Translations under genes and position numbers: made by a program
Shown: positions 1-64,000 of the stretch, in pieces
Position numbering within the stretch: position 1 is the first letter of the stretch
How the letters are laid out: every line of letters begins with the position of its first letter
Assembly (NCBI GenBank): GCA_035511075.1
Contig: DATKFW010000108.1
Location: forward strand, 66,085-130,084
DNA length: 64,000 nt
Origin: Vulcanimicrobiaceae bacterium
GTDB taxonomy: Bacteria > Verrucomicrobiota > Verrucomicrobiia > Limisphaerales > Palsa-1400
Direction: 5' to 3'
The notes under the pieces: generated by a model
Told to the model about the DNA's origin: nothing
The model's database searches: none
The model's input: the letters and a program-made list of their open reading frames with translations, nothing else

Positions 1-488
1 TGATCGCGCGCGTTCACGGGAGTGTAACCGAACCCGAACTTTATGCCCCATTGACCCCAGCTATCATGGGCGAGGTCACGGACATAATTGAAATCGTAGC
101 CCAGGTTTGGATTCTGATTGTCGCGCTCGGTAGCACCGGAAAGACCGCCATCGGCATGCATCAGGACGTCGCCGCCGTTGAGTTGCGAAGCGTGCTGGTA
201 ACCCCAATTCCAGGTTTGGCCGCCCAAATTACCGCTGCTATCCACATTGACGTAGCCGTCGTTGTATAGGTGGTTGAGGGCGAGACCGGCGCCCGGGCCG
301 GGCGGCAACCCCACGCCGCCGCCGGCTGGCTCGGAGAATTTGGTGGAAATGTTGAAGGCCAGGCGAAGATTCAAACCGAAATGGTTCCAGTCGTTCTCGG
401 TGTCGTCCTGCGCGTGGACACGAAGCGGAACAACGACGATCACGGCGCCGAGGCCGATGAGGCGCAAGAGAGAAACGGGTGAATGCAT
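1..488 (-). CDS. Hypothetical secreted protein, N-terminal part (3' end runs off the left edge of the window)
   Basis: Absent from the supplied ORF track because it has no in-window stop. Reverse-strand ATG at 488-486. I read every reverse-frame codon down to position 3 and found no stop. Translation starts MHSPVSLLRLIGLGAVIVVVPLRVHAQDDTENDWNHFGLNLRLAFNISTKF..., a signal-peptide-like N-terminus followed by Gly/Asn/aromatic-rich sequence. It begins 16 nt after the stop of the 505..4164 gene on the same strand. Confidence 0.55.
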   Translation of the reverse strand, partial: MHSPVSLLRLIGLGAVIVVVPLRVHAQDDTENDWNHFGLNLRLAFNISTKFSEPAGGGVGLPPGPGAGLALNHLYNDGYVNVDSSGNLGGQTWNWGYQHASQLNGGDVLMHADGGLSGATERDNQNPNLGYDFNYVRDLAHDSWGQWGIKFGFGYTPVNARD

Positions 489-504
489 GGTGTGCTGGGT
501 GTCG

Positions 505-3500
505 TTAGTTTGTTTGCACGATGCGGTAGAATCGCTGGCCGGGACTGCCGGGCAGGCTTTCGGTCACTGGCGGTCCGGCGTCGACCCAGACGGTGCGTGT
601 ATTTTTCGCAACGATCGGTGGGGCAGCCGCAAGCCACGTTTGCATATCGCTGCTGTACTCCACGACGTAGGTGTGGCCCGGAACGCTGGCAAATTCGATG
701 GTCAACTGCCCCTCGCTCAGGAACGGGTTCCTGTCCAATTGCAGCATCGTGCCTGTCGGGGTCGGAACGACCACGGCAGCGACAATGGTCACGACAAAGT
801 TGGTCGGAAGAAACGGCTGGCGTGTGCTCTCGTAGTATTCAAGCAGGAAGACGACGTTGCCGCCGGGGGGGACGGGTTGATCATATTCGACATAGGGGAC
901 GCCGTCGGAGGATCCGCTGGCGTTGTAAAGCTGGACACCCGACGGCAAATCCAGCACGGAAACACGGACGGCCGACGCGGCGACGCCGCTGAGGTTTGTG
1001 ACCGTATTGGTTTGCTGGAAAAGGCCGGTCTGCGGATTGAAAATATTGGGGCCGTAGTTGTCTGACAAGTTGGTCAACGTCAATGCAGTCACCGCGGTGA
1101 CAACGCTGGCGGTGTTGTTGGCCAGATTAGTATCCGTCACGGAAGGCACCGACGGTAAAATGGAAACGGTGGCGGTGTTGGTAAGTTCGCCAGTCAACAA
1201 TGGCTGGACAACGATGGTCGCGGAAGCGGTTCCCTCGTCGTTCAGGGCGCCAATAGTCCATTGCAGGCCAGCCGGGGTGGAAGAGTAAGTGCCTTGGCTG
1301 AGGGTGACGCTGCTGAAGGTCACATTGGCCGGGAAGCTATCAGTCAGGACGACGCCGGGGGCGTTTGTCGGACCCAGATTGGAGACATTGAGGGCATATG
1401 TGAGCTGATTGCTGACCAGCACCGGGTTGGGCGCGCCAGACATCGTCAGACTTAGATCGGCGTAGAGCGGCACCAGAGGGGCGATGGCAGGGTTAATGAC
1501 TGTGGCGGAATGATTCGTGCCGGAGGGATTAACGTCAGGCGTCTCGCTGGTGACGGTGACGACGTTGGTCAGGATGCCCGCCGCTGTCGGCGAGACAGTA
1601 ATCAGGAGAACGACGGCCGAGTCGGAACTGAAGTTGGTGGTCGTGGTTGTGACGACGCCATTGCTCAGGGTAGGCTCGGTAAATGTTCCGGCAGAGTTAT
1701 TGGTGATGGAGGCGTAGAGAAAGGTGACATTAGGCGGAAGCGTGTCCGCCAATACGACATCGGAGGCGCTGGCCGCGCTGTTGGTCAGGGTAATTGTGTA
1801 AACGAGGTTGCTGCCGACGTAGACGGGGCTGGGGTTACCGGTGGCCGAAACGACCAACTCGGTGGGCGGCTGGCCGAAGCCAAAATTGAGTTGGTTGGTC
1901 ATGTTGGACGACACCACAACCGATTTATTCTGGGCAGGGTAAGTAATGGAGCCGATGACGACGGGGCCGGCGGTGACGGTCCAGGTTCGATTGGAGCCGT
2001 TGGCGCCGAGGGGCGCCTGATGGAGGATATAGTAGCCATTGGTGTCGGTGTCGGTGGCTTCGCCAAAGGAACTGCCGATAAAGACGTTGGTCAAAGGCTG
2101 GCCGGTGATGGCATTGGTGACGTAGCCATCGATAGCGCCAAAGACGGTTTCCGGAGCGCCGAATTCAGTGCTGATGGTGGCGTCACAAAAGATGGTAAGG
2201 GTCTTGGACTGGGGGTTGTAGCCGGGGGCCGAGGCCTCAAGAGTGGTCTGGATAGGGGAGTTGTTGTTGCCAACCGTGATGTTAGTCAAGATGAAGTCAC
2301 CGTTGCTATCGGTCATGGTGGAGTAGTAGTATTGGCTGGAAACGGTGACGGTTGCGTTGGTAATGGGCTCCTGGGTGAGCGCATTGACGACGTTGCCGAT
2401 AATGGTGGCGCCCTGGCAAACCGGGATCATCTCGATATTAACTATATTGGTGATGCCGTTGGTAATGGTGGTATTGGTGGAAGTGGACCAATAGCCGGTG
2501 TCTTGCGCAGAAATATATTCAGAGGTGGGAACGTTGCCGGCGCCGAGTTGAAGAAGGCCGGTTGCATACTGGCCAGTGGGTCCGGTGACGTACTGGATGC
2601 CGGCCACGTACACATAAGCGCCGGGCACGGGCAGGCCGGTTGACGCGTTAAAGACCGTTCCATCCACGGCGCCATAGCCGACGCGGAGAAGATAAAAGTT
2701 CTGCGTTGAGGTCATTCCGGCAGTGACAACCACGTTGCTTTCAGACTCGAAATAATCGAGGGCAGAAGCGTAAACAGCCCAGGTTGTGCTTGAAGTTGGG
2801 GTAGTGCCGACAAGAACGTTGTTTATCAAATAAAGGCCGTTGGAATCTGTTTCCGCGGAACCATAGTAGGTCCCGACATCAGCATTGGTGATGACCAGGC
2901 CGGTTTGGAGATCATAAACGTGGCCGGTAATCGAACCGTAATAATTGGTGGGAGGAGGAGCCGGACAAGTGATCATGATCACTGGGGCGGTGACCTCCGT
3001 GTCGCAATTGCTAATCTCGACCTCGATATAGCCCGAGCAACTTCCCGGCGCAGTTACTTGAACGTAGGCGCTTATAGGGGTATTGTCCGTATTCAGGGTC
3101 ACATTGGAAACGGTGTAATTTCCATGGACGTCGGTGGTCCCGTAAAAATCGCCGGTTGTCTCGACGAGCACGGATGCGTTAGTTGCGGGCAGCCCAGTGC
3201 TGGTATAGACGGCGCTGCCCGTGACGGTCGAGGTACAAATGGGCACGGCCACCAGGTCCACGACGGAATTGCTATTGGCTTGAACGATAGTGTTGCTGTA
3301 AACGGTCCAATATCCTGCGGGGGAGGTTCGAACTTCATAGTCGGCCGCGCCATTGTCCTGAGCCAAACCAAGCGAAGTGAATTGAAATGCCCCGTTGGTA
3401 TCTGTCGTTGCATAATAGGTATACTGGTACGTTGCCGTAATGAGCACGCCGGACAATGGCTGGCCTTCTTGAGAAGTGAGGATGCCGCTGATGGTTCCCT

Positions 3501-4164
3501 CCTCTTCGAGAAGGATCGACACGTTGACGGTATTGGTGGCATCGCAGACGGCGTAGGCGTAGTCGGTGGACTCATAGTAATTGGTTTGCTCGGCTGTGAC
3601 GCCGTAATACGCGGGCTGATTATCAGAGCCCGACAGAGCAAGGTTGGTGATCAGATACTGACCGCTGGCATTGGCGGTGGCGTAATTGTTACCGGCATTG
3701 ACTGTGGCATAGGGGACAGGCAGTCCGGTCGTGGCGTCGGTAATGGTGCCTTGAAACGCGCCATAACAGAGAGGCAGAAGTCCAAAGCTAACGGACACGC
3801 TGCTGGTGGCGTAATTGGTAATGCCTCCGCCCGTGGCAACGAGGCCCAGGGTAAAGGACCCTGTGGCGGCATTGGTGGTAGCGTTGAGGGTAAGCAGCGA
3901 AGTTCCAGGCGGGCTGGTGATGGTTTGGGGCGAAAAAGTCGCCGTGACGCCCGAGGGTAAGTTAGAAATCGACAGAGTGACCTGGTTGGTGAATCCGTCA
4001 AAAGGAGTTACCGTCACGACGAAAGACGAGGATTGGCCGGGGACGAGGGTCAGTGAACTTGGCTGAATGGAGAAGGTGAAATCCTGCGCGGTGGCCACCT
4101 GGATGAAAGCCGCAGCCAGGAGAAAAATAAATAGACCAGCCTTTTTTAGACGCAATATATTCAT
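505..4164 (-). CDS. Very large secreted repeat/adhesin-like protein (CarboxypepD_reg-like beta-sandwich repeats, DUF11-type repeats, C-terminal FYR-ending module)
   Basis: ORF 505..4278. The internal ATG at 4164 gives the signal peptide MNILRLKKAGLFIFLLAAAFIQVATAQ. Repeated G-x-[VI]-x-[DN]-x-x-T-G-x-P pattern: GTITDATTGLPVPYATVNA, GHVYDLQTGLVITNADVG, GTVFNASTGLPVPGAYVYV, GNVVNALTQEPITNATVTV, GYVTNAITGQPLTNVFIG. DUF11-like repeats follow: LVYTITLTNSAASASDVVLADTLPPNVTF and LTYALNVSNLGPTNAPGVVLTDSFPANVTF. Confidence 0.8.
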   Translation of the reverse strand: MNILRLKKAGLFIFLLAAAFIQVATAQDFTFSIQPSSLTLVPGQSSSFVVTVTPFDGFTNQVTLSISNLPSGVTATFSPQTITSPPGTSLLTLNATTNAATGSFTLGLVATGGGITNYATSSVSVSFGLLPLCYGAFQGTITDATTGLPVPYATVNAGNNYATANASGQYLITNLALSGSDNQPAYYGVTAEQTNYYESTDYAYAVCDATNTVNVSILLEEEGTISGILTSQEGQPLSGVLITATYQYTYYATTDTNGAFQFTSLGLAQDNGAADYEVRTSPAGYWTVYSNTIVQANSNSVVDLVAVPICTSTVTGSAVYTSTGLPATNASVLVETTGDFYGTTDVHGNYTVSNVTLNTDNTPISAYVQVTAPGSCSGYIEVEISNCDTEVTAPVIMITCPAPPPTNYYGSITGHVYDLQTGLVITNADVGTYYGSAETDSNGLYLINNVLVGTTPTSSTTWAVYASALDYFESESNVVVTAGMTSTQNFYLLRVGYGAVDGTVFNASTGLPVPGAYVYVAGIQYVTGPTGQYATGLLQLGAGNVPTSEYISAQDTGYWSTSTNTTITNGITNIVNIEMIPVCQGATIIGNVVNALTQEPITNATVTVSSQYYYSTMTDSNGDFILTNITVGNNNSPIQTTLEASAPGYNPQSKTLTIFCDATISTEFGAPETVFGAIDGYVTNAITGQPLTNVFIGSSFGEATDTDTNGYYILHQAPLGANGSNRTWTVTAGPVVIGSITYPAQNKSVVVSSNMTNQLNFGFGQPPTELVVSATGNPSPVYVGSNLVYTITLTNSAASASDVVLADTLPPNVTFLYASITNNSAGTFTEPTLSNGVVTTTTTNFSSDSAVVLLITVSPTAAGILTNVVTVTSETPDVNPSGTNHSATVINPAIAPLVPLYADLSLTMSGAPNPVLVSNQLTYALNVSNLGPTNAPGVVLTDSFPANVTFSSVTLSQGTYSSTPAGLQWTIGALNDEGTASATIVVQPLLTGELTNTATVSILPSVPSVTDTNLANNTASVVTAVTALTLTNLSDNYGPNIFNPQTGLFQQTNTVTNLSGVAASAVRVSVLDLPSGVQLYNASGSSDGVPYVEYDQPVPPGGNVVFLLEYYESTRQPFLPTNFVVTIVAAVVVPTPTGTMLQLDRNPFLSEGQLTIEFASVPGHTYVVEYSSDMQTWLAAAPPIVAKNTRTVWVDAGPPVTESLPGSPGQRFYRIVQTN

Positions 4165-4289
4165 GCCGCTAATAGGTTTCCATTCCGCTATGGGAAAAGC
4201 TGAGGGGGATTTTGGGGAACTTCGGGGGTTTTGCAAGCTATTTCTTTGACAAACCGGATTTTTGACAGAGCGACCCATATAAATTCAAC

Positions 4290-7200
4290 CTATGGCTGCA
4301 ACGCCAGACGGAAGAAGGCGGTTGTATTAGTGGCACTGATATTCAATGATTGCAAATTGGCGATCGGTTCCGCAGGAATGTTGGTGAAGTCGGCCCAACC
4401 GGATGTCAAGTTGGCGCTGCTTTGAAGCACGTAGTTGGTGTAGTACGCCGGCCAGGAGACCGTGCCGTACGGGGGATAGTATGACCCGAATTCCACAACC
4501 CCCGGATTCACCTGAATATTGAGTTGCGGGGGCTGATAACGCAGCACCAGGACACTAGTCTCGGCGCTGTTGGTCAAACCGTCGCTATCGGTCGCGGTCG
4601 CGGTGATTGTGTGGTAGCCTTCGCTAAGAACGCTGGCGGCGAAGTTTACGATGGCGCCAGCGCCCAGCGACCCGTCACGGCTGGAATACCATTGTACGTT
4701 AGTGCCAGTGAGGGGGCCGTCCTGCATGTCGGTGGCAGTGGCGTCCAGAAACACTTGTTGATCACCAATGAAAAGAGATCCGGTCATCGGGGTATTGATG
4801 GTCACGATGGGAGCATGTGGTTGGATGGTGAAGGTGGCGGAGGATTGGGCGGAACTTGTGTTAAAACCGTCGCTTGCAATCACGCGTATAAGACCCTCGG
4901 TGGTCGTCTCCAATTGGGAGCTATTGATCCCCAGGGTTGGCCCAGGCCAATCGACCGCGAGGGTGTCCCAGCTCGCGCCGTCATCCGGGCTGAATTGAAC
5001 AGTGTAGGTCAGCGTATCTCCGTCCGAATCGCTCCCGTTCCAGGCGACATCGATGGTGCCGCTTGAGAAGGTTTGGCCGCCGTTGGGCGCTGTGAGCGTG
5101 ACAGTTGGCGCGGTGGGGCTGGCGGTTAGTGTGGTGAGCATCGCGCCATTGCCCCAAAGCACCAGCGTGTGGATGGAAGGATTATTTGTCACTGCCACAA
5201 AGAAATCGGCAGTCAGGTTGGTGCTAGTCCCTTCGCCGACGCTGGGTTGAAGGGCGAACTGATTGGTCTCCAAGACGGCGCCTGTCCCGTCGAGCGCCTG
5301 GAGGAGGAAGGTGGTGCCCGGCGATTCCGCCGGCGGAGCGTTGCTCGTTGTCAATGGCAGGCACGGGAGGAATTGGGCGGTCCCGGAGTTGAAGTCCACG
5401 GTGCCGCGCACAATGAGATAATTTTCGCCGTCGCCCTGCGGCACCGGGCGCTGGGGACCAGGGGGTTTGCGAGTTCGAGATCTACGGGTTTGCTTGCTTC
5501 TTGCCATCAACCCGGCGGCCTCTCGCAGCGCCGGATTCGGCACGCCGAACGTGGAGTTGATGCTGCCGATCAACGACGTGTAGGTGAAGGAGGAGGGCCA
5601 GAGGTCCTCCGGGCCGCCGTTGCGGCAATAGCTCATCAAATCGTAGTAACAATTGGTGTCCTGGTATTCGATTTCGATGGGAGACACAACCGGTGAAATC
5701 GAGTTGTTCGGCACGGTGAAAGCATCCAGGCCGAAGATGAACGAGTTGTCGCCGGCGCCGCTGGTGGGCAGGAGACCCAAGGCGGGCCTCATACCAGGGG
5801 CGGGGTAGTCCGCGACGGGCTGGAACAACGGATAGACGGAGTTCGAAGGGCCAGTCTCAGTACAAGCGCCAAGGGCGAAAAGTTTGGGGCCGAAGATCGC
5901 ATCCGGGACGAGGATCGTGCCGAAAAGGTTGGAGCTGACGTCATGATGGTTTCCCAGGTTGTGGCTTAGCTCATGCGAAACGCTCTGCCGTCCCTGGCCG
6001 TAGGTGCCGACCACTGTTGCGCAAGAAACAAAGCTGGGAAAGGGAAGGGCTGCAAGGCCGTCGATATTGGTTGGCTGGCCTTTGGCATTGACTCCAGGGT
6101 CGGCTTGAATGGCGCCATGGTAAATCCGGTTCCCAACGACCGCCGCCCCTGGACCTTGATTGGCAATGTCCTCGGCGCGCTGGTGGTAGAGCTTTGAATT
6201 GACCATGCTCACAAACGAATTGGGGTTAACGCCGAAATCCGGCGTTTGTAGACCCGAAAGGGCCAGTGTGGCAAAAGTCGCATCGACACTTGAAACGGGA
6301 AAGCAGGAGAGAACACGGTTGACCAGGTCATTGATACTGGCGCCCAGTTGGTGGGTCGTGCCGTCGAAATTAGTCCACTGGACGTCGAAGAACTTGACTT
6401 GCAGAACGCCGCCGGGAACAAAGGCAGCTTGCACCGAGCAATTGCTGGAAACCAGGTTGGCCGGTTGCAAACCGCCGGGCCAAGCCAACTGCAGGGTATT
6501 GGTGCCGGTCAACCATGCTGGGGGCAGGCGAAAGTTAAGGCTCTTGGAGAAGTTTTCGCGGATAAACGTATTTGAAGCGTTGGCCGTTCGGACATACAGC
6601 GAGGCGCCAGGATTGATCGGCGTGAGCGGGTCGCCGAGGGACACACCATTGGCCCCAATGCCATAAAGCAGGGCGCCGGTCAGCATGAGCGGAAGGTTTT
6701 CACTCGATGGTAATTGCATGTGGGCTCGCACATAGGTGTCCTTGCCTTGAATAAGCGGGATGGTGTTGCTCCAGTCCTGAATCACCTGGGTCACCTCCAA
6801 CGCAATCACTTTGACCACCGGCGCCACTCCCTCCCGGATATCGCCGTTGTCGGTGTCTCCGACGTAAACATTGCCATCGTCGTCCACCGCCACGCCAATG
6901 GGGGCGTCAAAGAGCGCGCCGCTTCCAGTGCCGTCGGCATCGCCCCCCTTTGGATACGGATAAATGAAATAGTTTTCAAAGGAAGGCTGGCCGCCAATGG
7001 TCGTGACCACTCCCTGGGGGGTGACCTTGCGAATCTCGCAGTCATAGGTATCGGTCACATAGACGTTGGTCAGGCTGTCCACCGCGACACCGTAAGGGAA
7101 AAAGAACCCGGCGCCTGCTCCCGTGCCATCCTGGCTTGGAAAAGCGATGCCATCGTAATAAGCGAAAATTTGGTCAATTGTGGGCGCGGAACCGGCCAGA

Positions 7201-7958
7201 GTCGAGATTGTTCCGTCCGGGGTGATCTTGCGAATCTCATTGTTGCCCGTATCGGCAACATACACGTTGGCCGCGGCATCGACCGCGACGCCCCAGGGAT
7301 CACTAAAGGTTGTGGTCCCGCCCAGGGTGGAGACTTGCCAGAAGTTGAGGTCCGCTGCCTTGGTCAATTTTCGGATGGCATCGTTATAGTAGTCGGCCAC
7401 GTAGAGGTTGTCCGAAGAGTCCACCGCCACGCCGCTGGGAAAATCAAATTGCGCCTGCAAGCCCGGGCCGTCCATGTAACCGCCGTTTGTTGTCATGGCG
7501 ACATCGCCGGCAATGGTAGTGACGGTTCCGGCCTGAGTCAGTTCGCGGATCAGGTTGTTGCCGGTGTCGGCGATAAAGAGATTGCCCGACGAGTCCAGCG
7601 CCACGCCGCGGGGCGCATTAAAGAGGGCGCTGGTGGGGGTGACAGAATCGCCATAACCGGAAACGCCAGGCTGTCCGGCCACGGTGGTGACCACCCAATT
7701 GGTTCCCCTGTGCGTCAATTTGCGGATGACGTGGTTGAAGGTGTCGGCCACAAAGACGTTGCCCGAGGTGTCCACCGCCAGACCTTCGGGATTACTAAAC
7801 TGGGCGCTGCCATTGGTCCCGTCGGCGAAGCCACCCAAACCATCAATTTCATATTCGCCGGCGATGGTGCTGAAAGTATAGGGAACGACGGTGGATTGGG
7901 CGGGACATTGAATGGCGACCAGCGCCAGGACCAGCAACAGAAAAGCGCATGTTTTCAC
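4290..7958 (-). CDS. Secreted NHL-repeat beta-propeller fused to a reprolysin/metzincin-like zinc metalloprotease, Ig-like domains and a C-terminal FFR-ending module
   Basis: Signal peptide MKTCAFLLLVLALVAIQCPAQS. Six NHL-type blades: GLAVDTSGNVFVADTFNHVIRKL, GVALDSSGNLFIADTGNNLIRELT, GVAVDSSDNLYVADYYNDAIRKLT, GVAVDAAANVYVADTGNNEIRKIT, GVAVDSLTNVYVTDTYDCEIRKVT, GVAVDDDGNVYVGDTDNGDIRE. HELSHNLGNHHD, encoded at 5940..5975, matches the HExxHxxGxxHD zinc-binding consensus. Confidence 0.8.
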   Translation of the reverse strand: MKTCAFLLLVLALVAIQCPAQSTVVPYTFSTIAGEYEIDGLGGFADGTNGSAQFSNPEGLAVDTSGNVFVADTFNHVIRKLTHRGTNWVVTTVAGQPGVSGYGDSVTPTSALFNAPRGVALDSSGNLFIADTGNNLIRELTQAGTVTTIAGDVAMTTNGGYMDGPGLQAQFDFPSGVAVDSSDNLYVADYYNDAIRKLTKAADLNFWQVSTLGGTTTFSDPWGVAVDAAANVYVADTGNNEIRKITPDGTISTLAGSAPTIDQIFAYYDGIAFPSQDGTGAGAGFFFPYGVAVDSLTNVYVTDTYDCEIRKVTPQGVVTTIGGQPSFENYFIYPYPKGGDADGTGSGALFDAPIGVAVDDDGNVYVGDTDNGDIREGVAPVVKVIALEVTQVIQDWSNTIPLIQGKDTYVRAHMQLPSSENLPLMLTGALLYGIGANGVSLGDPLTPINPGASLYVRTANASNTFIRENFSKSLNFRLPPAWLTGTNTLQLAWPGGLQPANLVSSNCSVQAAFVPGGVLQVKFFDVQWTNFDGTTHQLGASINDLVNRVLSCFPVSSVDATFATLALSGLQTPDFGVNPNSFVSMVNSKLYHQRAEDIANQGPGAAVVGNRIYHGAIQADPGVNAKGQPTNIDGLAALPFPSFVSCATVVGTYGQGRQSVSHELSHNLGNHHDVSSNLFGTILVPDAIFGPKLFALGACTETGPSNSVYPLFQPVADYPAPGMRPALGLLPTSGAGDNSFIFGLDAFTVPNNSISPVVSPIEIEYQDTNCYYDLMSYCRNGGPEDLWPSSFTYTSLIGSINSTFGVPNPALREAAGLMARSKQTRRSRTRKPPGPQRPVPQGDGENYLIVRGTVDFNSGTAQFLPCLPLTTSNAPPAESPGTTFLLQALDGTGAVLETNQFALQPSVGEGTSTNLTADFFVAVTNNPSIHTLVLWGNGAMLTTLTASPTAPTVTLTAPNGGQTFSSGTIDVAWNGSDSDGDTLTYTVQFSPDDGASWDTLAVDWPGPTLGINSSQLETTTEGLIRVIASDGFNTSSAQSSATFTIQPHAPIVTINTPMTGSLFIGDQQVFLDATATDMQDGPLTGTNVQWYSSRDGSLGAGAIVNFAASVLSEGYHTITATATDSDGLTNSAETSVLVLRYQPPQLNIQVNPGVVEFGSYYPPYGTVSWPAYYTNYVLQSSANLTSGWADFTNIPAEPIANLQSLNISATNTTAFFRLALQP

Positions 7959-8232
7959 AGGCGTGCGATTGTTCAGACAACGTTTGGTTAGCTACAGCTC
8001 ACCGGAGCGAAGCCGATCGGATTCGGCTCTCGGCCGCATCCTGTCCGCACCAAATAACCGGGACTTGAGTGGCAGAGCAGACGCGGGACTGTCAACCAGA
8101 TGAATTGACATGCCGCGAGTTGAGCACAACCAAGGGAGTGACGCCAGCCATTTCGCAAAGAATCGCATTTGATTGACATGGAAGCGGGACATTTGCTTGC
8201 GAGAGGTCGGCCCGAGGCGTATTTATTGCCAA

Positions 8233-10158
8233 ATGAAAGCACTGTTCACAGGACCCGGCATCGGCAGTTATATCTCTGTCATGACTCTGACGGCGACCCT
8301 GGCCTCGGCGGAAACGATTCGTCTTGACCAATTGGACATCACCCGGACTCAGCAGGATTGGGGCGACCCGCATCGCAACCAATCGGTGGATGGGCATCCG
8401 CTGAGCATCGGCCCCCGTATATTCGAGCATGGCGTGGGGACGCATGCCACCAGCAGCCTGTACGTCACTGTCAATGGCGCCCAAAAGTTCAGCGGCAGCG
8501 TGGGTGTGGACGGCGAGGTGACCAGCACCGAGGCGAGCGTGGATTTTTTCCTCTTCGGCGACGGCAAGGAGCTCTGGCACAGCGGCGTGATGAAGGCAGG
8601 TGACGCGCCCAAGACTTTTCAGGTGGACCTCACCGGGGTCAAGATGCTGGCCTTGAAAGTGGGGGATGCGGGCGATGGCATCAATTACGATCACGCGGAT
8701 TGGGCTGACGCCCAGTTTGAGTATTCGGGAACGGCGCCCAGCACGGAGAGCGGGCCGCGCGAAGAAGCTGTCATACTCACACCGATCGCCCCGGCGGCTC
8801 CCCGAATCAACGGGACGTCGGTGGTCGGGGCGCGGCCGGGACATCCGTTTTTTTATCACGTCCCGGTGACCGGGAGCAGACCGATGACCCTTGGCGCGGC
8901 GCCGCTGCCGGACGGGTTGGTGTTTGACAGCGAGCGGGGCCTGATCACCGGCGCGGTGGCCACCCCCGGGAAATATTCCGTGATGCTGGCGGCCACGAAT
9001 ACGGAAGGATCGGCGAGCCGGCAACTGGAGATTGACATTGGAGACACGATTGCATTGACGCCGCCGCTGGGTTGGAACAGTTGGAATTGCTTTGCGCAGG
9101 CGGTCGATGACGGAAAGATCCGGGCCGCCGCCGACGCGATGGTGCGCAGCGGGCTCATCGATCACGGATGGACTTATATCAACATTGACGATTGCTGGGA
9201 AGGGAAGCGGGACGCCAACGGGATGATCCAGCCCAACGAGAAATTTCCCGACATGAAGGCCCTGGCCGATTACGTGCATTCCAAAGGGCTCAAGATCGGG
9301 TTGTATTCTTCGCCGGGACCCAAGACGTGCGGAGGATACGAGGGAAGCTGGCAACACGAGAACCAGGACGCGCAACAGTACGCGGCCTGGGGTTTTGACT
9401 ATCTCAAGTACGATTGGTGCTCGTATTCGGAAGTCGATGACAAATCGCTGCCCGACCGGCAGCGCTTGATGAAGCCTTACCTTGCGATGGACGCCGCCCT
9501 GCACAAGCTGGACCGCGATATTCTCTTCAGCCTTTGCCAATACGGCATGGGAGACGTTTGGGAATGGGGCACGGAGGTGGGCGGCAATTGCTGGCGCACG
9601 ACGGGGGACATTAGCGATAGTTGGTCCAGCATGTCCCGGATTGGGTTCTCCCAAAACGGGCATGAGAAATATGCCGGGCCGGGGCACTGGAATGATCCGG
9701 ACATGCTGGTGGTGGGAAAGGTGGGGTGGGGGAACCTGCATCCGACGCACCTGACACCGAACGAGCAATACACGCACGTGAGCCTGTGGTGCCTGTTAAG
9801 TGCGCCATTGCTGATCGGCGCAGATATGTCTCAATTGGACGCGTTCACCTTCAATCTGTTGTCCAACGACGAAGTGCTGGCCGTCAGCCAGGACGCCCTC
9901 GGAAAACAAGCGGCCCGGATGGCCAAGAACGGCGAAACGGAGGTCTGGGCAAAGAAGATGGCCGATGGCTCACTTGCCGTCGGACTGTTCAATCGGGGCG
10001 AAATGCCGGTGGAAGTCAACGCGACATGGGAGGATTTGGGATTGACGGGCAAACATCGCGTGCGCGACCTCTGGCGGCAACAGGACGCGGGGGAGTTTGA
10101 AAATGTGTTCAGCACCAGCGTTCCGCGCCACGGTGTTTGCCTGGTGCGGGTGTGGTAA
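8233..10158 (+). CDS. Alpha-galactosidase (GH27) with N-terminal NPCBM-like carbohydrate-binding domain
   Basis: GH27 motifs PPLGWNSWNCF, YINIDDCW, FDYLKYDWC and HWNDPDMLVVG. The N-terminal region (HRNQSVDGHPLSIGPRIFEHGVGTHATSSLYV...DGINYDHADWADAQF) resembles NPCBM. The track ORF starts at TTG 8173. ATG 8233 (MKALFTGPGIGSYISVMTLTATLASA) is the more plausible start. Confidence 0.85.
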   Translation: MKALFTGPGIGSYISVMTLTATLASAETIRLDQLDITRTQQDWGDPHRNQSVDGHPLSIGPRIFEHGVGTHATSSLYVTVNGAQKFSGSVGVDGEVTSTEASVDFFLFGDGKELWHSGVMKAGDAPKTFQVDLTGVKMLALKVGDAGDGINYDHADWADAQFEYSGTAPSTESGPREEAVILTPIAPAAPRINGTSVVGARPGHPFFYHVPVTGSRPMTLGAAPLPDGLVFDSERGLITGAVATPGKYSVMLAATNTEGSASRQLEIDIGDTIALTPPLGWNSWNCFAQAVDDGKIRAAADAMVRSGLIDHGWTYINIDDCWEGKRDANGMIQPNEKFPDMKALADYVHSKGLKIGLYSSPGPKTCGGYEGSWQHENQDAQQYAAWGFDYLKYDWCSYSEVDDKSLPDRQRLMKPYLAMDAALHKLDRDILFSLCQYGMGDVWEWGTEVGGNCWRTTGDISDSWSSMSRIGFSQNGHEKYAGPGHWNDPDMLVVGKVGWGNLHPTHLTPNEQYTHVSLWCLLSAPLLIGADMSQLDAFTFNLLSNDEVLAVSQDALGKQAARMAKNGETEVWAKKMADGSLAVGLFNRGEMPVEVNATWEDLGLTGKHRVRDLWRQQDAGEFENVFSTSVPRHGVCLVRVW

Positions 10159-10267
10159 TTTGCCCGGGCATCGCAATAAAATAAGGTTAGCATCTCTGGC
10201 TGGTTCATTTGGCCACCGTGATTTGTGTATGCAGGAGGCCGAGGGTGCGGTGTCTACTAATTGAAAG

Positions 10268-11681
10268 ATGAACTGGAACGTCGATTTCAAAACGAATCGC
10301 CGACTTTCGACGTTATTCGCGGTCTTCTGCCTGGTTGGGGCATTGAATGAGAGCCGCGCCGACCCGGTGGATGACTATGTCACGCGGCAAATGCGCCTGG
10401 AGCATATTCCAGGACTGTCGCTCGCAATTGTGAAGGGTGGCCAAATAACCAAAGCACGGGGCTATGGCTTGGCCGACGTGGAACTCGATGTGCCCGCGAG
10501 CAAGGACACCGTTTACGAAATCGGCTCAATGACAAAGCCATTCACCGCCACCGCGATAATGCTCCTGATGGAGCAAGGCAAAATTGGCTTGGATAACACC
10601 ATCACAAACTATTTAACTGGATTGCCGGCGGAGTGGGGCAAAATCACGGTGCGGCATCTCTTGACACACACGTCAGGAATCAAGGGCTATCTGGACATAC
10701 CCAATGTCCTGGCGGCAACGGTGTCTCCCATTTCGATGACCAACCTGATAAAGATGGTGGCACCTTATCCACTGGCACTCAGGCCGGGTGACAAGTTTGC
10801 TTACTGCATTACAGGATACTATCTGCTGGGGGGCATTATCGAGAGTGTCAATGGCAAAAGTTACACTGATTTTTTGAGGGATAATCTTTTTGATCCGCTG
10901 GGCATGAAGGCGACTCGCCTCAATGACTTGAAGGCTTATCGCCAACCGCGCAAGCGGTTATACGGAGCGGAGTGGAACGCTGCGGCGCGCGGACTACATG
11001 GATATGACCTGGGCGTTTGCGGCAGGGGGCCTGGTCTCTTCAGTCACCGATCTGGCGCGGTGGGACGCTGCGCTTTATACGGAAAAGGTTCTGCCAAAGG
11101 ATTATCTGGAGCAAATGTGGACTCCGGCCAAGTTGAACAATGGCGAGGAGGATACATACGGTTTCGGTTGGTTCATCTTTGGCGATAAGAATCACCGACT
11201 GGTGATCCATGATGGGGGAATTTCCGGCTTTCTTTCGTCGATGGGACGATGGGTCGACGATCGAACGACTGTCATTGTTTTAATGAACGGGGAAGGGCGC
11301 GACTATGTGGAATACCAGATCGCTCAAGGCATCGCGCGCCGCTGCATCCCGAGGCTCGTCACAAAACCAATCGAAGACACGGTTCCGTTGGTCACTGCGA
11401 AATTGCTGGCCGCGTTGACTTCAGCCATCTCCGGCGCGCTCGACCCGGAAAGATTCACAGACGCGGCGCGCATCGGGTTTTTCCCGGAGGAGGCCGCGCG
11501 GCTGCGAACGCAAATGAAGGAATTGGGCCCGATAAAATCATTTCTTCTCCTGAAGAAGAAGGACCATGAAAAGGCCCATGATTACAGCTATCGCTCTGGT
11601 TTCGCCAAGGATTCCTTGCTTCTCGATGCAACACTAAATGAAGAAGGAAAGTTCACCGCATTCGATGTCGAGTTTGAGTGA
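10268..11681 (+). pseudogene. Beta-lactamase-related serine hydrolase, split by a +1 frame change near 10929-10940 (pseudogene or sequencing error)
   Basis: ORF 10268..11188 carries a signal peptide and the SxxK motif (GSMTKPFTA), but turns Arg/Gly-rich nonsense after ...GMKATRLNDLKA. The next frame, closed by TGA at 10929-10931, then reads RLIANRASGYTERSGTLRRADYMDMTWAFAAGGLVSSVTDLARWDAAL.... This is the expected continuation of the family and runs to 11681. Confidence 0.6.
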
Positions 11682-11750
11682 AAACGGTGAATTTCACTGG
11701 GGTTCAAAATTCCTGTGGCCTGGCTGCTCAACTTAAATACTCACGATGCC

Positions 11751-13133
11751 TCAGGTCTGCTTCGCCGGGTCCAGAAGCTCGTCTAATTTGGCTTTGTCCA
11801 AACCGGACTGCTCCAGGGCGACCTGGCGGATGGTGCGGTTGGTTTCATAGGCGATTTTGGCGATTTTGGCGGCTTTGTCGTATCCAATGACCGGGGCCAG
11901 GATGGTGCAGTTGGACAGGCTTAGTTCCAAGTTGGCGTTGCACTTTTCGCGGTCGACTTCCAGGCCGCTGACACATCGTCGCGTGAAGACTTGACTGGCG
12001 GTGGTCAGCAATTCGATGGATTCGAGGAGATTGTGGGCCATGACGGGCATCATGACGTTGAGTTCGAAGTTGCCGAAACTGCCGCTGAAGGTTATGGCGG
12101 CGTCATTTCCCAGGACTTGCGCGCACACTTGGAGCATCATCTCGCACATGACGGGGTTGACCTTGCCCGGCATGATCGAGGAACCGGGCTGTGTGGCGGG
12201 CAGGCGCAATTCGCCCAGGCCCAGGCGCGGGCCGGAACCGAGAAAACGGATGTCGTTGGCGATTTTTATGAGGCTGACCGCAACGGTCTTGAGCGTGCCG
12301 GACGCTTCGACAACGGCGTCGCGCCCGCCCTGTGCTTCGAAGTGATCCTCGGCCTCGCGAAGATTCAGGCCGGTTTCCTGGGCCATTCGCTCGATGGTGC
12401 GGCGGGCGAAATCGGGATCGGTATTGATTCCGGTGCCCACGGCGGTGCCGCCGAGGGCGAGTTCTTCTAGGTTTCTCTCCGCGAAGCGAAGCCGGGCCAT
12501 GCCGTGCTGAACCTGGCTGGCGTAACCGCCGAATTCCTGTCCGAGGCGGATCGGTGTGGCGTCCTGCAAATGGGTGCGGCCAATTTTGAGGACGTCGTGG
12601 AATTGGCGCGCCTTTGCGTCCAGCGCCAGATGGAGTTCGGAGAGCGCCGGGATCAGCCCTTGTTCGATGCCTTCCAGGGCAGCGAGGTGAATGGCGGTGG
12701 GAATGGCGTCGTTGCTGGATTGGCCGCGGTTGACGTGATCGTTGGGGTGAACGAGTTTGCCGCCGCGCTGGCCGCCTAGCAATTCGGCGGCGCGATTGGC
12801 GATGACCTCGTTGGCGTTCATATTGGTCGAGGTGCCGGAGCCGGTCTGGAAGATATCGAGGACGAATTGGGCGTCCCACTTGCCATCGGTGACTTCCTGG
12901 GCGGCTTTGACGATGGCGTCGGCGACATCGGGTTTGAGGCCGCCCAATTCCTCGTTGGTCAGGGCGGCGTGTTTCTTGATCAACCCGAGGGCGCGAATGA
13001 AGCGGCGAGGAAAGCGCAAAGTACTGATGGGAAAATTTTCGACGGCGCGGGCAGTTTGGGCGCCGTAGTAAGCGGAGGCGGGCACCTGCATGGGACCCAT
13101 GGAATCCGATTCAGTGCGACATTCTTCTTTCAT
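11751..13133 (-). CDS. fumC: Class II fumarate hydratase
   Basis: 460 aa. Fumarate-lyase signature GSSIMPGKVNPVMCE. N-terminus ESDSMGPMQVPASAYYGAQTARAVENFPIS is typical of FumC/aspartase; the G-K-V-N-P-x-x-C-E form favours fumarase. Confidence 0.85.
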   Translation of the reverse strand: MKEECRTESDSMGPMQVPASAYYGAQTARAVENFPISTLRFPRRFIRALGLIKKHAALTNEELGGLKPDVADAIVKAAQEVTDGKWDAQFVLDIFQTGSGTSTNMNANEVIANRAAELLGGQRGGKLVHPNDHVNRGQSSNDAIPTAIHLAALEGIEQGLIPALSELHLALDAKARQFHDVLKIGRTHLQDATPIRLGQEFGGYASQVQHGMARLRFAERNLEELALGGTAVGTGINTDPDFARRTIERMAQETGLNLREAEDHFEAQGGRDAVVEASGTLKTVAVSLIKIANDIRFLGSGPRLGLGELRLPATQPGSSIMPGKVNPVMCEMMLQVCAQVLGNDAAITFSGSFGNFELNVMMPVMAHNLLESIELLTTASQVFTRRCVSGLEVDREKCNANLELSLSNCTILAPVIGYDKAAKIAKIAYETNRTIRQVALEQSGLDKAKLDELLDPAKQT

Positions 13134-13179
13134 AGAGGGAGGATGCTCAACCGAGGCGCGGGTTCAAAGTTCAAATTGG

Positions 13180-14049
13180 TCACTTAAAAATCCTTTTCAT
13201 CATCGGAAATGAGCCCCAAATCATGCCCATGACCAAACCGACGGCGTGGGTTCCGTTGGCAACGCCGGGAATGATCCCGAAGAGGCAGAGGAAAAACCAG
13301 ACGAGCATGACGCCCAGAGTCATAGGGGAGATCATCAGGCCCGAAGACGGATCGCTATGGGACCGCAGCCAGATGTAACCGACCATTCCGTAAAGCACGC
13401 CGGACATGCCTCCGAAAAAAGGGCCGCCGATCAGGTACTGGCCAACGTTGGAACCAATTCCGATTAAGACGACCAGCAGGGCGAGGCGTTTTGTTCCCTG
13501 GGCTATTTCGATGAGGCGCCCGAGATCGTATAGGATAATCATGTTGAAGATCAAATGCGTCGGGCCAAAGTGGATGAAGATGGGCGTGATCAAACGCCAT
13601 ATCTGCCCCGATTGGACTTCCGGCAGGAAGCCCGGGGCGCCTTCGCTTATCAGAAGCCAGCGGACGTTCGGAAGGGAGGGATTCAATCCGGCAAAAAGAG
13701 TGACGACAACAGATGCGCCGATGAGAAACAGAGTCAACGGCGCGACATCGGACCGCCGCCAAATTTGATCGGCGGTGCGGACGCGTTTGGCGAAGGCGGC
13801 TTGCTCGCCCCGCTGGCGCTGCTCCGAGGCGATCGCCGAGTCGGCCGCGTTCTGAAAACTCCGATCCGACGGGTTTTGAAGGTAAGCCGTCAGCGCCTGG
13901 CTTCCTTTCTCGATTTGATCCTCGGAATAAATCCAGACGGCCCAGCCCTCCGAGTCAGGCTCCACCATGTTCCGAATGTCCTGGGAAGAGAGATAGCCGC
14001 CAAAGGTCCTGGCGCTGGCTTCACTCTTCAAATGTCCGATCATGCGCAT
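13180..14049 (-). CDS. Rhomboid-family intramembrane serine protease (GlpG-like)
   Basis: Multi-TM C-terminal half with GGMSGVLYG (GxSG catalytic Ser) and a later TM His (ANGTHAVGLVMG). The ORF is open to 14136, but MRMIGHLKSE... (ATG 14049) is the more plausible start. Confidence 0.75.
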   Translation of the reverse strand: MRMIGHLKSEASARTFGGYLSSQDIRNMVEPDSEGWAVWIYSEDQIEKGSQALTAYLQNPSDRSFQNAADSAIASEQRQRGEQAAFAKRVRTADQIWRRSDVAPLTLFLIGASVVVTLFAGLNPSLPNVRWLLISEGAPGFLPEVQSGQIWRLITPIFIHFGPTHLIFNMIILYDLGRLIEIAQGTKRLALLVVLIGIGSNVGQYLIGGPFFGGMSGVLYGMVGYIWLRSHSDPSSGLMISPMTLGVMLVWFFLCLFGIIPGVANGTHAVGLVMGMIWGSFPMMKRIFK

Positions 14050-14165
14050 AGTCGCGGCTGAGAACTTGGCGAATCCCGCGGGAAATAAACAGCAAAAATC
14101 AACGGGAGGTAACGGGGATCGCTTCGCACTTCCCAATTGGTTGAATTCTGATACGGTGTGGCGGC

Positions 14166-15257
14166 ATGTTGAAGTTGTGCCTGCTGATAGTCTTCGCCCT
14201 GGCGGCTGCGAGCGTGCCGGGGGAGGAAATCGATTTTGATTTGAGCACAGTCACTCCCGGCAAAGGCCCCCCTGGATTTTTGAGCCTTGTGACAGGCGAG
14301 GGCAACCCGGCGCCTTGGACGGTTGTGGACGAGCAGGTGCCACCCATCCTTGCGCCGCTCTCACCCAATGCCCGTGGAAACGTCGCCATGAGACCTGTGC
14401 TTGCGGTGCAATCGCTGAATCTTTCACGCGACCATTTCCCGCTGCTGCTGTACACCAACGAGCTGTTCTTTGATTTCACGTTCGTCACGCGGTTCAAGAT
14501 CGCCGGCGGAATCATCGATCCGGAGGCCGGCATTGTATTTCGCGCGCAAGACCAGAGTAATTATTACGTCCTGCGCGCCAGCGAGCAGGGCAACTTGCTA
14601 TGGTACCGCGTGGTCGGGGGGAGGCAATACGACATGCTGGGCATCGGGGTCAAAATTCCGATTCCCGCGGATGTCTGGGAGGAAATGCGGGTGGAGTGCG
14701 CGGGCAGCCGCACGCGCTGCTACTTGAACGGGAAATTGGTCATACCGCCCTCCAAACCCGGGTCGCCAACCAACGACCTTGCGATCAACGACACCACTTT
14801 TGCCAACGGCAAAATCGGCTTTTGGACACGGGCGGATTCCAAATGCTATTTCGTGGACGCGCACGTCCAGTACACTCCGAAAGTGGCGTTCGTGCAAGTG
14901 GTGGTGGAGGAGGCGATGAGGAAATTTCCCTCGATCCAAAGCTTGAAAATTTACGCCACCAGAGACGCGGGGCCGCCGGTGATCATCGGGGACCCCGACC
15001 ATGCTGAATTGAGCGAGCCCGGCACGAAGGTCGAGGCGGACGTCATTGTCCGCGGCACGGTTTACTACCTGAAAACGAAGGGTTCGGTGGAGGTGACGCT
15101 GCCGTTGCGGGACAGAAACGGGGACATTGCCGCGGCGCTGAAGGTCAGATTTAAATCGTTCCCCGGTGAAACGGAAGCGACGGCTGTGAATCGCGCGACG
15201 GTTGTCAAGAAAGTCATCGAGGCCCGGATTGATACGTTGCAGGGGATGGCGGAGTAA
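14166..15257 (+). CDS. Hypothetical secreted protein with concanavalin/LamG-like (DUF1080-like) N-terminal domain
   Basis: Signal peptide MLKLCLLIVFALAAASVPG. The segment FRFKIAGGIIDPEAGIVFRAQDQSNYYVLRASEQGNLLWYRV...WEEMRVECAGSRTRCYLNGKLV resembles jelly-roll lectin-fold domains. I do not recognise the C-terminal half. Confidence 0.55.
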   Translation: MLKLCLLIVFALAAASVPGEEIDFDLSTVTPGKGPPGFLSLVTGEGNPAPWTVVDEQVPPILAPLSPNARGNVAMRPVLAVQSLNLSRDHFPLLLYTNELFFDFTFVTRFKIAGGIIDPEAGIVFRAQDQSNYYVLRASEQGNLLWYRVVGGRQYDMLGIGVKIPIPADVWEEMRVECAGSRTRCYLNGKLVIPPSKPGSPTNDLAINDTTFANGKIGFWTRADSKCYFVDAHVQYTPKVAFVQVVVEEAMRKFPSIQSLKIYATRDAGPPVIIGDPDHAELSEPGTKVEADVIVRGTVYYLKTKGSVEVTLPLRDRNGDIAAALKVRFKSFPGETEATAVNRATVVKKVIEARIDTLQGMAE

Positions 15258-16269
15258 TCCGCCCGATCGCCCACCGGGCGTGCTCGGCGATGAGAGGTTC
15301 AGGGTCCAGGGCGGCCTTCTGAAGCGCCGGCAACGCGCGTTGGTCCCCGACGTTGCCCAATGCGACACAGACGTTGCGGAGCAAGCCGCGGCGTTTGGCG
15401 CGCAGAATTGGGGTGCCGGCGAATCGCTGTTTGAACGCGGCCTCGTCCAGGCGGAGCAAATCGATCAAGTCAGGCGCGGCCAAATCGGCGCGGTAATGGG
15501 GACGCATCATCGCGCCTTCGCGGGCGAAGCGGTTCCACGGGCAGGCGTCGAGGCAATCGTCGCACCCGTAAATCCGGGTGCCGATCGCTGGGCGCAATGC
15601 TTCGGGAATGGAGCCTTTCAATTCAATGGTGAGATAAGAGATGCAGCGACGGGCATCGAGTTGGAACGGGGCCGTGATGGCCGCGGTGGGGCAGGCATCG
15701 ATGCAACGGCGGCAGGAGCCGCAACGGTTTTTCTCGGGCGCGTCCGGCTCGACTTCCACGGTGGTAATGATCTCGGAAAGGAAGATCCAGTTACCAAACT
15801 TGCGGCTGATGAGATTGGTGTGCTTGCCGACGAAACCCAGTCCGGCGCGCCCGGCCAGATCGCGCTCCAGCAGCGGGCCGGTGTCAACATACCACAACGA
15901 ACGGGCGTCGGCGGGGCCGAGAGAATTGACGAAGCTGGTGAGCTCTTTCAGGCGTTCTCCCAGGACATCGTGATAATCGGCAAACCTGGCGTAGCGGGCG
16001 ATTTGGCCGGTGGCGCCGGCGGACGGGGAATTGGGCGCCGACGGCTTTGCGTAACTGACGAGCAAGGCAACAATGGTTTTTGCGCCGGGGAGGATTTTAC
16101 AGGGATCGACGCGTTTGTGGGCATTGCGTTGGAGGTAGTCCATCTGGCCGTGAGAGCCTGAGGCGAGCCAGCTTTGGAATTGCGCGGCGTGATCGGGGGG
16201 ACTGGCGGTCGTGAAACGGCAATCGTCAAAACCCAGATCGGCGGCGCGCTTTTGGATGGCGGCTTTCAC
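15214..16269 (-). CDS. queG: tRNA epoxyqueuosine(34) reductase
   Basis: N-terminus MKAAIQKRAADLGFDDCRF...GSHGQMDYLQRN. 4Fe-4S cluster motifs CGSCRRCIDACPTAAI and CDDCLDACPWN. C-terminal HEAT-like tail. Confidence 0.9.
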   Translation of the reverse strand: MKAAIQKRAADLGFDDCRFTTASPPDHAAQFQSWLASGSHGQMDYLQRNAHKRVDPCKILPGAKTIVALLVSYAKPSAPNSPSAGATGQIARYARFADYHDVLGERLKELTSFVNSLGPADARSLWYVDTGPLLERDLAGRAGLGFVGKHTNLISRKFGNWIFLSEIITTVEVEPDAPEKNRCGSCRRCIDACPTAAITAPFQLDARRCISYLTIELKGSIPEALRPAIGTRIYGCDDCLDACPWNRFAREGAMMRPHYRADLAAPDLIDLLRLDEAAFKQRFAGTPILRAKRRGLLRNVCVALGNVGDQRALPALQKAALDPEPLIAEHARWAIGRITPPSPATYQSGPR

Positions 16270-16281
16270 GGGAAGAGAATC

Positions 16282-16374
16282 AGCCGCAAAGATCGCAAAG
16301 AACGCAAAGAGGACAATGATTCGATGTCTTTCATAATGCTCGTTTTCTTTGCGTTCTCTGTGTTCTTTGCGGCT
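16282..16374. repeat. Imperfect 30-bp inverted repeat built from three CGCAAAGA-type 9-mers per arm, with a 33-nt spacer
   Basis: The left arm is agccgcaaagatcgcaaagaacgcaaagag (16282-16311). The reverse complement of the right arm (16345-16374) is agccgcaaagaacacagagaacgcaaagaa. The arms match at 26 of 30 positions. The repeat lies in the 108-nt gap between the GxxExxY stop and the queG start. Confidence 0.85.
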
Positions 16375-16377
16375 AAA

Positions 16378-16755
16378 TCATGTTTGCGACAAGGCGAACT
16401 TGCGGATTTCGAACTTGTAGGAACCGAAGTTGATAAGCAGTCCGTGTTCGAGACGGGCCGATTTAAGATAGCCCAGGATTTGGGCAACGTGCTCCGGCGC
16501 GATTGACCTCGCGGTTTTCAACTCAACGACGAGTTGGTTTTCGACGAGCAAATCAGCGAAATAATCGCCAAGGGCCGTTCCGTCCTCGTCGAATACCGGC
16601 AGGGGATGCTGTTGTCTGACCTCCAGCCCCCCCTTTCGCAATCGATGGACGAGTGCGTTTTCATAGACTTTCTCGAGGTGTCCATGTCCATGATAAACAC
16701 GGATATCGTAGGCTGTCTGGCGGATTTGATCGCAGAGCGGTTGAAGTTCTTTCAT
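16378..16755 (-). CDS. GxxExxY protein (PD-(D/E)XK nuclease superfamily)
   Basis: 125 aa. The eponymous motif is G-H-L-E-K-V-Y in YHGHGHLEKVYENALVHRLRKGGLEV. FADLLVENQLVVELK has a PD-(D/E)XK-like core (D...E-x-K). GC content is visibly lower than in the neighbours. Confidence 0.8.
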   Translation of the reverse strand: MKELQPLCDQIRQTAYDIRVYHGHGHLEKVYENALVHRLRKGGLEVRQQHPLPVFDEDGTALGDYFADLLVENQLVVELKTARSIAPEHVAQILGYLKSARLEHGLLINFGSYKFEIRKFALSQT

Positions 16756-16788
16756 CCTTGCTCTCTCCTTTCTTTGCGGTCAGGCGTT

Positions 16789-17319
16789 TCATTTTCGCGC
16801 AAGGCGGAACTGGTGGAGGACCTGTTGGGCGACCTCCTTGGGCGAACGGAAACCGGTGTGAATCATCGCGTCGGCCTGGTGGTAGGCGGCGGATCGCTGT
16901 TCGAGCAATTCGCGGATTTTTCCCGGAGGATCGGCGGTTTGGAGCAATGGGCGGTGCGATTGGGTCCTGACCCGTTCCCAAATCGTTTCCGGCGAGGCCC
17001 ACAAACATATCACCAGCGCGTGGGATTTGAGACTGGCCAGATTGTCCGGATTGGCGACAAAGCCACCCCCTGCGGAAATGACGATATTGCGGCGGGACGA
17101 GAGCGCGCGGGCGGTGTCTTCCTCCAATAGGCGAAAGGCGGCCTCGCCGTTTTGTTCGAAGATTTCGGCAATCGATTTGCCCGTCTGGCTTTCGATCCAT
17201 TCATCTGTATCGATGAAATCGAAGCGCAAAAGGTCCGCGGCGAGTCGTCCGACCGAAGATTTGCCGGTGCCCATGAACCCGACCAGGGCAAGATTGTGAA
17301 TAAGGCGCGGATTCTGCAC
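16789..17319 (-). CDS. aroK: Shikimate kinase
   Basis: P-loop LVGFMGTGKSSVGRLAADLL followed by DTDEWIE. The ORF is open to 17487, but that extension runs into the inserted element at 17363-17879. In-frame GTG at 17319 gives a normal-sized protein of about 176 aa. Start is uncertain. Confidence 0.8.
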   Translation of the reverse strand: MQNPRLIHNLALVGFMGTGKSSVGRLAADLLRFDFIDTDEWIESQTGKSIAEIFEQNGEAAFRLLEEDTARALSSRRNIVISAGGGFVANPDNLASLKSHALVICLWASPETIWERVRTQSHRPLLQTADPPGKIRELLEQRSAAYHQADAMIHTGFRSPKEVAQQVLHQFRLARK

Positions 17320-17362
17320 GGTGACATTTAACCGCAAGGAAGGCAGGGAACGCAAAACGTTT

Positions 17363-17879
17363 GGCAGTGCCTTAATTTGAAATAATTTCACTTTTTTTGG
17401 GCGGTTGGCATGGAACTGTCGGGGCTTGACTGGATGGATTGCGGGGTGTTTTCTTCCCGCCATGAGCAGCAACCCGCCGCCTGACACGTTTTACCTAGTT
17501 CTCGTTGATAAGCCAAGTGCATACGATCCAATCGAACCCAAATGGCAAGCATGGGCCAGGTTTTTAAAAAGTATCGAAAGTGACCAAGACATGAATCAAA
17601 GGCTTGAACGGTTGTCCGAAAACGCCTTCCTGTTTCACACCAGAAATAACGTGCTCCTGCTAAATTGGTTTCTGGGGAAGTGTGGAAAAGAGAGCATTGC
17701 AGCCACGGTCTTTTTCTTGCCACAAAAGCCAGAGCTTTGCAAGTGATCGTGGCGGCGCAAATACGCCAGTGCCGTCGTAAACGTTTCATTTCTTCGCCTT
17801 CTTGATCTGATACGCCACTGCCGCAACATCGGACGCAACCCCGTTGAGCGCAAGCACGAAACCAAATTAAGGCACTACC
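17363..17879. mobile_element. MITE-like non-autonomous insertion (517 bp) with 17-bp terminal inverted repeats and 8-bp target-site duplication
   Basis: The left end is ggcagtgccttaatttg (17363-17379). The reverse complement of the right end (17863-17879) is ggtagtgccttaatttg, matching at 16 of 17. The direct repeat aaacgttt abuts both ends (17355-17362 and 17880-17887). Joining the flanks gives gggaacgcaaaacgtttctgc, which occurs intact at 19805-19825. No recognisable transposase is present. Confidence 0.75.
17462..17746 (+). CDS. Hypothetical 94-aa protein carried inside the MITE-like element
   Basis: MSSNPPPDTFYLVLVDKPSAYDPIEPKWQAWARFLKSIESDQDMNQRLERLSENAFLFHTRNNVLLLNWFLGKCGKESIAATVFFLPQKPELCK. 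Codons end in A/T far more often than in flanking genes. No motif recognised and no obvious SD. An alternative TTG start lies at 17405. Confidence 0.35.
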   Translation: MSSNPPPDTFYLVLVDKPSAYDPIEPKWQAWARFLKSIESDQDMNQRLERLSENAFLFHTRNNVLLLNWFLGKCGKESIAATVFFLPQKPELCK

Positions 17880-17911
17880 AAACGTTTCTGCGCGCCCGGC
17901 CGACGGGCACG

Positions 17912-19693
17912 CTATTGGCTGATGCGATAGAAGCGAATGGCTCCGTTGGTGGCGGTTGAGACGCTGAATACACCCCCGCTGCCTGTCACGACGGCGCCCG
18001 CCACCGCGGCGTAACCGTTCTGGAGCGCGCTGGAACTCTGCAAGGTAAAGGCCGAAGGGGTCGCCGCGGGTCCGGTAAAATTGATCGTGACAGAGGAGTC
18101 GCTGAGGGTGATTTGGGTAATCTGGAATGGTGTGGCGGTCACGGTCACAGTTATCGCGGCCGTTGCCACTGTGGTATTGGTGTTCGCTCCCGGCGGCGAC
18201 CAGACCCGCCACAAATTCCGCGTGGTGGAGGCGCCGTAGAGATTGCCCACATTGTCCCAAGCCGCGCAGGTATAAGCCTGGCCCCAATCCAGGTTGGTCA
18301 ATGACTGGATGTTCGCGCCGTTGGTGACGGATATAACAGAGCCGTTTGTGGCGTTGAGCACACGAATGCCTCCTCCAGTGCCATTGTCGGCGCCGATCGA
18401 CATGGGGCACGCGACCATGGTTGGATTGAGCCGGGAATTGATCGCAACATCGCGAGCGGCTTCAAAGGCGGGATCGTTGGCGCAAACGGAGTCAACGCCA
18501 CAGCCGTAACCCCACGCCACTTCCCCGGAATTCGTTCCCTCGACATAATTAAAGGCGATGGCGCCGTTTGTGTCGGGGGGAGGAAGGCGGCCGCTGTTCC
18601 AATTGGTGAACACCATGGCGTCATAGACGGCGTCTTCATTGGTCAAATCCTCGCCGATGAATATGTCCAGATTCCTGTCAACCATGCAGCCGCCGGAAGA
18701 ACCCAGGCTAAGGTCAAAGCCGGTCTGCACGACCTGCACGCCGTAGGTGTCATTCGGGTCGGACGCGCCGTTGGTCAGGTGGTACATCCATATTCCCCAG
18801 TTTGGATAATCGTTGTCACAGAGCCAGACGGCGGCGTTGGTGGTGGTCGTCCCGGAGATGTCAAACTCCTGGATGCCGACGGCAAGGTCGGCGTAATCGG
18901 GGTTGTTAAGATAATTATTGACAAAGCCGCCGTTGTCACCGATGACAAGCTGATTGGTAGTGGCCTGCATATCGCATGCGATAATTGCGCCCAAATAACT
19001 GTCATCGACCCAGTAAATCCTGTCATCCTCGCCGATCCGAATCTTCATGGGATCGAGTCCGCCGGCGTCGGGCATTTGATCCGCGACGGGCGCATCGCCG
19101 CCATCGTCGTTTAGATAATTCGCGTTGCCGTACCAACCTTCGTCGGCCTGGCTGCCGTCAGCGTTCATTTTGTAAATACCGGTCATCTGCGCGGCGAGAG
19201 GGAAGTTGGTGTCAGTGCCGCTGTTCGTGGCGCAGCCCATTATGACGCGACCGTAATAGGGGCTGTTGGTATTGTTATCAACGGCGATGCCCAGTGGATC
19301 AAACGCGGGCATGCCGGCATTGGTGTCCACGCTGATTTGCGTCCAATTGGCGAAGCCCGAGGCCGCCGCGGTAATGCTGACGGAATAAGTTCCCGAGGTC
19401 AGGGTGGTGCCAGAACTGTTGGTGACGCCCCACACGACGGTGTTGAGGCCCATGCTGGTTCCGCCGGCAAACGTGGCGACGTTGGTGGCGCCCTGCGAGA
19501 TCGCGACTGTGACGCCCAGAGTGGCAGCCTGATTGAGACGGTAGGTGATCGTCACCGGACCAGCGCCAGCATCGGTAATGCTGGATAAACTGCCGTTGAC
19601 TTTGATATCGGTGGCATAAACATTGGCGCGGGCGCTGAAAGGGGAGAGGAGAATGCCGGCGATGAAACACAAGAGGAATGGAAACGTTTTCAC
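17912..19693 (-). CDS. Secreted FlgD-Ig-like domain protein, paralogue B (C-terminal FYR-ending module)
   Basis: GTG start. Signal peptide MKTFPFLLCFIAGILLSPFSARA. FlgD_ig-like segment [63 protein letters not shown]. Collinear with 20663..22486 over its full length. Confidence 0.8.
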   Translation of the reverse strand: MKTFPFLLCFIAGILLSPFSARANVYATDIKVNGSLSSITDAGAGPVTITYRLNQAATLGVTVAISQGATNVATFAGGTSMGLNTVVWGVTNSSGTTLTSGTYSVSITAAASGFANWTQISVDTNAGMPAFDPLGIAVDNNTNSPYYGRVIMGCATNSGTDTNFPLAAQMTGIYKMNADGSQADEGWYGNANYLNDDGGDAPVADQMPDAGGLDPMKIRIGEDDRIYWVDDSYLGAIIACDMQATTNQLVIGDNGGFVNNYLNNPDYADLAVGIQEFDISGTTTTNAAVWLCDNDYPNWGIWMYHLTNGASDPNDTYGVQVVQTGFDLSLGSSGGCMVDRNLDIFIGEDLTNEDAVYDAMVFTNWNSGRLPPPDTNGAIAFNYVEGTNSGEVAWGYGCGVDSVCANDPAFEAARDVAINSRLNPTMVACPMSIGADNGTGGGIRVLNATNGSVISVTNGANIQSLTNLDWGQAYTCAAWDNVGNLYGASTTRNLWRVWSPPGANTNTTVATAAITVTVTATPFQITQITLSDSSVTINFTGPAATPSAFTLQSSSALQNGYAAVAGAVVTGSGGVFSVSTATNGAIRFYRISQ

Positions 19694-19797
19694 AGGTTTA
19701 GTTCAAATTGAAGGGCTAATGCACCGCATCGAGGCATTCGCGCCTCCTGAAAACTCTTGAACGACGAGCGGACTCTCCACGGGGGGCATTTTACCGC

Positions 19798-19831
19798 AAA
19801 AAACCGGGAACGCAAAACGTTTCTGCCGTTC
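19798..19831 (-). terminator. Putative rho-independent terminator / REP-like hairpin downstream of the 255-aa pilin-like gene
   Basis: Minus strand reads GGAACG-gcagaaacgttttg-CGTTCC then cggTTTTTgcgg. The stem is 19806-19811 paired with 19826-19831, and the T-run corresponds to the plus-strand A-run at 19798-19802. The loop contains the palindrome AAACGTTT. Confidence 0.4.
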
Positions 19832-19848
19832 CAGTCAACCGTCAACGA

Positions 19849-20616
19849 CTACCAGTTAGCGTAGTAGCCGATGTAGGAGGAGGCATAGTGGGATCTCATC
19901 TGTTTGATCGGGACCCAGAGGACGGAGTCGTCGAGATGGCCGACGTTGCCGCCGTCGGCCCCGAGTTTCGTGGGTGTCTCGAGCACGTAGGGCATGCTCT
20001 CGACAATCGATGATCCTTGATTGGAATGATCGTATAGCCCGCCGTTCTTGCGGTGGGGAACGATCACCAGGCCGTCACCCCACATATTCGCGTCGGTCAG
20101 AATGACGTTGGTGCCGTTTTCAGTGGCTTTGGCGGGGGACCACCAGGCATTGGAGTTGGCGTAATCCCAACCATTGGTGTTGACATCACCGCAGTAGTTG
20201 TAACCGATCAGATAGCCCCACTCGGGATCGTAAGGATCAAAGCTGCCAAAGCGGAAATTGGGGCAAAGCAGGATATTCGAGTTGCCGGAGTAGAAGACGA
20301 TATTGGTGAAGGCAATATTGGCAATGCGGATGAGATGCGATTGATCATCATTGTCGCGGCAAGGAGGGAGATTTTGGCTGTTGTCATCGGCGTAAATGAT
20401 TATGGCCAGTATGGCCTGATGCATATTGCTCTTGCAGGCGGTCCGCTGCGCCTCTTCCTTGGCGGAGCTGAGAGCCGGCAAGAGCATCGCCGCCAGGATG
20501 GCGATGACGGCGATGACCACGAGCAACTCGATCAGAGTGAAGGCGCGAATAAATTGCTCTCTTTTGGCGGGCAGATCACAGCATTCCTCGGCGCGCGCGG
20601 CGCCCCGCCATGCCAC
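19849..20616 (-). CDS. Prepilin-type N-terminal cleavage/methylation domain protein (DUF1559-like, degenerate H-X9-DG tail)
   Basis: [31 protein letters not shown] is a class III signal/pilin-like helix. C-terminal [17 protein letters not shown] aligns with the GG-N-x-x-F-x-DGSV end of H-X9-DG proteins but lacks the His and has DD. Starts 46 nt after the stop of paralogue A. Confidence 0.8.
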
Positions 20617-20662
20617 CAGCGCGCGCAGCCTTGTTTCTTGACCTATACGGAATGGTTCAACT

Positions 20663-22486
20663 TTACAAATCGCTTGTCTCTTTAATTTCGTAAAACTGAG
20701 TTGAACAACTCGTGAAGGTCATTTGAATGGCGCCCGAAGTGCCGCTGGAAACCACGCCAATGACAGGGCTATAAGTACCGTTCAAAGTGGACGAGCCTTC
20801 AAGCTCGTATGACGTTCCCACCGGCAGGGTTGTCGTACCGTTAAACGTAATGGTGACGATTGAGCAGCCTCCGGCGATTGGTTCGGCGGATATGCCGGTA
20901 ATCTGCAACGTTGACGATACCGAGCCGAGAACCACTTGCGGCACCGCAACGGTGGTATTGGTATTGGTTCCAGGCGGCGACCAGGCCCTCCATACATTGC
21001 GGGTGGGTGATGCGGCATAGAGGTTGCCCACATTGTCCCACGCCGCGCAGTTGTATTCCTGATTGAAATCCAGGTTGGTAAGACTCTCAGTGACGTCGCC
21101 GCTGAGGTTGGTGACCGTGAGAATGGCGCCTGTTTTGGCGTCAAGCAAACGAATGCCCGAACCATTGGTATCATCGTTGCCCGCTCCCATGGGGCATGCC
21201 ACAATCGTTGGACTTGTTCGAGAGTCAATAACAACGTCCTCAACCTTTTCGAACGTCGGATTGGTGGCGCAAGTGATATCAACGCCACAACCATAGCCCC
21301 ATTCCACATTGTTACTAACGGAGTAATTTAACCCTGTGGCGTCGGCGATGTCAGGAGGCGGAAGGACACCCATGTTCCAATTGGTAAATACCATGGCGTC
21401 ATAAACAGCATTCTCGCCATTCCGGGTTTCTCCAACGAAGATGTCAAGATTTGTATCAACCGTGCAACCGCCCGACGAAACCAAGGCGAGGTCCAACCCT
21501 GTTGCCACAGCCTGGGTCCCGTCGTCGTTGGTAACAGAAGCGCCGTCCGCCATGTGGTACATCATAACTCCCAGATTCGGATAATCAGCGCTACACAACC
21601 AGACTGCGGCATTGGTTGTCTCAGTAGACGTAACGTCAAAATTGATGAAGCCGTAAACGATATCGGCGGCGAGCGGGTTGTCTGCATAACTGTGAGGGCC
21701 GCCAAGTTGGCCGCCAAAAGCCCCGCCATCGTCGAGGACGACCTGATTGGTTGTCACCTGCATATCGAAAGCGACGATCGCGCCTTCCTCACTCCATTCC
21801 AGCATGTAAACCCTGTCATCGCCGCCGATCCTCAGCCTCCAGGGCACAACAAAGGATTGGGGGGGCATCTCGTTGGTAGATAAATTGCCGGCATCGTCCG
21901 AAGTATATCCCCCGTAGCCAAAACCTCCTTCGTCAGCAAAACTGCCGTCGGCATTCAGTTTGTAGAAGCCGTCCTGGATGATCGTGCCCGAGTACGGGTT
22001 GGTGGCCGTGCCGTTGGCGTAAGCGTTGCCCAGAATGACGCGTCCATAATACGGGCTATTGGTGTTATTATCCACCGCGATGCCCTGGGGGAAAAAGGCG
22101 TAATTGCCGGCGTTGGTGTCCACGCTTATTTGCTGCCAATTGGTGAAGCCCGAGGCCGCCGCAGTGATGCTGACGGAATAGGTTCCCGAGGTCAAAGCGG
22201 TGCCCGAACTGTTGGTGACGCCCCACACGACGGTGTTGAGCCCAAAGTTTGTTCCGCCGACAAGGGTGGCCACGCTGGTGGCGCCTTGCCAAATGGAGAC
22301 TGTGACGCCCAGTGTGGCGGCCTGATTGAGACGGTAGGTGATCGTCACCGGACTGGCGCCGGAATCCGTGACGGTGGATAAACTGCCGTTTAATTTGATA
22401 TCGGTGGCATAAACGTTTGCGCGGGCGCTGAACGTGGAGAGGAGGATGCCGGCAACAATAAACGGAAGGAATCGAAGTATTTTCAT
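20663..22486 (-). CDS. Secreted FlgD-Ig-like domain protein, paralogue A
   Basis: Signal peptide [23 protein letters not shown]. The first ~125 aa are nearly identical to paralogue B, with DNA runs identical for 35 nt (19413-19447 = 22206-22240). Shared downstream blocks: NAAVWLC..DYPN.G..MYH and [18 protein letters not shown]. Confidence 0.8.
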
Positions 22487-22544
22487 AGGTTTAATTTAAC
22501 TAAAAACAATTGACTTGCGGCGCGGTTACACCCGAGAAAAAGAA

Positions 22545-22581
22545 GTTGTAACCAAAAACATGAATCGGTGTCAATAGATAA
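22545..22581 (-). promoter_or_regulatory. Putative promoter block containing TTGACA, shared with 23955..23994
   Basis: Minus strand reads ttatctaTTGACAccgattcatgtttttggtTACAAC. The -35 consensus lies at 22569-22574, and a 4/6 -10 candidate follows after 18 nt. It is 83 nt upstream of the paralogue A start. Confidence 0.3.
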
Positions 22582-22585
22582 TTGC

Positions 22586-22615
22586 AAAAAAAATAAAAGC
22601 CGGCAAAAAACCGGC
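22586..22615 (-). terminator. Rho-independent terminator (minus strand)
   Basis: Minus strand reads GCCGG-ttttttg-CCGGC followed by TTTTATTTTTTTT. The stem is 22599-22603 paired with 22611-22615, and the T-tract is the plus-strand A-tract at 22586-22598. It lies between the 329-aa pilin-like gene and paralogue A. Confidence 0.6.
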
Positions 22616-22938
22616 CAGCAGTTTGTTTTTTATTCAGACAATGTTTGGACCCACGGAAGCCGCGAGGGAGATGGCGCGGCTTATCTTGGTTGTGACACTC
22701 ATAAGCGCGCTTCCACCGCAGGGCACCGATAACACATTTGTTGAGCTAAGCATCGGATGTGCCAACGAAGGCAACGGTCCAAAGTTCAAGGCCCAAACTC
22801 GATTTTTTTTTTGCTTTGCGAGGGTAATTCAAACCGCGGAGCCGAAAAGCGAAAAGAACGAAAAACAGCAAAGTGCGCGGTCTTGGCCAGATTGAAAAAA
22901 AATGACCCGCCGGAAAGTTGGTTTTCGACACTCAACCG

Positions 22939-23928
22939 TTAAGTCGATCCGGGAGGCGCGTCTTTTTCACAGCCCGAACGCGGATAGAGCCATACCCAAT
23001 CAGGGTCGGTATCCGTCGTATTGATGTCGCTCCCGCCGGATCTCTTGCCAAAGGAATAAGGAAGATTTGGAAGAATTGGACCTCTCCACGCGTGAGCTTC
23101 AGAATGGCCGTCGCCAAACGAGAAACAGGCTCCGCCAGCATGGTAGTGGGCGGGCGCGTTGGGGAACGCCGGGCCGACCTGCGAAAGGCCGGACATCTGC
23201 ATATAGCCGTCGTCGAGAGTGTACATGGTTTCGTCAGCGAAGATAAACGCGGTGCTGGGAGGCGGACACGTCAAGTCTCCGAGTTTTTGATAGATCCGCA
23301 GGCTGGAAAAGTTAAGTCCGTCCGGAGGTTGATAGAAATTAGCCAAGTACCATTGACCCATTTGACTGTTCATTGAGTAAGAGCGAATTCGGACATCCGT
23401 TTGCCGGTCTTGTTCATTGGCCGATGGGATGGTGTCCCCAGGACACCTGTAAACTCCCACCTGCCCAACCATGTACGGTCCCAAGAGGGCAACTCGAAAT
23501 TTCTCGGTGTTGGTATTGTCGCCACCCTGGGCGTACGCCCAGGATTCGGTGGTTGGGCACCAGGCATTGGCCTGGGTGAGGGTCGGATCGGGCAGGTTTC
23601 CCGGCGCGTTCAAAAGCATGATGTCGTTGAAGTCGCCCGCATACATCACCCAGCCGAGGCCGAGTTGTTTTGTGTTTCCGAGGCACTGGGCCTGCCACGC
23701 CTGCTGCTTGGCTTTCGACAAAGCCGGCAACAGCATTGCGGCGAGAATGGCAATAATGGCAATGACGACCAGCAACTCGATGAGGGTGAAGGCCCCGTTC
23801 CTACGGCCTGTGGGTCCGCGGGCGGCGAGCGACGAATCAATTCGCATACGTAATTCCATCACGAAGCGCCTCAACGCACCGTCAACGGGCGCGAGTTGCA
23901 CGAATCGGTGACACGGCATCAGAATCAA
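22939..23928 (-). CDS. Prepilin-type N-terminal cleavage/methylation domain protein with H-X9-DG C-terminal motif (DUF1559 family)
   Basis: [31 protein letters not shown]. The C-terminal [17 protein letters not shown] is an exact H-x9-D-G. The track start is TTG 23928; ATG 23919 and later Met codons are alternatives. Confidence 0.85.
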
Positions 23929-23954
23929 TCAAGCAGATTCCCTCAATGCCAAAC

Positions 23955-23994
23955 AATAGGTTTAGCTCAAACAACAATCGATGTCAATAGATTA
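23955..23994 (-). promoter_or_regulatory. Putative promoter block containing TTGACA, shared with 22545..22581
   Basis: Minus strand reads taatctaTTGACAtcgattgttgtttgagcTAAACC. The 18-mer atcgRtgtcaatagatWa (plus strand) matches 22564-22581 at 16 of 18. It lies 54-63 nt upstream of the candidate starts. Confidence 0.3.
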
Positions 23995-24101
23995 CTCAAA
24001 ATGAAAGCAAACGGGCACTGCTGCTTGATCGGTCCAACGAAGTATAGAGCGTGTTTGAACGGCAAAAAGCAACCAGTCAAACATCGGATTAGATAGACAC
24101 T

Positions 24102-24527
24102 CTAAGCCTTGTCTTCGGATTGCAATCCGTTGCGGACGGTTTGGACGAGCTTTTGCGGAGGATAAGGCTTTTGCAAAAAATTGACCCCTTCCTTGAGGTC
24201 GAAATCATTACCCAGCATGTCGGCGCTGTAGCCGGTGGTATAGATGACCTTGAGTTTTGGATTTTCGGACTTGAGCTTTTCGCCTAGTTGCCGGCCGGAA
24301 ATGCCGTCGGGCATGACCATGTCAGTCAAAAGCAGATCGACATGGGGATGTTTTTGTTTCCAAAGTTCCAGGGCGGCCAGGCCACTGGGAGCTTCGATGA
24401 CTTCGTAGCCGACGCGTTCGAGCACTTTGCGCACGAGGGCGCGCAACGTCGGTTCGTCTTCCACGATTAATATCGTCTGCTTGAGCGGCGGCTCCGGCTC
24501 CACCTTAGATTTGTCGTCTTTTTCCAT
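24102..24527 (-). CDS. Stand-alone response-regulator receiver (CheY-like) protein
   Basis: ILIVEDEPTLR..., LLLTDMVMPDGISG (phospho-acceptor Asp context), VIYTTGY, FLQKPY. No output domain. Confidence 0.85.
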   Translation of the reverse strand: MEKDDKSKVEPEPPLKQTILIVEDEPTLRALVRKVLERVGYEVIEAPSGLAALELWKQKHPHVDLLLTDMVMPDGISGRQLGEKLKSENPKLKVIYTTGYSADMLGNDFDLKEGVNFLQKPYPPQKLVQTVRNGLQSEDKA

Positions 24528-24559
24528 GTCTTAAATCAGGGTTAAAGTATGCCGCGAAA

Positions 24560-25558
24560 CTAAAACTGACGCAAGAACCTCACGTCGTTTTCGTAAAAGA
24601 GGCGAATGTCGGTAATGTTGTAACGGATCATGGCAATCCGCTCGATGCCGAAGCCGAACGCCCAGCCGGTCCAAACTTCCGGGTCGTAGCCGACTTGCTC
24701 GAAAACTTGCGGATGGACCATCCCGCAGCCGGCAATTTCCAGCCACTCCTTTCCCATTTTGCGTGTCAGGGCACTGGAAAAATCAATCTCGAAGCTGGGC
24801 TCGGTATATGAAAAATAGTGCGGACGAAAACGGATTTTGGTTTCCTCGCCGAGCAATTCCTTGAAAACGAATTCGACGGTGCCCTTTAAATCCCCGACAG
24901 TGACATTGCGGTCAACGTAGAGGCCTTCGATCTGCTGGAAGGTCGGATTGTGGGTGGCGTCGGGATTATCGCGGCGGTAAACGCGGCCCGGAACGATGAT
25001 GCGGACGGGCGGGCGCTGTTTCTCCATGACGCGGATTTGCACCGAAGAGGTGTGTGTGCGCAAGAGAAGCCGGTCGGCGGAATCAGACTTCAAATAAAAC
25101 GTGTCCTGGAGATCGCGCGCGGGATGGTCCGCCGGCGTGTTGAGGGCGTCGAAGCAATGGTATTCATCCTCGATTTCGGGGCCGTCGGCGACGGCGAATC
25201 CGATCTTGCGGAAGCTGCGGACGATGTCTTCGGTCACCTGCGTTAGCGGATGAAGTTTACCGAGGGAGCGGCGGCGTCCGGGCAGGGAGAAATCGGTTTG
25301 TACCGTGGGAAGGGCGGCCAGGAGTTGGAGAGCGGAGCGGCGGGCGGTCATGGCGCACTCCAATTCGGCCTTGGCCTGGTTGATGAGTTTGCCAGCGGCG
25401 GGGCGTTCCTCCTTTGGCAACGCGGCCAGTTGTTTCATCAAGGCGGTGAATTTCCCGTGCGGTCCGATCCAGGATCCCTTGGCCTGTTCGAGGGCGGCAA
25501 GGTCAGGCGCCGATGTCAATTCGGCCAGGGCGGAATTCCTGAGCGGTTCAATGTCCAT
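24560..25558 (-). CDS. pheS: Phenylalanine--tRNA ligase alpha subunit
   Basis: HPARDLQDTFY, FRPHYFSYTEPSFEID and GWAFGFGIERIAMIRY class II motifs. The ORF is open to 25669. ATG 25558 (MDIEPLRNSALAEL) is the plausible start. Confidence 0.9.
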   Translation of the reverse strand: MDIEPLRNSALAELTSAPDLAALEQAKGSWIGPHGKFTALMKQLAALPKEERPAAGKLINQAKAELECAMTARRSALQLLAALPTVQTDFSLPGRRRSLGKLHPLTQVTEDIVRSFRKIGFAVADGPEIEDEYHCFDALNTPADHPARDLQDTFYLKSDSADRLLLRTHTSSVQIRVMEKQRPPVRIIVPGRVYRRDNPDATHNPTFQQIEGLYVDRNVTVGDLKGTVEFVFKELLGEETKIRFRPHYFSYTEPSFEIDFSSALTRKMGKEWLEIAGCGMVHPQVFEQVGYDPEVWTGWAFGFGIERIAMIRYNITDIRLFYENDVRFLRQF

Positions 25559-25580
25559 GAAGCCCCGAAAGACCCCGCGA

Positions 25581-25949
25581 TCAGGCGCTCTTCTTGGCCT
25601 TGAGGGCGTTTTGGGAAAGCTCGATGAGTGCGGCGAAGGCTGCGGCGTCCTGGGCGGCCAGATCGGCAATGGTCTTGCGATTCAAGGAGCACTTGGCGGC
25701 CTTGAGACCTTCCATGAAGCGGCTGTAAGTGGTGCCGGCGGCGCGGGCGGAGGCATTGATGCGAACCTGCCACAAGACGCGGAAGTTGCGTTTCTTCGTC
25801 TTGCGATCCCGATAGGCATATTGCATCCCGTGATCGAGCGCGTCGGAGGCGTAGCGATAGAGTTTGGAGCGCTTGAGACGAAAGCCCTTGGCGGCTTTGA
25901 TCGTGCGGATGCGGCGCTTGCGGGAAGCGGGCGAATTTGTGACACGCAT
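25581..25949 (-). CDS. rplT: 50S ribosomal protein L20
   Basis: MRVTNSPASRKRRIRTIKAAKGFRLKRSKLYRYASDALDHGMQYAYRDRKTKKRNFRVLWQVRINA... Confidence 0.95.
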   Translation of the reverse strand: MRVTNSPASRKRRIRTIKAAKGFRLKRSKLYRYASDALDHGMQYAYRDRKTKKRNFRVLWQVRINASARAAGTTYSRFMEGLKAAKCSLNRKTIADLAAQDAAAFAALIELSQNALKAKKSA

Positions 25950-25967
25950 AATTAAAAAAGGGCTGGC

Positions 25968-26180
25968 CTATCTGTGGCTGAACGGCAAATTTTGCAGGAT
26001 GCGATAGGCATCGGTGGCGTCCACCACGCAACTGGTTCCGAGACGGCGGCGGCGCTTGGGATTTTTGGTCTGCAGCAGGTGGCGTTTGCCGGCGCGCGAA
26101 CGCATGACTTTGCCCGTCGCGGTGATTTTAAAGCGTTTGGCGACCGCTTTCCTCGTTTTAATGCCTTTCGGACGTCGCAT
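25968..26180 (-). CDS. rpmI: 50S ribosomal protein L35
   Basis: MRRPKGIKTRKAVAKRFKITATGKVMRSRAGKRHLLQTKNPKRRRRL... Confidence 0.9.
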   Translation of the reverse strand: MRRPKGIKTRKAVAKRFKITATGKVMRSRAGKRHLLQTKNPKRRRRLGTSCVVDATDAYRILQNLPFSHR

Positions 26181-26191
26181 ATATATAATTA

Positions 26192-26210
26192 TCCTTTTGT
26201 TTCAAAAGGA
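26192..26210 (-). promoter_or_regulatory. SD-sequestering hairpin in the rpmI 5' leader
   Basis: The minus-strand mRNA reads UCCUUUUG-AAA-CAAAAGGA-uaauuauauau-AUG. The stem is a perfect 8 bp. The only SD-like AAGGA, 11 nt before the AUG, forms the 3' arm. Confidence 0.35.
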
Positions 26211-26253
26211 GGCGAAATATAGAGTGTGAGGGTGGGACAAGCAAGATGTATTT

Positions 26254-27114
26254 TTGCAAGGACGCAAGGCTGTCGCCGTGGGTGAAGATTTATCAGACGC
26301 GGCGCTGGTGATAATCGGCCACGGATCGACCGTCAACGCGGATTCCGCCGCGCCGGCCTACCAGCATGTCGATGAGTTGCGGGGGCGGAAGGTTTTTGCG
26401 CAGGTGCAGGAGGCTTTTTGGAAACAGGAGCCCTATGTGTCGCAGGTGCTTCGGGGGATTTTTGCGCCGCGGGTATTCATCGTGCCGCTCTTTATCAGCG
26501 AGGGCTACTTTACCGAGGAAGTCATTCCGCGCGAGCTCGGGTTTTGCGGCCGGGGCGAAAAGGATTTCCCACGCGTCCAACGGCGGGGCGGCCAGACGCT
26601 GCATTATTGCGGGCCGGTCGGAACGCACGCGAGCATGACGGCGGTCTTACTGGCGCGAGCGCGCGGCATCGTGGAGCAATTTCCTTTTCCGCGCGCGCCC
26701 AAGCCGGCGGAGACGGCGCTGTTCATCGCGGGCCATGGCACGGGAAACAACGAGAATTCGCGCAAGGCCATCGAAGAGCAGGTGGAATTGATTCGGGCGC
26801 GCGGGCTTTACGGCGAAGTCCACGCCGCATTCATGGAAGAGGAGCCGCGCATCGGCGATTGCTACAAGGTCGCGCAGGCCAGAAACATCATCATGGTGCC
26901 CTTTTTCATCAGCGACGGCTTGCATTCCAACGAGGACATACCCGTCATGCTCGGCGCGCCGAAAAGGATTGTCCAGGAACGGCTGAAGGCCGGGCAGCCG
27001 ACATGGCGCAATCCCACCGAGCGGGAGGGCAAACGTCTTTGGTACACGGCCAGCATCGGGCGTGAAGCGCACATTGTGGACGTGATTCTGGAACGTGTGC
27101 GCGAAGTGATGTAG
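26254..27114 (+). CDS. cbiX: CbiX/SirB-type (sirohydrochlorin) chelatase, two-domain long form
   Basis: Two tandem CbiX modules: ALVIIGHGS...IVPLFISEGYFTEEVIP and ALFIAGHGT...IIMVPFFISDGLHSNEDIP. TTG start at 26254; GTG 26278 is an alternative. Confidence 0.7.
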   Translation: MQGRKAVAVGEDLSDAALVIIGHGSTVNADSAAPAYQHVDELRGRKVFAQVQEAFWKQEPYVSQVLRGIFAPRVFIVPLFISEGYFTEEVIPRELGFCGRGEKDFPRVQRRGGQTLHYCGPVGTHASMTAVLLARARGIVEQFPFPRAPKPAETALFIAGHGTGNNENSRKAIEEQVELIRARGLYGEVHAAFMEEEPRIGDCYKVAQARNIIMVPFFISDGLHSNEDIPVMLGAPKRIVQERLKAGQPTWRNPTEREGKRLWYTASIGREAHIVDVILERVREVM

Positions 27115-27123
27115 TGTACGCGT

Positions 27124-28545
27124 ATGCTTCCGGTTCTATCGGTCCAGCAGATGCGGCAATGGGAAGAAGCCACCTGGACGACAGGGCAATCCGCGGAGAG
27201 TGTCATCCAATTGGTGGGGCAGCGGCTGGCTCAACGGATAGTGGAATTGTCCAGGCCCGGGGACGTCATCTGGATTGTTGCCGGCAAAGGCCATAACGGC
27301 GATGACGCGCGCGCGGCGGTGCCAGGTTTGAGCGATCGAAGCGTGGTGCTGCTCAATGTCACCGATCCAGGCCAGGGACGGATTGAATTTTTAGAGAAGA
27401 TTCAACGGCACGGCGAGCATCCACCGGCCTGGATCGTGGACGCGCTCTTCGGCATCGGCCTGAGCCGTCCGCTCGACGAGCCGTGGCGCCAGTTGATTGA
27501 AGCCCTCAACAATTCCGGAGTTCCGATATTGGCGGTGGATGTCCCTTCCGGTTTGAACGCGGACACCGGACTACCGGAAGGCGCCGCAATCCGCGCCGAA
27601 CTGACGTTAACCGTGGGCGCGCCCAAAACCGGGTTGCTCAAGGGGCCTGCCTTCACTGGACGGGTGGAGGTGCTTTCGGACGTGGGCCTCGCGGCGTGTT
27701 TGATTGACAGCGAATTGAACTGGACGTCGGCGGAGGATTTTCGGGGACTTCCGCCGCGGCGTCCGGTTGCCGCCAACAAGGGGAATTTCGGACACGTGGC
27801 CATAGTCGCGGGCAGCCGCGGCTATCACGGGGCGGCAGTATTGTCGGCGTGGGGGGCATTGCGGGCAAGGGTGGGGCTGGTCTCGGTTTATCCGCAGGAA
27901 AGCGCTTACGTTCCCGTCGCGGCGCAACTTCAGTCGGCAATGGTCCACCCGTGGGAGGCTGGAAAATCGCAACCCAAGAATTGTACGGCGCTTTTATTCG
28001 GCCCCGGTTTGGCGGCCCAGGACGTGCCGGGTTCGTTGAAGGACGAGATGAGAACCCATTGGCATTGCTCGCCGCTGGCGATGCTTGTGGACGCCAGCGC
28101 CCTGGACTGGCTCGATGCAGGACCCGTGCCGGAGGGGGCCGTGCGGTTAATCACGCCGCATCCGGGCGAAGCGGGTCGTTTGCTCGGTTCGAGCGCTGAA
28201 GCGGTGCAGGCCGGCCGGCTGGGGGCATTGCGGCAATTGTCAAAAAAATTTGGCAATTGCTGCGTGGTCCTCAAGGGGCACCAAACACTGGTGGGCCGTT
28301 CGACGGGCAAGGTATTTGTCAACAGTTCCGGCAACCCGTTCCTGGCGCAGGGCGGCAGCGGCGATTTGCTTTCGGGATACGCGGCGGGGCTGCTGGCGCA
28401 ACCGGATTGGCGGCGCGACCCGGTGTTGGCGGCGCGGTACGCCGTCTGGCAACATGGCGCGACGGCGGATAACCTCTCGCAAACGCGGCCGAATTGGACG
28501 CTGGAGGAATTGGCCGCGCACCTGGGCGAAGCGGTCGGCGGATAA
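27124..28545 (+). CDS. nnr: Bifunctional NAD(P)H-hydrate repair enzyme (epimerase/ADP-dependent dehydratase, YjeF family)
   Basis: N-terminal YjeF_N (VAGKGHNGDDARAA, DALFGIGLSRP) and C-terminal carbohydrate-kinase domain (GHVAIVAGSRGYHGAAVLS, GGSGDLLSGYAAGLLAQ). Confidence 0.85.
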   Translation: MLPVLSVQQMRQWEEATWTTGQSAESVIQLVGQRLAQRIVELSRPGDVIWIVAGKGHNGDDARAAVPGLSDRSVVLLNVTDPGQGRIEFLEKIQRHGEHPPAWIVDALFGIGLSRPLDEPWRQLIEALNNSGVPILAVDVPSGLNADTGLPEGAAIRAELTLTVGAPKTGLLKGPAFTGRVEVLSDVGLAACLIDSELNWTSAEDFRGLPPRRPVAANKGNFGHVAIVAGSRGYHGAAVLSAWGALRARVGLVSVYPQESAYVPVAAQLQSAMVHPWEAGKSQPKNCTALLFGPGLAAQDVPGSLKDEMRTHWHCSPLAMLVDASALDWLDAGPVPEGAVRLITPHPGEAGRLLGSSAEAVQAGRLGALRQLSKKFGNCCVVLKGHQTLVGRSTGKVFVNSSGNPFLAQGGSGDLLSGYAAGLLAQPDWRRDPVLAARYAVWQHGATADNLSQTRPNWTLEELAAHLGEAVGG

Positions 28546-28574
28546 ATTGCTTTCATTGCAAAAGCTCATTTGCT

Positions 28575-29582
28575 ATGGAACAGCCAGGAATGCGAAGGTT
28601 TGGATTGATCCTGGTTTGTGCGCTGGTGATTGCCGCGGGAGCGGCGGCTGCCGCCACTTACAAATTGGCCGACGGCAGTGAAATCACCGGCGACCCGATT
28701 TCCGTGACCGAAACAGGCGTCGTTTTTGAGAAACCGGACGGCACGGATTCGGAGCGGTTGTCGTGGGATAAATTGACGCCGGAGGCGTTGAAGGAGCTAT
28801 ATGCGCAGGACAAATCCCCGCATGACCGCGCGCTGCTGCAGCCGCTGGTGGAAAATCTTCCCGAAGACACCGTAAAGGTCAAGGAGCTGGCCGTCAAACC
28901 GGTGGAGACGCCGGCCCGGCCCACGCAGCACCTCGGAGTGTTTGCCATTTTTGGCAGTTCGGTGGGCTGGATGATCGTGCTCATTTTATACGGGGCGACT
29001 ATTTATGCCGCCTACGAAGTTGCCCTGTTCCGACGCCAGCCGGTTTCGACGGTTTGCGGACTGGCGGCCGTGCCCTTCTTCGGGGTGTTAAGCCCGATAG
29101 TATTCATAGCCATGCCGACCAAGGCGCCACCGCCGCAAATGGAAGAGACGGCGCCAGCCGCCCCCGCCGAAGAAGGAGCCCCGGCGCCGGAGCCCGCGGC
29201 TTACGCCAGCCGGGCCGCGGCGTCGCCCAACCGCGCTCCAATCGGCATGCCGGGCGCCGCGGCGGCCGCCGAGGCGGAAGCGGTTCCGCCGGCGTCGGCG
29301 TTTCCGGAGCCGGTTGTGTTCGCGCGCGGCGAATACACGTTCAACCGCCGCTTCTTTGAAACAAAATTTCCGGGATTTTTCCGGGCCATTCGCACCGAGG
29401 CGGAAAAGGACCTGGTGCTGTTGCTCAAGACCAGCCGCGGCGATTTCGTGGGCCGAAGAATCACGCGAATCACTCCAAACGAACTCTACCTCCAGGTTTT
29501 CAACAAGGATGTCACCGCGGATGAAATGATCCCGTTCATCGAAGTGATGGAGGTGCAAATCCGGCACAAGGACGCACCATGA
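28575..29582 (+). CDS. Hypothetical membrane protein (signal/TM, two TM helices, Pro/Ala-rich linker, unknown C-terminal domain)
   Basis: ATG 28575 (MEQPGMRRFGLILVCALVIAAGAAAAA). TM pair WMIVLILYGATIYAAYEVALF and VCGLAAVPFFGVLSPIVFIAMP. Linker APAAPAEEGAPAPEPAAY.... The stop overlaps the adk start (ATGA at 29579-29582). Confidence 0.6.
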   Translation: MEQPGMRRFGLILVCALVIAAGAAAAATYKLADGSEITGDPISVTETGVVFEKPDGTDSERLSWDKLTPEALKELYAQDKSPHDRALLQPLVENLPEDTVKVKELAVKPVETPARPTQHLGVFAIFGSSVGWMIVLILYGATIYAAYEVALFRRQPVSTVCGLAAVPFFGVLSPIVFIAMPTKAPPPQMEETAPAAPAEEGAPAPEPAAYASRAAASPNRAPIGMPGAAAAAEAEAVPPASAFPEPVVFARGEYTFNRRFFETKFPGFFRAIRTEAEKDLVLLLKTSRGDFVGRRITRITPNELYLQVFNKDVTADEMIPFIEVMEVQIRHKDAP

Positions 29583-30196
29583 GAACATCTAAAACCAAAA
29601 AGGCGGAGGTCAAACTCCGCGCGGTGCTGCTCTTTGGAGCGCCGGGATCGGGCAAGGGAACGCAAGGTAAAATCCTGGGGACAATCCCCAATTTTTACCA
29701 TTTTTCATGCGGCGATATCTTCCGCAACGTGACGCCGGACTCTGCCTTGGGAAAGATATTCCTGACTTATTCCAGCCGCGGACAGTTGGTGCCCGACGAG
29801 CCGACGATCGAACTCTGGCGGCATAACATCGAAGTAGCCGAGCACGGCGGCCGGTACTGTGCCGCCACCGATACCCTGGTGCTGGATGGAATCCCGCGCA
29901 ACACGCACCAGGCGCAAATGCTCGAGAGCACGGTCAAGGTGCGTTTCGTGTTTTATCTCAGTTGTCCGGACGTGGGCAAATTGGTGGAGCGGTTGCAAAG
30001 GCGCGCGCTGCGCGAAAACCGCCTCGATGACGCGAACATCGAGGTCATCCGGGAGCGCCTGGAAACTTACGAACGCGAGACTCGACCCGTTCTGGAGTAT
30101 TACGGACCGGAGTTGGTGCGCACGATTGATTCGACGCAAACGCCGATCAACGTTTTGCGCGAGATTCTGCGGATCCTGGCCCACGCTCCCCCCTGA
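29579..30196 (+). CDS. adk: Adenylate kinase
   Basis: P-loop LLFGAPGSGKGTQGKIL. NMP-binding FHFSCGDIFR. LVLDGIPRN. Confidence 0.8.
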   Translation: MRTSKTKKAEVKLRAVLLFGAPGSGKGTQGKILGTIPNFYHFSCGDIFRNVTPDSALGKIFLTYSSRGQLVPDEPTIELWRHNIEVAEHGGRYCAATDTLVLDGIPRNTHQAQMLESTVKVRFVFYLSCPDVGKLVERLQRRALRENRLDDANIEVIRERLETYERETRPVLEYYGPELVRTIDSTQTPINVLREILRILAHAPP

Positions 30197-31140
30197 TGCA
30201 TCTGCGAATCCTGTTCATGGGCACGGCCCAACTGGCCGGCGCAAGCCTGCGCGCCCTGCTGGCGTCCTCCCAGTTCGACGTGGCGGCGGCGGTGACGCGG
30301 CCGGACCGGCCCCAAGGGCGCGAACTCAAGACGCGGCCGCCGCTTGTCAAGAAAATCGCGGCCGAAGCGGGCATTCCTCTGCTGCAGCCGGAACGGGCGC
30401 GCGATCCGGAGTTTATTTCCAGTGTGGCGGACCTCAACCCCGATATCATTGTCGTGGCCGAATACGGGGAGCTTCTTCCGCCCTCAATTCTCGCGCTGCC
30501 GAAATTGGGTTGTGTGAATGTTCATGCGTCGCTTCTGCCCAAGTATCGCGGTGCGGCGCCGATTCAATGGGCGATCCTGAACGGCGAGCACGAGACAGGG
30601 GTGACGATTATGAAGATGTCAGCGGGCCTGGACACGGGCGATATCCTGACGCAGAAGGCGACGCCGATTGGGCTGGAGGAAACCGCGGCCCAATTGCATG
30701 ACCGGCTGGCGATTCTTGGGGCGGAGTTGCTGGTCAGTACTCTGCCCGACTACAGCGCCGGCGGGATCCTCCCGACACCGCAGGACAACGCCGCCGCCAC
30801 CCATGCCCGCAAAATCAACAGGGAAGACGGCCGCATCGATTGGTCACAGACGGCAGCCGCGCTGCGGAACCGGATTCGGGCGTTTACTCCATGGCCCGGC
30901 GCGTATGTTGACTTGACAATCCGCGGCAAGCCGCGGCTGGTGAAATTCTGGCGCGCGTCGGTCGAGCTGTCACAGGGACAGCCGGGGCAGGTATTGCAGG
31001 CGGACCGCAACGGGCTTGTCATCGCCTGCGGCAGCGACGCGTTGCGGATCCAGGAATTGCAGGTGGAAGGCGGACGCAAAATGAGCGCCGGCGAATTCGC
31101 CGCCGGTTACCCGCTGACCGTTACGGCGCCTGGGAAATGA
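30196..31140 (+). CDS. fmt: Methionyl-tRNA formyltransferase
   Basis: ILFMGT...VVTRPDRPQGR and HASLLPKYRGAAPIQWAILNGEHETGVTIMKM. The start overlaps the adk stop (TGATG at 30194-30198). Confidence 0.9.
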   Translation: MHLRILFMGTAQLAGASLRALLASSQFDVAAAVTRPDRPQGRELKTRPPLVKKIAAEAGIPLLQPERARDPEFISSVADLNPDIIVVAEYGELLPPSILALPKLGCVNVHASLLPKYRGAAPIQWAILNGEHETGVTIMKMSAGLDTGDILTQKATPIGLEETAAQLHDRLAILGAELLVSTLPDYSAGGILPTPQDNAAATHARKINREDGRIDWSQTAAALRNRIRAFTPWPGAYVDLTIRGKPRLVKFWRASVELSQGQPGQVLQADRNGLVIACGSDALRIQELQVEGGRKMSAGEFAAGYPLTVTAPGK

Positions 31141-33781
31141 TCGGCTGTTTGTTGATCATCGAGACGTAGTCGGCCAAAATGCGCCTGGCTTCCGTCAAGG
31201 TCGGATCCAGCTCCGATGCGTCTTCGCCGGGGGAGTCGCCTTCGTTCGCGAGGGCGCCGACTTCGCCGGCAGCGTCGTTAAAATCAAGATCGCCCGCGGC
31301 GGCGATTGAATTAGTCTTGACAACCTCCGGCTCCAATTGGGGCTTGTCGACGTTTTTCAAGGTGATGTCAAAGACCTTGTCGTCTGATTTCTTGCGGGAC
31401 AGCCGTTCCTTTTTGCGCTCCTGGGCGCGTTCGGTGCGGGTCTTCTGCTCGGCGAGACGCGCGGCTTCGTTGAGGGAAATGCTCTTGTCGGCCTGGTCTT
31501 TGAGAAAATCAGCGATGTCTTCGTGGATGTAGGCGAAATCGCGGTCGGTGGCAATCCGTTGCCTGGAGAGTTGCTGCAATTGAGACAAATAAGGCGCGAC
31601 GCGGTTAAGATTCTCCAGATCCGCGCTGGGCACCTCGTCGCAGGGGAGGGCGTTGGGCAGGGAACTTTCGCCGACTTCGTCGGTGGCGTAATTCCAGACG
31701 GAAGGCAATTCGACGTCCGACACCACGCCCTTAAGTTGTGTGGAGACGCCGGCGGCGCGGTAGAATTTTTTAATCGTGATTTTGAGCGAGCCAGGATTGT
31801 AGGCGAAATCGAGGTGCCTCTGCTGTAAAAGCGGCTTCAGTTCCAGCATGGTTTGCACCGTTCCTTTGCCAAAGGTGGAATGGTCGCCGACGATCAACGC
31901 GCGATTGTAGTCCTGCAAAGCTCCCGCAAGAATCTCCGAGGCCGAAGCGCTGAAGCGGCTCGTCAGAATAATCAGCGGCCCGTCATAAAGAACGGAGGAA
32001 TCACGGCAGGAATCCACGACGATGTCCCCGTTGGGGTCCTTGGTTTGCACAACCGGGCCTCGCGGGATGAACAACCCCGTCAATTTGATCGCCTCCTCAA
32101 GATAACCGCCGCCGTTGCGCCGCAAATCCAAAATGATCCCGTCGACATGCTCCTTCTTAAACCGGCGGATCAATCGCGCCACGTCCGTAGTGGTGTCCTT
32201 TGAAGCCGAAGGGACGCCGTTATTTGCCATCTCCGGCTCGTCGCCATCGGCGTAAAAGGAGGGCAAGTCGATGACACCCAGGTTCAGGGCCGGATGTCCA
32301 TTGGCTTTTGGCTTTTCGTAAAGGCGGGCTTTGGCCGCGGCATCCTCCAACTTGATTTCGTCGCGAATGAGCGACACTTCCTTGTGAATGGACGGGTCGG
32401 GGGAGTCGGATGGGATGATCGTCAGCGTCACTTGCGTGCCTTTGGGCCCGCGAATCATTTCGACGACCTTGTCCAGGGGCATTCCGACAACATCAACCGG
32501 CTCAGAATTGGTTTGCGCGACAGCGATGATGCGGTCGCCCGGTTTGAGTTTGCCGCTTTTCGCGGCGGGGCCTTCCTTGAGTTCAGAGATTTTGCAATAG
32601 CTGCCGTCCTGCATCAGGAGCGCGCCGATGCCAAAAAGCGAGAGCTTCATCTGAATTTCAAAATTCTCGGCCTCCGCGTGGCCCATGTAATCGGAATGAG
32701 GATCATACGCGCGCGCCAGCGAGTTCATATAGATCTCGAAAACGCGGTCCCTGTCCAAATCCTGGTAATTCTTGAGTCCTTGGACGTAGTGATTGGTCAG
32801 CGTCTTGTAAATCTCGGGAAGGTTTTTCTCATTCAAATGAATGACCGCCTCGAGCGCGGCGTTGTTGGTTTCGGCCTTGAGATGATGAAAGCTGATGTCG
32901 CCCAGCAGGTCGCCCGACGCGTTAAAGAAGTTGTTTGTGGTCTTCTTGAGGTTATCGGCCGACGCCACATCGACGCGCAAAGTAAGATTGGATCCGTCAT
33001 TTTCGCCGGGGCTGATCCATGCGATTTGGCGGCCGTCCTTGGAGAGGAACGTTTTGGGCAAAAAATCGAAGCTCACGTTGTGCAACTTATCGCGCTTTAG
33101 CGCAACGTCGGCGCCTTTGGAATCGAAAGTGAGGGGGCCGGTGTATGTGATGTCTGCCGCGGCCAGGAGTTGGTCGAGGTATTCGCACCGCAATTCCTGG
33201 CGCCAGAACTCCCGCGCTTCGGTAATGTCCTGGGGATACGGGAGCGTGTGGCGGTTGGCAATAAACCGGTCATTGCCGGTGAAGTCAAATTTTTCCGTTG
33301 CGAGCAGATTGGTGACGTAAACGGCCCGCTCCCCGGCGCGCTCCATGAAACGGGCGAAAATCTTCCAGCATGGGCTGGTATCGTGATCCTTCATCGTAAG
33401 GATCTGGAGATTGGTGCGGTAAGGTTCAAAATCAGCCAGGTCGGACTTCAACAAATACATGTGGGAATAGTCCAACGTGTCCAAATAGCGGTCGAGGAAT
33501 TTGCCGGCAATCTCCTGATCGAACGGATGCTGGGCATACTGCCAGGTCTCCAGCATGTCGGCGGTCATCCTGGCGATATTGGCGTCGGTCGGGTCCTGCA
33601 CCGTGAGCATGCCGGCAGGGGTCACACTTTTGGCGCTGGCGCGAGCGGGGGCGTCCACGGGGTCCGACGGATCGGAGGCGGGAGCTTGGTCGTGGGGCGC
33701 GCCTTGGGAGCGGGGACAGAATTGGAGAAGAGTTACTGCCAAAGCCAAACGGCTGGCAACCAACATATATCGAAGTCTCAT
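31121..33781 (-). CDS. prc: Tail-specific / carboxy-terminal processing protease (S41 family, PDZ domain)
   Basis: 886 aa with a signal peptide. PDZ (GPAAKSGKLKPGDRIIAV), S41 core DGIILDLRRNGGGYLEEA, SASASEILAGALQDY, TFGKGTVQ. The 3' end overlaps the fmt 3' end by 20 nt. Confidence 0.85.
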   Translation of the reverse strand: MRLRYMLVASRLALAVTLLQFCPRSQGAPHDQAPASDPSDPVDAPARASAKSVTPAGMLTVQDPTDANIARMTADMLETWQYAQHPFDQEIAGKFLDRYLDTLDYSHMYLLKSDLADFEPYRTNLQILTMKDHDTSPCWKIFARFMERAGERAVYVTNLLATEKFDFTGNDRFIANRHTLPYPQDITEAREFWRQELRCEYLDQLLAAADITYTGPLTFDSKGADVALKRDKLHNVSFDFLPKTFLSKDGRQIAWISPGENDGSNLTLRVDVASADNLKKTTNNFFNASGDLLGDISFHHLKAETNNAALEAVIHLNEKNLPEIYKTLTNHYVQGLKNYQDLDRDRVFEIYMNSLARAYDPHSDYMGHAEAENFEIQMKLSLFGIGALLMQDGSYCKISELKEGPAAKSGKLKPGDRIIAVAQTNSEPVDVVGMPLDKVVEMIRGPKGTQVTLTIIPSDSPDPSIHKEVSLIRDEIKLEDAAAKARLYEKPKANGHPALNLGVIDLPSFYADGDEPEMANNGVPSASKDTTTDVARLIRRFKKEHVDGIILDLRRNGGGYLEEAIKLTGLFIPRGPVVQTKDPNGDIVVDSCRDSSVLYDGPLIILTSRFSASASEILAGALQDYNRALIVGDHSTFGKGTVQTMLELKPLLQQRHLDFAYNPGSLKITIKKFYRAAGVSTQLKGVVSDVELPSVWNYATDEVGESSLPNALPCDEVPSADLENLNRVAPYLSQLQQLSRQRIATDRDFAYIHEDIADFLKDQADKSISLNEAARLAEQKTRTERAQERKKERLSRKKSDDKVFDITLKNVDKPQLEPEVVKTNSIAAAGDLDFNDAAGEVGALANEGDSPGEDASELDPTLTEARRILADYVSMINKQPIISQAP

Positions 33782-33952
33782 TTAACTTTTTAGTGTTTTC
33801 GCTGACGCCGGGCGCCTCTATTGCCCCTGCGCACCCGTGCGGCGGCACTCTGACGCGCCATAATAATAACAAACTTCCCACGAAAAGCCAATGGAGATTA
33901 CAAGATGACACTTTTAGCCGGAATCGGTGAAGAAGCCGTTGCGGCTGAGCGT

Positions 33953-34639
33953 CTAAGCGGCGACGGCCGCCGCTGGTTTCAACAACGCCCACCGAAGGCT
34001 AAGTTGCGGGGCGACATTCGTCAAATTAGGCAAGCCGACCGGCTTGACGATGTAAGCCTGTGCGCCAAGCCCCCTGCTGATATGCAGGTCGCGCTCGCGG
34101 TCTGACGACGTGAGGATCACCACCGGAATCGAGGCGGTGTGAGAATCCGCCTTGACGCGGCGGAGGACCTCCAGTCCGCCGATCCGGGGCAGATTAAGAT
34201 CCAGCAGGATCAATTGAGGCCGTTGGCTGCGCCGGCGGTCCACATACGCGCCCTGGCAGAAAAGATAATCCAACGCCTCCAGACCGTCACGCACCACATG
34301 CACCCGATTGGAAATGCCTTTAAGCGCGTCCGTCGTCAGTTCGATATCGTTTGGATCATCCTCCACAAATAGAATGTCCACCATTTCTTCAAAGGAGGCG
34401 CCCCGGTCCTCCGGCGGTCCAGCTTCGTATGAGAAAAGCTTGGTCATCGAGATTTCCAGCGCGCGGGCGAGCTTCTCGATGCTTTCCAGCGAGACATTGC
34501 GCGCGCCGCGTTCGATGTCGCAAATGTAAGTGCGATGCAACCCCGCACGTCCTCCCAACTCTTCCTGGGAAATGCCCAGTCGGTTTCTCCACGCTCTTAC
34601 CGATACCCCAAACGGCTTTGTAACATCAGGTCTTTGCAC
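33953..34639 (-). CDS. Fusion protein: N-terminal XRE-family HTH + C-terminal response-regulator receiver domain
   Basis: HTH_3: RNRLGISQEELGGRAGLHRTYICDIERGARNVSLESIEKLARAL. REC: ILFVEDDPNDIEL..., LILLDLNLPRIGG, VVILTSS, YIVKPV. Confidence 0.8.
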   Translation of the reverse strand: MQRPDVTKPFGVSVRAWRNRLGISQEELGGRAGLHRTYICDIERGARNVSLESIEKLARALEISMTKLFSYEAGPPEDRGASFEEMVDILFVEDDPNDIELTTDALKGISNRVHVVRDGLEALDYLFCQGAYVDRRRSQRPQLILLDLNLPRIGGLEVLRRVKADSHTASIPVVILTSSDRERDLHISRGLGAQAYIVKPVGLPNLTNVAPQLSLRWALLKPAAAVAA

Positions 34640-34651
34640 ACGTATACCCTT

Positions 34652-34699
34652 TCATTGTGATCAATGATAACCCCTGTCACAACAGACTATAGGTGACAG
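34652..34699. promoter_or_regulatory. Two palindromes upstream of the HTH::REC gene (candidate operators)
   Basis: TCATTG-tgat-CAATGA (34652-34667) and CTGTCAC-n12-GTGACAG (34674-34699). Both lie 13-60 nt upstream of the start at 34639, in an AT-rich stretch. Confidence 0.3.
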
Positions 34700-34939
34700 T
34701 GATATATTTATTCCCGTTGCTATGCTATGGTCCCTGAAGGTCTGCTTTCCCAAGAGGAAACCCCGAAACTATCATCCCGCCCTAACAGTGCCTTCTATAC
34801 GACATTTTGCGAAGTCGAGCAAGTAAATAGTGAAAAAAGTTTTCGAGTTTCCCGGGCGCTGAATCTTTCATCGTACGCGGCAATTAAATTCCGGCGCTTG
34901 CTCTGTCGCCGGGCATTTGGCACAATGCGGGAGTTGGTT

Positions 34940-35024
34940 GCGCTTATGGTGGAATTGGCAGACACGCTACTTTGAGGTGGTAGTGGGGTAACCCGTGCAG
35001 GTTCAAGTCCTGCTAAGCGCACCA
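34940..35024 (+). tRNA. tRNA-Leu (anticodon GAG), type II with long variable arm, encoded CCA
   Basis: Hand-folded. Acceptor stem GCGCTTA/TAAGCGC and D stem GTG/CAC. Anticodon stem CTACT/GGTAG with loop TT-GAG-GT (anticodon at 34974-34976). Variable arm tggggtaacccgt. T stem GCAGG/CCTGC with loop TTCAAGT. Ends in ACCA. Confidence 0.9.
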
Positions 35025-35102
35025 TTTTTCCCTCGGAAGAAGAGCAGTCAAGATGAAGATCATTCCATTGACCGCAACCGGCAACGTGTGACATAAAGAA
35101 TT

Positions 35103-35366
35103 ATGCCGACACACGCCAAACCCGTTCCCTTCGCAGCCATCGAAAGCCGGATTCAATTGATTCGCGGCAGCAAGGTCATTCTGGATGCTGACTTGGCACA
35201 GATTTATGGGGTCGAAACCAAGGGCCTCAACAAAGCTGTCGAGCGCAATCGCAATCGGTGTCCAGACGACTTCATGTACCGGCTTACACGTCAAGAGTTT
35301 GCAAACTTGAGGTTCCAATTTGAAACCTCAAGTTCGCACGGGGGCAGGTGTCATGAAGCTGACTAA
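35103..35366 (+). pseudogene. Truncated ORF6N-domain (KilA-N-like DNA-binding) gene
   Basis: IESRIQLIRGSKVILDADLAQIYGVETKGLNKAVERNRNRCPDDFMYRLTRQEFANLRFQFETSSSHGGR matches the ORF6N domain pattern. It ends at ...HGGRCHEAD*, where family members continue (R-x-LPYAFTE...). The 3' end overlaps the next gene's start. Confidence 0.65.
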
Positions 35367-37830
35367 AAAGCGCCCGCTCGAAACTCCTGGCGCGGCGGGG
35401 ACGGCGTCCCTTTGCACAGGCCAGACCGGGACGCTGGTATCTCCGCCTGATTCTGCGACGCGGGGCGCGGGGTTTTCGTTCTCCTCACGCCTGCGGGGGT
35501 GGCTGTGGGGATTGCTGCTGGTGGTCGTCACAGTTCTCGCTTACCAGCCGGCTTGGAATGGCAAACCCATCTGGGACGACGCCGCACATCTGACCTATCC
35601 GGAACTTCGTTCGTTGAACGGACTGGTGCGCATCTGGACCGAACCTGGCGTGACGCAACAATATTATCCGATGGTTTCCAGCGTTTTTTGGGTCGAACAC
35701 AAACTCTGGGGCGATGCGACCCTGGGTTATCATCTGGTCAATATTTTGCTCCATGTCGCGGGCGCGTTGTTATTGCTGAAAATATTGCGGATGCTGCAAT
35801 TTCCGGCCGCTGGGCTGGCTGCGGCCCTATTCGCCCTTCACCCGGTTCAGGTCGAATCGGTGGCGTGGATGTCGGAACTCAAAAACACGCTCTCGGGGGT
35901 CTGTTATTTCGGGTCGGCGCTTGCGTACTTGCGGTTTGATCGGACCAGGAACAAGGGGGCGTATGCCGGCGCCTTGACACTTTTCGTGGCGGGCTTGCTG
36001 GCAAAAACCGTCATCGCCACGTTGCCCGCCGCGTTGCTGGTCGTTTTCTGGTGGCAACGGGGAAAACTGTCCTGGAAACAAGACGTGCTGCCGTTGATTC
36101 CGTTTCTGGCCGTGGGGATCACGGCGGGGTATTTCACCTCGTGGATGGAACGGGAGTACGTCGGCGCCCAGGGGTCCCAGTACAGTTTTTCCATCCTTGA
36201 GCGATTTCTGATTGCCGGTCGGGCCATCTGGTTTTATCTGGGGAAACTATTCTGGCCGGCGGATTTGATTTTTTCCTATCCTCGCTGGAAAATCAGTGCG
36301 ACAACAGGGTGGCAATACTTGTTTCCGGGAGGGGTGGCGCTGCTCCTGGGCGGGCTGTGGGTCATAAGGCGATGGGCGCGCGGACCTTTGGCGGCGCTGC
36401 TTTTCTTTATTGGAACGCTTTTCCCGGCGCTCGGTTTTGTGAACGTGTTTCCGTTCAAATATTCGTTCGTGGCGGACCATTTTCAGTATCTTGCCAGCAT
36501 CGGCGCCATCGCGGCGGCCAGTTTTGGAATTCACGCATTTTTTCGTGAGTTCGGAAAGCGGAGAGTGGTTGCGGAAAGGGCCTTTTGCGCAACACTGCTG
36601 GCGGTTCTGTGCGTATTGACCTGGCGTCAATGCCGGATGTACACCGACATTGAAACACTCTGGCAGACTACTATTGAGCGAAATCCCGATTGCTGGCTGG
36701 CCCAGGCCGACCTCGGCGCATATCTATATGAACACGGGCGGGTGGACCAGGCCATCATCCGGTTCCGAAGCTCGCTGGCGATTCAGCCTGACAATGCCGA
36801 AGGCCAAAACGATCTGGGCGCCGCACTTGATAAGAAGAGGCAATTCGACGAGGCCATCGTCCGATTCCAAAAGGCGCTGGCCCTGCGGCCCGACTTTGCC
36901 GAAGCCCATTGCAATCTTGGCAACGACCTTCTACGAAGAGGCCAGGTGGACCAGGCCATTCTTGAGTTCCAAAAGGCGGTGGCCATCCGGCCTGACTTCG
37001 CCCAACTTCATTTTATTCTTGGCAACGCCCTTCTTCAAAAAGGGCAGGTGGACGGGGCCATTACTGAGTTTCGGGCGGCGCTGGAGCTTCATCCCGACGA
37101 TGACCAGGCCCATTACAATCTGGGCATCGCGTTGCGCCAGGAAGGACAAAAGGACGAGGCCATTCTCGAGTTCCAAAAGGCGGCGGCCATCCGGCCTGAC
37201 TTTGCCGAGGCCCAAAACAATCTGGGAAACGCGCTGCTCCAGACCGGGCGCGTCGATGAAGCGATTGCGCATTTGCAAATGGCGCTGAAAATTCGTCCTG
37301 ACTACGCCCAGGCTCATTACAATCTGGGCAGCGCCCTTCTTCAAAAGAGGCGGGTGGACCAGGCTGTCGTAGAGTTTCAAAAATTGGCCTCCATCCAGCC
37401 TGAGTCTCCCGAAGCCCACACGAGCCTCGGCAATGCCCTTCTTCAAGCGGGCCAGATGGATGGCGCGGTCCTTCAATTTGAGAAAGCATTGGCGATCCTG
37501 CCCGGTTTTGCCGAAGCACAAGGGAACCTCGCCGGCATCGCCTGGCGGCTGGCGACCTCGCCCAACCCGTCCGTGCGCAATGGAACGGAGGCGGTTAAGT
37601 TGGCCCAGCAAACAGACCAGCTTGCCGGCGGCGGCAATCCGATGTTGGCGGCGATATTAGCGGCCGCCTACGCCGAAGCGGGACAGTTTAATGAAGCCGT
37701 GGCGACCGCCCGGCGCGCGTTGGAACTGGCCAACCGCCAGAACAGCACCGCAATGGTTTCTTCCATCCAGGCGGAACTCAAATGCTACCAGGCGGGATCC
37801 CCATTCCGCGACAAAGGCGGGGCTCCGTGA
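35353..37830 (+). CDS. TPR-repeat protein with N-terminal polytopic membrane domain (TMTC/PMT-like GT-C architecture)
   Basis: About 10 predicted TM helices in the first ~430 aa (KPIWDDAAHL loop motif). About 11 TPR units follow (AEAHCNLGNDLLRRGQVDQAILEFQKAVAIRPDFAQ and similar). ATG 35353 is preferred over TTG 35320. Confidence 0.75.
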   Translation: MKLTKKRPLETPGAAGTASLCTGQTGTLVSPPDSATRGAGFSFSSRLRGWLWGLLLVVVTVLAYQPAWNGKPIWDDAAHLTYPELRSLNGLVRIWTEPGVTQQYYPMVSSVFWVEHKLWGDATLGYHLVNILLHVAGALLLLKILRMLQFPAAGLAAALFALHPVQVESVAWMSELKNTLSGVCYFGSALAYLRFDRTRNKGAYAGALTLFVAGLLAKTVIATLPAALLVVFWWQRGKLSWKQDVLPLIPFLAVGITAGYFTSWMEREYVGAQGSQYSFSILERFLIAGRAIWFYLGKLFWPADLIFSYPRWKISATTGWQYLFPGGVALLLGGLWVIRRWARGPLAALLFFIGTLFPALGFVNVFPFKYSFVADHFQYLASIGAIAAASFGIHAFFREFGKRRVVAERAFCATLLAVLCVLTWRQCRMYTDIETLWQTTIERNPDCWLAQADLGAYLYEHGRVDQAIIRFRSSLAIQPDNAEGQNDLGAALDKKRQFDEAIVRFQKALALRPDFAEAHCNLGNDLLRRGQVDQAILEFQKAVAIRPDFAQLHFILGNALLQKGQVDGAITEFRAALELHPDDDQAHYNLGIALRQEGQKDEAILEFQKAAAIRPDFAEAQNNLGNALLQTGRVDEAIAHLQMALKIRPDYAQAHYNLGSALLQKRRVDQAVVEFQKLASIQPESPEAHTSLGNALLQAGQMDGAVLQFEKALAILPGFAEAQGNLAGIAWRLATSPNPSVRNGTEAVKLAQQTDQLAGGGNPMLAAILAAAYAEAGQFNEAVATARRALELANRQNSTAMVSSIQAELKCYQAGSPFRDKGGAP

Positions 37831-37891
37831 TGTTGCACCCCGCCGAAATTTCAGCTTGAAATTTCTCGACGAAGGGAGCACCAATCTTTCT

Positions 37892-38137
37892 ATGAAGAAG
37901 GTTTGCCCTTTGCTGATCGCGGCGCTGCTGCTGGCGGGGTGCGCGCACCGGTATGATATGGTGCTGACCAATGGCATCAAGGTGACCAATGTGACCAAGC
38001 CCGTGCTTAATACCGAATCCGGCCAGTATACCTATAAGGACGTCGCGGGCAATCAGCGGCGCGTCAGCCAGTCACGCGTTCTGGAAATCATGCCGCATTC
38101 CCACCGGAACGACGTGGACTCTTCAACTGGGCGGTGA
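37892..38137 (+). CDS. YgdI/YgdR-family small lipoprotein (DUF903)
   Basis: MKKVCPLLIAALLLAGC lipobox, then AHRYDMVLTNGIKVTNVTKPVLNTESGQYTYKDVAGNQRRVSQSRVLEI. The track ORF (37691..) carries a non-coding-looking N-terminal extension. Confidence 0.7.
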   Translation: MKKVCPLLIAALLLAGCAHRYDMVLTNGIKVTNVTKPVLNTESGQYTYKDVAGNQRRVSQSRVLEIMPHSHRNDVDSSTGR

Positions 38138-38726
38138 CAAACCGCTCGACAAATTTGCCCAGCATGTCGGTCTCCAGGTTGACCGCATCGCCAACCCGCC
38201 GTTCGCTTAGAGCGGTAAGAGCGCGCGTGTGTGGAATGATCCAGACCTCGAAATTCTTGCGCCGCACGGCCGCGATCGTGAGACTGATGCCGTCCACCGC
38301 GATCGACCCTTTGAAAACGAGGTATCGCATGATTTCGGGCGGCGCGGCAACTTCCAGAAGATAATCTTTGCCCGCCTGCTCCCATCGGCGGATTTTTCCC
38401 AGATTGTCGATGTGGCCGCTGACGAAGTGGCCGCTCAAGCGGTCGCCGACGCGCAAGGCCCGCTCAAGATTGACTGCCGCGCCCGGCCCGGCAAATTGCA
38501 GATTGGTGCGCCGCCACGTCTCCTCCAATACGCCGAATTGGAGAAGTTTCCCTCGCGCCCGCGCGCGAATTTTCTCGACGGTGAGACAACAGCCGTTGAC
38601 CGCCAGGCTGTCGCCCGCTTTGAGGCCGCGCGCGCAAAGTTTCGCGCGCACCCACAGTCCGATTCCGCCCGGCCCCGGCCGAATGGCGTGGACCCGCGCC
38701 GTCTCTTCAACAATTCCGGTAAACAT
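38088..38726 (-). CDS. ribE: Riboflavin synthase (alpha chain)
   Basis: MFTGIVEETARV..., two lumazine-binding repeats (GDSLAVNGCCLTV and GSIAVDGISLTI). Confidence 0.9.
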   Translation of the reverse strand: MFTGIVEETARVHAIRPGPGGIGLWVRAKLCARGLKAGDSLAVNGCCLTVEKIRARARGKLLQFGVLEETWRRTNLQFAGPGAAVNLERALRVGDRLSGHFVSGHIDNLGKIRRWEQAGKDYLLEVAAPPEIMRYLVFKGSIAVDGISLTIAAVRRKNFEVWIIPHTRALTALSERRVGDAVNLETDMLGKFVERFVTAQLKSPRRSGGNAA

Positions 38727-38727
38727 A

Positions 38728-39873
38728 TCAATAGTGCCGCGCCCTTGTATTGACGCGAGCGGTCAATAACAAATCAGTCCCCAGCCGGCGCCACGCCGCT
38801 TCGCGCAAGGCGATGCCATTTGCCGCTCGCGGAACGCCGACGCCGCCAACCGCTTTGGGCGCGGCCCGTCCGCCAAGGACCATCGGCGCGTAAAAGAAGG
38901 CGATGCGCTGCGCCAGTCCGGCGGCCAGAAACCCGGCGTTGGTTTCGCCTCCACCTTCAACCAGCAGACTCGTGATGTTCTCACGGCCCAGCGTGCGAAG
39001 CAGCCAGCGCAAGTCAATGACCCCGTTTCGGGCCGGCGCCTCAAGCACGCGGACTCGCGCGGAGAACGCCTCCACGCGCCGTTTCGGCGCGGCCCGTGTC
39101 ACCACCAGCGTGGTCAACGGCGCAACGGCGTCGGAAAAAACGTTTGCCTCCAGGGGCGAGCGGGCGCGGGGGTCCAGAATGATCCGCCGCAGTGCCTTGT
39201 CGGCGAATCCCGGAAGCCGCGCGGTCAGACTCGGATTGTCCCGCGCAATCGTATTGACGCCGACCAGAATGGCGTCCGCTCCGGCGCGCAATCTCATGCC
39301 CCAGGCGCGTGCTTTCTCGCCCGTGATCCATTTGGATTGCCCGCTGGCGGCGGCGATTTTCCCATCCAGCGACATCGCGGCCTTGACTATCACAAAAGGA
39401 GTTTTGCGCACGATCCAATGATTAAACCCCTCGTTCAATTCCTCGGCCTCCTGGCACAGCAAACCGGCGTCGGCCGCGATGCCGGCGCGGCGCAAAATCT
39501 CAAATCCTTTGCCGCTGTGCGCGGGGTTCGGGTCCCGCGCCGCCGCCACGACGCGGCGGATGCCGGCGGCGATGATGGCATCGGTGCAGGGGGGTGTGCG
39601 GCCATGCGTGCAACACGGTTCGAGAGTCACAAACAGCGTCGCGCCGCGCGCATTGTATCCCGATCCGGATAGGGCTTCAATTTCCGCGTGAAACCCGCCG
39701 GCCCGCCGATGCCAGCCCTTGCCGATGACGGCGCCATCGCGCACCAGAACGGCTCCGACCATCGGATTGGGCGAGGTGCGTCCGAAGCCGCGTCGAGCCA
39801 GGCGCAACGCCACACGCATGAAATCAAGATCGGACGGCGCCGACGTTTGGGCATTGGACTTCGCGAGTTTCAC
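38728..39873 (-). CDS. ribD: Bifunctional diaminohydroxyphosphoribosylaminopyrimidine deaminase / 5-amino-6-(5-phosphoribosylamino)uracil reductase
   Basis: Deaminase zinc motifs HAEIEAL and PCCTHGRTPPC. C-terminal RibD_C reductase domain (SLDGKIA, LLVEGGG). Confidence 0.9.
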   Translation of the reverse strand: MKLAKSNAQTSAPSDLDFMRVALRLARRGFGRTSPNPMVGAVLVRDGAVIGKGWHRRAGGFHAEIEALSGSGYNARGATLFVTLEPCCTHGRTPPCTDAIIAAGIRRVVAAARDPNPAHSGKGFEILRRAGIAADAGLLCQEAEELNEGFNHWIVRKTPFVIVKAAMSLDGKIAAASGQSKWITGEKARAWGMRLRAGADAILVGVNTIARDNPSLTARLPGFADKALRRIILDPRARSPLEANVFSDAVAPLTTLVVTRAAPKRRVEAFSARVRVLEAPARNGVIDLRWLLRTLGRENITSLLVEGGGETNAGFLAAGLAQRIAFFYAPMVLGGRAAPKAVGGVGVPRAANGIALREAAWRRLGTDLLLTARVNTRARHY

Positions 39874-39978
39874 GCGCTTTTTCTACCACGAAGCCCGCGA
39901 CAAATGCCAGAGTGGTTGTGATGCCGGCACCAGGAATCAATTCTCGCCTCGCGCGGGCCAGCCTGCTAAATCCTTCGC

Positions 39979-40467
39979 GTGAGTATTCGACCAAGCGACC
40001 AGGACCTGGGATTCATGCAGGCTGCCATTGAGCTGGCCGCCGAAAATATGCGGGCCAGGAAAGGAGGGCCGTTCGGCGCCTTGATCACGCGCGGAAGCGA
40101 AATCGTCGCCCGCGGCTCGAACAATGTCGTCCGCTCCAACGATCCCACGGCCCATGCTGAAATAAGCGCGATTCGCGCGGCGGCGACGGCGCTGGGTTCC
40201 TTTCAATTGCGCGGCTGCGTGCTTTACACCAGTTGTGAGCCGTGCCCGATGTGCCTTGGGGCCGCGTACTGGGCGCGGGTGGATCGCCTGGTCTTCGCCG
40301 CCAATCGTCGCGACGCCGCGGAGGCGGGGTTCGATGACGAGCGCATTTACGATGAATTGGCGCGGCCTCCGTTTTCACGCGAACTGCCGACTCAACAGGC
40401 GTTGCGGGAAAAAGCGGTGGCGGTCCTGGCCGAGTGGCGCCGGATGCCGGACAAAATCCCCTATTGA
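39979..40467 (+). CDS. CDA-fold nucleoside/guanine deaminase
   Basis: HAEISAIRAA and PCPMCLGAAYWA zinc-binding motifs. The ~160-aa size and N-terminus (FMQAAIELAAENMRARKGGPFGALI) resemble bacterial guanine deaminases. Substrate not certain. Confidence 0.7.
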   Translation: MSIRPSDQDLGFMQAAIELAAENMRARKGGPFGALITRGSEIVARGSNNVVRSNDPTAHAEISAIRAAATALGSFQLRGCVLYTSCEPCPMCLGAAYWARVDRLVFAANRRDAAEAGFDDERIYDELARPPFSRELPTQQALREKAVAVLAEWRRMPDKIPY

Positions 40468-41963
40468 CGAGCGCCGGCGTAATCGACTTTTTGAAGAGGG
40501 GCCACGCCGTTGGTCATCATAGGGTTGTTCGGCTTCCAACCGCCGCCCAGGGCCTTGATGAGCATGACGGTCGTCACGAGACGTTGCCCGTTCAATTCGT
40601 ACGCCGCGATCTCATTTTCCAACATGGTTCTGTCGTTTATCACGACTTCGAAATAGCTGGCCAAACCCTCCTTGTAGCGCAGCCGTGAAAGGTCGGCCAC
40701 TTGCTTGGCGGCATCCACCGCGCGCATTTGCGCGTTGAACTGTTCTTCAAGCAAGTGCAATCCGACCAGGCCGTCCTCGACCTCATGGAATGCCACCAGG
40801 ACCTGCGAGCGATATTGCGCGATGGCCTCCTGGTAGGCTGCCTTGGACTGCTGCAAGCCAGCGCGATTTCGGCCGCCTTCAAACAGAGGAAGGGTGATGT
40901 TTGGGCCGAAGCTCCACGCCCGGCTTTCCCAACTGAAAATATCACGCAGATCCACGCTTTCCGTCCCGGCGGTGGCCGTCAATTGGATGGCGGGAAAGAA
41001 GGCCGCCTTGGCAATGCCGATGCCCTCGCTTGCGGCCGCCATGGAACGTTCCGCCTCGGCCACATCGGGCCGCCTTTCGAGCAAGTCCGCGGGCAGGCCC
41101 ACGGGAATCCGAGGGGGCCGGTAAAATCGGGAGGTTTCCGCCAGTGAAAAAGTGGAGGCCATCTGCCCGCAGAAAACGGCCAGCGAATTTTCGAGTTGGG
41201 CTCGTTGCAGATCCAGGCCCACCAGGTCCGCCTGCGCCGAGGCCAGTTCCGTTTGGGCCTCCGCCAAATCCACCGCGCTGTCAGCGCCGCCGCGGTGAAG
41301 GGATTCAACCAGGGTAAGATTTTTTTGGCGCAGATCAATGGTCTGGGCCACCACGCGCCGGTCCAGGTCAACCGACCGAATCATGAAATACGTCTGGGCG
41401 ACGTCCGCCTGGAGAGAGAGCAACACGTTCTGGTAGGCCGCGGCGCTGCCCTGGGCCTGCTCGCGCGCGGCGCGGAAGGAGCGGCGGACGCGCCCCCAAA
41501 GATCGACCTCATAACTCAAATCCAGGGGAAGAAAAAAGTCGTTCCCGGTGTAGCCAATCGCCGGTGGTCCCGGTTCCGTCGTGCGGTTTGCGGAATAATG
41601 GGTGCGGTTGCCATTCGGATCCAGGCTCAAGCCGGGATAAAGGTCTGCCCTGGTGATGCGCGCGACGGCGCGGGCCTGTTCGACGCGCTCGAAGGCGGCC
41701 TGTATGTCCGGGCTATTGGTGGTGGCTTCCAGTTCCAGGCCCGTGAGCACCGGATCATCAAAAACTTCCCAAAAATTCTGTTTGATCTCCGCGTCCCGGG
41801 GATGGCCTTCCTTCCAGGGCGCCTGCGTCTTCCAGTCAACAGGAACGTTGGTGTGGGGCGGGCCGTGGTAGTCAGGCCCCACGGCGCAACCAGACATTAC
41901 CCATGCGCACAAGAATGCGCTCACGCCGACCCAGCCCAGCCGTCTGGGGCAAATTTCAGTCAT
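40461..41963 (-). CDS. RND efflux outer-membrane factor lipoprotein (NodT family)
   Basis: ATG 41963 gives MTEICPRRLGWVGVSAFLCAWVMSGCAVGPDY (lipobox). Two OEP repeats. The start overlaps the adaptor gene's stop by 8 nt. Confidence 0.85.
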   Translation of the reverse strand: MTEICPRRLGWVGVSAFLCAWVMSGCAVGPDYHGPPHTNVPVDWKTQAPWKEGHPRDAEIKQNFWEVFDDPVLTGLELEATTNSPDIQAAFERVEQARAVARITRADLYPGLSLDPNGNRTHYSANRTTEPGPPAIGYTGNDFFLPLDLSYEVDLWGRVRRSFRAAREQAQGSAAAYQNVLLSLQADVAQTYFMIRSVDLDRRVVAQTIDLRQKNLTLVESLHRGGADSAVDLAEAQTELASAQADLVGLDLQRAQLENSLAVFCGQMASTFSLAETSRFYRPPRIPVGLPADLLERRPDVAEAERSMAAASEGIGIAKAAFFPAIQLTATAGTESVDLRDIFSWESRAWSFGPNITLPLFEGGRNRAGLQQSKAAYQEAIAQYRSQVLVAFHEVEDGLVGLHLLEEQFNAQMRAVDAAKQVADLSRLRYKEGLASYFEVVINDRTMLENEIAAYELNGQRLVTTVMLIKALGGGWKPNNPMMTNGVAPLQKVDYAGARQ

Positions 41964-43203
41964 GGTCCGGTTTGGCGGCGTCCGTCCCAGATTTGGCGAT
42001 CCGCACCTTGATGCCTGCAGCGAGAGAATCGGATGGGTTGAGTATGACGTTGTCGGTTTGCGAGATGCCATCTACGATTTCCACCGTCGTGCCGTAATCG
42101 CGCCCCACTGTCACATCGGCCAGGCGGACGATTCCGTTGGAATCAACCAGGCCCACTTGCACGCCCTGGTCATTGCGGAAGAGCAGGGTGTTGACCGGCA
42201 CCACCACGGGATCAACTCCCGTTGTCAGGCCCACCTGCACCATCGTGTGGGCCCCGGGAAATAGCTTTCCATCGTGGTTGGACACCAATATTTCGGTCAA
42301 AAGAGTGCGGGAGACCGGATCAATCGCACCCGCCGTGCGGTCCACCCTTCCTGTGAAGGTTTGGCCGGGCAGTTCGGTAAATCTCAGGATCGCCACGTCG
42401 TTCGACTTGACCATCTGGCTGTAGGCTTGCGGCAGGCTGACATAGACCCGCAACGGATCGGTCCTGGCCAGGCGGAAGATTTCCCGGGACGATCCAGCCG
42501 TGATGAGGGTGCCGGCGTCCATGGTTCGAACGGTGATGATGCCGGGGAATGGCGCCACCAGCTTTTTGAAATTGGACAGTTCCTTCAGGCGTTGGACATT
42601 GGCCTCCTGCGCCTGCACACTCGCCTGGCTGGCATGCCAGGTTGCCACCCGGACGTCGGTGTCCTGTTGTGACACGGAGTCGCTCTTGCGCAACGTTTGC
42701 CAGCGCTCGGCCGAAATGCGGGCGATTTCCAGGTTGGCATTGGCCAGTGCCAGGGCGGCGTTGGCCTGGTTGAGTTCCTGGTCCAGTTCAGGCGTTTCGA
42801 TTTCCGCCAGCGGTTGCCCCGTCGTCACGCGCGTTCCGATGTCAGTGAACCAATGTTTGAGATAACCGCTAACCCGCGCGTAAATCGGCGCCTCCTCAAA
42901 CGACGTGATGTCCCCGGGCAGTTCAAGCTGGATTTGCGCTGGGGTGCGCTTCGGGTGGATGACGCTCACGGTGGGAATGATATTCTCGATGGTCTCGCTC
43001 TCCAGTTCGGCGCGCGCGCGCGATCGCGACAGAATCGTAAACGCGGCTGCGATCACCAACAACACGCCAAGACCCCCCAGCACGAACAACGGTGCCCTGC
43101 CGGCAGGCGCCGGCGGAGCGCCGACCGCGCCTCCCAACTCCGCCCCGTGTGGCGTTGTCGCGGGGGCCTGAGCGGTGTCGTGCGCTGATTCCAGTTGATT
43201 CAT
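41956..43203 (-). CDS. RND efflux periplasmic adaptor (membrane fusion protein)
   Basis: N-terminal TM helix, lipoyl/hairpin region (SGYLKHWFTDIGTRVTTGQPLAEIETPELDQEL...) and beta-barrel domains. Confidence 0.85.
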   Translation of the reverse strand: MNQLESAHDTAQAPATTPHGAELGGAVGAPPAPAGRAPLFVLGGLGVLLVIAAAFTILSRSRARAELESETIENIIPTVSVIHPKRTPAQIQLELPGDITSFEEAPIYARVSGYLKHWFTDIGTRVTTGQPLAEIETPELDQELNQANAALALANANLEIARISAERWQTLRKSDSVSQQDTDVRVATWHASQASVQAQEANVQRLKELSNFKKLVAPFPGIITVRTMDAGTLITAGSSREIFRLARTDPLRVYVSLPQAYSQMVKSNDVAILRFTELPGQTFTGRVDRTAGAIDPVSRTLLTEILVSNHDGKLFPGAHTMVQVGLTTGVDPVVVPVNTLLFRNDQGVQVGLVDSNGIVRLADVTVGRDYGTTVEIVDGISQTDNVILNPSDSLAAGIKVRIAKSGTDAAKPDHD

Positions 43204-43208
43204 AAATT

Positions 43209-46200
43209 CTAAGTTGTCTGGGCAGTTTCCATATTGGCCGCGCCGTGTTCTCCAACGTCACTCCGGCTTCGGATCATGCAAAAAACCACCGGGACAAAAA
43301 AAAGCGTCGCGACTGTCGCAAACAGCAGCCCGCCGATCACCGCCCGGCCCAGAGGCGCATTCTGCTCGCCGCCTTCCCCCAGGCCCAGCGCCATCGGGAC
43401 CATGCCAATGATCATCGCCAGCGCCGTCATGACCACAGGGCGCAACCGGATGTAACCGGCATCCAACGAAGCGGTGAAGGCATCGCGGGTTTCGGCCAGG
43501 CGCTCTTTGGCAAAGGTGACCACAAGGATACTATTGGCGGTGGCAACTCCGATGCTCATGACCGCGCCCATCAGAGAAGGTACGTTAAGCGTCGTGCGCG
43601 TCAAGAACAGCATCCAGACAATCCCGCACAACGCGCCCGGCAGCGCCGTGATGATGATGAACGGATCGCTCCAGGATTGGAAGTTGATGACAATGAGCAA
43701 ATAGACAAGCGCAATGGCGAATAGCAGGCCGAATCCCAGGCCAAGGAAGGAAGACTTCATTGTCTCGACCTGCCCCCGCACAATGATGGAGCTGCCGCGC
43801 GGAAGTTTTTTGTCGGCGGATTTGACGATCTTGTCAAAGCTCTTGGCCACCCCGCCCAGGTCACGGCCCTGGACATCGCCGTAAACGTCAATGACAGGCT
43901 GGATGTTGTAATGGCTCACCACGTCTTGTTCGTTCCCCCGGCTGATGGTGGCTAGATTGCCCAGCAACTGAGGTACCGCCCCGCTTGGCCCGGTCACGGG
44001 GATTCCGGCCAGTGCCTGCAAGGTATCCAGACGGTATTGGGGCACTTGCGACGCCACCTGGTAGCTCACGCCGTTGGCTGGATTGAGATAAAACGAGGGC
44101 GCAGTCTGAAAACTCCCGCTCAGCGCGACTAACAGGCTCGAGGCCACATCCCGCTGCGTAAACCCGACCTCCTGGACTTTGGTGCGGTCGGTCGTGACTT
44201 CCAAACTGGGCAGATCGAAGGACTGCTGGACGTGCACGTCCACCGCGCCAGGGATTTCGCGGACCTGCCGGGCAATTTCGGTTGCAATGTGGTAATTGGC
44301 CACCTGGTCGTGGCCAACGACTTGAATGTCAATGGGGGAGGGCAACCCGAAGTTCAAGACCTGGCTGACGATGTCGGCGGGTTGAAAAAAGAAGGAGACT
44401 CCCGGGAAGTCCACGTTAAGATCGTGACGGAGTTTTCGAACGTAGCCCTCGGTGGGATGGTGCTTTTCCTGATTGAGCGAGATGAGAATTTCGGCATCGA
44501 AGGAGCCGATGGTCCCGCCATTGTTGTAGGAAACGTTGATGCCGCTGGTGGGCAGTCCAATATTATCGACGATGGTGTCCAGCTCCTTGGGCGGAATGGT
44601 CCGCCGGATGACCTCCTCGACGTGATCGCACAGAGCCGCCGTTTCCTCCACGCGCGTGCCTGTTTTGGCCCGGACATGGAGTCGCATCTGGCCGGCATCC
44701 ACCTTTGGGAAAAAATCCTGGCCGAGAAACGGGGTCAAAAGGCACGAAGCCGCGCAGAAGGCCAGGAAGCAAATGGCGAAAAGCCCGCGGTGATGCAGGC
44801 ACGCGTTGAGCCAGCTTCGGTAGACGCTTCTCAACCGCTCAAAGCCGGTTTCAAACCTGGCGTGGAACCGGCCAAACCAGCCTCTGGCTTCCGTGCCGGT
44901 ATCGTGCACGTGATGGCGGAGAAAATACATCACAAGCGTCGGCACCACGGTGCGCGAAAGCAGATAAGAGGCCAGCATGGCGAAAACCACCGCCTCGGCC
45001 AATGGCACAAAAAGGTATCGGGCCGTGCCGGTCAGAAAGAACATGGGGACGAAAACGATGCAAATGCACAGTGTCGAGACGAAGGCCGGCACTGCAATTT
45101 GCGCGGCGCCGTCCAGGATCGCAGTGCGCAGTTCCTTGCCTTGGCGGAGGTTCCGTTCGATATTTTCGATTTCCACCGTCGCATCATCCACCAGGATGCC
45201 CACCGCCAGCGCCAATCCTCCCAACGTCATGATGTTCATCGTTTCCCCAAGGGCGCTAAGCGTGATGATCGAACAGAGGATGGCCAGAGGAATTGAAATA
45301 ACGATGACAAAGGTCGTCCGCCAATTTCCCAGAAAAACCAGAATCATGATGGCCGTGAGGCAGGCGGCGATGACCGCTTCCCTGATCACCGATTGGATGG
45401 CGGCCCGCACGAACAAGGACTGATCCAGCAAGGTGTGGATTTCCAATTCGGGCGGCAGAGTTTTAGCCACTTGCGGCACGGCTTTCTTGATGCGGGCCAC
45501 AATATCCAGCGTGGAGGCGGCTCCAGACTTGATGATCGTCAAGAGCGAGGCCCGGACGCCATCACTGCGCACAATGTTTTGTTGGACCGCGAAGCCGTCG
45601 CGCACGTGCGCAACGTCCCGGATATAGATCATGTGGCCGTTGATTTCTTTGAGCGGGATGTCATTGAGTTCCTTGATCGAGTCCGGACTGCCGTTGAGTT
45701 CCACGGCGTATTCGGCGCTTCCGATCTTCTCCGACCCTGCCGGAAGGATCAGGTTTTCGGCGCCAATGGCGTTAACGACATCGTTGGGCGAGAGGCCCTT
45801 CCCGTTCAACGCCGAGATGTCGATGTCCACCATGATCTGGCGCACCTTCCCTCCGTAAGGGTTGGGCATGGCGGCCCCTTGCACCGTGGCCAGGCCGACG
45901 CGAAGGAAATTCGCCCCCAGGTCGTTGACCACCGATTCCGAAAGCGTTCTGCTGCTCAAACTCAGTTGCAAAATGGGAACGCTGGACGCGTTGTAAGTAA
46001 TGATAAGGGGCGGCGTAATTCCGGGCGGCAGGCTGCGAACGCTCGCCTGGCAAATCGCGGTAATTTGCGCGATCGCCATGTCAATCTTCACGTTCGGATG
46101 GAAAAACACCTTGATCACACCCATGCCGTTAAGGGACTGGGACTCGATGTGCTCGATGTCATTAACGGTGGTGGTCAGCCCGCGCTCGCTGGGGGTCACA

Positions 46201-46388
46201 ACGCGCGACGCCATTTCCTGCGCCGACATGCCTGCGTACTGCCATACGACGCTCGCCACCGGAATGCTGATGTCGGGAAAGATGTCCGTGGGTGTGCGCA
46301 GGATGACCACCGGGCTGATCAACAAAATGATCAGCGCTACAACCACGAACGTATAAGGCCGGTTCAGGGCCAGTCGGACAATCCACAT
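43209..46388 (-). CDS. RND efflux transporter permease (AcrB/HAE1-type)
   Basis: 1059 aa, 12-TM/2-loop architecture. MWIVRLALNRPYTFVVVALIILL..., GLAVGILVDDATVEIENIERN. Confidence 0.9.
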   Translation of the reverse strand: MWIVRLALNRPYTFVVVALIILLISPVVILRTPTDIFPDISIPVASVVWQYAGMSAQEMASRVVTPSERGLTTTVNDIEHIESQSLNGMGVIKVFFHPNVKIDMAIAQITAICQASVRSLPPGITPPLIITYNASSVPILQLSLSSRTLSESVVNDLGANFLRVGLATVQGAAMPNPYGGKVRQIMVDIDISALNGKGLSPNDVVNAIGAENLILPAGSEKIGSAEYAVELNGSPDSIKELNDIPLKEINGHMIYIRDVAHVRDGFAVQQNIVRSDGVRASLLTIIKSGAASTLDIVARIKKAVPQVAKTLPPELEIHTLLDQSLFVRAAIQSVIREAVIAACLTAIMILVFLGNWRTTFVIVISIPLAILCSIITLSALGETMNIMTLGGLALAVGILVDDATVEIENIERNLRQGKELRTAILDGAAQIAVPAFVSTLCICIVFVPMFFLTGTARYLFVPLAEAVVFAMLASYLLSRTVVPTLVMYFLRHHVHDTGTEARGWFGRFHARFETGFERLRSVYRSWLNACLHHRGLFAICFLAFCAASCLLTPFLGQDFFPKVDAGQMRLHVRAKTGTRVEETAALCDHVEEVIRRTIPPKELDTIVDNIGLPTSGINVSYNNGGTIGSFDAEILISLNQEKHHPTEGYVRKLRHDLNVDFPGVSFFFQPADIVSQVLNFGLPSPIDIQVVGHDQVANYHIATEIARQVREIPGAVDVHVQQSFDLPSLEVTTDRTKVQEVGFTQRDVASSLLVALSGSFQTAPSFYLNPANGVSYQVASQVPQYRLDTLQALAGIPVTGPSGAVPQLLGNLATISRGNEQDVVSHYNIQPVIDVYGDVQGRDLGGVAKSFDKIVKSADKKLPRGSSIIVRGQVETMKSSFLGLGFGLLFAIALVYLLIVINFQSWSDPFIIITALPGALCGIVWMLFLTRTTLNVPSLMGAVMSIGVATANSILVVTFAKERLAETRDAFTASLDAGYIRLRPVVMTALAMIIGMVPMALGLGEGGEQNAPLGRAVIGGLLFATVATLFFVPVVFCMIRSRSDVGEHGAANMETAQTT

Positions 46389-46461
46389 AGGCTTATATGA
46401 TCAGGCCTCCTTCATGCCTACGGAAGGGTACAATCCGATGTCTGGCCTTCTTGATCGCGCA

Positions 46462-46914
46462 TCATGGGCCGGCTCCATTTGAGCGCCCCGCGGTTGGGTG
46501 TTTCAGAAAACGGGTCTTGAAATTCGGGTTCGAGAGGCGATTCTCCCGTTCGATCTCCGGTTCGCCCACCAAATCGGCGATGGCAGCCAACAATAGCGGC
46601 AGGTCCAAAGGCTTCTCCATCAAGGCATCAACGGTTATTTCTGCGGCTTGGTCATATTGGTTTGCCTGTCCGGTAATGACAATCAGCGGCACAAAAGGAC
46701 GACGGGCGGTGATCAGGTCAATGGCCTCCCATCCGTCAAGGTCCGGCATCATGAGATCAACCAAGACCAGGTCCGGCGGTTTGGCCTCAAACTTTGCCAC
46801 CGCCTCGCGGCCCGTCCCGGCGAGCACGACTTCGTACTCTTCGGATTCCAGGACCCGGACGAGCATTTCCTGAATGCCCGTGTCATCGTCAGCCAATAAG
46901 ATTCTTTTCTTCAT
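46462..46914 (-). CDS. Stand-alone response-regulator receiver protein
   Basis: KRILLADDDTGIQEML..., LVLVDLMMPDLDGW, LIVITGQ, LMEKPL. Short unstructured tail. Confidence 0.8.
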   Translation of the reverse strand: MKKRILLADDDTGIQEMLVRVLESEEYEVVLAGTGREAVAKFEAKPPDLVLVDLMMPDLDGWEAIDLITARRPFVPLIVITGQANQYDQAAEITVDALMEKPLDLPLLLAAIADLVGEPEIERENRLSNPNFKTRFLKHPTAGRSNGAGP

Positions 46915-47132
46915 AACCGGAATTTTGCCCGAGACCGCCTTTTAACTTGAGCAGGGGCCGTGCCAATGCCCCTGGCCGGCGGACTCAGCCCCTGTCCGCG
47001 GGGTGTTTTGGAATTTCCCGGACAAAACGCGCCGATTTAATGGCAAAGGGACTATGCTGAAGGGCACAGTTTCTAGGCAGCACGGCCCCTCGGCCAAGCC
47101 AAAGACATTCTTCAGTCGCGGCTGGTGCGGCC

Positions 47133-49541
47133 CTAATCGATCAGCTCCCGGATTTCATCCCAGCTCAGCGCGTTGGCGAATTGTTCCTCCCCGCCGAGCA
47201 CGGCCTCCGTCAGGGCGCGCTTGCGCGCCTGGAGATTGAGAATTTTTTCCTCCACGGTCCCGCGCGCGATGAGTTTGTAACTGGTCACCACTTTGCGCTG
47301 GCCGATCCGATGCGCGCGGTCCGTCGCCTGCGCCTCCACCGCCGGATTCCACCAGGGATCAAAATGAATCACGGTGTCCGCGCCGGTAAGGTTTAGCCCC
47401 GTGCCGCCCGCTTTGAGGCTGATCAGAAACACCGGGATGCCCGGATCGCCCTGGAATTTTTCTACCACCGCGGCGCGGTCCTTTGTGGCGCCGTCGAGGT
47501 AACAGGATTGAATGGCGCGCGCGTCCAGCTCCTGGCGCAACAATCCGAGCATTGTGGTGAACTGGCTGAACACCAAAGCCCGGTGGCCGCCATCCAGCGT
47601 TTCCTCGATCAATTCATGGAACAATTCCACTTTCCCCGACGGGGGCGCGGACTGCTCCGCCCCGGCGATTTTGAGCAGGCGCACGTCGCAGCAAATCTGG
47701 CGCAGGCGCAGGAGCGTGGTCAGCACGAGCATCCGGCTTTTGGCCAGGCCATTGGTATTGACAGCATCGAGGATTTCGCGGCGGCCGGTTTCCAGCACTT
47801 GCCGGTAGTACGCGCGCTGTTCATCGCCCAGGTCGCAATAGCTGACCTGCTCGATTTTCTCCGGGAGGTCCGCGGCGACGTCGCGCTTGGCGCGCCGCAG
47901 GACAAAGGGCCGGAGGCGCCGCGCCAGCCGCGTTTGCACAGCGGCGCTTCGATCGCGCGTGATCGGGATTTCGTATCGGTCGCGGAAATCCTGCGCGGCG
48001 CCGAGATAACCGGGCATGAGAAAATCGAAAATCGACCACAGATCGAGGACCGAATTCTCCATCGGCGTCCCGGTCAAGACCAATTTATGCGCCGCGCGGA
48101 TGGATTTGACGGCCTGGGCGTTTTGCGTCTGCCGGTTCTTGATGTGCTGCGCCTCATCCAGCACCACCGTGTCAAATTCCAGCGCGCGATATTGTTCCGC
48201 GTCCCGCCGCAGCAGCGCGTAACTGGTCACGACAAGGTCGTGTTCCGGTATCCGGGCAAAAAGCGTGGCCCGGTCCGCTCCGTGCAACGCCATCACGCGC
48301 AATTCCGGTGTGAATTTTCTTGCTTCGGCTTCCCAATTGAACACCAGCGAAGTCGGGCAAACGACCAGAGACGGGAGCGCGCGCCGGCCCTTAAGCGATC
48401 GCAAAAGGGCCAGCACCTGCACTGTTTTTCCCAGACCCATCTCGTCGGCCAGGATTCCGCCAAATCCGCTGGTCCTTAGAAAATACAACCAGCCCACGCC
48501 CTCCTTTTGATAAGGTCGCAGCACCGCATCCAAATCACCCAACGGAAGCGGTTGAGGTTTGATCTCGCCGCGCTGGAGGGCGGCCCGCTCCGTCCACGCC
48601 TCGGGCGCTTGCACGGCCCCATCGGGCCGGCCGCGCAAAGTGGCATCGAGAAAGCCGGCCTGGCTGTTGTTCAAACGAAAAACGCCTTGCTGCTGGCGCG
48701 GGGCGCAATCCACCAGCACTTCCTGCAATTCCTCCACAGCGCCGGTGTCCAGCAACGCAAAATTGCCGTTCTTCAAGCGAGTGTGGCTTTGGCCGGTGAG
48801 CAGAAGGCGTCGGATTTCGGTCGCCGCGAGCGGTTCGCCGCCGGGCGTGTTATAGGTGACAGTCAGGTCGAACCACTGTTCGCCGGAAGGAGTGATCTGA
48901 AACTGCGGCTGGACGCGCTCCAGTTTCCCGGTGCTCCGTTCCAGCCTTTCCTCAAGGGTCACCTTCCACTCCTTCTGCATCAGCGGATAATCGCGCGCGA
49001 AAAAATTCAAGACCGCGTCCTGGCCTCGCAAATAGAACAAGCCCGCCGTGTTCGGCCCGATAAAGCCGCTGCGCGACAAGCGCATGAACGCCGCTTCTTC
49101 GGATTTGCCGCCGGGAAAACATTCCAGCCGCGCTTGCAGGCCCGCCAGTCCGCCGCTCAATTGCAATTTGATTTTCGCCGTGCCCGGTTCATCCGGCTCC
49201 GGCAGCCGTCGTGAAGTCGGGGGCGCCGGTATTGGCGCTTGCGCTTTGAAGCGGGGAGGACCGTGAAGAAAGTGCAGCCCGACCGCCACCGAATGGGCGC
49301 AAATCAACCCGCGCACCCGGGAATCGCGGCAGGTGCAAAGATTATCGGCATCCGACGCGCTGCGGATGACCAAACCGGCGCGGTAGGTTGTCTGTCCGTC
49401 TTGCACCGTCCCACGCAAGGAGGGCGGCTGCCATTCTGACGTCAGAACGCGGTCGGCGGCCAGGAGGCCGCGGGCGTGTTTGGTTGCCTCCCATCCCGCA
49501 AGCCTGGCCAACAACGGGTCGGATAGTTGGACTTCACTCAT
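47133..49541 (-). CDS. SNF2-family helicase with N-terminal SWIM zinc finger
   Basis: SWIM: CTCRDSRVRGLICAHSVAV (CxC...CxH). Helicase motifs LADEMGLGKT, DEAQHIKN, LTGTPMEN and C-terminal QATDRAHRIGQ. Confidence 0.85.
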   Translation of the reverse strand: MSEVQLSDPLLARLAGWEATKHARGLLAADRVLTSEWQPPSLRGTVQDGQTTYRAGLVIRSASDADNLCTCRDSRVRGLICAHSVAVGLHFLHGPPRFKAQAPIPAPPTSRRLPEPDEPGTAKIKLQLSGGLAGLQARLECFPGGKSEEAAFMRLSRSGFIGPNTAGLFYLRGQDAVLNFFARDYPLMQKEWKVTLEERLERSTGKLERVQPQFQITPSGEQWFDLTVTYNTPGGEPLAATEIRRLLLTGQSHTRLKNGNFALLDTGAVEELQEVLVDCAPRQQQGVFRLNNSQAGFLDATLRGRPDGAVQAPEAWTERAALQRGEIKPQPLPLGDLDAVLRPYQKEGVGWLYFLRTSGFGGILADEMGLGKTVQVLALLRSLKGRRALPSLVVCPTSLVFNWEAEARKFTPELRVMALHGADRATLFARIPEHDLVVTSYALLRRDAEQYRALEFDTVVLDEAQHIKNRQTQNAQAVKSIRAAHKLVLTGTPMENSVLDLWSIFDFLMPGYLGAAQDFRDRYEIPITRDRSAAVQTRLARRLRPFVLRRAKRDVAADLPEKIEQVSYCDLGDEQRAYYRQVLETGRREILDAVNTNGLAKSRMLVLTTLLRLRQICCDVRLLKIAGAEQSAPPSGKVELFHELIEETLDGGHRALVFSQFTTMLGLLRQELDARAIQSCYLDGATKDRAAVVEKFQGDPGIPVFLISLKAGGTGLNLTGADTVIHFDPWWNPAVEAQATDRAHRIGQRKVVTSYKLIARGTVEEKILNLQARKRALTEAVLGGEEQFANALSWDEIRELID

Positions 49542-49543
49542 TG

Positions 49544-50218
49544 TCAGTGGGAGGTCAGGTCCTTGAGGAGCTGGTTCAGGTCGACGCCGGAATGTCCGCC
49601 GGAAGAAGAGGCGCGCATGGACATGAGCACCGCCACGCCCGTCAAGTCCGCTTCCGACTTGACGTTGTGCAGAATCTGGTTCGTGACTCCAAAATCGACC
49701 TCCTCCTCCTGGCCGGAGCGGAGGTTGGAAACATGGAGTTTCCCCAAACTCAGATTCAAAGTATCGATGCCGCCGAATTTGAATTCATCGACCGAGTTGG
49801 TATGAGCCGCCGATTGTTTGCCATCCTTCTGAATAGCCTCGAAGTTCGACCGCCCCTGTTTGTCCTCCACGACGTTGATCCGGGCCAGATTCAATCGCAC
49901 CAAATGCAGGTGAATCGTTCCCGAGCGCATGGCTGCCCGATCATATTCCACATGGAGTTCCGGCATATCCAGGCATAACGAACCGCCAAATGCCGGCGTA
50001 TTATAAAGCTGGAGTCCTTCAATAGTCATCGTCGGCGAAAGCAAGCCGATATGCACGGAACTGATTTTGACTTCCATGCCCGTGGCCGCGCGCATTCGGC
50101 TGGTGAGCAGGTCGCGGACAATGGTGTCCAGCGACAAAATGGCCGCCACTACCACCACGATTCCCACAATCGATAACCCCAGCGCGATGCGGAACAGCCA
50201 GCGAATCGGTCGTGTCAT
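49544..50218 (-). CDS. Hypothetical membrane-anchored protein (AsmA-N/DUF748-like)
   Basis: N-terminal TM helix LFRIALGLSIVGIVVVVAAILSL. The pattern ...KISSVHIGLLSPTMTIEGLQLYNTPAFGG resembles AsmA-family N-termini. The stop lies 2 nt before the SNF2 start. Confidence 0.5.
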   Translation of the reverse strand: MTRPIRWLFRIALGLSIVGIVVVVAAILSLDTIVRDLLTSRMRAATGMEVKISSVHIGLLSPTMTIEGLQLYNTPAFGGSLCLDMPELHVEYDRAAMRSGTIHLHLVRLNLARINVVEDKQGRSNFEAIQKDGKQSAAHTNSVDEFKFGGIDTLNLSLGKLHVSNLRSGQEEEVDFGVTNQILHNVKSEADLTGVAVLMSMRASSSGGHSGVDLNQLLKDLTSH

Positions 50219-50314
50219 ACGGAGCGCGCAGCCGGAACAAACGGTGACGCCCCCATCTCTTTTTTCATGCTGTTCATCCCGTCAAACTTCAATGTTTCAA
50301 TTCATCGTTGCGTC

Positions 50315-50914
50315 TCAGAGCACAATGTCCTCGGGCCTCACCTCAAGGCACTCGTCCTGGTCCTCCCAAATAATCGCCGAGTAATGCTCCAGGAACGGCG
50401 GCAGCAATTGGCTTCCGGCCATTGCCAGGAGTTTTTCCGCTTTTCCCGCCGCGTCTTCGCAGGCCTGGTCGTAATCCTTCGCGCTCCGGCGCAAATTGTC
50501 CTCCCAATGGGCGACGGCATGAACCGGGGCGTAATCGTCGGCCCATTTCTTGACTGAAATCTGGAGGTCCGCCGGCAAATCCTCGAACGAAGTCAGCGTC
50601 TCCGAACAATGCTGGCAAATGAGCCCGCTTTGAAGAATGTCGCGGCTGAAGAGCGGCAGGGACGGCGCGCGACAGCACGGCGCCTCGGCAAAGTCTTGCG
50701 GCATACCGGCCAGCCGCTTGAGCCAGATTTGCCGCCGATGCCCGATTTCCGCCCCCAGCCGATAGGCGCCAACCAACGGATGGGAAAATCGCCAGACCCG
50801 TCCGCGCAATTGTCCAAGGGTCTGCGCCAGCCAGCGCGCCAGCGTCAGGTCGTCGAATTCCTCGAAAACCGCGCTGTATTCCTTGAAAAGGCTGTCCGAT
50901 GACGTATCAGGCAT
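50315..50914 (-). CDS. Hypothetical protein (Cys pairs CC...CxxC)
   Basis: 199 aa with good coding look. APCCRAPSLP...LICQHCSE could be a zinc site. No family recognised. Confidence 0.5.
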   Translation of the reverse strand: MPDTSSDSLFKEYSAVFEEFDDLTLARWLAQTLGQLRGRVWRFSHPLVGAYRLGAEIGHRRQIWLKRLAGMPQDFAEAPCCRAPSLPLFSRDILQSGLICQHCSETLTSFEDLPADLQISVKKWADDYAPVHAVAHWEDNLRRSAKDYDQACEDAAGKAEKLLAMAGSQLLPPFLEHYSAIIWEDQDECLEVRPEDIVL

Positions 50915-50978
50915 CAGCTTACAGTAGGGTCAAAGTTTAAGGTTTAAAGTTCAAAGTTGCATCGTCTATAACCTCGGT

Positions 50979-52982
50979 GTGCCGATTGCGCAAAATCCGT
51001 TGGAGACACCGCTTCGCGAAATTCCCGGAGTTGGAACGGAACGGGCCGGCCAGTTGCGGCGCCTGGAATTGCAAACGGTCGGCGATTTGCTCCTGCACCG
51101 TCCGCGCCGTTACGAAGACCGCCGCCGTTTTCAGCGGATCGCCGGATTGCAACTTGGCGAGCCTGCTCTGACGCGCGGCAGGATCATCGCCAGCGGAGCG
51201 CGCCGGGGGCGACGCGGCGGCCGTTCGCTTTTTGAATTTGTCATGGACGACGGCAGCGCGCGGCTGCATTGCCGGTGGTGGAACCTGCCGTTCATGGAAA
51301 AGTATTTCAAAGTCGGCGACGAAGCGGTCGTTTTCGGCAGACCGGTTTCGTTGCGCCCGCGCACAATCGACCACCCGGAAACCGAAGTGATCACGGCCCT
51401 GGAAAATTCCCTTCACCTCAACCGCATCGTGCCCATTTACCCGCTGACGGAGGGCCTGCCGCAACGATGGCTGCGCTCTCTCGTCTGGCGGCTGCTCGGC
51501 GAATTCGCAGGCGCCATCGGCGAGCCGCGCCCTGAATTGAAACTGGCCGGCTCATTTCCCTCGCGCGCCGAGGCCTTGCGCCAAATCCATTTTCCTGTGG
51601 AAACCGGCGATAGTGAAACTGCCCGGCAACGGCTGGCCCTGGACGAATTCATCGAATTGCAGCGGGCGATTCAGATTCGCCGCAAGAACCTGGAGAGCAA
51701 GGCGCGAGCCATTCCGTGCGCGGGCAACAACCGCTTGATCAAACCGTTTCTGGCCGCGCTCGGTTTCCATTTGACCGACTCCCAGGCCACGGTCCTGCGT
51801 GAAATCCGGCACGACATGGCCGGGCCAAGCCCTATGCGCCGATTGCTCCAGGGAGACGTCGGATCCGGCAAGACAATCGTGGCCGCCTGCACGGTCTTGA
51901 TGGCGTTGGAAAGCGGAGCCAATGCCGCCCTGATGGCGCCGACGGAAATCCTGGCCGAACAGCATTGGCGCAATTTTCGGCGATGGCTCGAACCGCTGGG
52001 CATCGCCGTGGAAATACGCCGCGGCGGGATGAAGACAGGCGTTGAAACCGGCCAGGAAGAACTCGGCCTCCAAAAGCCCGGCGCGTTGCCGCTGAAGATG
52101 TCCGTCGGAACCCACGCCCTGCTCGAAGAGGGGTTCGCCCCCGAAAGGCTGGGCCTGGTTATCATCGACGAGCAACACAAGTTCGGCGTCGCCCAGCGCG
52201 AACATCTCGTCCGCAAGGGCGCCTATCCGCATCTCCTGGTCATGACCGCCACGCCGATTCCCCGGACTCTCGGGCTGACTTTGTATGGCGACCTGGATAT
52301 CTCGGTCCTTGGCCAAGGGCCGGCCGGCCGCGGCCGAATAAGAACGTTTGTGCGCGATTTTTCCAGCCTCCCCAAAGTCTGGCAATTCCTGACCAAACAA
52401 CTCTCCAAAGGGCGCCAGGCTTACATCGTTTATTCCCGGCTGGAGGAGGGCGATTCGGCGGCCGGAGTGAAAGCCGTGGAGAAGGAATTTCATCATCTGG
52501 AAAAAACTTTTGCGCCCTGGCGCGCAGGTCTTTTGCATGGCCGGCTTAAAAGCGAGGAGAAAAACCGGGTCATGGCGGCGTTCAACGCAAATACCGTGCA
52601 GGTGCTGCTGGCGACCTCGGTGGTGGAAGTCGGGCTGGACGTTCCAAACGCCACCGTCATGGTCATACAGAACGCCGAACAATTCGGGCTGGCCCAGTTG
52701 CATCAACTTCGTGGACGGATCGGGCGGGGGAGTGAGGAGTCATTCTGCATTCTCATTGCCTCGGGCAAGAGCGAGGAATCGCGCCAGCGTTTGAAAATCA
52801 TGGAAGAGACTTCCGATGGATTTCGCATTGCGGAAGCGGATTTGCTGCTGCGCGGGCCCGGGGAATTCTTGGGGTCGCAGCAGAGCGGGGCGCCGCCGTT
52901 GCGCTTTGGCAATTTATCCGGGGACATCGCGCTGATTGAGCGCGCGCGGGAACTCGTCAGGGAACATCTCGTCTCCCAATGA
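50979..52982 (+). CDS. recG: ATP-dependent DNA helicase RecG
   Basis: GTG start. N-terminal wedge/OB region. Helicase motifs LLQGDVGSGKT, IIDEQHKFGV, MTATPIPRT, QLRGRIGRG. Confidence 0.9.
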   Translation: MPIAQNPLETPLREIPGVGTERAGQLRRLELQTVGDLLLHRPRRYEDRRRFQRIAGLQLGEPALTRGRIIASGARRGRRGGRSLFEFVMDDGSARLHCRWWNLPFMEKYFKVGDEAVVFGRPVSLRPRTIDHPETEVITALENSLHLNRIVPIYPLTEGLPQRWLRSLVWRLLGEFAGAIGEPRPELKLAGSFPSRAEALRQIHFPVETGDSETARQRLALDEFIELQRAIQIRRKNLESKARAIPCAGNNRLIKPFLAALGFHLTDSQATVLREIRHDMAGPSPMRRLLQGDVGSGKTIVAACTVLMALESGANAALMAPTEILAEQHWRNFRRWLEPLGIAVEIRRGGMKTGVETGQEELGLQKPGALPLKMSVGTHALLEEGFAPERLGLVIIDEQHKFGVAQREHLVRKGAYPHLLVMTATPIPRTLGLTLYGDLDISVLGQGPAGRGRIRTFVRDFSSLPKVWQFLTKQLSKGRQAYIVYSRLEEGDSAAGVKAVEKEFHHLEKTFAPWRAGLLHGRLKSEEKNRVMAAFNANTVQVLLATSVVEVGLDVPNATVMVIQNAEQFGLAQLHQLRGRIGRGSEESFCILIASGKSEESRQRLKIMEETSDGFRIAEADLLLRGPGEFLGSQQSGAPPLRFGNLSGDIALIERARELVREHLVSQ

Positions 52983-53071
52983 CGCTCCGCCCGGGTTGCG
53001 CAGCCCCGCCGCCAGTTGACGTCGAAACACGAGGTTTGATTTTTGACGCCGGCGCGGGTAGATTTTCTGCC

Positions 53072-53395
53072 ATGAAGACCTACTATGGATTGACTCTTCT
53101 GGTTACGGTGATTCTGGCCGCCGGTTGCGGGAAGGAGCAAAGCGCTTCCCCGTCCAACGCGGCCTCCGGCTATATCGGCGCCATGGCCAAAGGTCAGCAA
53201 ACGGCGGTGAAGACGATTGACGTGACTTCGCTCAATCAGGACATTCAGCTTTTCAACGCGCAGGAGGGCCGCAATCCGAAAGACTTGGACGAACTGGTTA
53301 CGCAACACTACATCGGCCACCTTCCCGATCCGCCGCTGGGCATGAAGTTTGTCTATGACGCCGACCAGGGCAAAGTCAGCGTGGCCCCGCAGTAA
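53072..53395 (+). CDS. Small lipoprotein, unknown function
   Basis: MKTYYGLTLLVTVILAAGC lipobox. 107 aa. The track ORF extension (52979..) overlaps the recG end. Confidence 0.6.
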   Translation: MKTYYGLTLLVTVILAAGCGKEQSASPSNAASGYIGAMAKGQQTAVKTIDVTSLNQDIQLFNAQEGRNPKDLDELVTQHYIGHLPDPPLGMKFVYDADQGKVSVAPQ

Positions 53396-53409
53396 AACGC
53401 CATCTTTTT

Positions 53410-54006
53410 GTGCGCGGGAACATTACGACGTCCGCCGCCTTTTCGCTGGTGGAACTCCTGGTGGTCCTGGCGTTGCTGGTGATTCTGACGGTCATGGGCA
53501 CGAGCCGCTTTAACGCAACGGCCCGACGAAAGGATTTGGCACGCTGTCAGAATAACCTTCAAAAGATTTATCTTGCGTTGAGCATCTATCGAAGCGACAA
53601 CGGCGCATACCCATTCTTGCAAGGGGCAAAGGCGCCCGAAGCACCGTTGAGCCTCCTGATTCCAAAGAGCACCACCGTGACCGAAATCTTTATTTGTCCG
53701 GGCAGCAGCGACAAGCCGCTGGCTGAGGGCGAGCGGTTCGCGGATCGCAGGATCAGTTACGCCTACTACATGGGTTGGGAAACCAATGACGATCCGGGGC
53801 AAATCATCGCGACGGATTGGCAAGTGGACAGTGCGCCCAAGAAGAAGGGGCAGGCGGTTTTTTCGCTGGATGGAAAAGCGCCGGGGAACAATCATTATGG
53901 CGAGGGAGGGAATTTACTTTCTCTGGGCGGCGAGGTTTCCGGTTGCCGCGCCAAGGCATCGCGCGACTTGTTGTTCCCCCCTACCGTCACACTCCTCAAT
54001 CCATAG
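53410..54006 (+). CDS. Prepilin-type N-terminal cleavage/methylation domain protein (pseudopilin-like, degenerate H-X9-DG tail)
   Basis: GTG start. AAFSLVELLVVLALLVILTVMG. C-terminal HYGEGGNLLSLGGEVS aligns with H-x9-DG but has LG. Confidence 0.75.
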   Translation: MRGNITTSAAFSLVELLVVLALLVILTVMGTSRFNATARRKDLARCQNNLQKIYLALSIYRSDNGAYPFLQGAKAPEAPLSLLIPKSTTVTEIFICPGSSDKPLAEGERFADRRISYAYYMGWETNDDPGQIIATDWQVDSAPKKKGQAVFSLDGKAPGNNHYGEGGNLLSLGGEVSGCRAKASRDLLFPPTVTLLNP

Positions 54007-54076
54007 ATCAAGACTGCGCAGGGAGCGACCGATTTCCTGTCACCTGCCAGGCCTTTTCGGGTGCTTATACGGTGAT

Positions 54077-55543
54077 ATGATGAATGTAATGCAAACAACG
54101 GAACCCAACGATGCCGCTTTAGTGGCGGAATGTCTTGACGGAAGCCGGGACGCTTTTCGCCAGATTGTTGGACGTTATCAAACCTTGATCTGTTCCCTGG
54201 CTTATTCGGCCACTGGCAACGTGAGCCAGAGCGAGGACATGGCCCAGGAAACGTTCATGGCCGCCTGGAAAGACCTCCGGCTCCTGCGCGAACCGCAGAA
54301 ACTGCGCCCCTGGCTTTGCGGCATCGTCCGAAACCGGATTCAAAAAAGCATGCGACGGGACGGACGCGAACCAGTCTATAACGCGACGCCACTGGAAGAC
54401 ACCGACGATGCGCCGGCGCGCGAGGCTCTTCCGTCGGAGCAAACGATCAGCCGCGAGGAACAAGTGATCCTGTGGCGTTCGTTGGAAAAAATACCTGAAC
54501 TTTACCGCGAGCCGCTGGTCTTGTTTTATCGCGAAGACCAATCCATCCAGCAAGTGGCCGAGGCCCTGGAGTTGTCCCAGGACGCGGTAAAGCAGCGGCT
54601 TTCCCGCGGACGCAAATTGTTGCAGGAGGAGGTCCAGGCTTTTGTGGAGGGCGCTTTGCGGCGGACGGCGCCGAGTCCCGCCTTTTCGGGCGCGGTGCTG
54701 GCGGCGCTGCCCGCGGCGGCAGGGCCGGCCGCACCGGCCAGTCTGGGAGCGGGATTCAAGGGGACGGCTGCGGCGAAGTCGGGTTTGCTGGCCGCCTGGC
54801 TGGGGCCGTTTCTCGGATTCTTTGCCGGTTTCGTGGCCCAATGGATGATCGTTCGCGGGAGCACGACGGAAGGCGAACGCCGGGGCAAATTGTTTGGGTT
54901 GATTCTTACATGGATGTGGTTGCTGGGATGTCCTGTGGCCGGCGAGTTTTCCTTGCGGTGGCTGGGGCAACACTCTGGGTGGAGTGACCGGACACGTTTT
55001 GTTTCAGAGGCAGTTTTCTGGTGCTCCTGGTGCATCGTTCTGGCCACATGGCTCATTATGGGGTTTCGGAGGGAGTTGGCCCTCCGCTTGCGAGACAAGG
55101 AGGGCATGAAAACTTCGCTTCAAGCCGTTGCGCCACCGTTGACGGCGGTGCAATCCGCATTGATCGTGGCGGTATGTTATCTGCCGATGTGTTCGTGGTT
55201 GATACCGCTGACGTGGCGCGAAGGTGATCGGATAGCGGCGGCGGCTGTCACGGGCGCAATGCTGGTGCTCGGTGCCTGGAGTTTCCTCCAGCTTCGAGGC
55301 AAAGCGGGGGTGGCTGCCACACGGCTGGCTTATGGCCACCTGGCACTGTTATGCGCCGGAGTTGTGGCGATCATCAATCTCCGCCTGGACGTTTGGGCGG
55401 CGGCGGCGTACGGGGTCAGCGTGGCCGCAGTGCATAGCCTGCTGCCCTTTTGGATTATTCCACTGCTCACTTTGACCCTCGCGGCGTGGGTTGCGGCCGT
55501 CCTGGCATTGACAAGCCCAAGACTCCGCCCCGAGCAATATTAA
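54077..55543 (+). CDS. ECF-type sigma-70 factor fused to a C-terminal polytopic membrane domain
   Basis: ATG 54077. Sigma region 2 (FRQIVGRYQTLICSLAYSATGNVSQSEDMAQETFMAAWKDL) and region 4 (YREPLVLFYREDQSIQQVAEALELSQDAVKQRLSRGRKLL). About 290 aa follow with about 7-8 hydrophobic helices. The track's N-terminal extension (53786..) overlaps the pilin-like gene. Confidence 0.75.
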   Translation: MMNVMQTTEPNDAALVAECLDGSRDAFRQIVGRYQTLICSLAYSATGNVSQSEDMAQETFMAAWKDLRLLREPQKLRPWLCGIVRNRIQKSMRRDGREPVYNATPLEDTDDAPAREALPSEQTISREEQVILWRSLEKIPELYREPLVLFYREDQSIQQVAEALELSQDAVKQRLSRGRKLLQEEVQAFVEGALRRTAPSPAFSGAVLAALPAAAGPAAPASLGAGFKGTAAAKSGLLAAWLGPFLGFFAGFVAQWMIVRGSTTEGERRGKLFGLILTWMWLLGCPVAGEFSLRWLGQHSGWSDRTRFVSEAVFWCSWCIVLATWLIMGFRRELALRLRDKEGMKTSLQAVAPPLTAVQSALIVAVCYLPMCSWLIPLTWREGDRIAAAAVTGAMLVLGAWSFLQLRGKAGVAATRLAYGHLALLCAGVVAIINLRLDVWAAAAYGVSVAAVHSLLPFWIIPLLTLTLAAWVAAVLALTSPRLRPEQY

Positions 55544-55603
55544 CCGCCGCCGGCCGCACAAAAACCTTGATTTCCCGGCCGGATTTTTGCACTAGGTGCG
55601 GGC

Positions 55604-56524
55604 ATGTCAGGCATTGTCCGGAGGAAAAGGTCGTCCCAGGCCTTTGACCTGCAACGGTATTTGGCGCAACAAACAGCCGCGGTCGATCGCGCGTTGGACC
55701 ACTTTTTGCCGCCGGCCACAGCCAAACCGGCAACCATCCACCGAGCGATGCGATATTCAATCTTCGCGGGCGGAAAACGGATGCGTCCGGCTCTTTGCCT
55801 GGCTGCGGCGGAAGCTTGCGGGGGAAGGACCGGCGACGCCATGCCGCTCGCCTGCGCCGTGGAATGCATCCACACCTATTCCCTTATTCACGATGACCTG
55901 CCTGCAATGGATGACGACGATCTGCGCCGCGGGAAGCCGACCAATCACAAAGTCTTTGGCGAAGGGATCGCCATCCTGGCGGGGGACGCTTTGTTGACAG
56001 AAGCTTTTGCGCTGGCCTGCCGGTGCAAGGGTTGGGACCGCTATCCGCACCGGAACATCATTTTTGAATTGGCGGAAGCATCCGGCTCCAGGGAGCTGAT
56101 CGCCGGCCAGGTGGCCGATTTGGAAGGCGAGGGCAGGGACATCTCCGCCTCGCAACTGCGATACATTCACGAGCGCAAGACGTCCGCGCTGCTTCGTTGC
56201 TCCGCTCGATTGGGGGGGATGAGCGCCAATTGCACTCCCCGCCAGCTCCAGGCCTTGAGCGATTTCGGATATAACGTCGGACTGGCGTTTCAAATTATCG
56301 ACGACATTCTGGATGTCACCCAAACCAGCCAACAGTTGGGCAAAACATCGGGCAAGGATACCGCTGCCCAGAAGGCGACTTATCCCAAGATTGTGGGCAT
56401 GGAAAAATCGCGGGAAATCGCTGCCCAATTGACCGGGCGGGCGTTCCGCGCGCTGGAGATTTTCAAAGGCAATGCGCCGGCGTTGGCGGCGCTGGCGGAA
56501 TTCCTTTTGAACCGGGACAAGTAG
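55604..56524 (+). CDS. Short-chain polyprenyl diphosphate synthase (FPP/GGPP synthase, IspA family)
   Basis: First DDxxD region SLIHDDLPAMDDDDLRRGKPTNH. Second motif FQIIDDILD. Confidence 0.85.
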   Translation: MSGIVRRKRSSQAFDLQRYLAQQTAAVDRALDHFLPPATAKPATIHRAMRYSIFAGGKRMRPALCLAAAEACGGRTGDAMPLACAVECIHTYSLIHDDLPAMDDDDLRRGKPTNHKVFGEGIAILAGDALLTEAFALACRCKGWDRYPHRNIIFELAEASGSRELIAGQVADLEGEGRDISASQLRYIHERKTSALLRCSARLGGMSANCTPRQLQALSDFGYNVGLAFQIIDDILDVTQTSQQLGKTSGKDTAAQKATYPKIVGMEKSREIAAQLTGRAFRALEIFKGNAPALAALAEFLLNRDK

Positions 56525-56602
56525 GGTTTGTCCAATTCGTGAAGCGGCGCGCCATCCATTCAGCAGTTGCGCCCGGGCCGGGATTCGGATAGATTATGGA
56601 CG

Positions 56603-56857
56603 ATGAAAGTGCGATTGGACCTGCTGGAGCACTTGACGGACCAGGACATTCTAGAGGAAGTCCTGGCAAACAATCACCGTTACAAGCCAGAGCCGCTTTT
56701 CTCAAAAACCGGAGTTGGGAGCTTGTCGTCGGCCTCAACCAAGGAGCGTGCGCAAGAGGAGGCGCGCAGCACGGCCAGAATTCAGAGAGCCATGCGGCGG
56801 TTGAAGCAGAGTGGCGGCAAAGCCAAACCGAAGTCCGATCCCTCGCTGAAGTCGTAG
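56603..56857 (+). CDS. Hypothetical protein, possibly the 5' part of a frame-split gene
   Basis: MKVRLDLLEHLTDQDILEEVLANNHRYKPEPLFSKTGV...KAKPKSDPSLKS* looks coding. It ends at TAG 56855-56857, exactly where the -1 frame begins to look coding. Confidence 0.4.
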   Translation: MKVRLDLLEHLTDQDILEEVLANNHRYKPEPLFSKTGVGSLSSASTKERAQEEARSTARIQRAMRRLKQSGGKAKPKSDPSLKS

Positions 56858-57225
56858 AATTCCTGCGGCGATGTCATCGCCGCGCCCCGTTTCTCTTTTT
56901 CAACGGCAACACGTTTGCCGATGTTGGCCGCACCCTCGTTGACGTGGTATTGGCTGACTTGCCTACGAGCCGACGCCGCGAAATCATGTCTGCCGTTGCC
57001 CATTACATCGCCGGAGTGTTGCCATGGGAAGCGATGGCCGGGATCGTTGATTCGCTTTGCGAAACCACCGATTGGAAGGGGGGCGACCGCGTCAAGACGC
57101 TGCGCGGTTCGCTGCGTGGAACGATTCTTCGTGTGCTCAAGGACGGTCGCGTCACATGGAAAGCAGACGGCACGGACAGTGAATTGACTGCGCTTCCCGA
57201 AAGCCTGGTCCGCGAAGTTCAATAA
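56858..57225 (+). CDS. Hypothetical protein, 3' part of the possible frame-split gene (no start codon near its coding-like onset)
   Basis: The frame of ORF 56596..57225 reads ...LAEVVEFLRRCHRRAPFLFFNGNTFADVGRTLVDVVLADL...GGDRVKTLRGSLRGTILRVLKDGRVTWKADG with G/C-rich third positions. The first in-frame starts are GTG 56944 and ATG 56986, well inside the coding-like stretch. Confidence 0.35.
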
Positions 57226-57257
57226 ATTGCCGATCGCGAAGAACTCCAGGCCGACCG

Positions 57258-58019
57258 TCAAGGCGGATCCATGTCCGCTTCCGAAACCACGGAGGACTTA
57301 TGGTAATGCAGGGTGACACTGGCTTCCATATGCAACGGCCCATTGACGCCACTGACCGCGGGCGTGATGGTAATGCCGCTTTCATGGGCGTCTTCCACGT
57401 CGCCAAGTTGAATGCCCAAAGTCGCTGCCATGGTTTGGGCCCTGTCTTGCGCTTCCTTCGTGGCCGCCGCGATGAGTTGGGTGCGCTGCCGCGAGGCGGG
57501 ATTCACATCAAAGGAGATTCCCGCCAATCGCGTGGCTCCGGCTTTGGTCGCCGTTTCGACCACGCTCCCGATATCGGTGAGTTGGTTGCCTTCCAAATTG
57601 ACTTCAATAGTTTCACCAGTGCGAAATCCCGCAATCGAGGCCGGATGGTCCTTGGTGGCGGGCATCGCCAAAGTCGGAACCACAGTGACGGCAGAGGGAT
57701 GAATCTCCTCCCTCGTGATTCCCAGTGTTTCCAGCGCCTGGAAGACCCGTGCGACGGAATCGCTGAGGCCGCCTTGCGACGAGGTGGCATCGGCATTTTG
57801 GCACTCCACAATAAAGCGAACGTGAGCAAGATCCGGGGTCGCGTCCACGGATGCCTTGCCCGTGGCCGTCAGTCGCTGCGTGTCCGCAGACGGGGGTATC
57901 ACCGGGCCGCCGACGACGGTCTGGCCGGGTACAACCTGACACTGGGCCGTCAAACAGAAACCGAAGAGGGCAACCGCCGTCGCCGCAATTCCCGATCGAG
58001 AACTCCATCTTATTTGCAT
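57258..58019 (-). CDS. SIMPL/DUF541-family periplasmic protein
   Basis: ATG 58019 gives signal peptide MQIRWSSRSGIAATAVALFGFCLTAQC. LTATGKASVDATPDLAHVRFIV...RVFQALETLGITREEI... is typical of the 26-kDa periplasmic immunogenic protein family. Confidence 0.7.
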   Translation of the reverse strand: MQIRWSSRSGIAATAVALFGFCLTAQCQVVPGQTVVGGPVIPPSADTQRLTATGKASVDATPDLAHVRFIVECQNADATSSQGGLSDSVARVFQALETLGITREEIHPSAVTVVPTLAMPATKDHPASIAGFRTGETIEVNLEGNQLTDIGSVVETATKAGATRLAGISFDVNPASRQRTQLIAAATKEAQDRAQTMAATLGIQLGDVEDAHESGITITPAVSGVNGPLHMEASVTLHYHKSSVVSEADMDPP

Positions 58020-58153
58020 AAACAAACGTAGGGGCGGGCGGCGGCAAAACAAGAGGGGTAATATACCCACCCCTCAGGCCAGATTACCCCGGCTTTATTT
58101 TTTACCGCCGCAGGGCAGTTTGGCATTACAGTAACGGGCGAATCGGAATCGTT

Positions 58154-59044
58154 ATGAAAGATCACGCATCAAAACCCGGATTGCACATCGGCGAATTGCA
58201 TTGGCGCCACATGGCACGCAGCTTGATCCGAAGGTGCTCCAAGGACCGTCTGGCTGATCAATCGGCCCAGCTTTCCTACTACTTTTTATTTGCCGTCTTT
58301 CCGATGTTGCTATTCTTGACGGCATTGGTTGGATTCTTCGCCGTGCCGGGAACCGTCACGCAGCGCGTTATTTCCCAATACCTGGGGGCGATTCTTCCCC
58401 ATCAGGCCTCAAGCTTTATCGATTCGTCCCTCAGGGAAATCGCCAGCGGCAGCAGCGCGGGGAAACTGACCCTGGGCCTGTTGATTGCGCTGTGGTCGGG
58501 TTCCAGCGGAATGGGCGCGATCATTCACGGGCTTGACCTGGCCTACGGGGTGCGTGACGAACGGCCCTGGTGGCGGGAAAAAATTCTCGCTCTTGTGCTG
58601 ACCGTCGTGGTGACTTTTCTGATGGTCGTTGCGTTGTTGCTTGTCGTTTCAGGCGGTGATCTGGCCGCCGCCCTGGCAGCGCGATTTGCCTGGGGAGAAG
58701 AATTTACCCTGGTGTGGAATGTGGCGCAATGGCCGGTGCTGTTGATGTTTGTGCTGCTTGCGTTCGGCCTGATTTATTATTTTGCGCCCAACATCCCGCG
58801 TGAGCAATTGCGACGCCTGGTCCCCGGAACCGTGATTGGCGTGGGAATATGGCTGTTGGTTTCTTTGGCATTCCGATACTATGTCCATCATTTCGGCCAC
58901 TACAGCGTGACCTACGGAGCCATTGGCGCGGTCATCGTTCTGATGCTTTGGTTTTATCTTTCCAGCATGGCCATTCTCATCGGAGGAGAGGTCAATTCCA
59001 TCCTCGAGCGCGCCCTCGAGGATGCCGGCGGCGGCGAGCCGTAG
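58154..59044 (+). CDS. YihY/BrkB-family inner-membrane protein
   Basis: DRLADQSAQLSYYFLFAVFPMLLFL, six TM helices, SSMAILIGGEVNSILE. Confidence 0.8.
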   Translation: MKDHASKPGLHIGELHWRHMARSLIRRCSKDRLADQSAQLSYYFLFAVFPMLLFLTALVGFFAVPGTVTQRVISQYLGAILPHQASSFIDSSLREIASGSSAGKLTLGLLIALWSGSSGMGAIIHGLDLAYGVRDERPWWREKILALVLTVVVTFLMVVALLLVVSGGDLAAALAARFAWGEEFTLVWNVAQWPVLLMFVLLAFGLIYYFAPNIPREQLRRLVPGTVIGVGIWLLVSLAFRYYVHHFGHYSVTYGAIGAVIVLMLWFYLSSMAILIGGEVNSILERALEDAGGGEP

Positions 59045-59091
59045 CGCCCGCTCTCGCTTGCATCGGGGGCGTCCATCGCTAATATCCTCGC

Positions 59092-61353
59092 ATGGCGTCC
59101 GCAAAACGTTCCTCAACCGGCACCGATCCCGCGCCGCGCCCGTTCATCGCGCCGGAAACACGGATGCGCGAATTCACGCCGCGCTCGATCATTCTGGGCG
59201 CCATTCTGGGCATGGTCTTCGGGGCCTCCTCACTTTACCTGGTGCTCAAGGTTGGCATCACGGTCAGCGCCTCAATCCCCGTGGCCGTTATTTCGCTCAC
59301 GCTGTTTCGTCTTTGGAAGAAGCTCGGCGGCCGGGACGCGACGGTGCTGGAAAATAACATCGTCCAGACCGCCGGTTCGGCAGGCGAATCGATAGCCTTC
59401 GGAGTCGGCGTAACGATGCCGGCGATAATGATTCTCGGCTTCGACCTGGAGGTGACGCGCCCGATGCTGGTCGGCCTGCTGGGCGCGTTGTTGGGCATCC
59501 TCATGATGATTCCGCTGCGCCGGGCGCTGATCGTCCAACAACACGGCCAATTGAAGTACCCGGAGGGGACGGCGTGCGCGGAAGTTCTCAAAGCCGGGGC
59601 GAACGAGGAATCGCGCGCCGCCTCGCAGTACACCGATGAAAAACACACGGTGCATCAGGGCGGGGCCGTGATTTTTTGGGGATTTGGCGTGGGCCTGATT
59701 TATAAGATAGCGATGTCGGCGTTCAAAGCGTGGAAGGACACGCCGGAAAAAATCTTCGGACCGCCCTTTGCCGGCGCCTCGATCTCCGCCGAGATTTCCC
59801 CGGAGCTATTGGGCGTGGGCTACATCATCGGCCCGCGCATTTCGTGCATCATGGCCGCCGGCGGCGTGCTTTCGTACTTGGTGTTGATTCCGCTGATCCT
59901 CTTTTTCGGCAGGGGGGCGGCCGGGGCCGTCGCGCCGGGGCACGTGCCAATCAGCCAGATGGGGCCCGACGACGTTCGAGGCGCTTACATTCTTTACATC
60001 GGCGCGGGCGCGGTGGCGGCGGGAGGAATCATCAGCTTGCTGCGGTCACTCCCGTTGATCTGGCACGGAATACGCGCTGGGCTGTCGGATTTCGGCGCCG
60101 CGGGGGCCCAGGCGCGGGCGGGGGCGGCGCGGACGGAACAGGACCTTTCGATGAAAGTGGTGATTTTCGGCTGCGTGGTGCTGATGGCGGCGATCTGGCT
60201 CACGCCCGCGCTCAACATGAATACGATGGGGGCGGTGCTGATCGTTGTGTTCGGATTTCTGTTTGTCACCGTCTCGTCGCGCCTGACGGGGGAGATCGGT
60301 TCGTCATCGAACCCCATTTCCGGGATGACGGTCGCCACGCTATTGTTGACATGCCTGATCTTCCTGCTCGCCGGCTGGACCGGCGTCGGTTATTACGTCA
60401 CGGCCCTTTCCGTGGGCGGCATCGTGTGCGTGGCGGCCTCCAACGGCGGAGCCACTTCGCAGGATTTGAAGACGGGATTCCTTCTGGGCGCGACGCCAAG
60501 GTACCAGCAAATTGCCATCATGATCGGGGCGGCGTTTTCGGCGATTGCGTTGAGTCCGATTTTGCTCGGGCTGAACGCGGCGGGGACCGTTTACGTTCCG
60601 ATTGCCAGGGTGTCCCCGGGTCTCCACGCTCCGGCCGGGGCGGTTCTTGGGGCTTCTGAACACCTTGTGGGCCCTCAGGCCGCAGACGACACCAAAACCT
60701 ATCACGTCTGGCAAAAAACGGACGATGCCGGGGGGCGTCAGGGCAGGTACCTTGTGGACGACGGAGGCGCGGCGGTCTATTTCGTTGACCCCGGAATTAA
60801 CGGCTCGTTCAGGACGCGGCCTGACGGGACGCAAGTGCGGAAGTATTCCGCGCCCAAGGCCGTGCTGATGTCCTACATCATCAAAGGCATCCTGAGCGCG
60901 CAATTGCCGTGGGCGCTGGTGTTGCTGGGGGTGATGATCTCGGTTGTCCTTGAATTGTCCGGGATTCCGTCGCTGGCTTTTGCGGTCGGGGTTTACCTTC
61001 CTCTCTCGTCGTCGTCGCCGCTGATGATCGGGGGATTGGTGCGGTGGCTGGTGGATCGGGGACATCGCAAACGAATGAGTCAATTAAATCTTTCGGAGGA
61101 GCAAATGTCCGCCGAGACCGACCGAAGTCCGGGCGTATTGCTGGCAAGCGGTTACATTGCGGGCGGGGCGATTGCCGGGATTGTCATTGCGTTCATGGCC
61201 GGGGTCTTGAGCAAAAAGGACGCCGCCGTGACAAGCTGGGCCGAGGCGCGCAATCCATTTTACGCCGGACCCGGCGCCGATCTGCTGGCGTTGATACCGT
61301 TCCTGGGGCTCATGGCATTGTTGTATATGGCCGGCCGTCGCTCGAAGGCGTAA
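59092..61353 (+). CDS. OPT-family oligopeptide transporter
   Basis: 753 aa and about 16 TM helices. REFTPRSIILGAILGMVFGASSLYLVLKVGITVSASIPVAVIS, GESIAFGVGVTMPA, SSNPISGMTVATLL. Confidence 0.85.
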   Translation: MASAKRSSTGTDPAPRPFIAPETRMREFTPRSIILGAILGMVFGASSLYLVLKVGITVSASIPVAVISLTLFRLWKKLGGRDATVLENNIVQTAGSAGESIAFGVGVTMPAIMILGFDLEVTRPMLVGLLGALLGILMMIPLRRALIVQQHGQLKYPEGTACAEVLKAGANEESRAASQYTDEKHTVHQGGAVIFWGFGVGLIYKIAMSAFKAWKDTPEKIFGPPFAGASISAEISPELLGVGYIIGPRISCIMAAGGVLSYLVLIPLILFFGRGAAGAVAPGHVPISQMGPDDVRGAYILYIGAGAVAAGGIISLLRSLPLIWHGIRAGLSDFGAAGAQARAGAARTEQDLSMKVVIFGCVVLMAAIWLTPALNMNTMGAVLIVVFGFLFVTVSSRLTGEIGSSSNPISGMTVATLLLTCLIFLLAGWTGVGYYVTALSVGGIVCVAASNGGATSQDLKTGFLLGATPRYQQIAIMIGAAFSAIALSPILLGLNAAGTVYVPIARVSPGLHAPAGAVLGASEHLVGPQAADDTKTYHVWQKTDDAGGRQGRYLVDDGGAAVYFVDPGINGSFRTRPDGTQVRKYSAPKAVLMSYIIKGILSAQLPWALVLLGVMISVVLELSGIPSLAFAVGVYLPLSSSSPLMIGGLVRWLVDRGHRKRMSQLNLSEEQMSAETDRSPGVLLASGYIAGGAIAGIVIAFMAGVLSKKDAAVTSWAEARNPFYAGPGADLLALIPFLGLMALLYMAGRRSKA

Positions 61354-61452
61354 TTGCCCGCTCTAACGGGAGCGCACCGGCGTCTAATGGGCGCGGTGGC
61401 TATTGGGTTCGTTTGGAGTTGTCGCCAATCGCCGCTTCCGTATTCTTCAGAG

Positions 61453-62019
61453 GTGAGCGAGTTCACTCAAATTTTGGACCGGATGGAAAAGGGCGATGCG
61501 GAAGCGGCCGGCGAATTGCTGCCGATTGTTTACGACGAACTCCGCCGACTCGCGGCGCATAAGATGGCCAATGAAGCCGCCGGTCATACGCTCCAGCCCA
61601 CGGCATTGGTCCATGAAGCGTGGATGCGCCTGGGCGGCGACGACGCTCCGCAATTTCGGAATCGCGCGCATTACTTCGGCGCGGCTGCGGAGGCGATGCG
61701 CCGCATTCTAATTGACCACGCGCGGCGAAGATTGGCGGCGAAGCGGGGCGCGGGCGCCAATGCCGTCGGCCTGGATCAACTCGAGATTGCTTCTCCCGCG
61801 GCGGATGACGACCATTTGATTGCCATGAACGAAGCGTTGGAAAAACTTGCCGCCGTTGCTCCACGAAAAGCGGAACTTGTAAAGCTGCGTTATTTCGTTG
61901 GACTGAGTTTTGAGGAATCGGCCGCGGCGTTGGGCATCGCGATTCCGACGGCCAAGCAATGGTGGGCTTATGCGCGATCCTGGCTCATCGTTGAGATGCG
62001 GCTTTCGGCATCGCGCTGA
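61453..62019 (+). CDS. ECF sigma factor of the Sigma70_ECF (PF07638-like) type
   Basis: VSEFTQILDRMEKGDAEAAGELLPIVYDELRRLAAHKMANEAAGHTLQPTALVHEAWMRL... and region 4 ELVKLRYFVGLSFEESAAALGIAIPTAKQWWAYARSWL. GTG 61453 is preferred. The ORF is open from 61354, immediately after the OPT stop. Confidence 0.75.
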   Translation: MSEFTQILDRMEKGDAEAAGELLPIVYDELRRLAAHKMANEAAGHTLQPTALVHEAWMRLGGDDAPQFRNRAHYFGAAAEAMRRILIDHARRRLAAKRGAGANAVGLDQLEIASPAADDDHLIAMNEALEKLAAVAPRKAELVKLRYFVGLSFEESAAALGIAIPTAKQWWAYARSWLIVEMRLSASR

Positions 62020-62079
62020 GATCGGAGCGGGAGAGGCTGGGCGCCCGTTAATCGGTTTTGATTTGCCGCCGAATCGATT

Positions 62080-64000
62080 CTACACTTCGAGGCGATCGTC
62101 GGAACGGGCGACCAGGAGGTAGAGGGCCGGCATGAGGAAAATGCTTATCAAAAGACGGGTGAAAAGCCCGCTCACGATCACCAGCGCGAAGGGGCGCTGG
62201 GAATCGGTGCCGACTCCCGTGGCCATCGCCGCCGGCAAAAGCCCGAGCGCCGCCACTAGCGCGGTCATCATAATGGGCCGGAGCCTCAGGATGGCCCCTT
62301 CGCGGGTGGATTGGGCAATGCCGCCGCCGTCACGGCGCAGTTCATTGACGTACGAGATATAGACCACCGCCGTCTGCACGGAAACGCCAAACAAGGCCAG
62401 AAAGCCGATGCCCGACGAGACGGAGAACGGGGTGTGCGTCAGCCAAAGCGCCACGATCCCGCCTACCGGTGCTGTCAATAATACTCCGAGCACCGTGATG
62501 AAGGGGAACTTCAAGTTGCTGTAGAGGGCGAACAGGAGCAGAAAAATCAGAAACAGCGTCAGGGGCAGGATGAGGCGGAGTTGGGCGCGCGAGGCCGTGT
62601 ATTCGGTGTATTCACCGCCCCAATCCAGGTAGTAGCCCTCCGGCAAGGGCACCGCCGCCTTGACCTGCGCCCTGGCGTCGTTGACCGCTCCGGCCAGATC
62701 GCGCCCTTCGACGGAAAATTGCACCCCGATGTAGCGGGAATTGCTTTCGCGATAAATGAAGGCGGCGCTGTTTTCCACGTGGATGTCGGCGAATTCCCGG
62801 AGTGGGACCTGCTGGCCGTCGGGGGTGGCGACGAGAATGCCGCCGATTTGTTCGGGCGTGCCGCGGAACGGTTCGGCCAGCCGGACCACCAGATCGAACT
62901 GCTTTTCCCCCTGCACCACCTGGGTGGCCGCGGTGCCGCCGACGGCGGCCTGGATCAATCCGTTGATGTCGGCGACATTCAAGCCGTAGCGGGCAATTTT
63001 GGCGCGGTTGATATTGACGGCCAGACTCGGCTGGCCCAACTCCTGCACGAGGGTGACGTCTTTGATGCCGCGCACTTGTTCCACGATTTTCTTGATGGCT
63101 TTGCCCTTGCTTTCCAGCGTGTTGAGGTCCGGCCCGAAAATCTTGACGGCCAGCGAGCTTTTCAAGCCGGTTTCCGCCTCGTCCACCGCGTCCTCGGCGG
63201 GCTGGGTATAGTTAAAAATGATTCCCGGGAAGGCCTGGAGCTTTTGGTTGATGGCCTCAATCAACTGGGGCTTGGTTCGATAGGCGCCCTTCCATTGGGC
63301 GTAGGGTTTGAGACCTACATAGTATTCGCAGTTGAAAAAGCCGGTGGGGTCCGTGCCGTCGTCCGGACGTCCGTGCTCGTCGGCGACGGTAGTGACTTCG
63401 GGAAAGGAGCGGAGAATATTTCGGACTTGCGGGGAAATCTTGGCGGATTCCTCGAAAGAAACGGTGTAAGGCATGGTGGCGCGGACCCAGAGCGCCCCTT
63501 CGTCCAATTGGGGCATGAATTCCGCGCCGACCGACGGGATAAGCAGCAGCGAAGCGGCCAGCACCAGCGCGCTGCAGATCGTGGCAAACCACGGGTGGGC
63601 CAGGCAAAAATCCAGGCCGGTGATGTAGGCCGCCTTAACGGCCTCGTACACCGGATTACGCCGCTCCCGCACTCCTTTGCGCAAGGCCCACGAACAAATC
63701 ACCGGCAAAAACGTGAGCGTCAACAATAACGAACCAATCAAGGCGAAGATCATGGTGTCGGCCATGGGGGTGAACAATTTCCCCGACGGACCGGACAACA
63801 CATAAATGGGGAGGAACCCCGCCACGATTACAGCCACGGCGTAAAAAATCGGGCGGTCCACCTCGGCGGCGGCCTCCACGATGACTTCCCGAATGTGAAG
63901 AGGCTGGCCCGAGCGCGCCGCCACCCGGCGGAAAATATTCTCCACCATGACCACCGCGCCATCCACCAGAATGCCGAAGTCCACCGCCCCGATGGAGAGC
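62080..64000 (-). CDS. Heavy-metal-type RND efflux permease (CusA/CzcA family), C-terminal ~640 aa; 5' end outside the window
   Basis: ...DFGILVDGAVVMVENIFRR..., second periplasmic loop and TM7-12, ...LFTRLLISIFLMPALYLLV. The reading frame stays open to the window end at 64000. Confidence 0.85.
   Translation of the reverse strand, partial: LSIGAVDFGILVDGAVVMVENIFRRVAARSGQPLHIREVIVEAAAEVDRPIFYAVAVIVAGFLPIYVLSGPSGKLFTPMADTMIFALIGSLLLTLTFLPVICSWALRKGVRERRNPVYEAVKAAYITGLDFCLAHPWFATICSALVLAASLLLIPSVGAEFMPQLDEGALWVRATMPYTVSFEESAKISPQVRNILRSFPEVTTVADEHGRPDDGTDPTGFFNCEYYVGLKPYAQWKGAYRTKPQLIEAINQKLQAFPGIIFNYTQPAEDAVDEAETGLKSSLAVKIFGPDLNTLESKGKAIKKIVEQVRGIKDVTLVQELGQPSLAVNINRAKIARYGLNVADINGLIQAAVGGTAATQVVQGEKQFDLVVRLAEPFRGTPEQIGGILVATPDGQQVPLREFADIHVENSAAFIYRESNSRYIGVQFSVEGRDLAGAVNDARAQVKAAVPLPEGYYLDWGGEYTEYTASRAQLRLILPLTLFLIFLLLFALYSNLKFPFITVLGVLLTAPVGGIVALWLTHTPFSVSSGIGFLALFGVSVQTAVVYISYVNELRRDGGGIAQSTREGAILRLRPIMMTALVAALGLLPAAMATGVGTDSQRPFALVIVSGLFTRLLISIFLMPALYLLVARSDDRLEV

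Follow-up and report, generated by a model that had tools for sequence, protein, structure and literature searches.

Elements of the IS1 family duplicate 8-9 bp of their target, and ISfinder recognises IS1 members with a single ORF. The ISMhu11 subgroup comprises IS1-family elements with passenger genes, termed "transporter IS" in ISfinder. Structured targets are known for other elements: REP hairpins are targeted by IS1397, ISKpn1 and IS110-family elements, and class C group II introns insert after terminators. A mobile insertion cassette has the inverted repeats of an insertion sequence (IS) but no transposase, carries one or more passenger genes, is flanked by a target-site duplication (TSD) and is mobilised in trans by the cognate transposase (PMC3913671). 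Here we describe an element of 517 bp, at positions 17363-17879 of a stretch of 64,000 nucleotides (the window, meaning the whole stretch analysed), in which each feature of such a cassette that can be read at the sequence level was found: IS-type terminal inverted repeats (TIRs), no transposase, a TSD and a passenger gene. We conclude that it is very probably a non-autonomous, internally deleted and trans-mobilised derivative of a cargo-carrying, IS1-type transposon family.

The inverted ends proposed by a first-pass annotation of this DNA were borne out. The left TIR (GGCAGTGCCTTAATTTG, 17363-17379, plus strand) and the right TIR (GGTAGTGCCTTAATTTG, 17863-17879, minus strand) match at 16 of 17 positions when ggcagtgccttaatttg is compared with ggtagtgccttaatttg, the reverse complement of 17863-17879. 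A search of the 64-kb window with the TIR 17-mer, allowing up to 3 mismatches, returned just these two matches, against 0.13 expected from shuffles. The 8-mer AAACGTTT abuts both ends as the annotation had stated, with its left copy at 17355-17362 and its right copy at 17880-17887 (both unstranded). The interior, described there as less G+C-rich, has a G+C content of 0.49 against 0.586 for the window. Also as stated there, the 517 bp contain no transposase motif. We further found no transposase of the element's family in the 64-kb window.

Between the TIRs, a conserved non-coding subterminal region (17380-17461, plus strand) lies 5' of an intact passenger gene, ORF94 (17462-17746, plus strand), for which a ferredoxin-like beta-alpha-beta-beta-alpha-beta fold is predicted. 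The subterminal region is 98% identical to that of contig L007 and 92% identical to that of L139, and the first 93 nt of the corresponding end of the L012 element are about 80% identical to the window element. A remnant of the accessory gene of the family (ORF101/127) occupies 17786-17860 on the minus strand; it consists of the last 24 codons and the stop (FVLALNGVASDVAAVAYQIKKAKK followed by a stop codon). Read directly and set beside its counterparts in L007 (ORF101) and L040 (ORF104), this stump ends in AAVAYQIKKAKK and the stop. The right TIR begins two bases beyond it, almost directly fused to the remnant. A promoter and terminator consensus scan gave nothing within the element, including no promoter-like site at 17380-17461, and a search of Rfam at a permissive E-value over 17200-18000 matched no RNA family.

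Two subterminal direct repeats noted in the first pass do exist: copy 1 (ATACGCCAGTGCCG, plus strand) lies at 17761-17774, copy 2 at 17810-17823, and they match at 13 of 14 positions. However, they are not a feature of the family, occurring only in one lineage, made up of the window element, L004, L005 and L007. Their reading as transposase-binding sites was rejected, as they are lineage-private and copy 2 falls inside the accessory-gene remnant.

The neighbouring genes are all on the minus strand. The shikimate kinase gene aroK (16789-17337, minus strand; Pfam SKI, E = 5e-45) is immediately downstream of the insertion, and on the other side a gene for a 593-aa secreted-looking protein ends at 17912, followed further right by a gene for a prepilin-type protein of 255 aa and one for a 607-aa protein paralogous to that of 593 aa. 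The insertion site is the 49-bp spacer from the stop codon of the 593-aa gene to the aroK start. The element thus lies in a narrow gap between two genes of the same orientation.

By public-assembly lookup of a neighbouring 125-aa PD-(D/E)XK protein, we retrieved contig L014 (JGI sample 3300037136), which carries the same locus without exactly 525 bp, the sum of the 517-bp element and one AAACGTTT. On the two flanks, L014 and the window share 99.5% and 99.9% identity, the gap between the 593-aa gene and the shikimate kinase gene is 49 nt, and the element-free junction reads GGGAACGCAAAACGTTTCTGCGCGCC, with the single 8-mer that is double in the window. The filled allele was found at 100% identity in at least 7 other independent assemblies from different samples; samples with the filled allele include 3300037146, 3300036901 and 3300079084. 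The absence of exactly 517 bp plus one AAACGTTT from L014 shows that the locus is polymorphic for the filled and empty states, and the insertion is recent enough for this polymorphism to exist today. The empty allele could in principle stem from precise excision instead of ancestry; the element has moved either way. The claims of a mobile element with TIRs, an 8-bp TSD and no transposase, and of a surviving element-free site, are thus supported, the latter by a true orthologous allele in another sample.

The insertion also affects gene calling. In the empty allele, the aroK start is called at a TTG at 17337, 18 nt from the duplicated 8-mer, giving a protein of 182 aa; in filled alleles, the call is 224 aa and runs into the element. 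The 224-aa aroK is an artefact of the gene caller caused by the element, and the insertion thus explains the mis-called start.

Since AAACGTTT is palindromic, its two copies could, on the window sequence, be either a TSD or part of an inverted repeat of 25 bp. Together, the empty allele in L014 and the non-palindromic 8-bp duplications of related elements identify the flanking 8-mers as a TSD. Removing the element and one 8-mer reconstitutes the 21-mer GGGAACGCAAAACGTTTCTGC (17346-17362 joined to 17888-17891), which recurs once in the window, at 19806-19826 (unstranded, outside the element), where chance expectation is 0.00. The first pass had placed this second copy at 19805-19825 and taken it for an empty site; the copy exists, but its coordinates are 19806-19826 and it lies in a paralogous spacer. 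Aligned in gene sense, the spacer that follows the 255-aa gene and the reconstructed one preceding aroK share about 75% of their bases across some 110 nt, with the 21 nt as an identical core, and the similarity also covers a stretch resembling the first aroK codons. On the minus strand, the 19806 copy shows the hairpin GGAACGGCAGAAACGTTTTGCGTTCC and then GGTTTTTTG, 3' of the 255-aa pilin-like gene, which gives it a terminator-like look. It is a paralogous intergenic segment, not an allele, and preserves the former look of the target; it was probably left by a duplication behind the 593/607-aa gene pair. The "repeat" 2.4 kb away is accordingly a paralogous intergenic region and no second target.

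Further copies and longer elements with a transposase, for which the first-pass annotation had proposed to search, were found through the shared ends. The 17-mer GGYARTGCCTTAATTTG terminates at least 120 loci in public contigs, and in public genomes and metagenomes at least 23 independent insertions, the shortest of 33 bp and the longest of 5.1 kb, are bounded by the same ends. At least 22 independent end pairs are flanked by 8-bp direct repeats, of which 18 are perfect and 4 have one mismatch. The smaller elements measure 33, 120, 142, 296, 381, 420, 440, 517, 1062, 1362 and 1402 bp and the larger ones 2103, 2115, 2245, 2527, 2619, 2749, 2922, 3004, 3765, 3905 and 5129 bp. This set of 22 insertions includes the window element; a 5033-bp element in L139/L140, with CCCTCGAA on both sides, is additional. 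The largest element, in a Verrucomicrobiae MAG (L011), ends in perfect copies of GGTAGTGCCTTAATTTG and is flanked by GTCCATCC, a duplication that is not palindromic, and the 1362-bp element of L012 has no transposase and the duplication AGCCAAGC. The hosts are uncultured Verrucomicrobia-like bacteria in JGI metagenome samples, and the bacterium that carries the window element is itself uncultured and probably verrucomicrobial; a scan of one-genome-per-species contigs with the left-end pattern gave three loci.

Full-length members are arranged as end, upstream region, transposase, accessory gene, cargo and end. The transposase, found in at least 27 loci, is a single-ORF DDE enzyme of 276-278 aa, and the accessory gene (about 100-127 aa, intact in at least 44 loci) follows or overlaps its stop codon. 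Among the cargo are a type II methyltransferase, next to which lies another ORF, and AbiGi together with a TIR-domain protein resembling ThsB; in L007 and L139, the cargo beside the transposase-distal end is ORF94, which reads inward. Identity between transposases falls to about 68%, whereas the 17-bp ends hardly vary.

L007, from a sister sample, is 98% identical to the window element over the left 450 nt of the latter and carries a transposase: beyond these 450 nt, it has two ORFs, of 101 and 80 aa, and a gene that faintly matches the IS1 DDE domain. The similarity stops inside the accessory gene, which points to an internal deletion by which the transposase was lost along with most of that gene. 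The window element kept both 17-bp TIRs, the intact ORF94 and the 24-codon stump; its left TIR corresponds to the transposase-distal, cargo-adjacent end of the parent element and its right TIR to the transposase-proximal end. The element would most likely be moved by a transposase acting in trans and supplied by a full-length, L007-like relative. Bound to the GGYARTGCCTTAATTTG ends, this enzyme would make target cuts staggered by 8 bp and attach the ends there, and gap repair would then duplicate AAACGTTT. The catalytic chemistry would be that of the DDE transposases, to which the enzyme is homologous, and circumstantial backing for mobilisation in trans comes from the presence of the transposase in L007, so similar over the shared 450 nt.

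ORF94 is also found on contigs with other left flanks (L004, L005/L007), and the whole protein-indexed collection holds two other left junctions. In L004 and L005, a foreign left flank is joined to the right flank of this window, the right flanks being identical. These contigs are probably chimeric assemblies across the repeat and were left out as independent full copies. As they may be chimeric, it is uncertain how many copies of precisely the 517-bp form there are, and we count one to three distinct insertion sites, with one copy in the window. With so few sites seen, the window element is not a high-copy family within one genome.

The first-pass annotation could not assign the element to a family; full-length relatives with the same ends encode a DDE transposase of IS1 type. 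In L011, L040 and L088, the transposase ORF is single and uninterrupted, with no insA/insB pair joined by a -1 frameshift, and the protein carries an N-terminal helix-turn-helix. The Pfam model DDE_Tnp_IS1 (PF03400) matches the L011/L040 transposase with 34.6 bits against a gathering threshold of 24.1, over just 38 residues. The best NCBIfam model is that of IS1 (NF033558; 70.5 bits, E = 2e-19), at a score below its curated cut-off of 100 bits. The first-D block EIDEIWGFIGAK and the E block HIEKQNHTLR align to InsB of Escherichia coli IS1A, for which the reference sequence used was checked and is 100% identical to the annotated IS1A. Plasmid genes that PGAP annotates as "IS1 family transposase", from Mesorhizobium, Acidiphilium and Hoeflea, share 46% identity with the transposase; a search against PDB sequences gave no match. 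The tips of the elements read GGYARTG (GGCAGTG and GGTAGTG in the window, GGTAATG in L007 and L139), and those of IS1A GGTGATG and GGTAATG. Both window TIRs thus have the GGnnnTG pattern of IS1 tips, which we checked on IS1A. The TSD is 8 bp in the window and in at least 22 other independent insertions, a size within the IS1 range. A single ORF does not exclude IS1, given the single-ORF members recognised by ISfinder. We conclude that these features place the family as IS1-related with a single-ORF transposase, and not as a classical frameshifting IS1.

The 94-codon ORF had been described as having A/T-ending codons. It is present, and its codons are A/T-ending only in relative terms, GC3 being 0.54 against 0.68-0.73 in the neighbouring genes. 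ORF94 matched nothing in Pfam, NCBIfam, PADLOC or PHROGs. A word-indexed protein search returned one cluster alone, and a HMMER scan of 1.84 billion protein representatives returned nine relatives, the most distant at about 30% identity, all sharing the motifs FYLVxVxKP, LxE..[FW]LF and VFFL..KPE.C. The gene is intact in homologues at 26-62% identity (L055, L012 and P0002-P0009), and dN/dS is 0.15 against the L139 copy (95% identical) and 0.19 against the L055 homologue (62% identical). These comparisons indicate that ORF94 is a real, conserved gene under purifying selection. AlphaFold2 run on the single sequence gave a poor model (pLDDT 62); with the nine-sequence alignment, the same protein was modelled with pLDDT 88.5 and pTM 0.77. 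In a Foldseek search of the PDB with this model, Cas2 ranked first with a weak match (E about 0.01, TM about 0.5), followed by generic ferredoxin folds. As the matches are weak (E at least 0.01), we do not call ORF94 a Cas2, and take it as a predicted ferredoxin-like protein with a weak resemblance to Cas2.

The flanks of the family show one strong signal. Counted from the tip of the element, positions -18 to -16, which lie 7 nt beyond the TSD, read CAA at 45 of 140 unique ends among the matches listed, where the background is 2.3% per offset (binomial P = 5e-38); with its neighbouring bases, the consensus extends to G-[G/T]-C-A-A-[G]. Among the 22 verified insertions, CAA is present on exactly one side in 14 and on both sides in none; it adjoins either end of the element, and the flanks are otherwise unrelated. 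The window insertion does not have the motif. Readings of it as a "pseudo-end" or a "-35 box" found no support beyond the trinucleotide. We tentatively raise the possibility that insertion is directed, not random, by a one-sided G-[G/T]-C-A-A-[G] cue exactly 7 bp outside the TSD, an idea we hold to be somewhat doubtful. The cue could be read by the transposase or by the conserved accessory protein ORF101/127. If so, the family would have a mode of directed insertion undescribed for IS1-type elements, in a family with defence genes and small genes such as ORF94, and the window copy would be an off-target insertion of a single-gene cassette. When we asked whether insertions avoid coding sequence, about 90% of control positions in these G+C-rich contigs lay in some open frame of 150 codons, as did even the intergenic site in the window.

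Could the repeats and 8-mers be native to the locus, as a longer conserved repeat or a regulatory structure without any mobile insertion? The related 21-mer 2.4 kb away and the paralogy of the two intergenic regions fit such a view, but it is already refuted by the exact empty allele and by the insertions of the family, since the same ends occur in unrelated flanks in at least 120 contigs, with 8-bp duplications of their own; the composition of the element is also unlike that of the host DNA. The first-pass annotation suggested that hairpins or terminators are the target, and the family might then specifically recognise structures such as the palindromic AAACGTTT. The window target is indeed a perfect 8-bp palindrome in an imperfect hairpin just past a stop codon, and its paralogue at 19806 resembles a hairpin followed by a T-run. 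We rebuilt 22 independent empty sites and compared their folding energy with that of control windows from the same contigs; the targets fold no better than the controls (mean z +0.4). The window TSD is the only full palindrome, with none among the other 21 independent duplications. The TSDs show a small excess of self-complementarity (1.5 of 4 symmetric pairs, where 1.0 is expected), and this mild symmetry is accounted for by position 1 being rarely T and position 8 rarely A. For RNA of the empty allele at the window site, two stems are predicted, one of 9 bp past the stop codon and a weak one of 5 bp with AAACGTTT at its centre; against shuffles they score z -0.99 and -0.52, which is not significant, and no U-tract follows. 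At the 19806 paralogue, the consensus scan gave no terminator; it covered the window target in the form interrupted by the element. The sole strong target signal, the one-sided CAA motif, involves no structure. As the other targets of the family are neither palindromic nor unusually structured, targeting of hairpins or intrinsic terminators is unsupported and we regard it as improbable; the position of AAACGTTT at a hairpin centre is best read as a coincidence, aided by a mild symmetric base preference.

Two further alternatives concern what was inserted. A classical non-coding miniature inverted-repeat element (MITE), with the 94-codon ORF as a chance frame or a decaying, functionless relic, would agree with the 517-bp size, inverted ends, TSD and missing transposase, and with the lack of a family match for ORF94 in the four collections searched. 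It is hard to reconcile with a frame kept intact in homologues down to 26% identity, with both dN/dS values and with the confident, compact fold predicted from the nine-sequence alignment, and we find it unlikely. The full-length relatives could instead belong to IS1595, IS6, ISL3 or IS256: NCBIfam gives weaker matches to IS1595 (32.9 bits) and IS6 (30 bits), and also to ISL3 and IS256, and several of these families typically duplicate 8 bp. However, in Pfam as in NCBIfam IS1 ranks first by a wide margin, the nearest proteins with an annotation are IS1 family transposases and the tips fit the GGnnnTG pattern of IS1A ends, so that we see little likelihood of another DDE family. A trans-mobilised, gene-bearing derivative of an IS1-type family is the reading that we retain.

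The insertion is real and the kind of element is already known, as a non-autonomous cassette of an IS1-related family; our understanding of transposition is unchanged by it, and the locus stands as a well-documented example. For aroK, a gene of an essential pathway, it means a recent, polymorphic insertion 18 nt upstream. The element also offers an entry point into a so far uncharacterised family of IS1-related transposons, which is frequent among public metagenome contigs (at least 120 loci), carries variable cargo (restriction-modification, TIR-domain and AbiGi genes) and has derivatives from 33 bp to 5 kb.

Structure-targeting elements resemble this case only through the single window insertion, centred in a small palindrome just past a gene; across the family there is no structural preference, and the enzyme family differs. 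Unlike IS110 elements and group II introns, this family has inverted ends and an 8-bp duplication. With IS1A and IS1, the full-length relatives share a DDE transposase with IS1-type motif blocks and short TIRs starting GG...TG. They differ in that classical IS1 joins InsA and InsB by a -1 frameshift whereas this family has a single ORF of 276-278 aa, a conserved accessory gene (ORF101/127) at the transposase and variable cargo of up to 5.1 kb, the window element itself having no transposase. The ISMhu11 subgroup is similar in its IS1-type transposase and in a length that varies with the passenger genes between the IS ends. The first-pass label "MITE-like" captures the small size (less than 600 bp), TIRs, TSD, lack of a transposase and origin by internal deletion of an autonomous element, and does not fit the conserved passenger gene under purifying selection. 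Because an intact, selected ORF94 lies between IS ends, "mobile insertion cassette" is a better fit than non-coding MITE. MIC231 of Bacillus cereus and the qnrD mic elements likewise carry a passenger gene between IS ends, lack a transposase and are flanked by a TSD; their cognate element is IS231, of the IS4 family, whereas that of the window element is of IS1 type and would mobilise it in trans.

In the filled alleles, which carry the 517-bp window element, the neighbouring shikimate kinase gene aroK is called at 16789-17487 of the window (minus strand), from an ATG lying within the element. The resulting product of 224 aa reads out across the inverted repeat. In the empty allele (contig L014), aroK encodes 182 aa and starts at a TTG at 17337. 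The longer call is an annotation artefact due to the insertion. We also compared the intergenic region beside aroK (17306-17362 plus 17888-17911) with that at 19740-19850 and observed about 75% identity over roughly 110 nt, including a pseudo-start that resembles the 5' end of aroK. The two regions are paralogues. The 593-aa and 607-aa genes (17912-19693 and 20663-22486) form a tandem paralogous pair, which indicates a segmental duplication of old date.

Analysis of the flanks of the family's element ends (L019-L138 and other contigs) showed a G-[G/T]-C-A-A-[G] motif spanning -20 to -15 relative to the element tip, with its CAA exactly 7 nt beyond the 8-bp target duplication. Among the matches listed, CAA was present at 45 of 140 unique ends (P ~5e-38) and was one-sided in 14 of 22 verified insertions. 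It can adjoin either element end, and it is absent at the window insertion.

The smallest family member among the matches listed is a 33-bp perfect palindrome (L045, 1595-1627), made of two abutted 17-bp ends that have their central G in common and bordered by the 8-bp direct repeat AGCCTCCT. Either the ends alone are enough for transposition, or this form arose by deletion after insertion. On another contig, L012, a third, diverged family end (GGTAGTGTCCTAATTTG followed by aaataa; 5309-5325) was found 620 bp from a 1362-bp element, an arrangement suggestive of clustering or nesting within the family.

Two contigs carry mixed flanks (L004, 3642-4244; L005, 1185-2747). Their right part and right flank are identical to the window locus, while the left flank and the left-end variant differ from it. 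These contigs are probably chimeric metagenome assemblies joined across the repeat, and real recombination is a possible explanation of the same arrangement. In a protein of 2648 aa (P0004), 11 separate stretches match residues 52-85 of ORF94, the 94-aa passenger gene of the window element; these matches are probably noise of a leucine-rich-repeat-like kind.

Besides the transposase, at least 44 loci contain a conserved accessory gene, with a product of about 100-127 aa, that either comes after the transposase stop codon or overlaps it (for instance L011, 5245-5628; L040, 2377-2691; L007, 497-802, minus strand). A remnant of it persists in the window at 17786-17860. Searches of Pfam, NCBIfam, PADLOC and PHROGs gave no hit for the accessory gene. 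Two full-length members have in addition an ORF of 61-62 aa (MKKxGRPK...) that lies 5' of the transposase and is divergently transcribed (L040, 1293-1478; L088, 1496-1684; both minus strand); a family-library search returned no match for it.

Long family members carry defence-type cargo. In the L139 member (5903-10935), only a 40-aa remnant of the transposase is left. In the L011 member (2261-7389), a type II N6/N4 methyltransferase adjoins an unassigned 301-aa ORF and is accompanied by an HTH/Peptidase_M78 regulator. The cargo of L139 comprises AbiGi and a TIR-domain protein resembling ThsB (PADLOC PDC-S66/ThsB).

Follow-up and report, generated by a model that had tools for sequence, protein, structure and literature searches.

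Conserved pairing of DUF1559 pilin-like genes with genes for an exported protein family at a possible surface or secretion module of a Limisphaerales-like bacterium

The window analysed here, a 64,000-nt stretch of DNA from an uncultured Verrucomicrobiota (Limisphaerales-like) bacterium of soil or peat, contains four consecutive minus-strand ORFs which, in the direction of transcription, encode a pilin-like protein (pilin329; 22939-23928), the 607-amino-acid ‘paralogue A’ (20663-22486), a further pilin-like protein (pilin255; 19849-20616) and the 593-amino-acid ‘paralogue B’ (17912-19693); this is the order given in a preliminary description of the DNA. On the same strand, a promoter-like block (ATCTATTGACATCGATT, 23977-23994) lies upstream of pilin329 and a second copy (ATCTATTGACACCGATT, 22564-22581) sits ~80 nt upstream of A; allowing up to two mismatches, the promoter-like 17-mer occurs at these two places only in the 5.7-Mb genome. 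The terminator and the hairpin previously noted after pilin329 and pilin255, respectively, are both recognisable, the former as an intrinsic-terminator-like hairpin with a 7-pair stem and T run (minus strand, 22598-22616), the latter as a terminator-like GGAACG...CGTTCC hairpin followed by T6 (minus strand, ~19798-19832), which has no advantage in folding energy over shuffled sequence. As only 46 nt separate A from pilin255 (the gap reported earlier), the two are probably co-transcribed. We suggest that they form one operon with its terminator after pilin255, that pilin329 would constitute its own transcription unit, carrying the second copy of A’s promoter block, and that B would be transcribed alone.

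DUF1559/H-X9-DG proteins make up a prepilin-type paralogue family of Planctomycetota, Verrucomicrobiota and Lentisphaerota, represented by PF07596 (‘SBP_bac_10’) with PF07963 (N_methyl), and present in dozens to hundreds of copies per genome. Both pilin-like proteins carry a class III N-terminal signal, in which a short leader and cleavage site precede F-T-L-I-E (with Glu5) and a hydrophobic helix, with Ala in place of the usual Gly before the mature FTLIE; in both, the N-terminal 25-30 residues, Glu5 included, are as conserved as those of true pilins. The N-terminus of each is type-IV-pilin-like, its prepilin leader leading into a long hydrophobic helix, and both are members of the expanded DUF1559/H-X9-DG group. 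For pilin329 the true start is likely to be the ATG at 23859 or 23847, giving a mature N-terminus of (A)FTLIELLVV, and the protein scores above cut-off for N_methyl (32.5 bits; cut-off 21.2), TIGR02532 (26.5; 16.3) and PF07596 (29.2; 23.3). It also possesses the exact H-X9-DG motif ascribed to it earlier, at residues 263-274 near the C-terminus. The same DUF1559 label had been extended to pilin255, where it fits less well: N_methyl (24.5 bits; cut-off 21.2) and TIGR02532 (25.8; 16.3) are recognised, but PF07596 reaches just 16.6 bits against the cut-off of 23.3, and the exact motif is absent, being split by an insert that separates PHRKNGG from the second half, and reading DD where relatives have DG. 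This protein belongs to a distinct subfamily of 88 proteins, some of which do carry PF07596; its AlphaFold2 model (pLDDT 92) consists of a helix (residues 28-78) followed by a beta-rich head, and Foldseek returned no solved PDB structure at E below 1, the head matching no solved pilin fold. Elsewhere, the genome encodes dozens of DUF1559 paralogues, ~66 of its genes having a prepilin motif and 45-49 of these being as large as DUF1559 genes. It also encodes a prepilin peptidase (Peptidase_A24, on contig C3) and four secretins, and matches T2SS-E-type ATPases above cut-off at least 12 times; none of the peptidase, secretin or ATPase genes lies near the 64-kb window.

Paralogues A and B, both Sec-exported, represent an undescribed family restricted to the phylum. 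The AlphaFold2 model of A (pLDDT 82, pTM 0.78) divides it into a signal peptide (residues 1-22), an Ig-like domain (residues 23-125; 22112-22420) with a beta-sandwich at 27-114, a six-bladed, NHL-like beta-propeller (residues 126-505; 20972-22111) and a C-terminal beta-sandwich ‘tail’ domain (residues 506-607; 20666-20971) that is also matched by our tail HMM; B shares this architecture. In both paralogues the tail is FN3/Ig-like and ends F-Y-[R/E]-[I/L], the end of B reading RFYRISQ. The preliminary description had labelled the proteins ‘FlgD-Ig’; an Ig-like beta-sandwich is indeed modelled, but FlgD_ig (PF13860) stays below its 27-bit gathering cut-off in A (22.3 bits) and B (24.5 bits), and the label should therefore read ‘FlgD-Ig-like’, denoting resemblance and not membership. 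Searches with the A model in Foldseek retrieved 3hrp, teneurin NHL and Brat NHL structures (E 2e-9 to 8e-6; teneurin, 2.5e-8 to 1e-6; Brat, 6e-6 with a TM-score of 0.68 on target), and no Pfam NHL repeat was matched in A or B at E up to 0.1. The best fold match, 3hrp (Bacteroides thetaiotaomicron NP_812590.1; E = 1.7e-9, TM 0.48 on target), comes from another phylum and is only 10% identical in sequence; it is a structural-genomics protein of unknown function, and we know of no tail domain or pilin context for it. The propeller of A and B is probably a ligand-binding body.

The two paralogues align collinearly, with 58% identity across 610 columns. The 35-nt identical run reported earlier (19413-19447 = 22206-22240) is confirmed, and a second of 34 nt lies at 19527-19560 = 22320-22353. 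Nucleotide identity is 80-88% across codons 1-120 and ~60% thereafter, with synonymous third positions 75% identical in codons 1-150 versus 55% in the rest (p = 4e-4); at their N-termini, A and B resemble one another more than either resembles its own orthologue. As paralogues the two are old, and elsewhere each has a separate orthologue, that of B (L071, 10398-12200) being 73% identical in the propeller. Within this lineage, intragenomic gene conversion has homogenised the first ~120-150 codons, the tract spanning 22127-22486 in A (~codons 1-120, fading by codon 150) and its counterpart 19334-19693 in B, both on the minus strand. Gene conversion had been proposed before, and as a recent event; the signal is there, but the conversion is not recent, since the tract shows just 83% nucleotide identity and a quarter of its synonymous third positions differ.

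A neighbourhood survey, as suggested in the preliminary description, took in 74 A-family ORFs at 64 species-representative loci from other genomes, with adjacency defined as a same-strand pilin gene within 330 nt. Such a gene lies downstream of 12 of the 74 (0.22 expected; p = 2e-17) and upstream of four (0.22 expected; p = 9e-5), the conserved position in the family being downstream, not upstream. When the sample is widened to a tree of 76 sequences, taking in A, B, the other paralogues and metagenome loci, 19 are pilin-adjacent and the tree requires the adjacency state to change at least 10 times; no more than about one in four A-family genes adjoins a pilin. The pairing of A-family and pilin genes is conserved and non-random and, recurring in related genomes far above chance, must be regarded as a real gene module. 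The interleaved order A-family, pilin, A-family is found again at two loci (L053, L059); at the orthologous locus L071 the order is pilin, A, B, aroK, and at L069 it is A, pilin, pilin255-type. In close relatives a tail-bearing protein, a pilin329-type and a pilin255-type gene share a single operon (L092, L102, L104 and L122, in that order), the two pilins being 54-56% and 81-87% identical, respectively, to those described here, with the former value applying to the globular part of pilin329. Relatives keep A, pilin329-type and pilin255-type genes together while their order changes. In sequence, pilin329 has its nearest relatives in other genomes, among pilins that adjoin A homologues; every paralogue in its own genome is more distant.

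Linkage of this kind had been anticipated, and as a tight one to a ‘dedicated’ partner. It stands far above chance, but ‘dedicated’ is not the right word, as neither pilin type has the A family as its exclusive partner: pilin255-type genes 81-87% identical to pilin255 trail quite different tail-bearing proteins, and of those no more than 50% identical to it, most lack an A-family gene in their neighbourhood. That near-identical pilin255-type genes follow very different proteins means that, whatever specificity there is, the propeller body is not its target.

The tail itself is widespread in this genome, where ~97 (HMM) to 170 (regular expression) proteins end in it; HMM matches are C-terminal in 97 cases versus five internal, and the proteins are otherwise unrelated to each other, most of them passing a crude signal-peptide check. 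It matches no Pfam or NCBIfam model. In this genome, adjacency to a pilin gene can be predicted from the tail: such a gene lies directly downstream of 13 of 170 tail proteins versus 26 of 4322 others (OR 13.7, p = 7e-10), and of 12 of 90 versus six of 377 when the comparison is confined to proteins of at least 500 amino acids passing the same signal-peptide check (OR 9.5, p = 9e-6), with odds ratios of 9.5-20 over all tests. The tail as a predictor of adjacency did not feature in the preliminary description. Of the four A-family paralogues in the genome, two (L003, L004) lack an adjacent pilin; tail and pilin similarity are uncorrelated over 18 pairs (Mantel r = 0.09, p = 0.16). No coupling between the tail model and PF07596 is seen in 60 genomes of the phylum, as family f10 (tail in 0/13 genomes, DUF1559 in 12/13) and family f4 (tail in 7/7, DUF1559 in 1/7) illustrate. 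The partner is not tied to a single pilin type, and the tail is excluded as a signal common to all DUF1559 proteins.

Synthesising these observations, we propose, while putting it at a little under an even chance, that the region is a small surface or secretion module in which the pilins handle the tail-bearing protein. The latter would be exported by Sec and then be handled by its pilin-like neighbours. These in turn may be cut by the genome’s prepilin peptidase and put together by a type II secretion or type IV pilus-like machine of the same cell, and might either move their partner through the outer membrane or keep it on the cell surface. In type IVa pili, minor pilins (FimU-PilVWX) initiate the fibre and bear the propeller protein PilY1 at its tip, and the handling we envisage for A would resemble the way in which that adhesin is carried; in both systems, a signal-peptide beta-propeller protein is encoded in an operon with small pilin-like genes. 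The likeness has its bounds, however: the PilY1 propeller is a modified seven-bladed one, its operon has four or five pilin genes instead of one or two, the A/B locus is without pilus machinery genes nearby, and neither the PilY1/PilC propeller nor an N-terminal vWA-like region gave a Pfam or NCBIfam match in A or B. A more specific version, which we consider distinctly unlikely, is that in this lineage the FN3-like F-Y-R tail tags proteins for export or display, and that cargo-associated DUF1559 pseudopilins recognise the tag; if so, each operon of a tail protein and one or more trailing pilins would be a self-contained ‘adaptor’ set for a type II secretion or type IV pilus-like machine used in common. 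The T9SS CTD of Bacteroidota is likewise a small beta-sandwich at the extreme C-terminus, as is the tail on ~100-170 otherwise unrelated proteins, but the two have no sequence relation, a sorting role for the tail is our conjecture, and we know of no machinery cognate to it.

That the adjacency merely reflects the high copy number of DUF1559 genes seems to us extremely improbable. There are, it is true, ~66 prepilin-motif genes in the genome, and half of the four paralogues have no pilin neighbour; but one such gene per 87 kb equates to a ~1% chance per neighbouring slot, and chance is contradicted by the excess on either side of A homologues in other genomes, by the odds ratios in this one, and by orthologous pilins that stay beside orthologous partners. 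A fairly unlikely alternative is that the neighbours are co-regulated without direct contact, belonging to a common envelope or substrate-capture repertoire and sharing operons and regulators while each works alone, for example with the pilins building a general fibre and the propeller proteins being ordinary Sec or T2SS exoproteins. The partial linkage (~25% of family members), the trailing of unrelated proteins by one pilin type, the lack of correlation between tail and pilin similarity, and the phyletic uncoupling of tail and DUF1559 are all in keeping with this; less easily accommodated are the short gaps, the consistent strand and order with the pilin directly downstream, an enrichment that survives control for size and signal peptide, the retention of the trio through several rearrangements, and the duplication of the promoter block where pilin329 sits apart.

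It is also conceivable, if unlikely, that the pilin-like proteins are not fibre subunits at all but bitopic, inner-membrane-anchored periplasmic chaperones, anchors or receptors for their neighbour. DUF1559 proteins fractionate with membranes (PMC8567305), both pilins have Ala before the mature N-terminus, the heads are large (190-280 amino acids) with no solved-pilin match, and the ~66 prepilin-motif genes (45-49 of DUF1559 size) face few machines. Set against this are the pilin-grade conservation of the N-terminal 25-30 residues, Glu5 included, and the presence of a prepilin peptidase, both of which are compatible with either reading.

Few families of unknown function in Planctomycetota and Verrucomicrobiota are, to our knowledge, as large as that of the DUF1559/H-X9-DG proteins. 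Some of these proteins are essential (PMC10632474), and their genes are, according to a passing mention, often flanked by signal-peptide genes (PMC8567305); in one Verrucomicrobium, a PulG-like paralogue sits in an alginate-use gene cluster and a pseudopilin is among the proteins over-expressed on alginate (PMC13274419). Neither an A-family partner nor a correlation of the tail domain with DUF1559 was found in the literature searched. The locus offers a compact experimental case, with one partner family (Ig, propeller and tail) and two co-travelling pilin types, for which nature has supplied variants that differ in gene order while keeping the gene set. Should the reading of the tail as a tag prove true, it would provide a first function for the DUF1559 family, along with a new C-terminal sorting route.

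The pilin-like genes and their large neighbours form a conserved, non-random gene module. This is seen from A and B, two paralogous exported proteins (Ig-like domain, propeller and a C-terminal ‘tail’, a beta-sandwich module with an F-Y-R-like ending), and their homologues, here the A-family. Among 74 A-family ORFs, drawn from 64 loci in species-representative genomes, a pilin gene on the same strand and within 330 nt lay downstream of 12 and upstream of 4, as compared to 0.22 expected per side from the pilin density of those same loci at distances greater than 2.5 kb (p = 2e-17 downstream, 9e-5 upstream). The adjacency noticed in the preliminary description is therefore enriched among relatives. 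Prepilin-motif ORFs number about 66 in this genome, or one per 87 kb. On a wider tree of 76 sequences, 19 of them pilin-adjacent, the adjacency state needs at least 10 changes, and so is spread over many clades.

The interleaved order of A-family gene, pilin and A-family gene is found again at two homologous loci (L053 and L059). At the syntenic locus L071 the order runs rplT, pheS, a response regulator, three further genes (GARS-domain, alanine racemase and one without a Pfam match), pilin, A, B, aroK and queG; at L069 it is A, pilin and a relative of pilin255 (85% identity), the shorter of the two prepilin-type genes that sit beside A and B in the window. For the longer, pilin329, the nearest relatives are pilins adjoining A homologues in other genomes, which are nearer than any paralogue in its own genome.

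Approached from the pilin side, the association loosens. Close relatives of pilin255 (81-87% identical) in metagenome loci end operons composed of a large protein, a pilin329-type gene (54-56% identical to pilin329) and the pilin255-type gene, often with aroK next; we also note that in relatives aroK directly follows either the pilin255-type gene or B. The large protein varies, being an A-family member, a protein related to A in its N-terminal third only (26-31% identity), or one of at least 900 aa with a Calx-beta domain. An A-family gene sits directly upstream of the pilin255-type gene in just 2 of the 55 informative loci, as another pilin usually intervenes in close relatives, and most of the more distant pilin255-type genes lack an A-family gene in their vicinity; on these grounds we have dropped the notion of a ‘dedicated partner’. 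What stands of the tight linkage first proposed is that a tail-bearing protein travels with both pilin types; given the varying large protein and the distant members without an A-family gene, neither pilin type is exclusive to the A-family.

The anatomy of the locus itself fits such a travelling set. An ORF scan returned all four minus-strand genes at exactly the coordinates first described: pilin329 at 22939-23928, A (607 aa) at 20663-22486, pilin255 at 19849-20616 and B (593 aa) at 17912-19693. The 46-nt spacer between A and pilin255 also agrees with that description, and these two genes look like a single operon. Pilin329 has a terminator-like site of its own, as had been reported, with a 7-pair stem and T run at 22616-22598. 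The hairpin placed after pilin255 (GGAACG...CGTTCC plus T6) is present too, but its folding energy is no better than that of shuffled sequences (z = 0.03), such that it is by form that it may be read as a terminator.

Upstream of both A (22564-22581) and pilin329 (23977-23994), on the minus strand, lies a promoter-like block, ATCTATTGACAYCGATT, a 17-mer with a perfect TTGACA. Allowing up to two mismatches, these are the sole copies in the 5.7 Mb genome; by our own estimate, chance would yield about 0.03 matches with no more than one mismatch. Among relatives, the operon includes the pilin329-type gene; that of the window stands apart with its copy of the block. The pair could be a shared promoter/operator, or else the relic of a rearrangement that split pilin329 off from the operon. 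Separately, TAAACCT is found immediately 5' of the start codons of A and B (22487-22493 and 19694-19700), and also in the pilin329 leader (about 23956-23962); followed by ATG, GTG or TTG it occurs 6 times in the whole genome, and may serve in translation initiation or as a leader element.

Both pilin329 and pilin255 pass the prepilin N-terminal models of Pfam and NCBIfam, and in both an Ala precedes the mature N-terminus. Pilin329 bears out the label DUF1559 (PF07596), as it scores above the cut-off and carries the exact H-x9-DG motif ascribed to it (residues 263-274); pilin255 scores below that cut-off, and its motif is split and degenerate. Throughout the pilin255 subfamily of 88 proteins (window 19849-20616, homologues P0121-P0208) the canonical H..GG.N..F.DGSV is divided, with PH(R/G)K.GG and GGNVG.LDGSV set apart by a 25-35-aa insert; the window's pilin255 has DD where nearly all of its subfamily relatives have DG. 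A fold search with the pilin255 head (model pLDDT 92) retrieved no solved structure below E = 1. Another prepilin-motif ORF (AFSLVELLVVLALL..., ~189 aa past the motif) lies on the plus strand at about 53437 of the window (contig position C108:119521), and is not of the DUF1559 type.

Modelled by AlphaFold2 from 34 homologues (pLDDT 82, pTM 0.78), A comprises four parts: a signal peptide, a beta-sandwich (27-114), a propeller (~126-505) and a seven-strand beta-sandwich (506-603). With Foldseek, the body of A matched the NHL domain of Brat, the NHL propeller of teneurin and PDB 3hrp, which is a Bacteroides protein without assigned function (E = 2e-9 to 8e-6); at the sequence level, comparison of A with the PDB gave nothing but noise. 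The earlier designation of A and B as ‘FlgD-Ig’ proteins is not upheld, as FlgD_ig matches lie under the Pfam cut-off in both. The A-family has more than 650 members, almost all from metagenome-assembled Verrucomicrobiota/Limisphaerales genomes of peat, soil and sediment, and its paralogues in the window's own genome (5.72 Mb, 98% complete) number 4; where named at source, members are all hypothetical proteins, bar a few named only for an FlgD Ig-like domain or FlgD. Several A-family contigs (e.g. L009, L016, L022, L041) are filed under Saccharimonadales, Acidoferrum, Bifidobacteriaceae or Tepidisphaeraceae bins, which are probably binning or labelling errors in public assemblies.

A and B are collinear and 58% identical, and the 35-nt exact run shared between them (19413-19447 = 22206-22240) is real. 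The 76-sequence tree places A with L071:8001-9896, L069 and L005, and B with L071:10398-12200, so their duplication is older than these species. Across the propeller, A and B are 56% identical, against 65-76% for A and 73% for B with their orthologues, and 51% for the L071 paralogues; over residues 23-150, A and B reach 85%, against 81% and 77% with orthologues. It is thus in the N-terminal region only that A-B likeness exceeds orthologue likeness. Third-position identity in same-amino-acid codons follows suit, at 90/120 (75%) between A and B in codons 1-150 versus 119/216 (55%) beyond them (Fisher p = 4e-4); for codons 1-150, A compared with its orthologue gives 61/111 (p = 0.0015 versus the A-B figure). 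Purely purifying selection on the N-terminus is ruled out, as the Ig domain is no more conserved across the family than the propeller (mean column identity 0.73 versus 0.71), and as the L071 paralogues are 69% identical there, versus 85% for A and B. The best reading of the likeness at the 5' ends is within-lineage gene conversion, superimposed on ordinary constraint. That the conversion was recent, as first suggested, we reject, since the tract is just 83% identical at the nucleotide level. The likeness ends at the start codon; upstream, TAAACCT is the sole common stretch.

Beyond this locus, a same-strand upstream neighbour of at least 550 aa accompanies 36% of DUF1559-sized pilin genes in the genome, versus 11% of other genes. 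Those neighbours are mostly LamG/Ig, PD40-propeller, DUF1349 or CBM20-like, most pass a crude signal-peptide check, and 13/18 share with A, B and the other two paralogues the same C-terminal module of ~60-70 residues (consensus ..V.L.W...LQ.S..L...W..V....FYR[LI]..P). An HMM of this tail places it at the C-terminal extreme in 97 proteins and internally in 5, and a seed-free regex finds it in 170 genes versus 10-19 in control windows deeper inside proteins; in A, B and 18 further carriers, the module has no counterpart among Pfam or NCBIfam models. The FN3-like tail, which ends F-[YF]-R-[LI]..P, terminates 2-4% of predicted genes (about 97-170; e.g. C3:15402-18461, C60:75891-79664 and C5:14515-18300), about two-thirds of which pass the same check.

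A pilin comes next after 13/170 tail-bearing genes versus 26/4322 others (OR 13.7, p = 7e-10); when the count is confined to proteins of 500 aa or more passing the signal-peptide check, an adjacent same-strand pilin accompanies 12/90 with the tail versus 6/377 (OR 9.5, p = 9e-6). We regard the tail as a candidate tag for sorting or anchoring. Over 18 pairs in this genome, similarity of the tails was uncorrelated with that of the pilin heads (Mantel r = 0.09, p = 0.16), leaving specificity between tail subtype and pilin type unsupported. Across 60 phylum genomes the tail model (short and derived from a single genome) and PF07596 (insensitive) are uncoupled, with family f10 having the tail in 0/13 genomes and DUF1559 in 12/13, and family f4 7/7 and 1/7, respectively; the tail is therefore not a general DUF1559 docking signal. 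Five genomes of families f10 and f17 (G002, G010, G013, G034, G055) each hold 130-270 first-look PF07596 candidates (34 scored, 23-34 confirmed) and no match to the tail model, and small-genome families f4 and f15 have the tail with few or no confirmed PF07596 matches.

How might such a module work? Minor pilins carry the propeller adhesin PilY1, and the handling of a tail-bearing protein by pilins that we propose would be analogous; PilY1 models do not match, so the likeness is one of resemblance, not membership. We infer that the genome's own prepilin peptidase would process the pilin-like proteins, that one of the type II secretion or type IV pilus-like machines of the genome would then assemble them, and that they would aid export or display of the adjoining tail-bearing protein. 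Chance adjacency is excluded by the statistics; the rivals to pilin-assisted export or display are that the two kinds of protein are co-regulated without contact, or that the pilin-like proteins are periplasmic anchors or chaperones, not fibre subunits.

Published work describes DUF1559 as a family whose function is unknown; Planctopirus has 68 paralogues, of which two are essential (PMC10632474). Elsewhere, a PulG-like paralogue (67 homologues in its genome) lies within an alginate-use gene cluster, a pseudopilin is among the proteins over-expressed on alginate, and type II secretion has been speculated (PMC13274419). Our full-text literature search found no description of the A-family, the tail domain or a quantified pairing. 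The observation in the preliminary description is confirmed, and its interpretation supported in part only. With the mechanism proposed only, the locus is a real and fairly compact case of a gene arrangement that recurs in PVC genomes, here with a partner family not described before, and is useful as an experimental ‘handle’.
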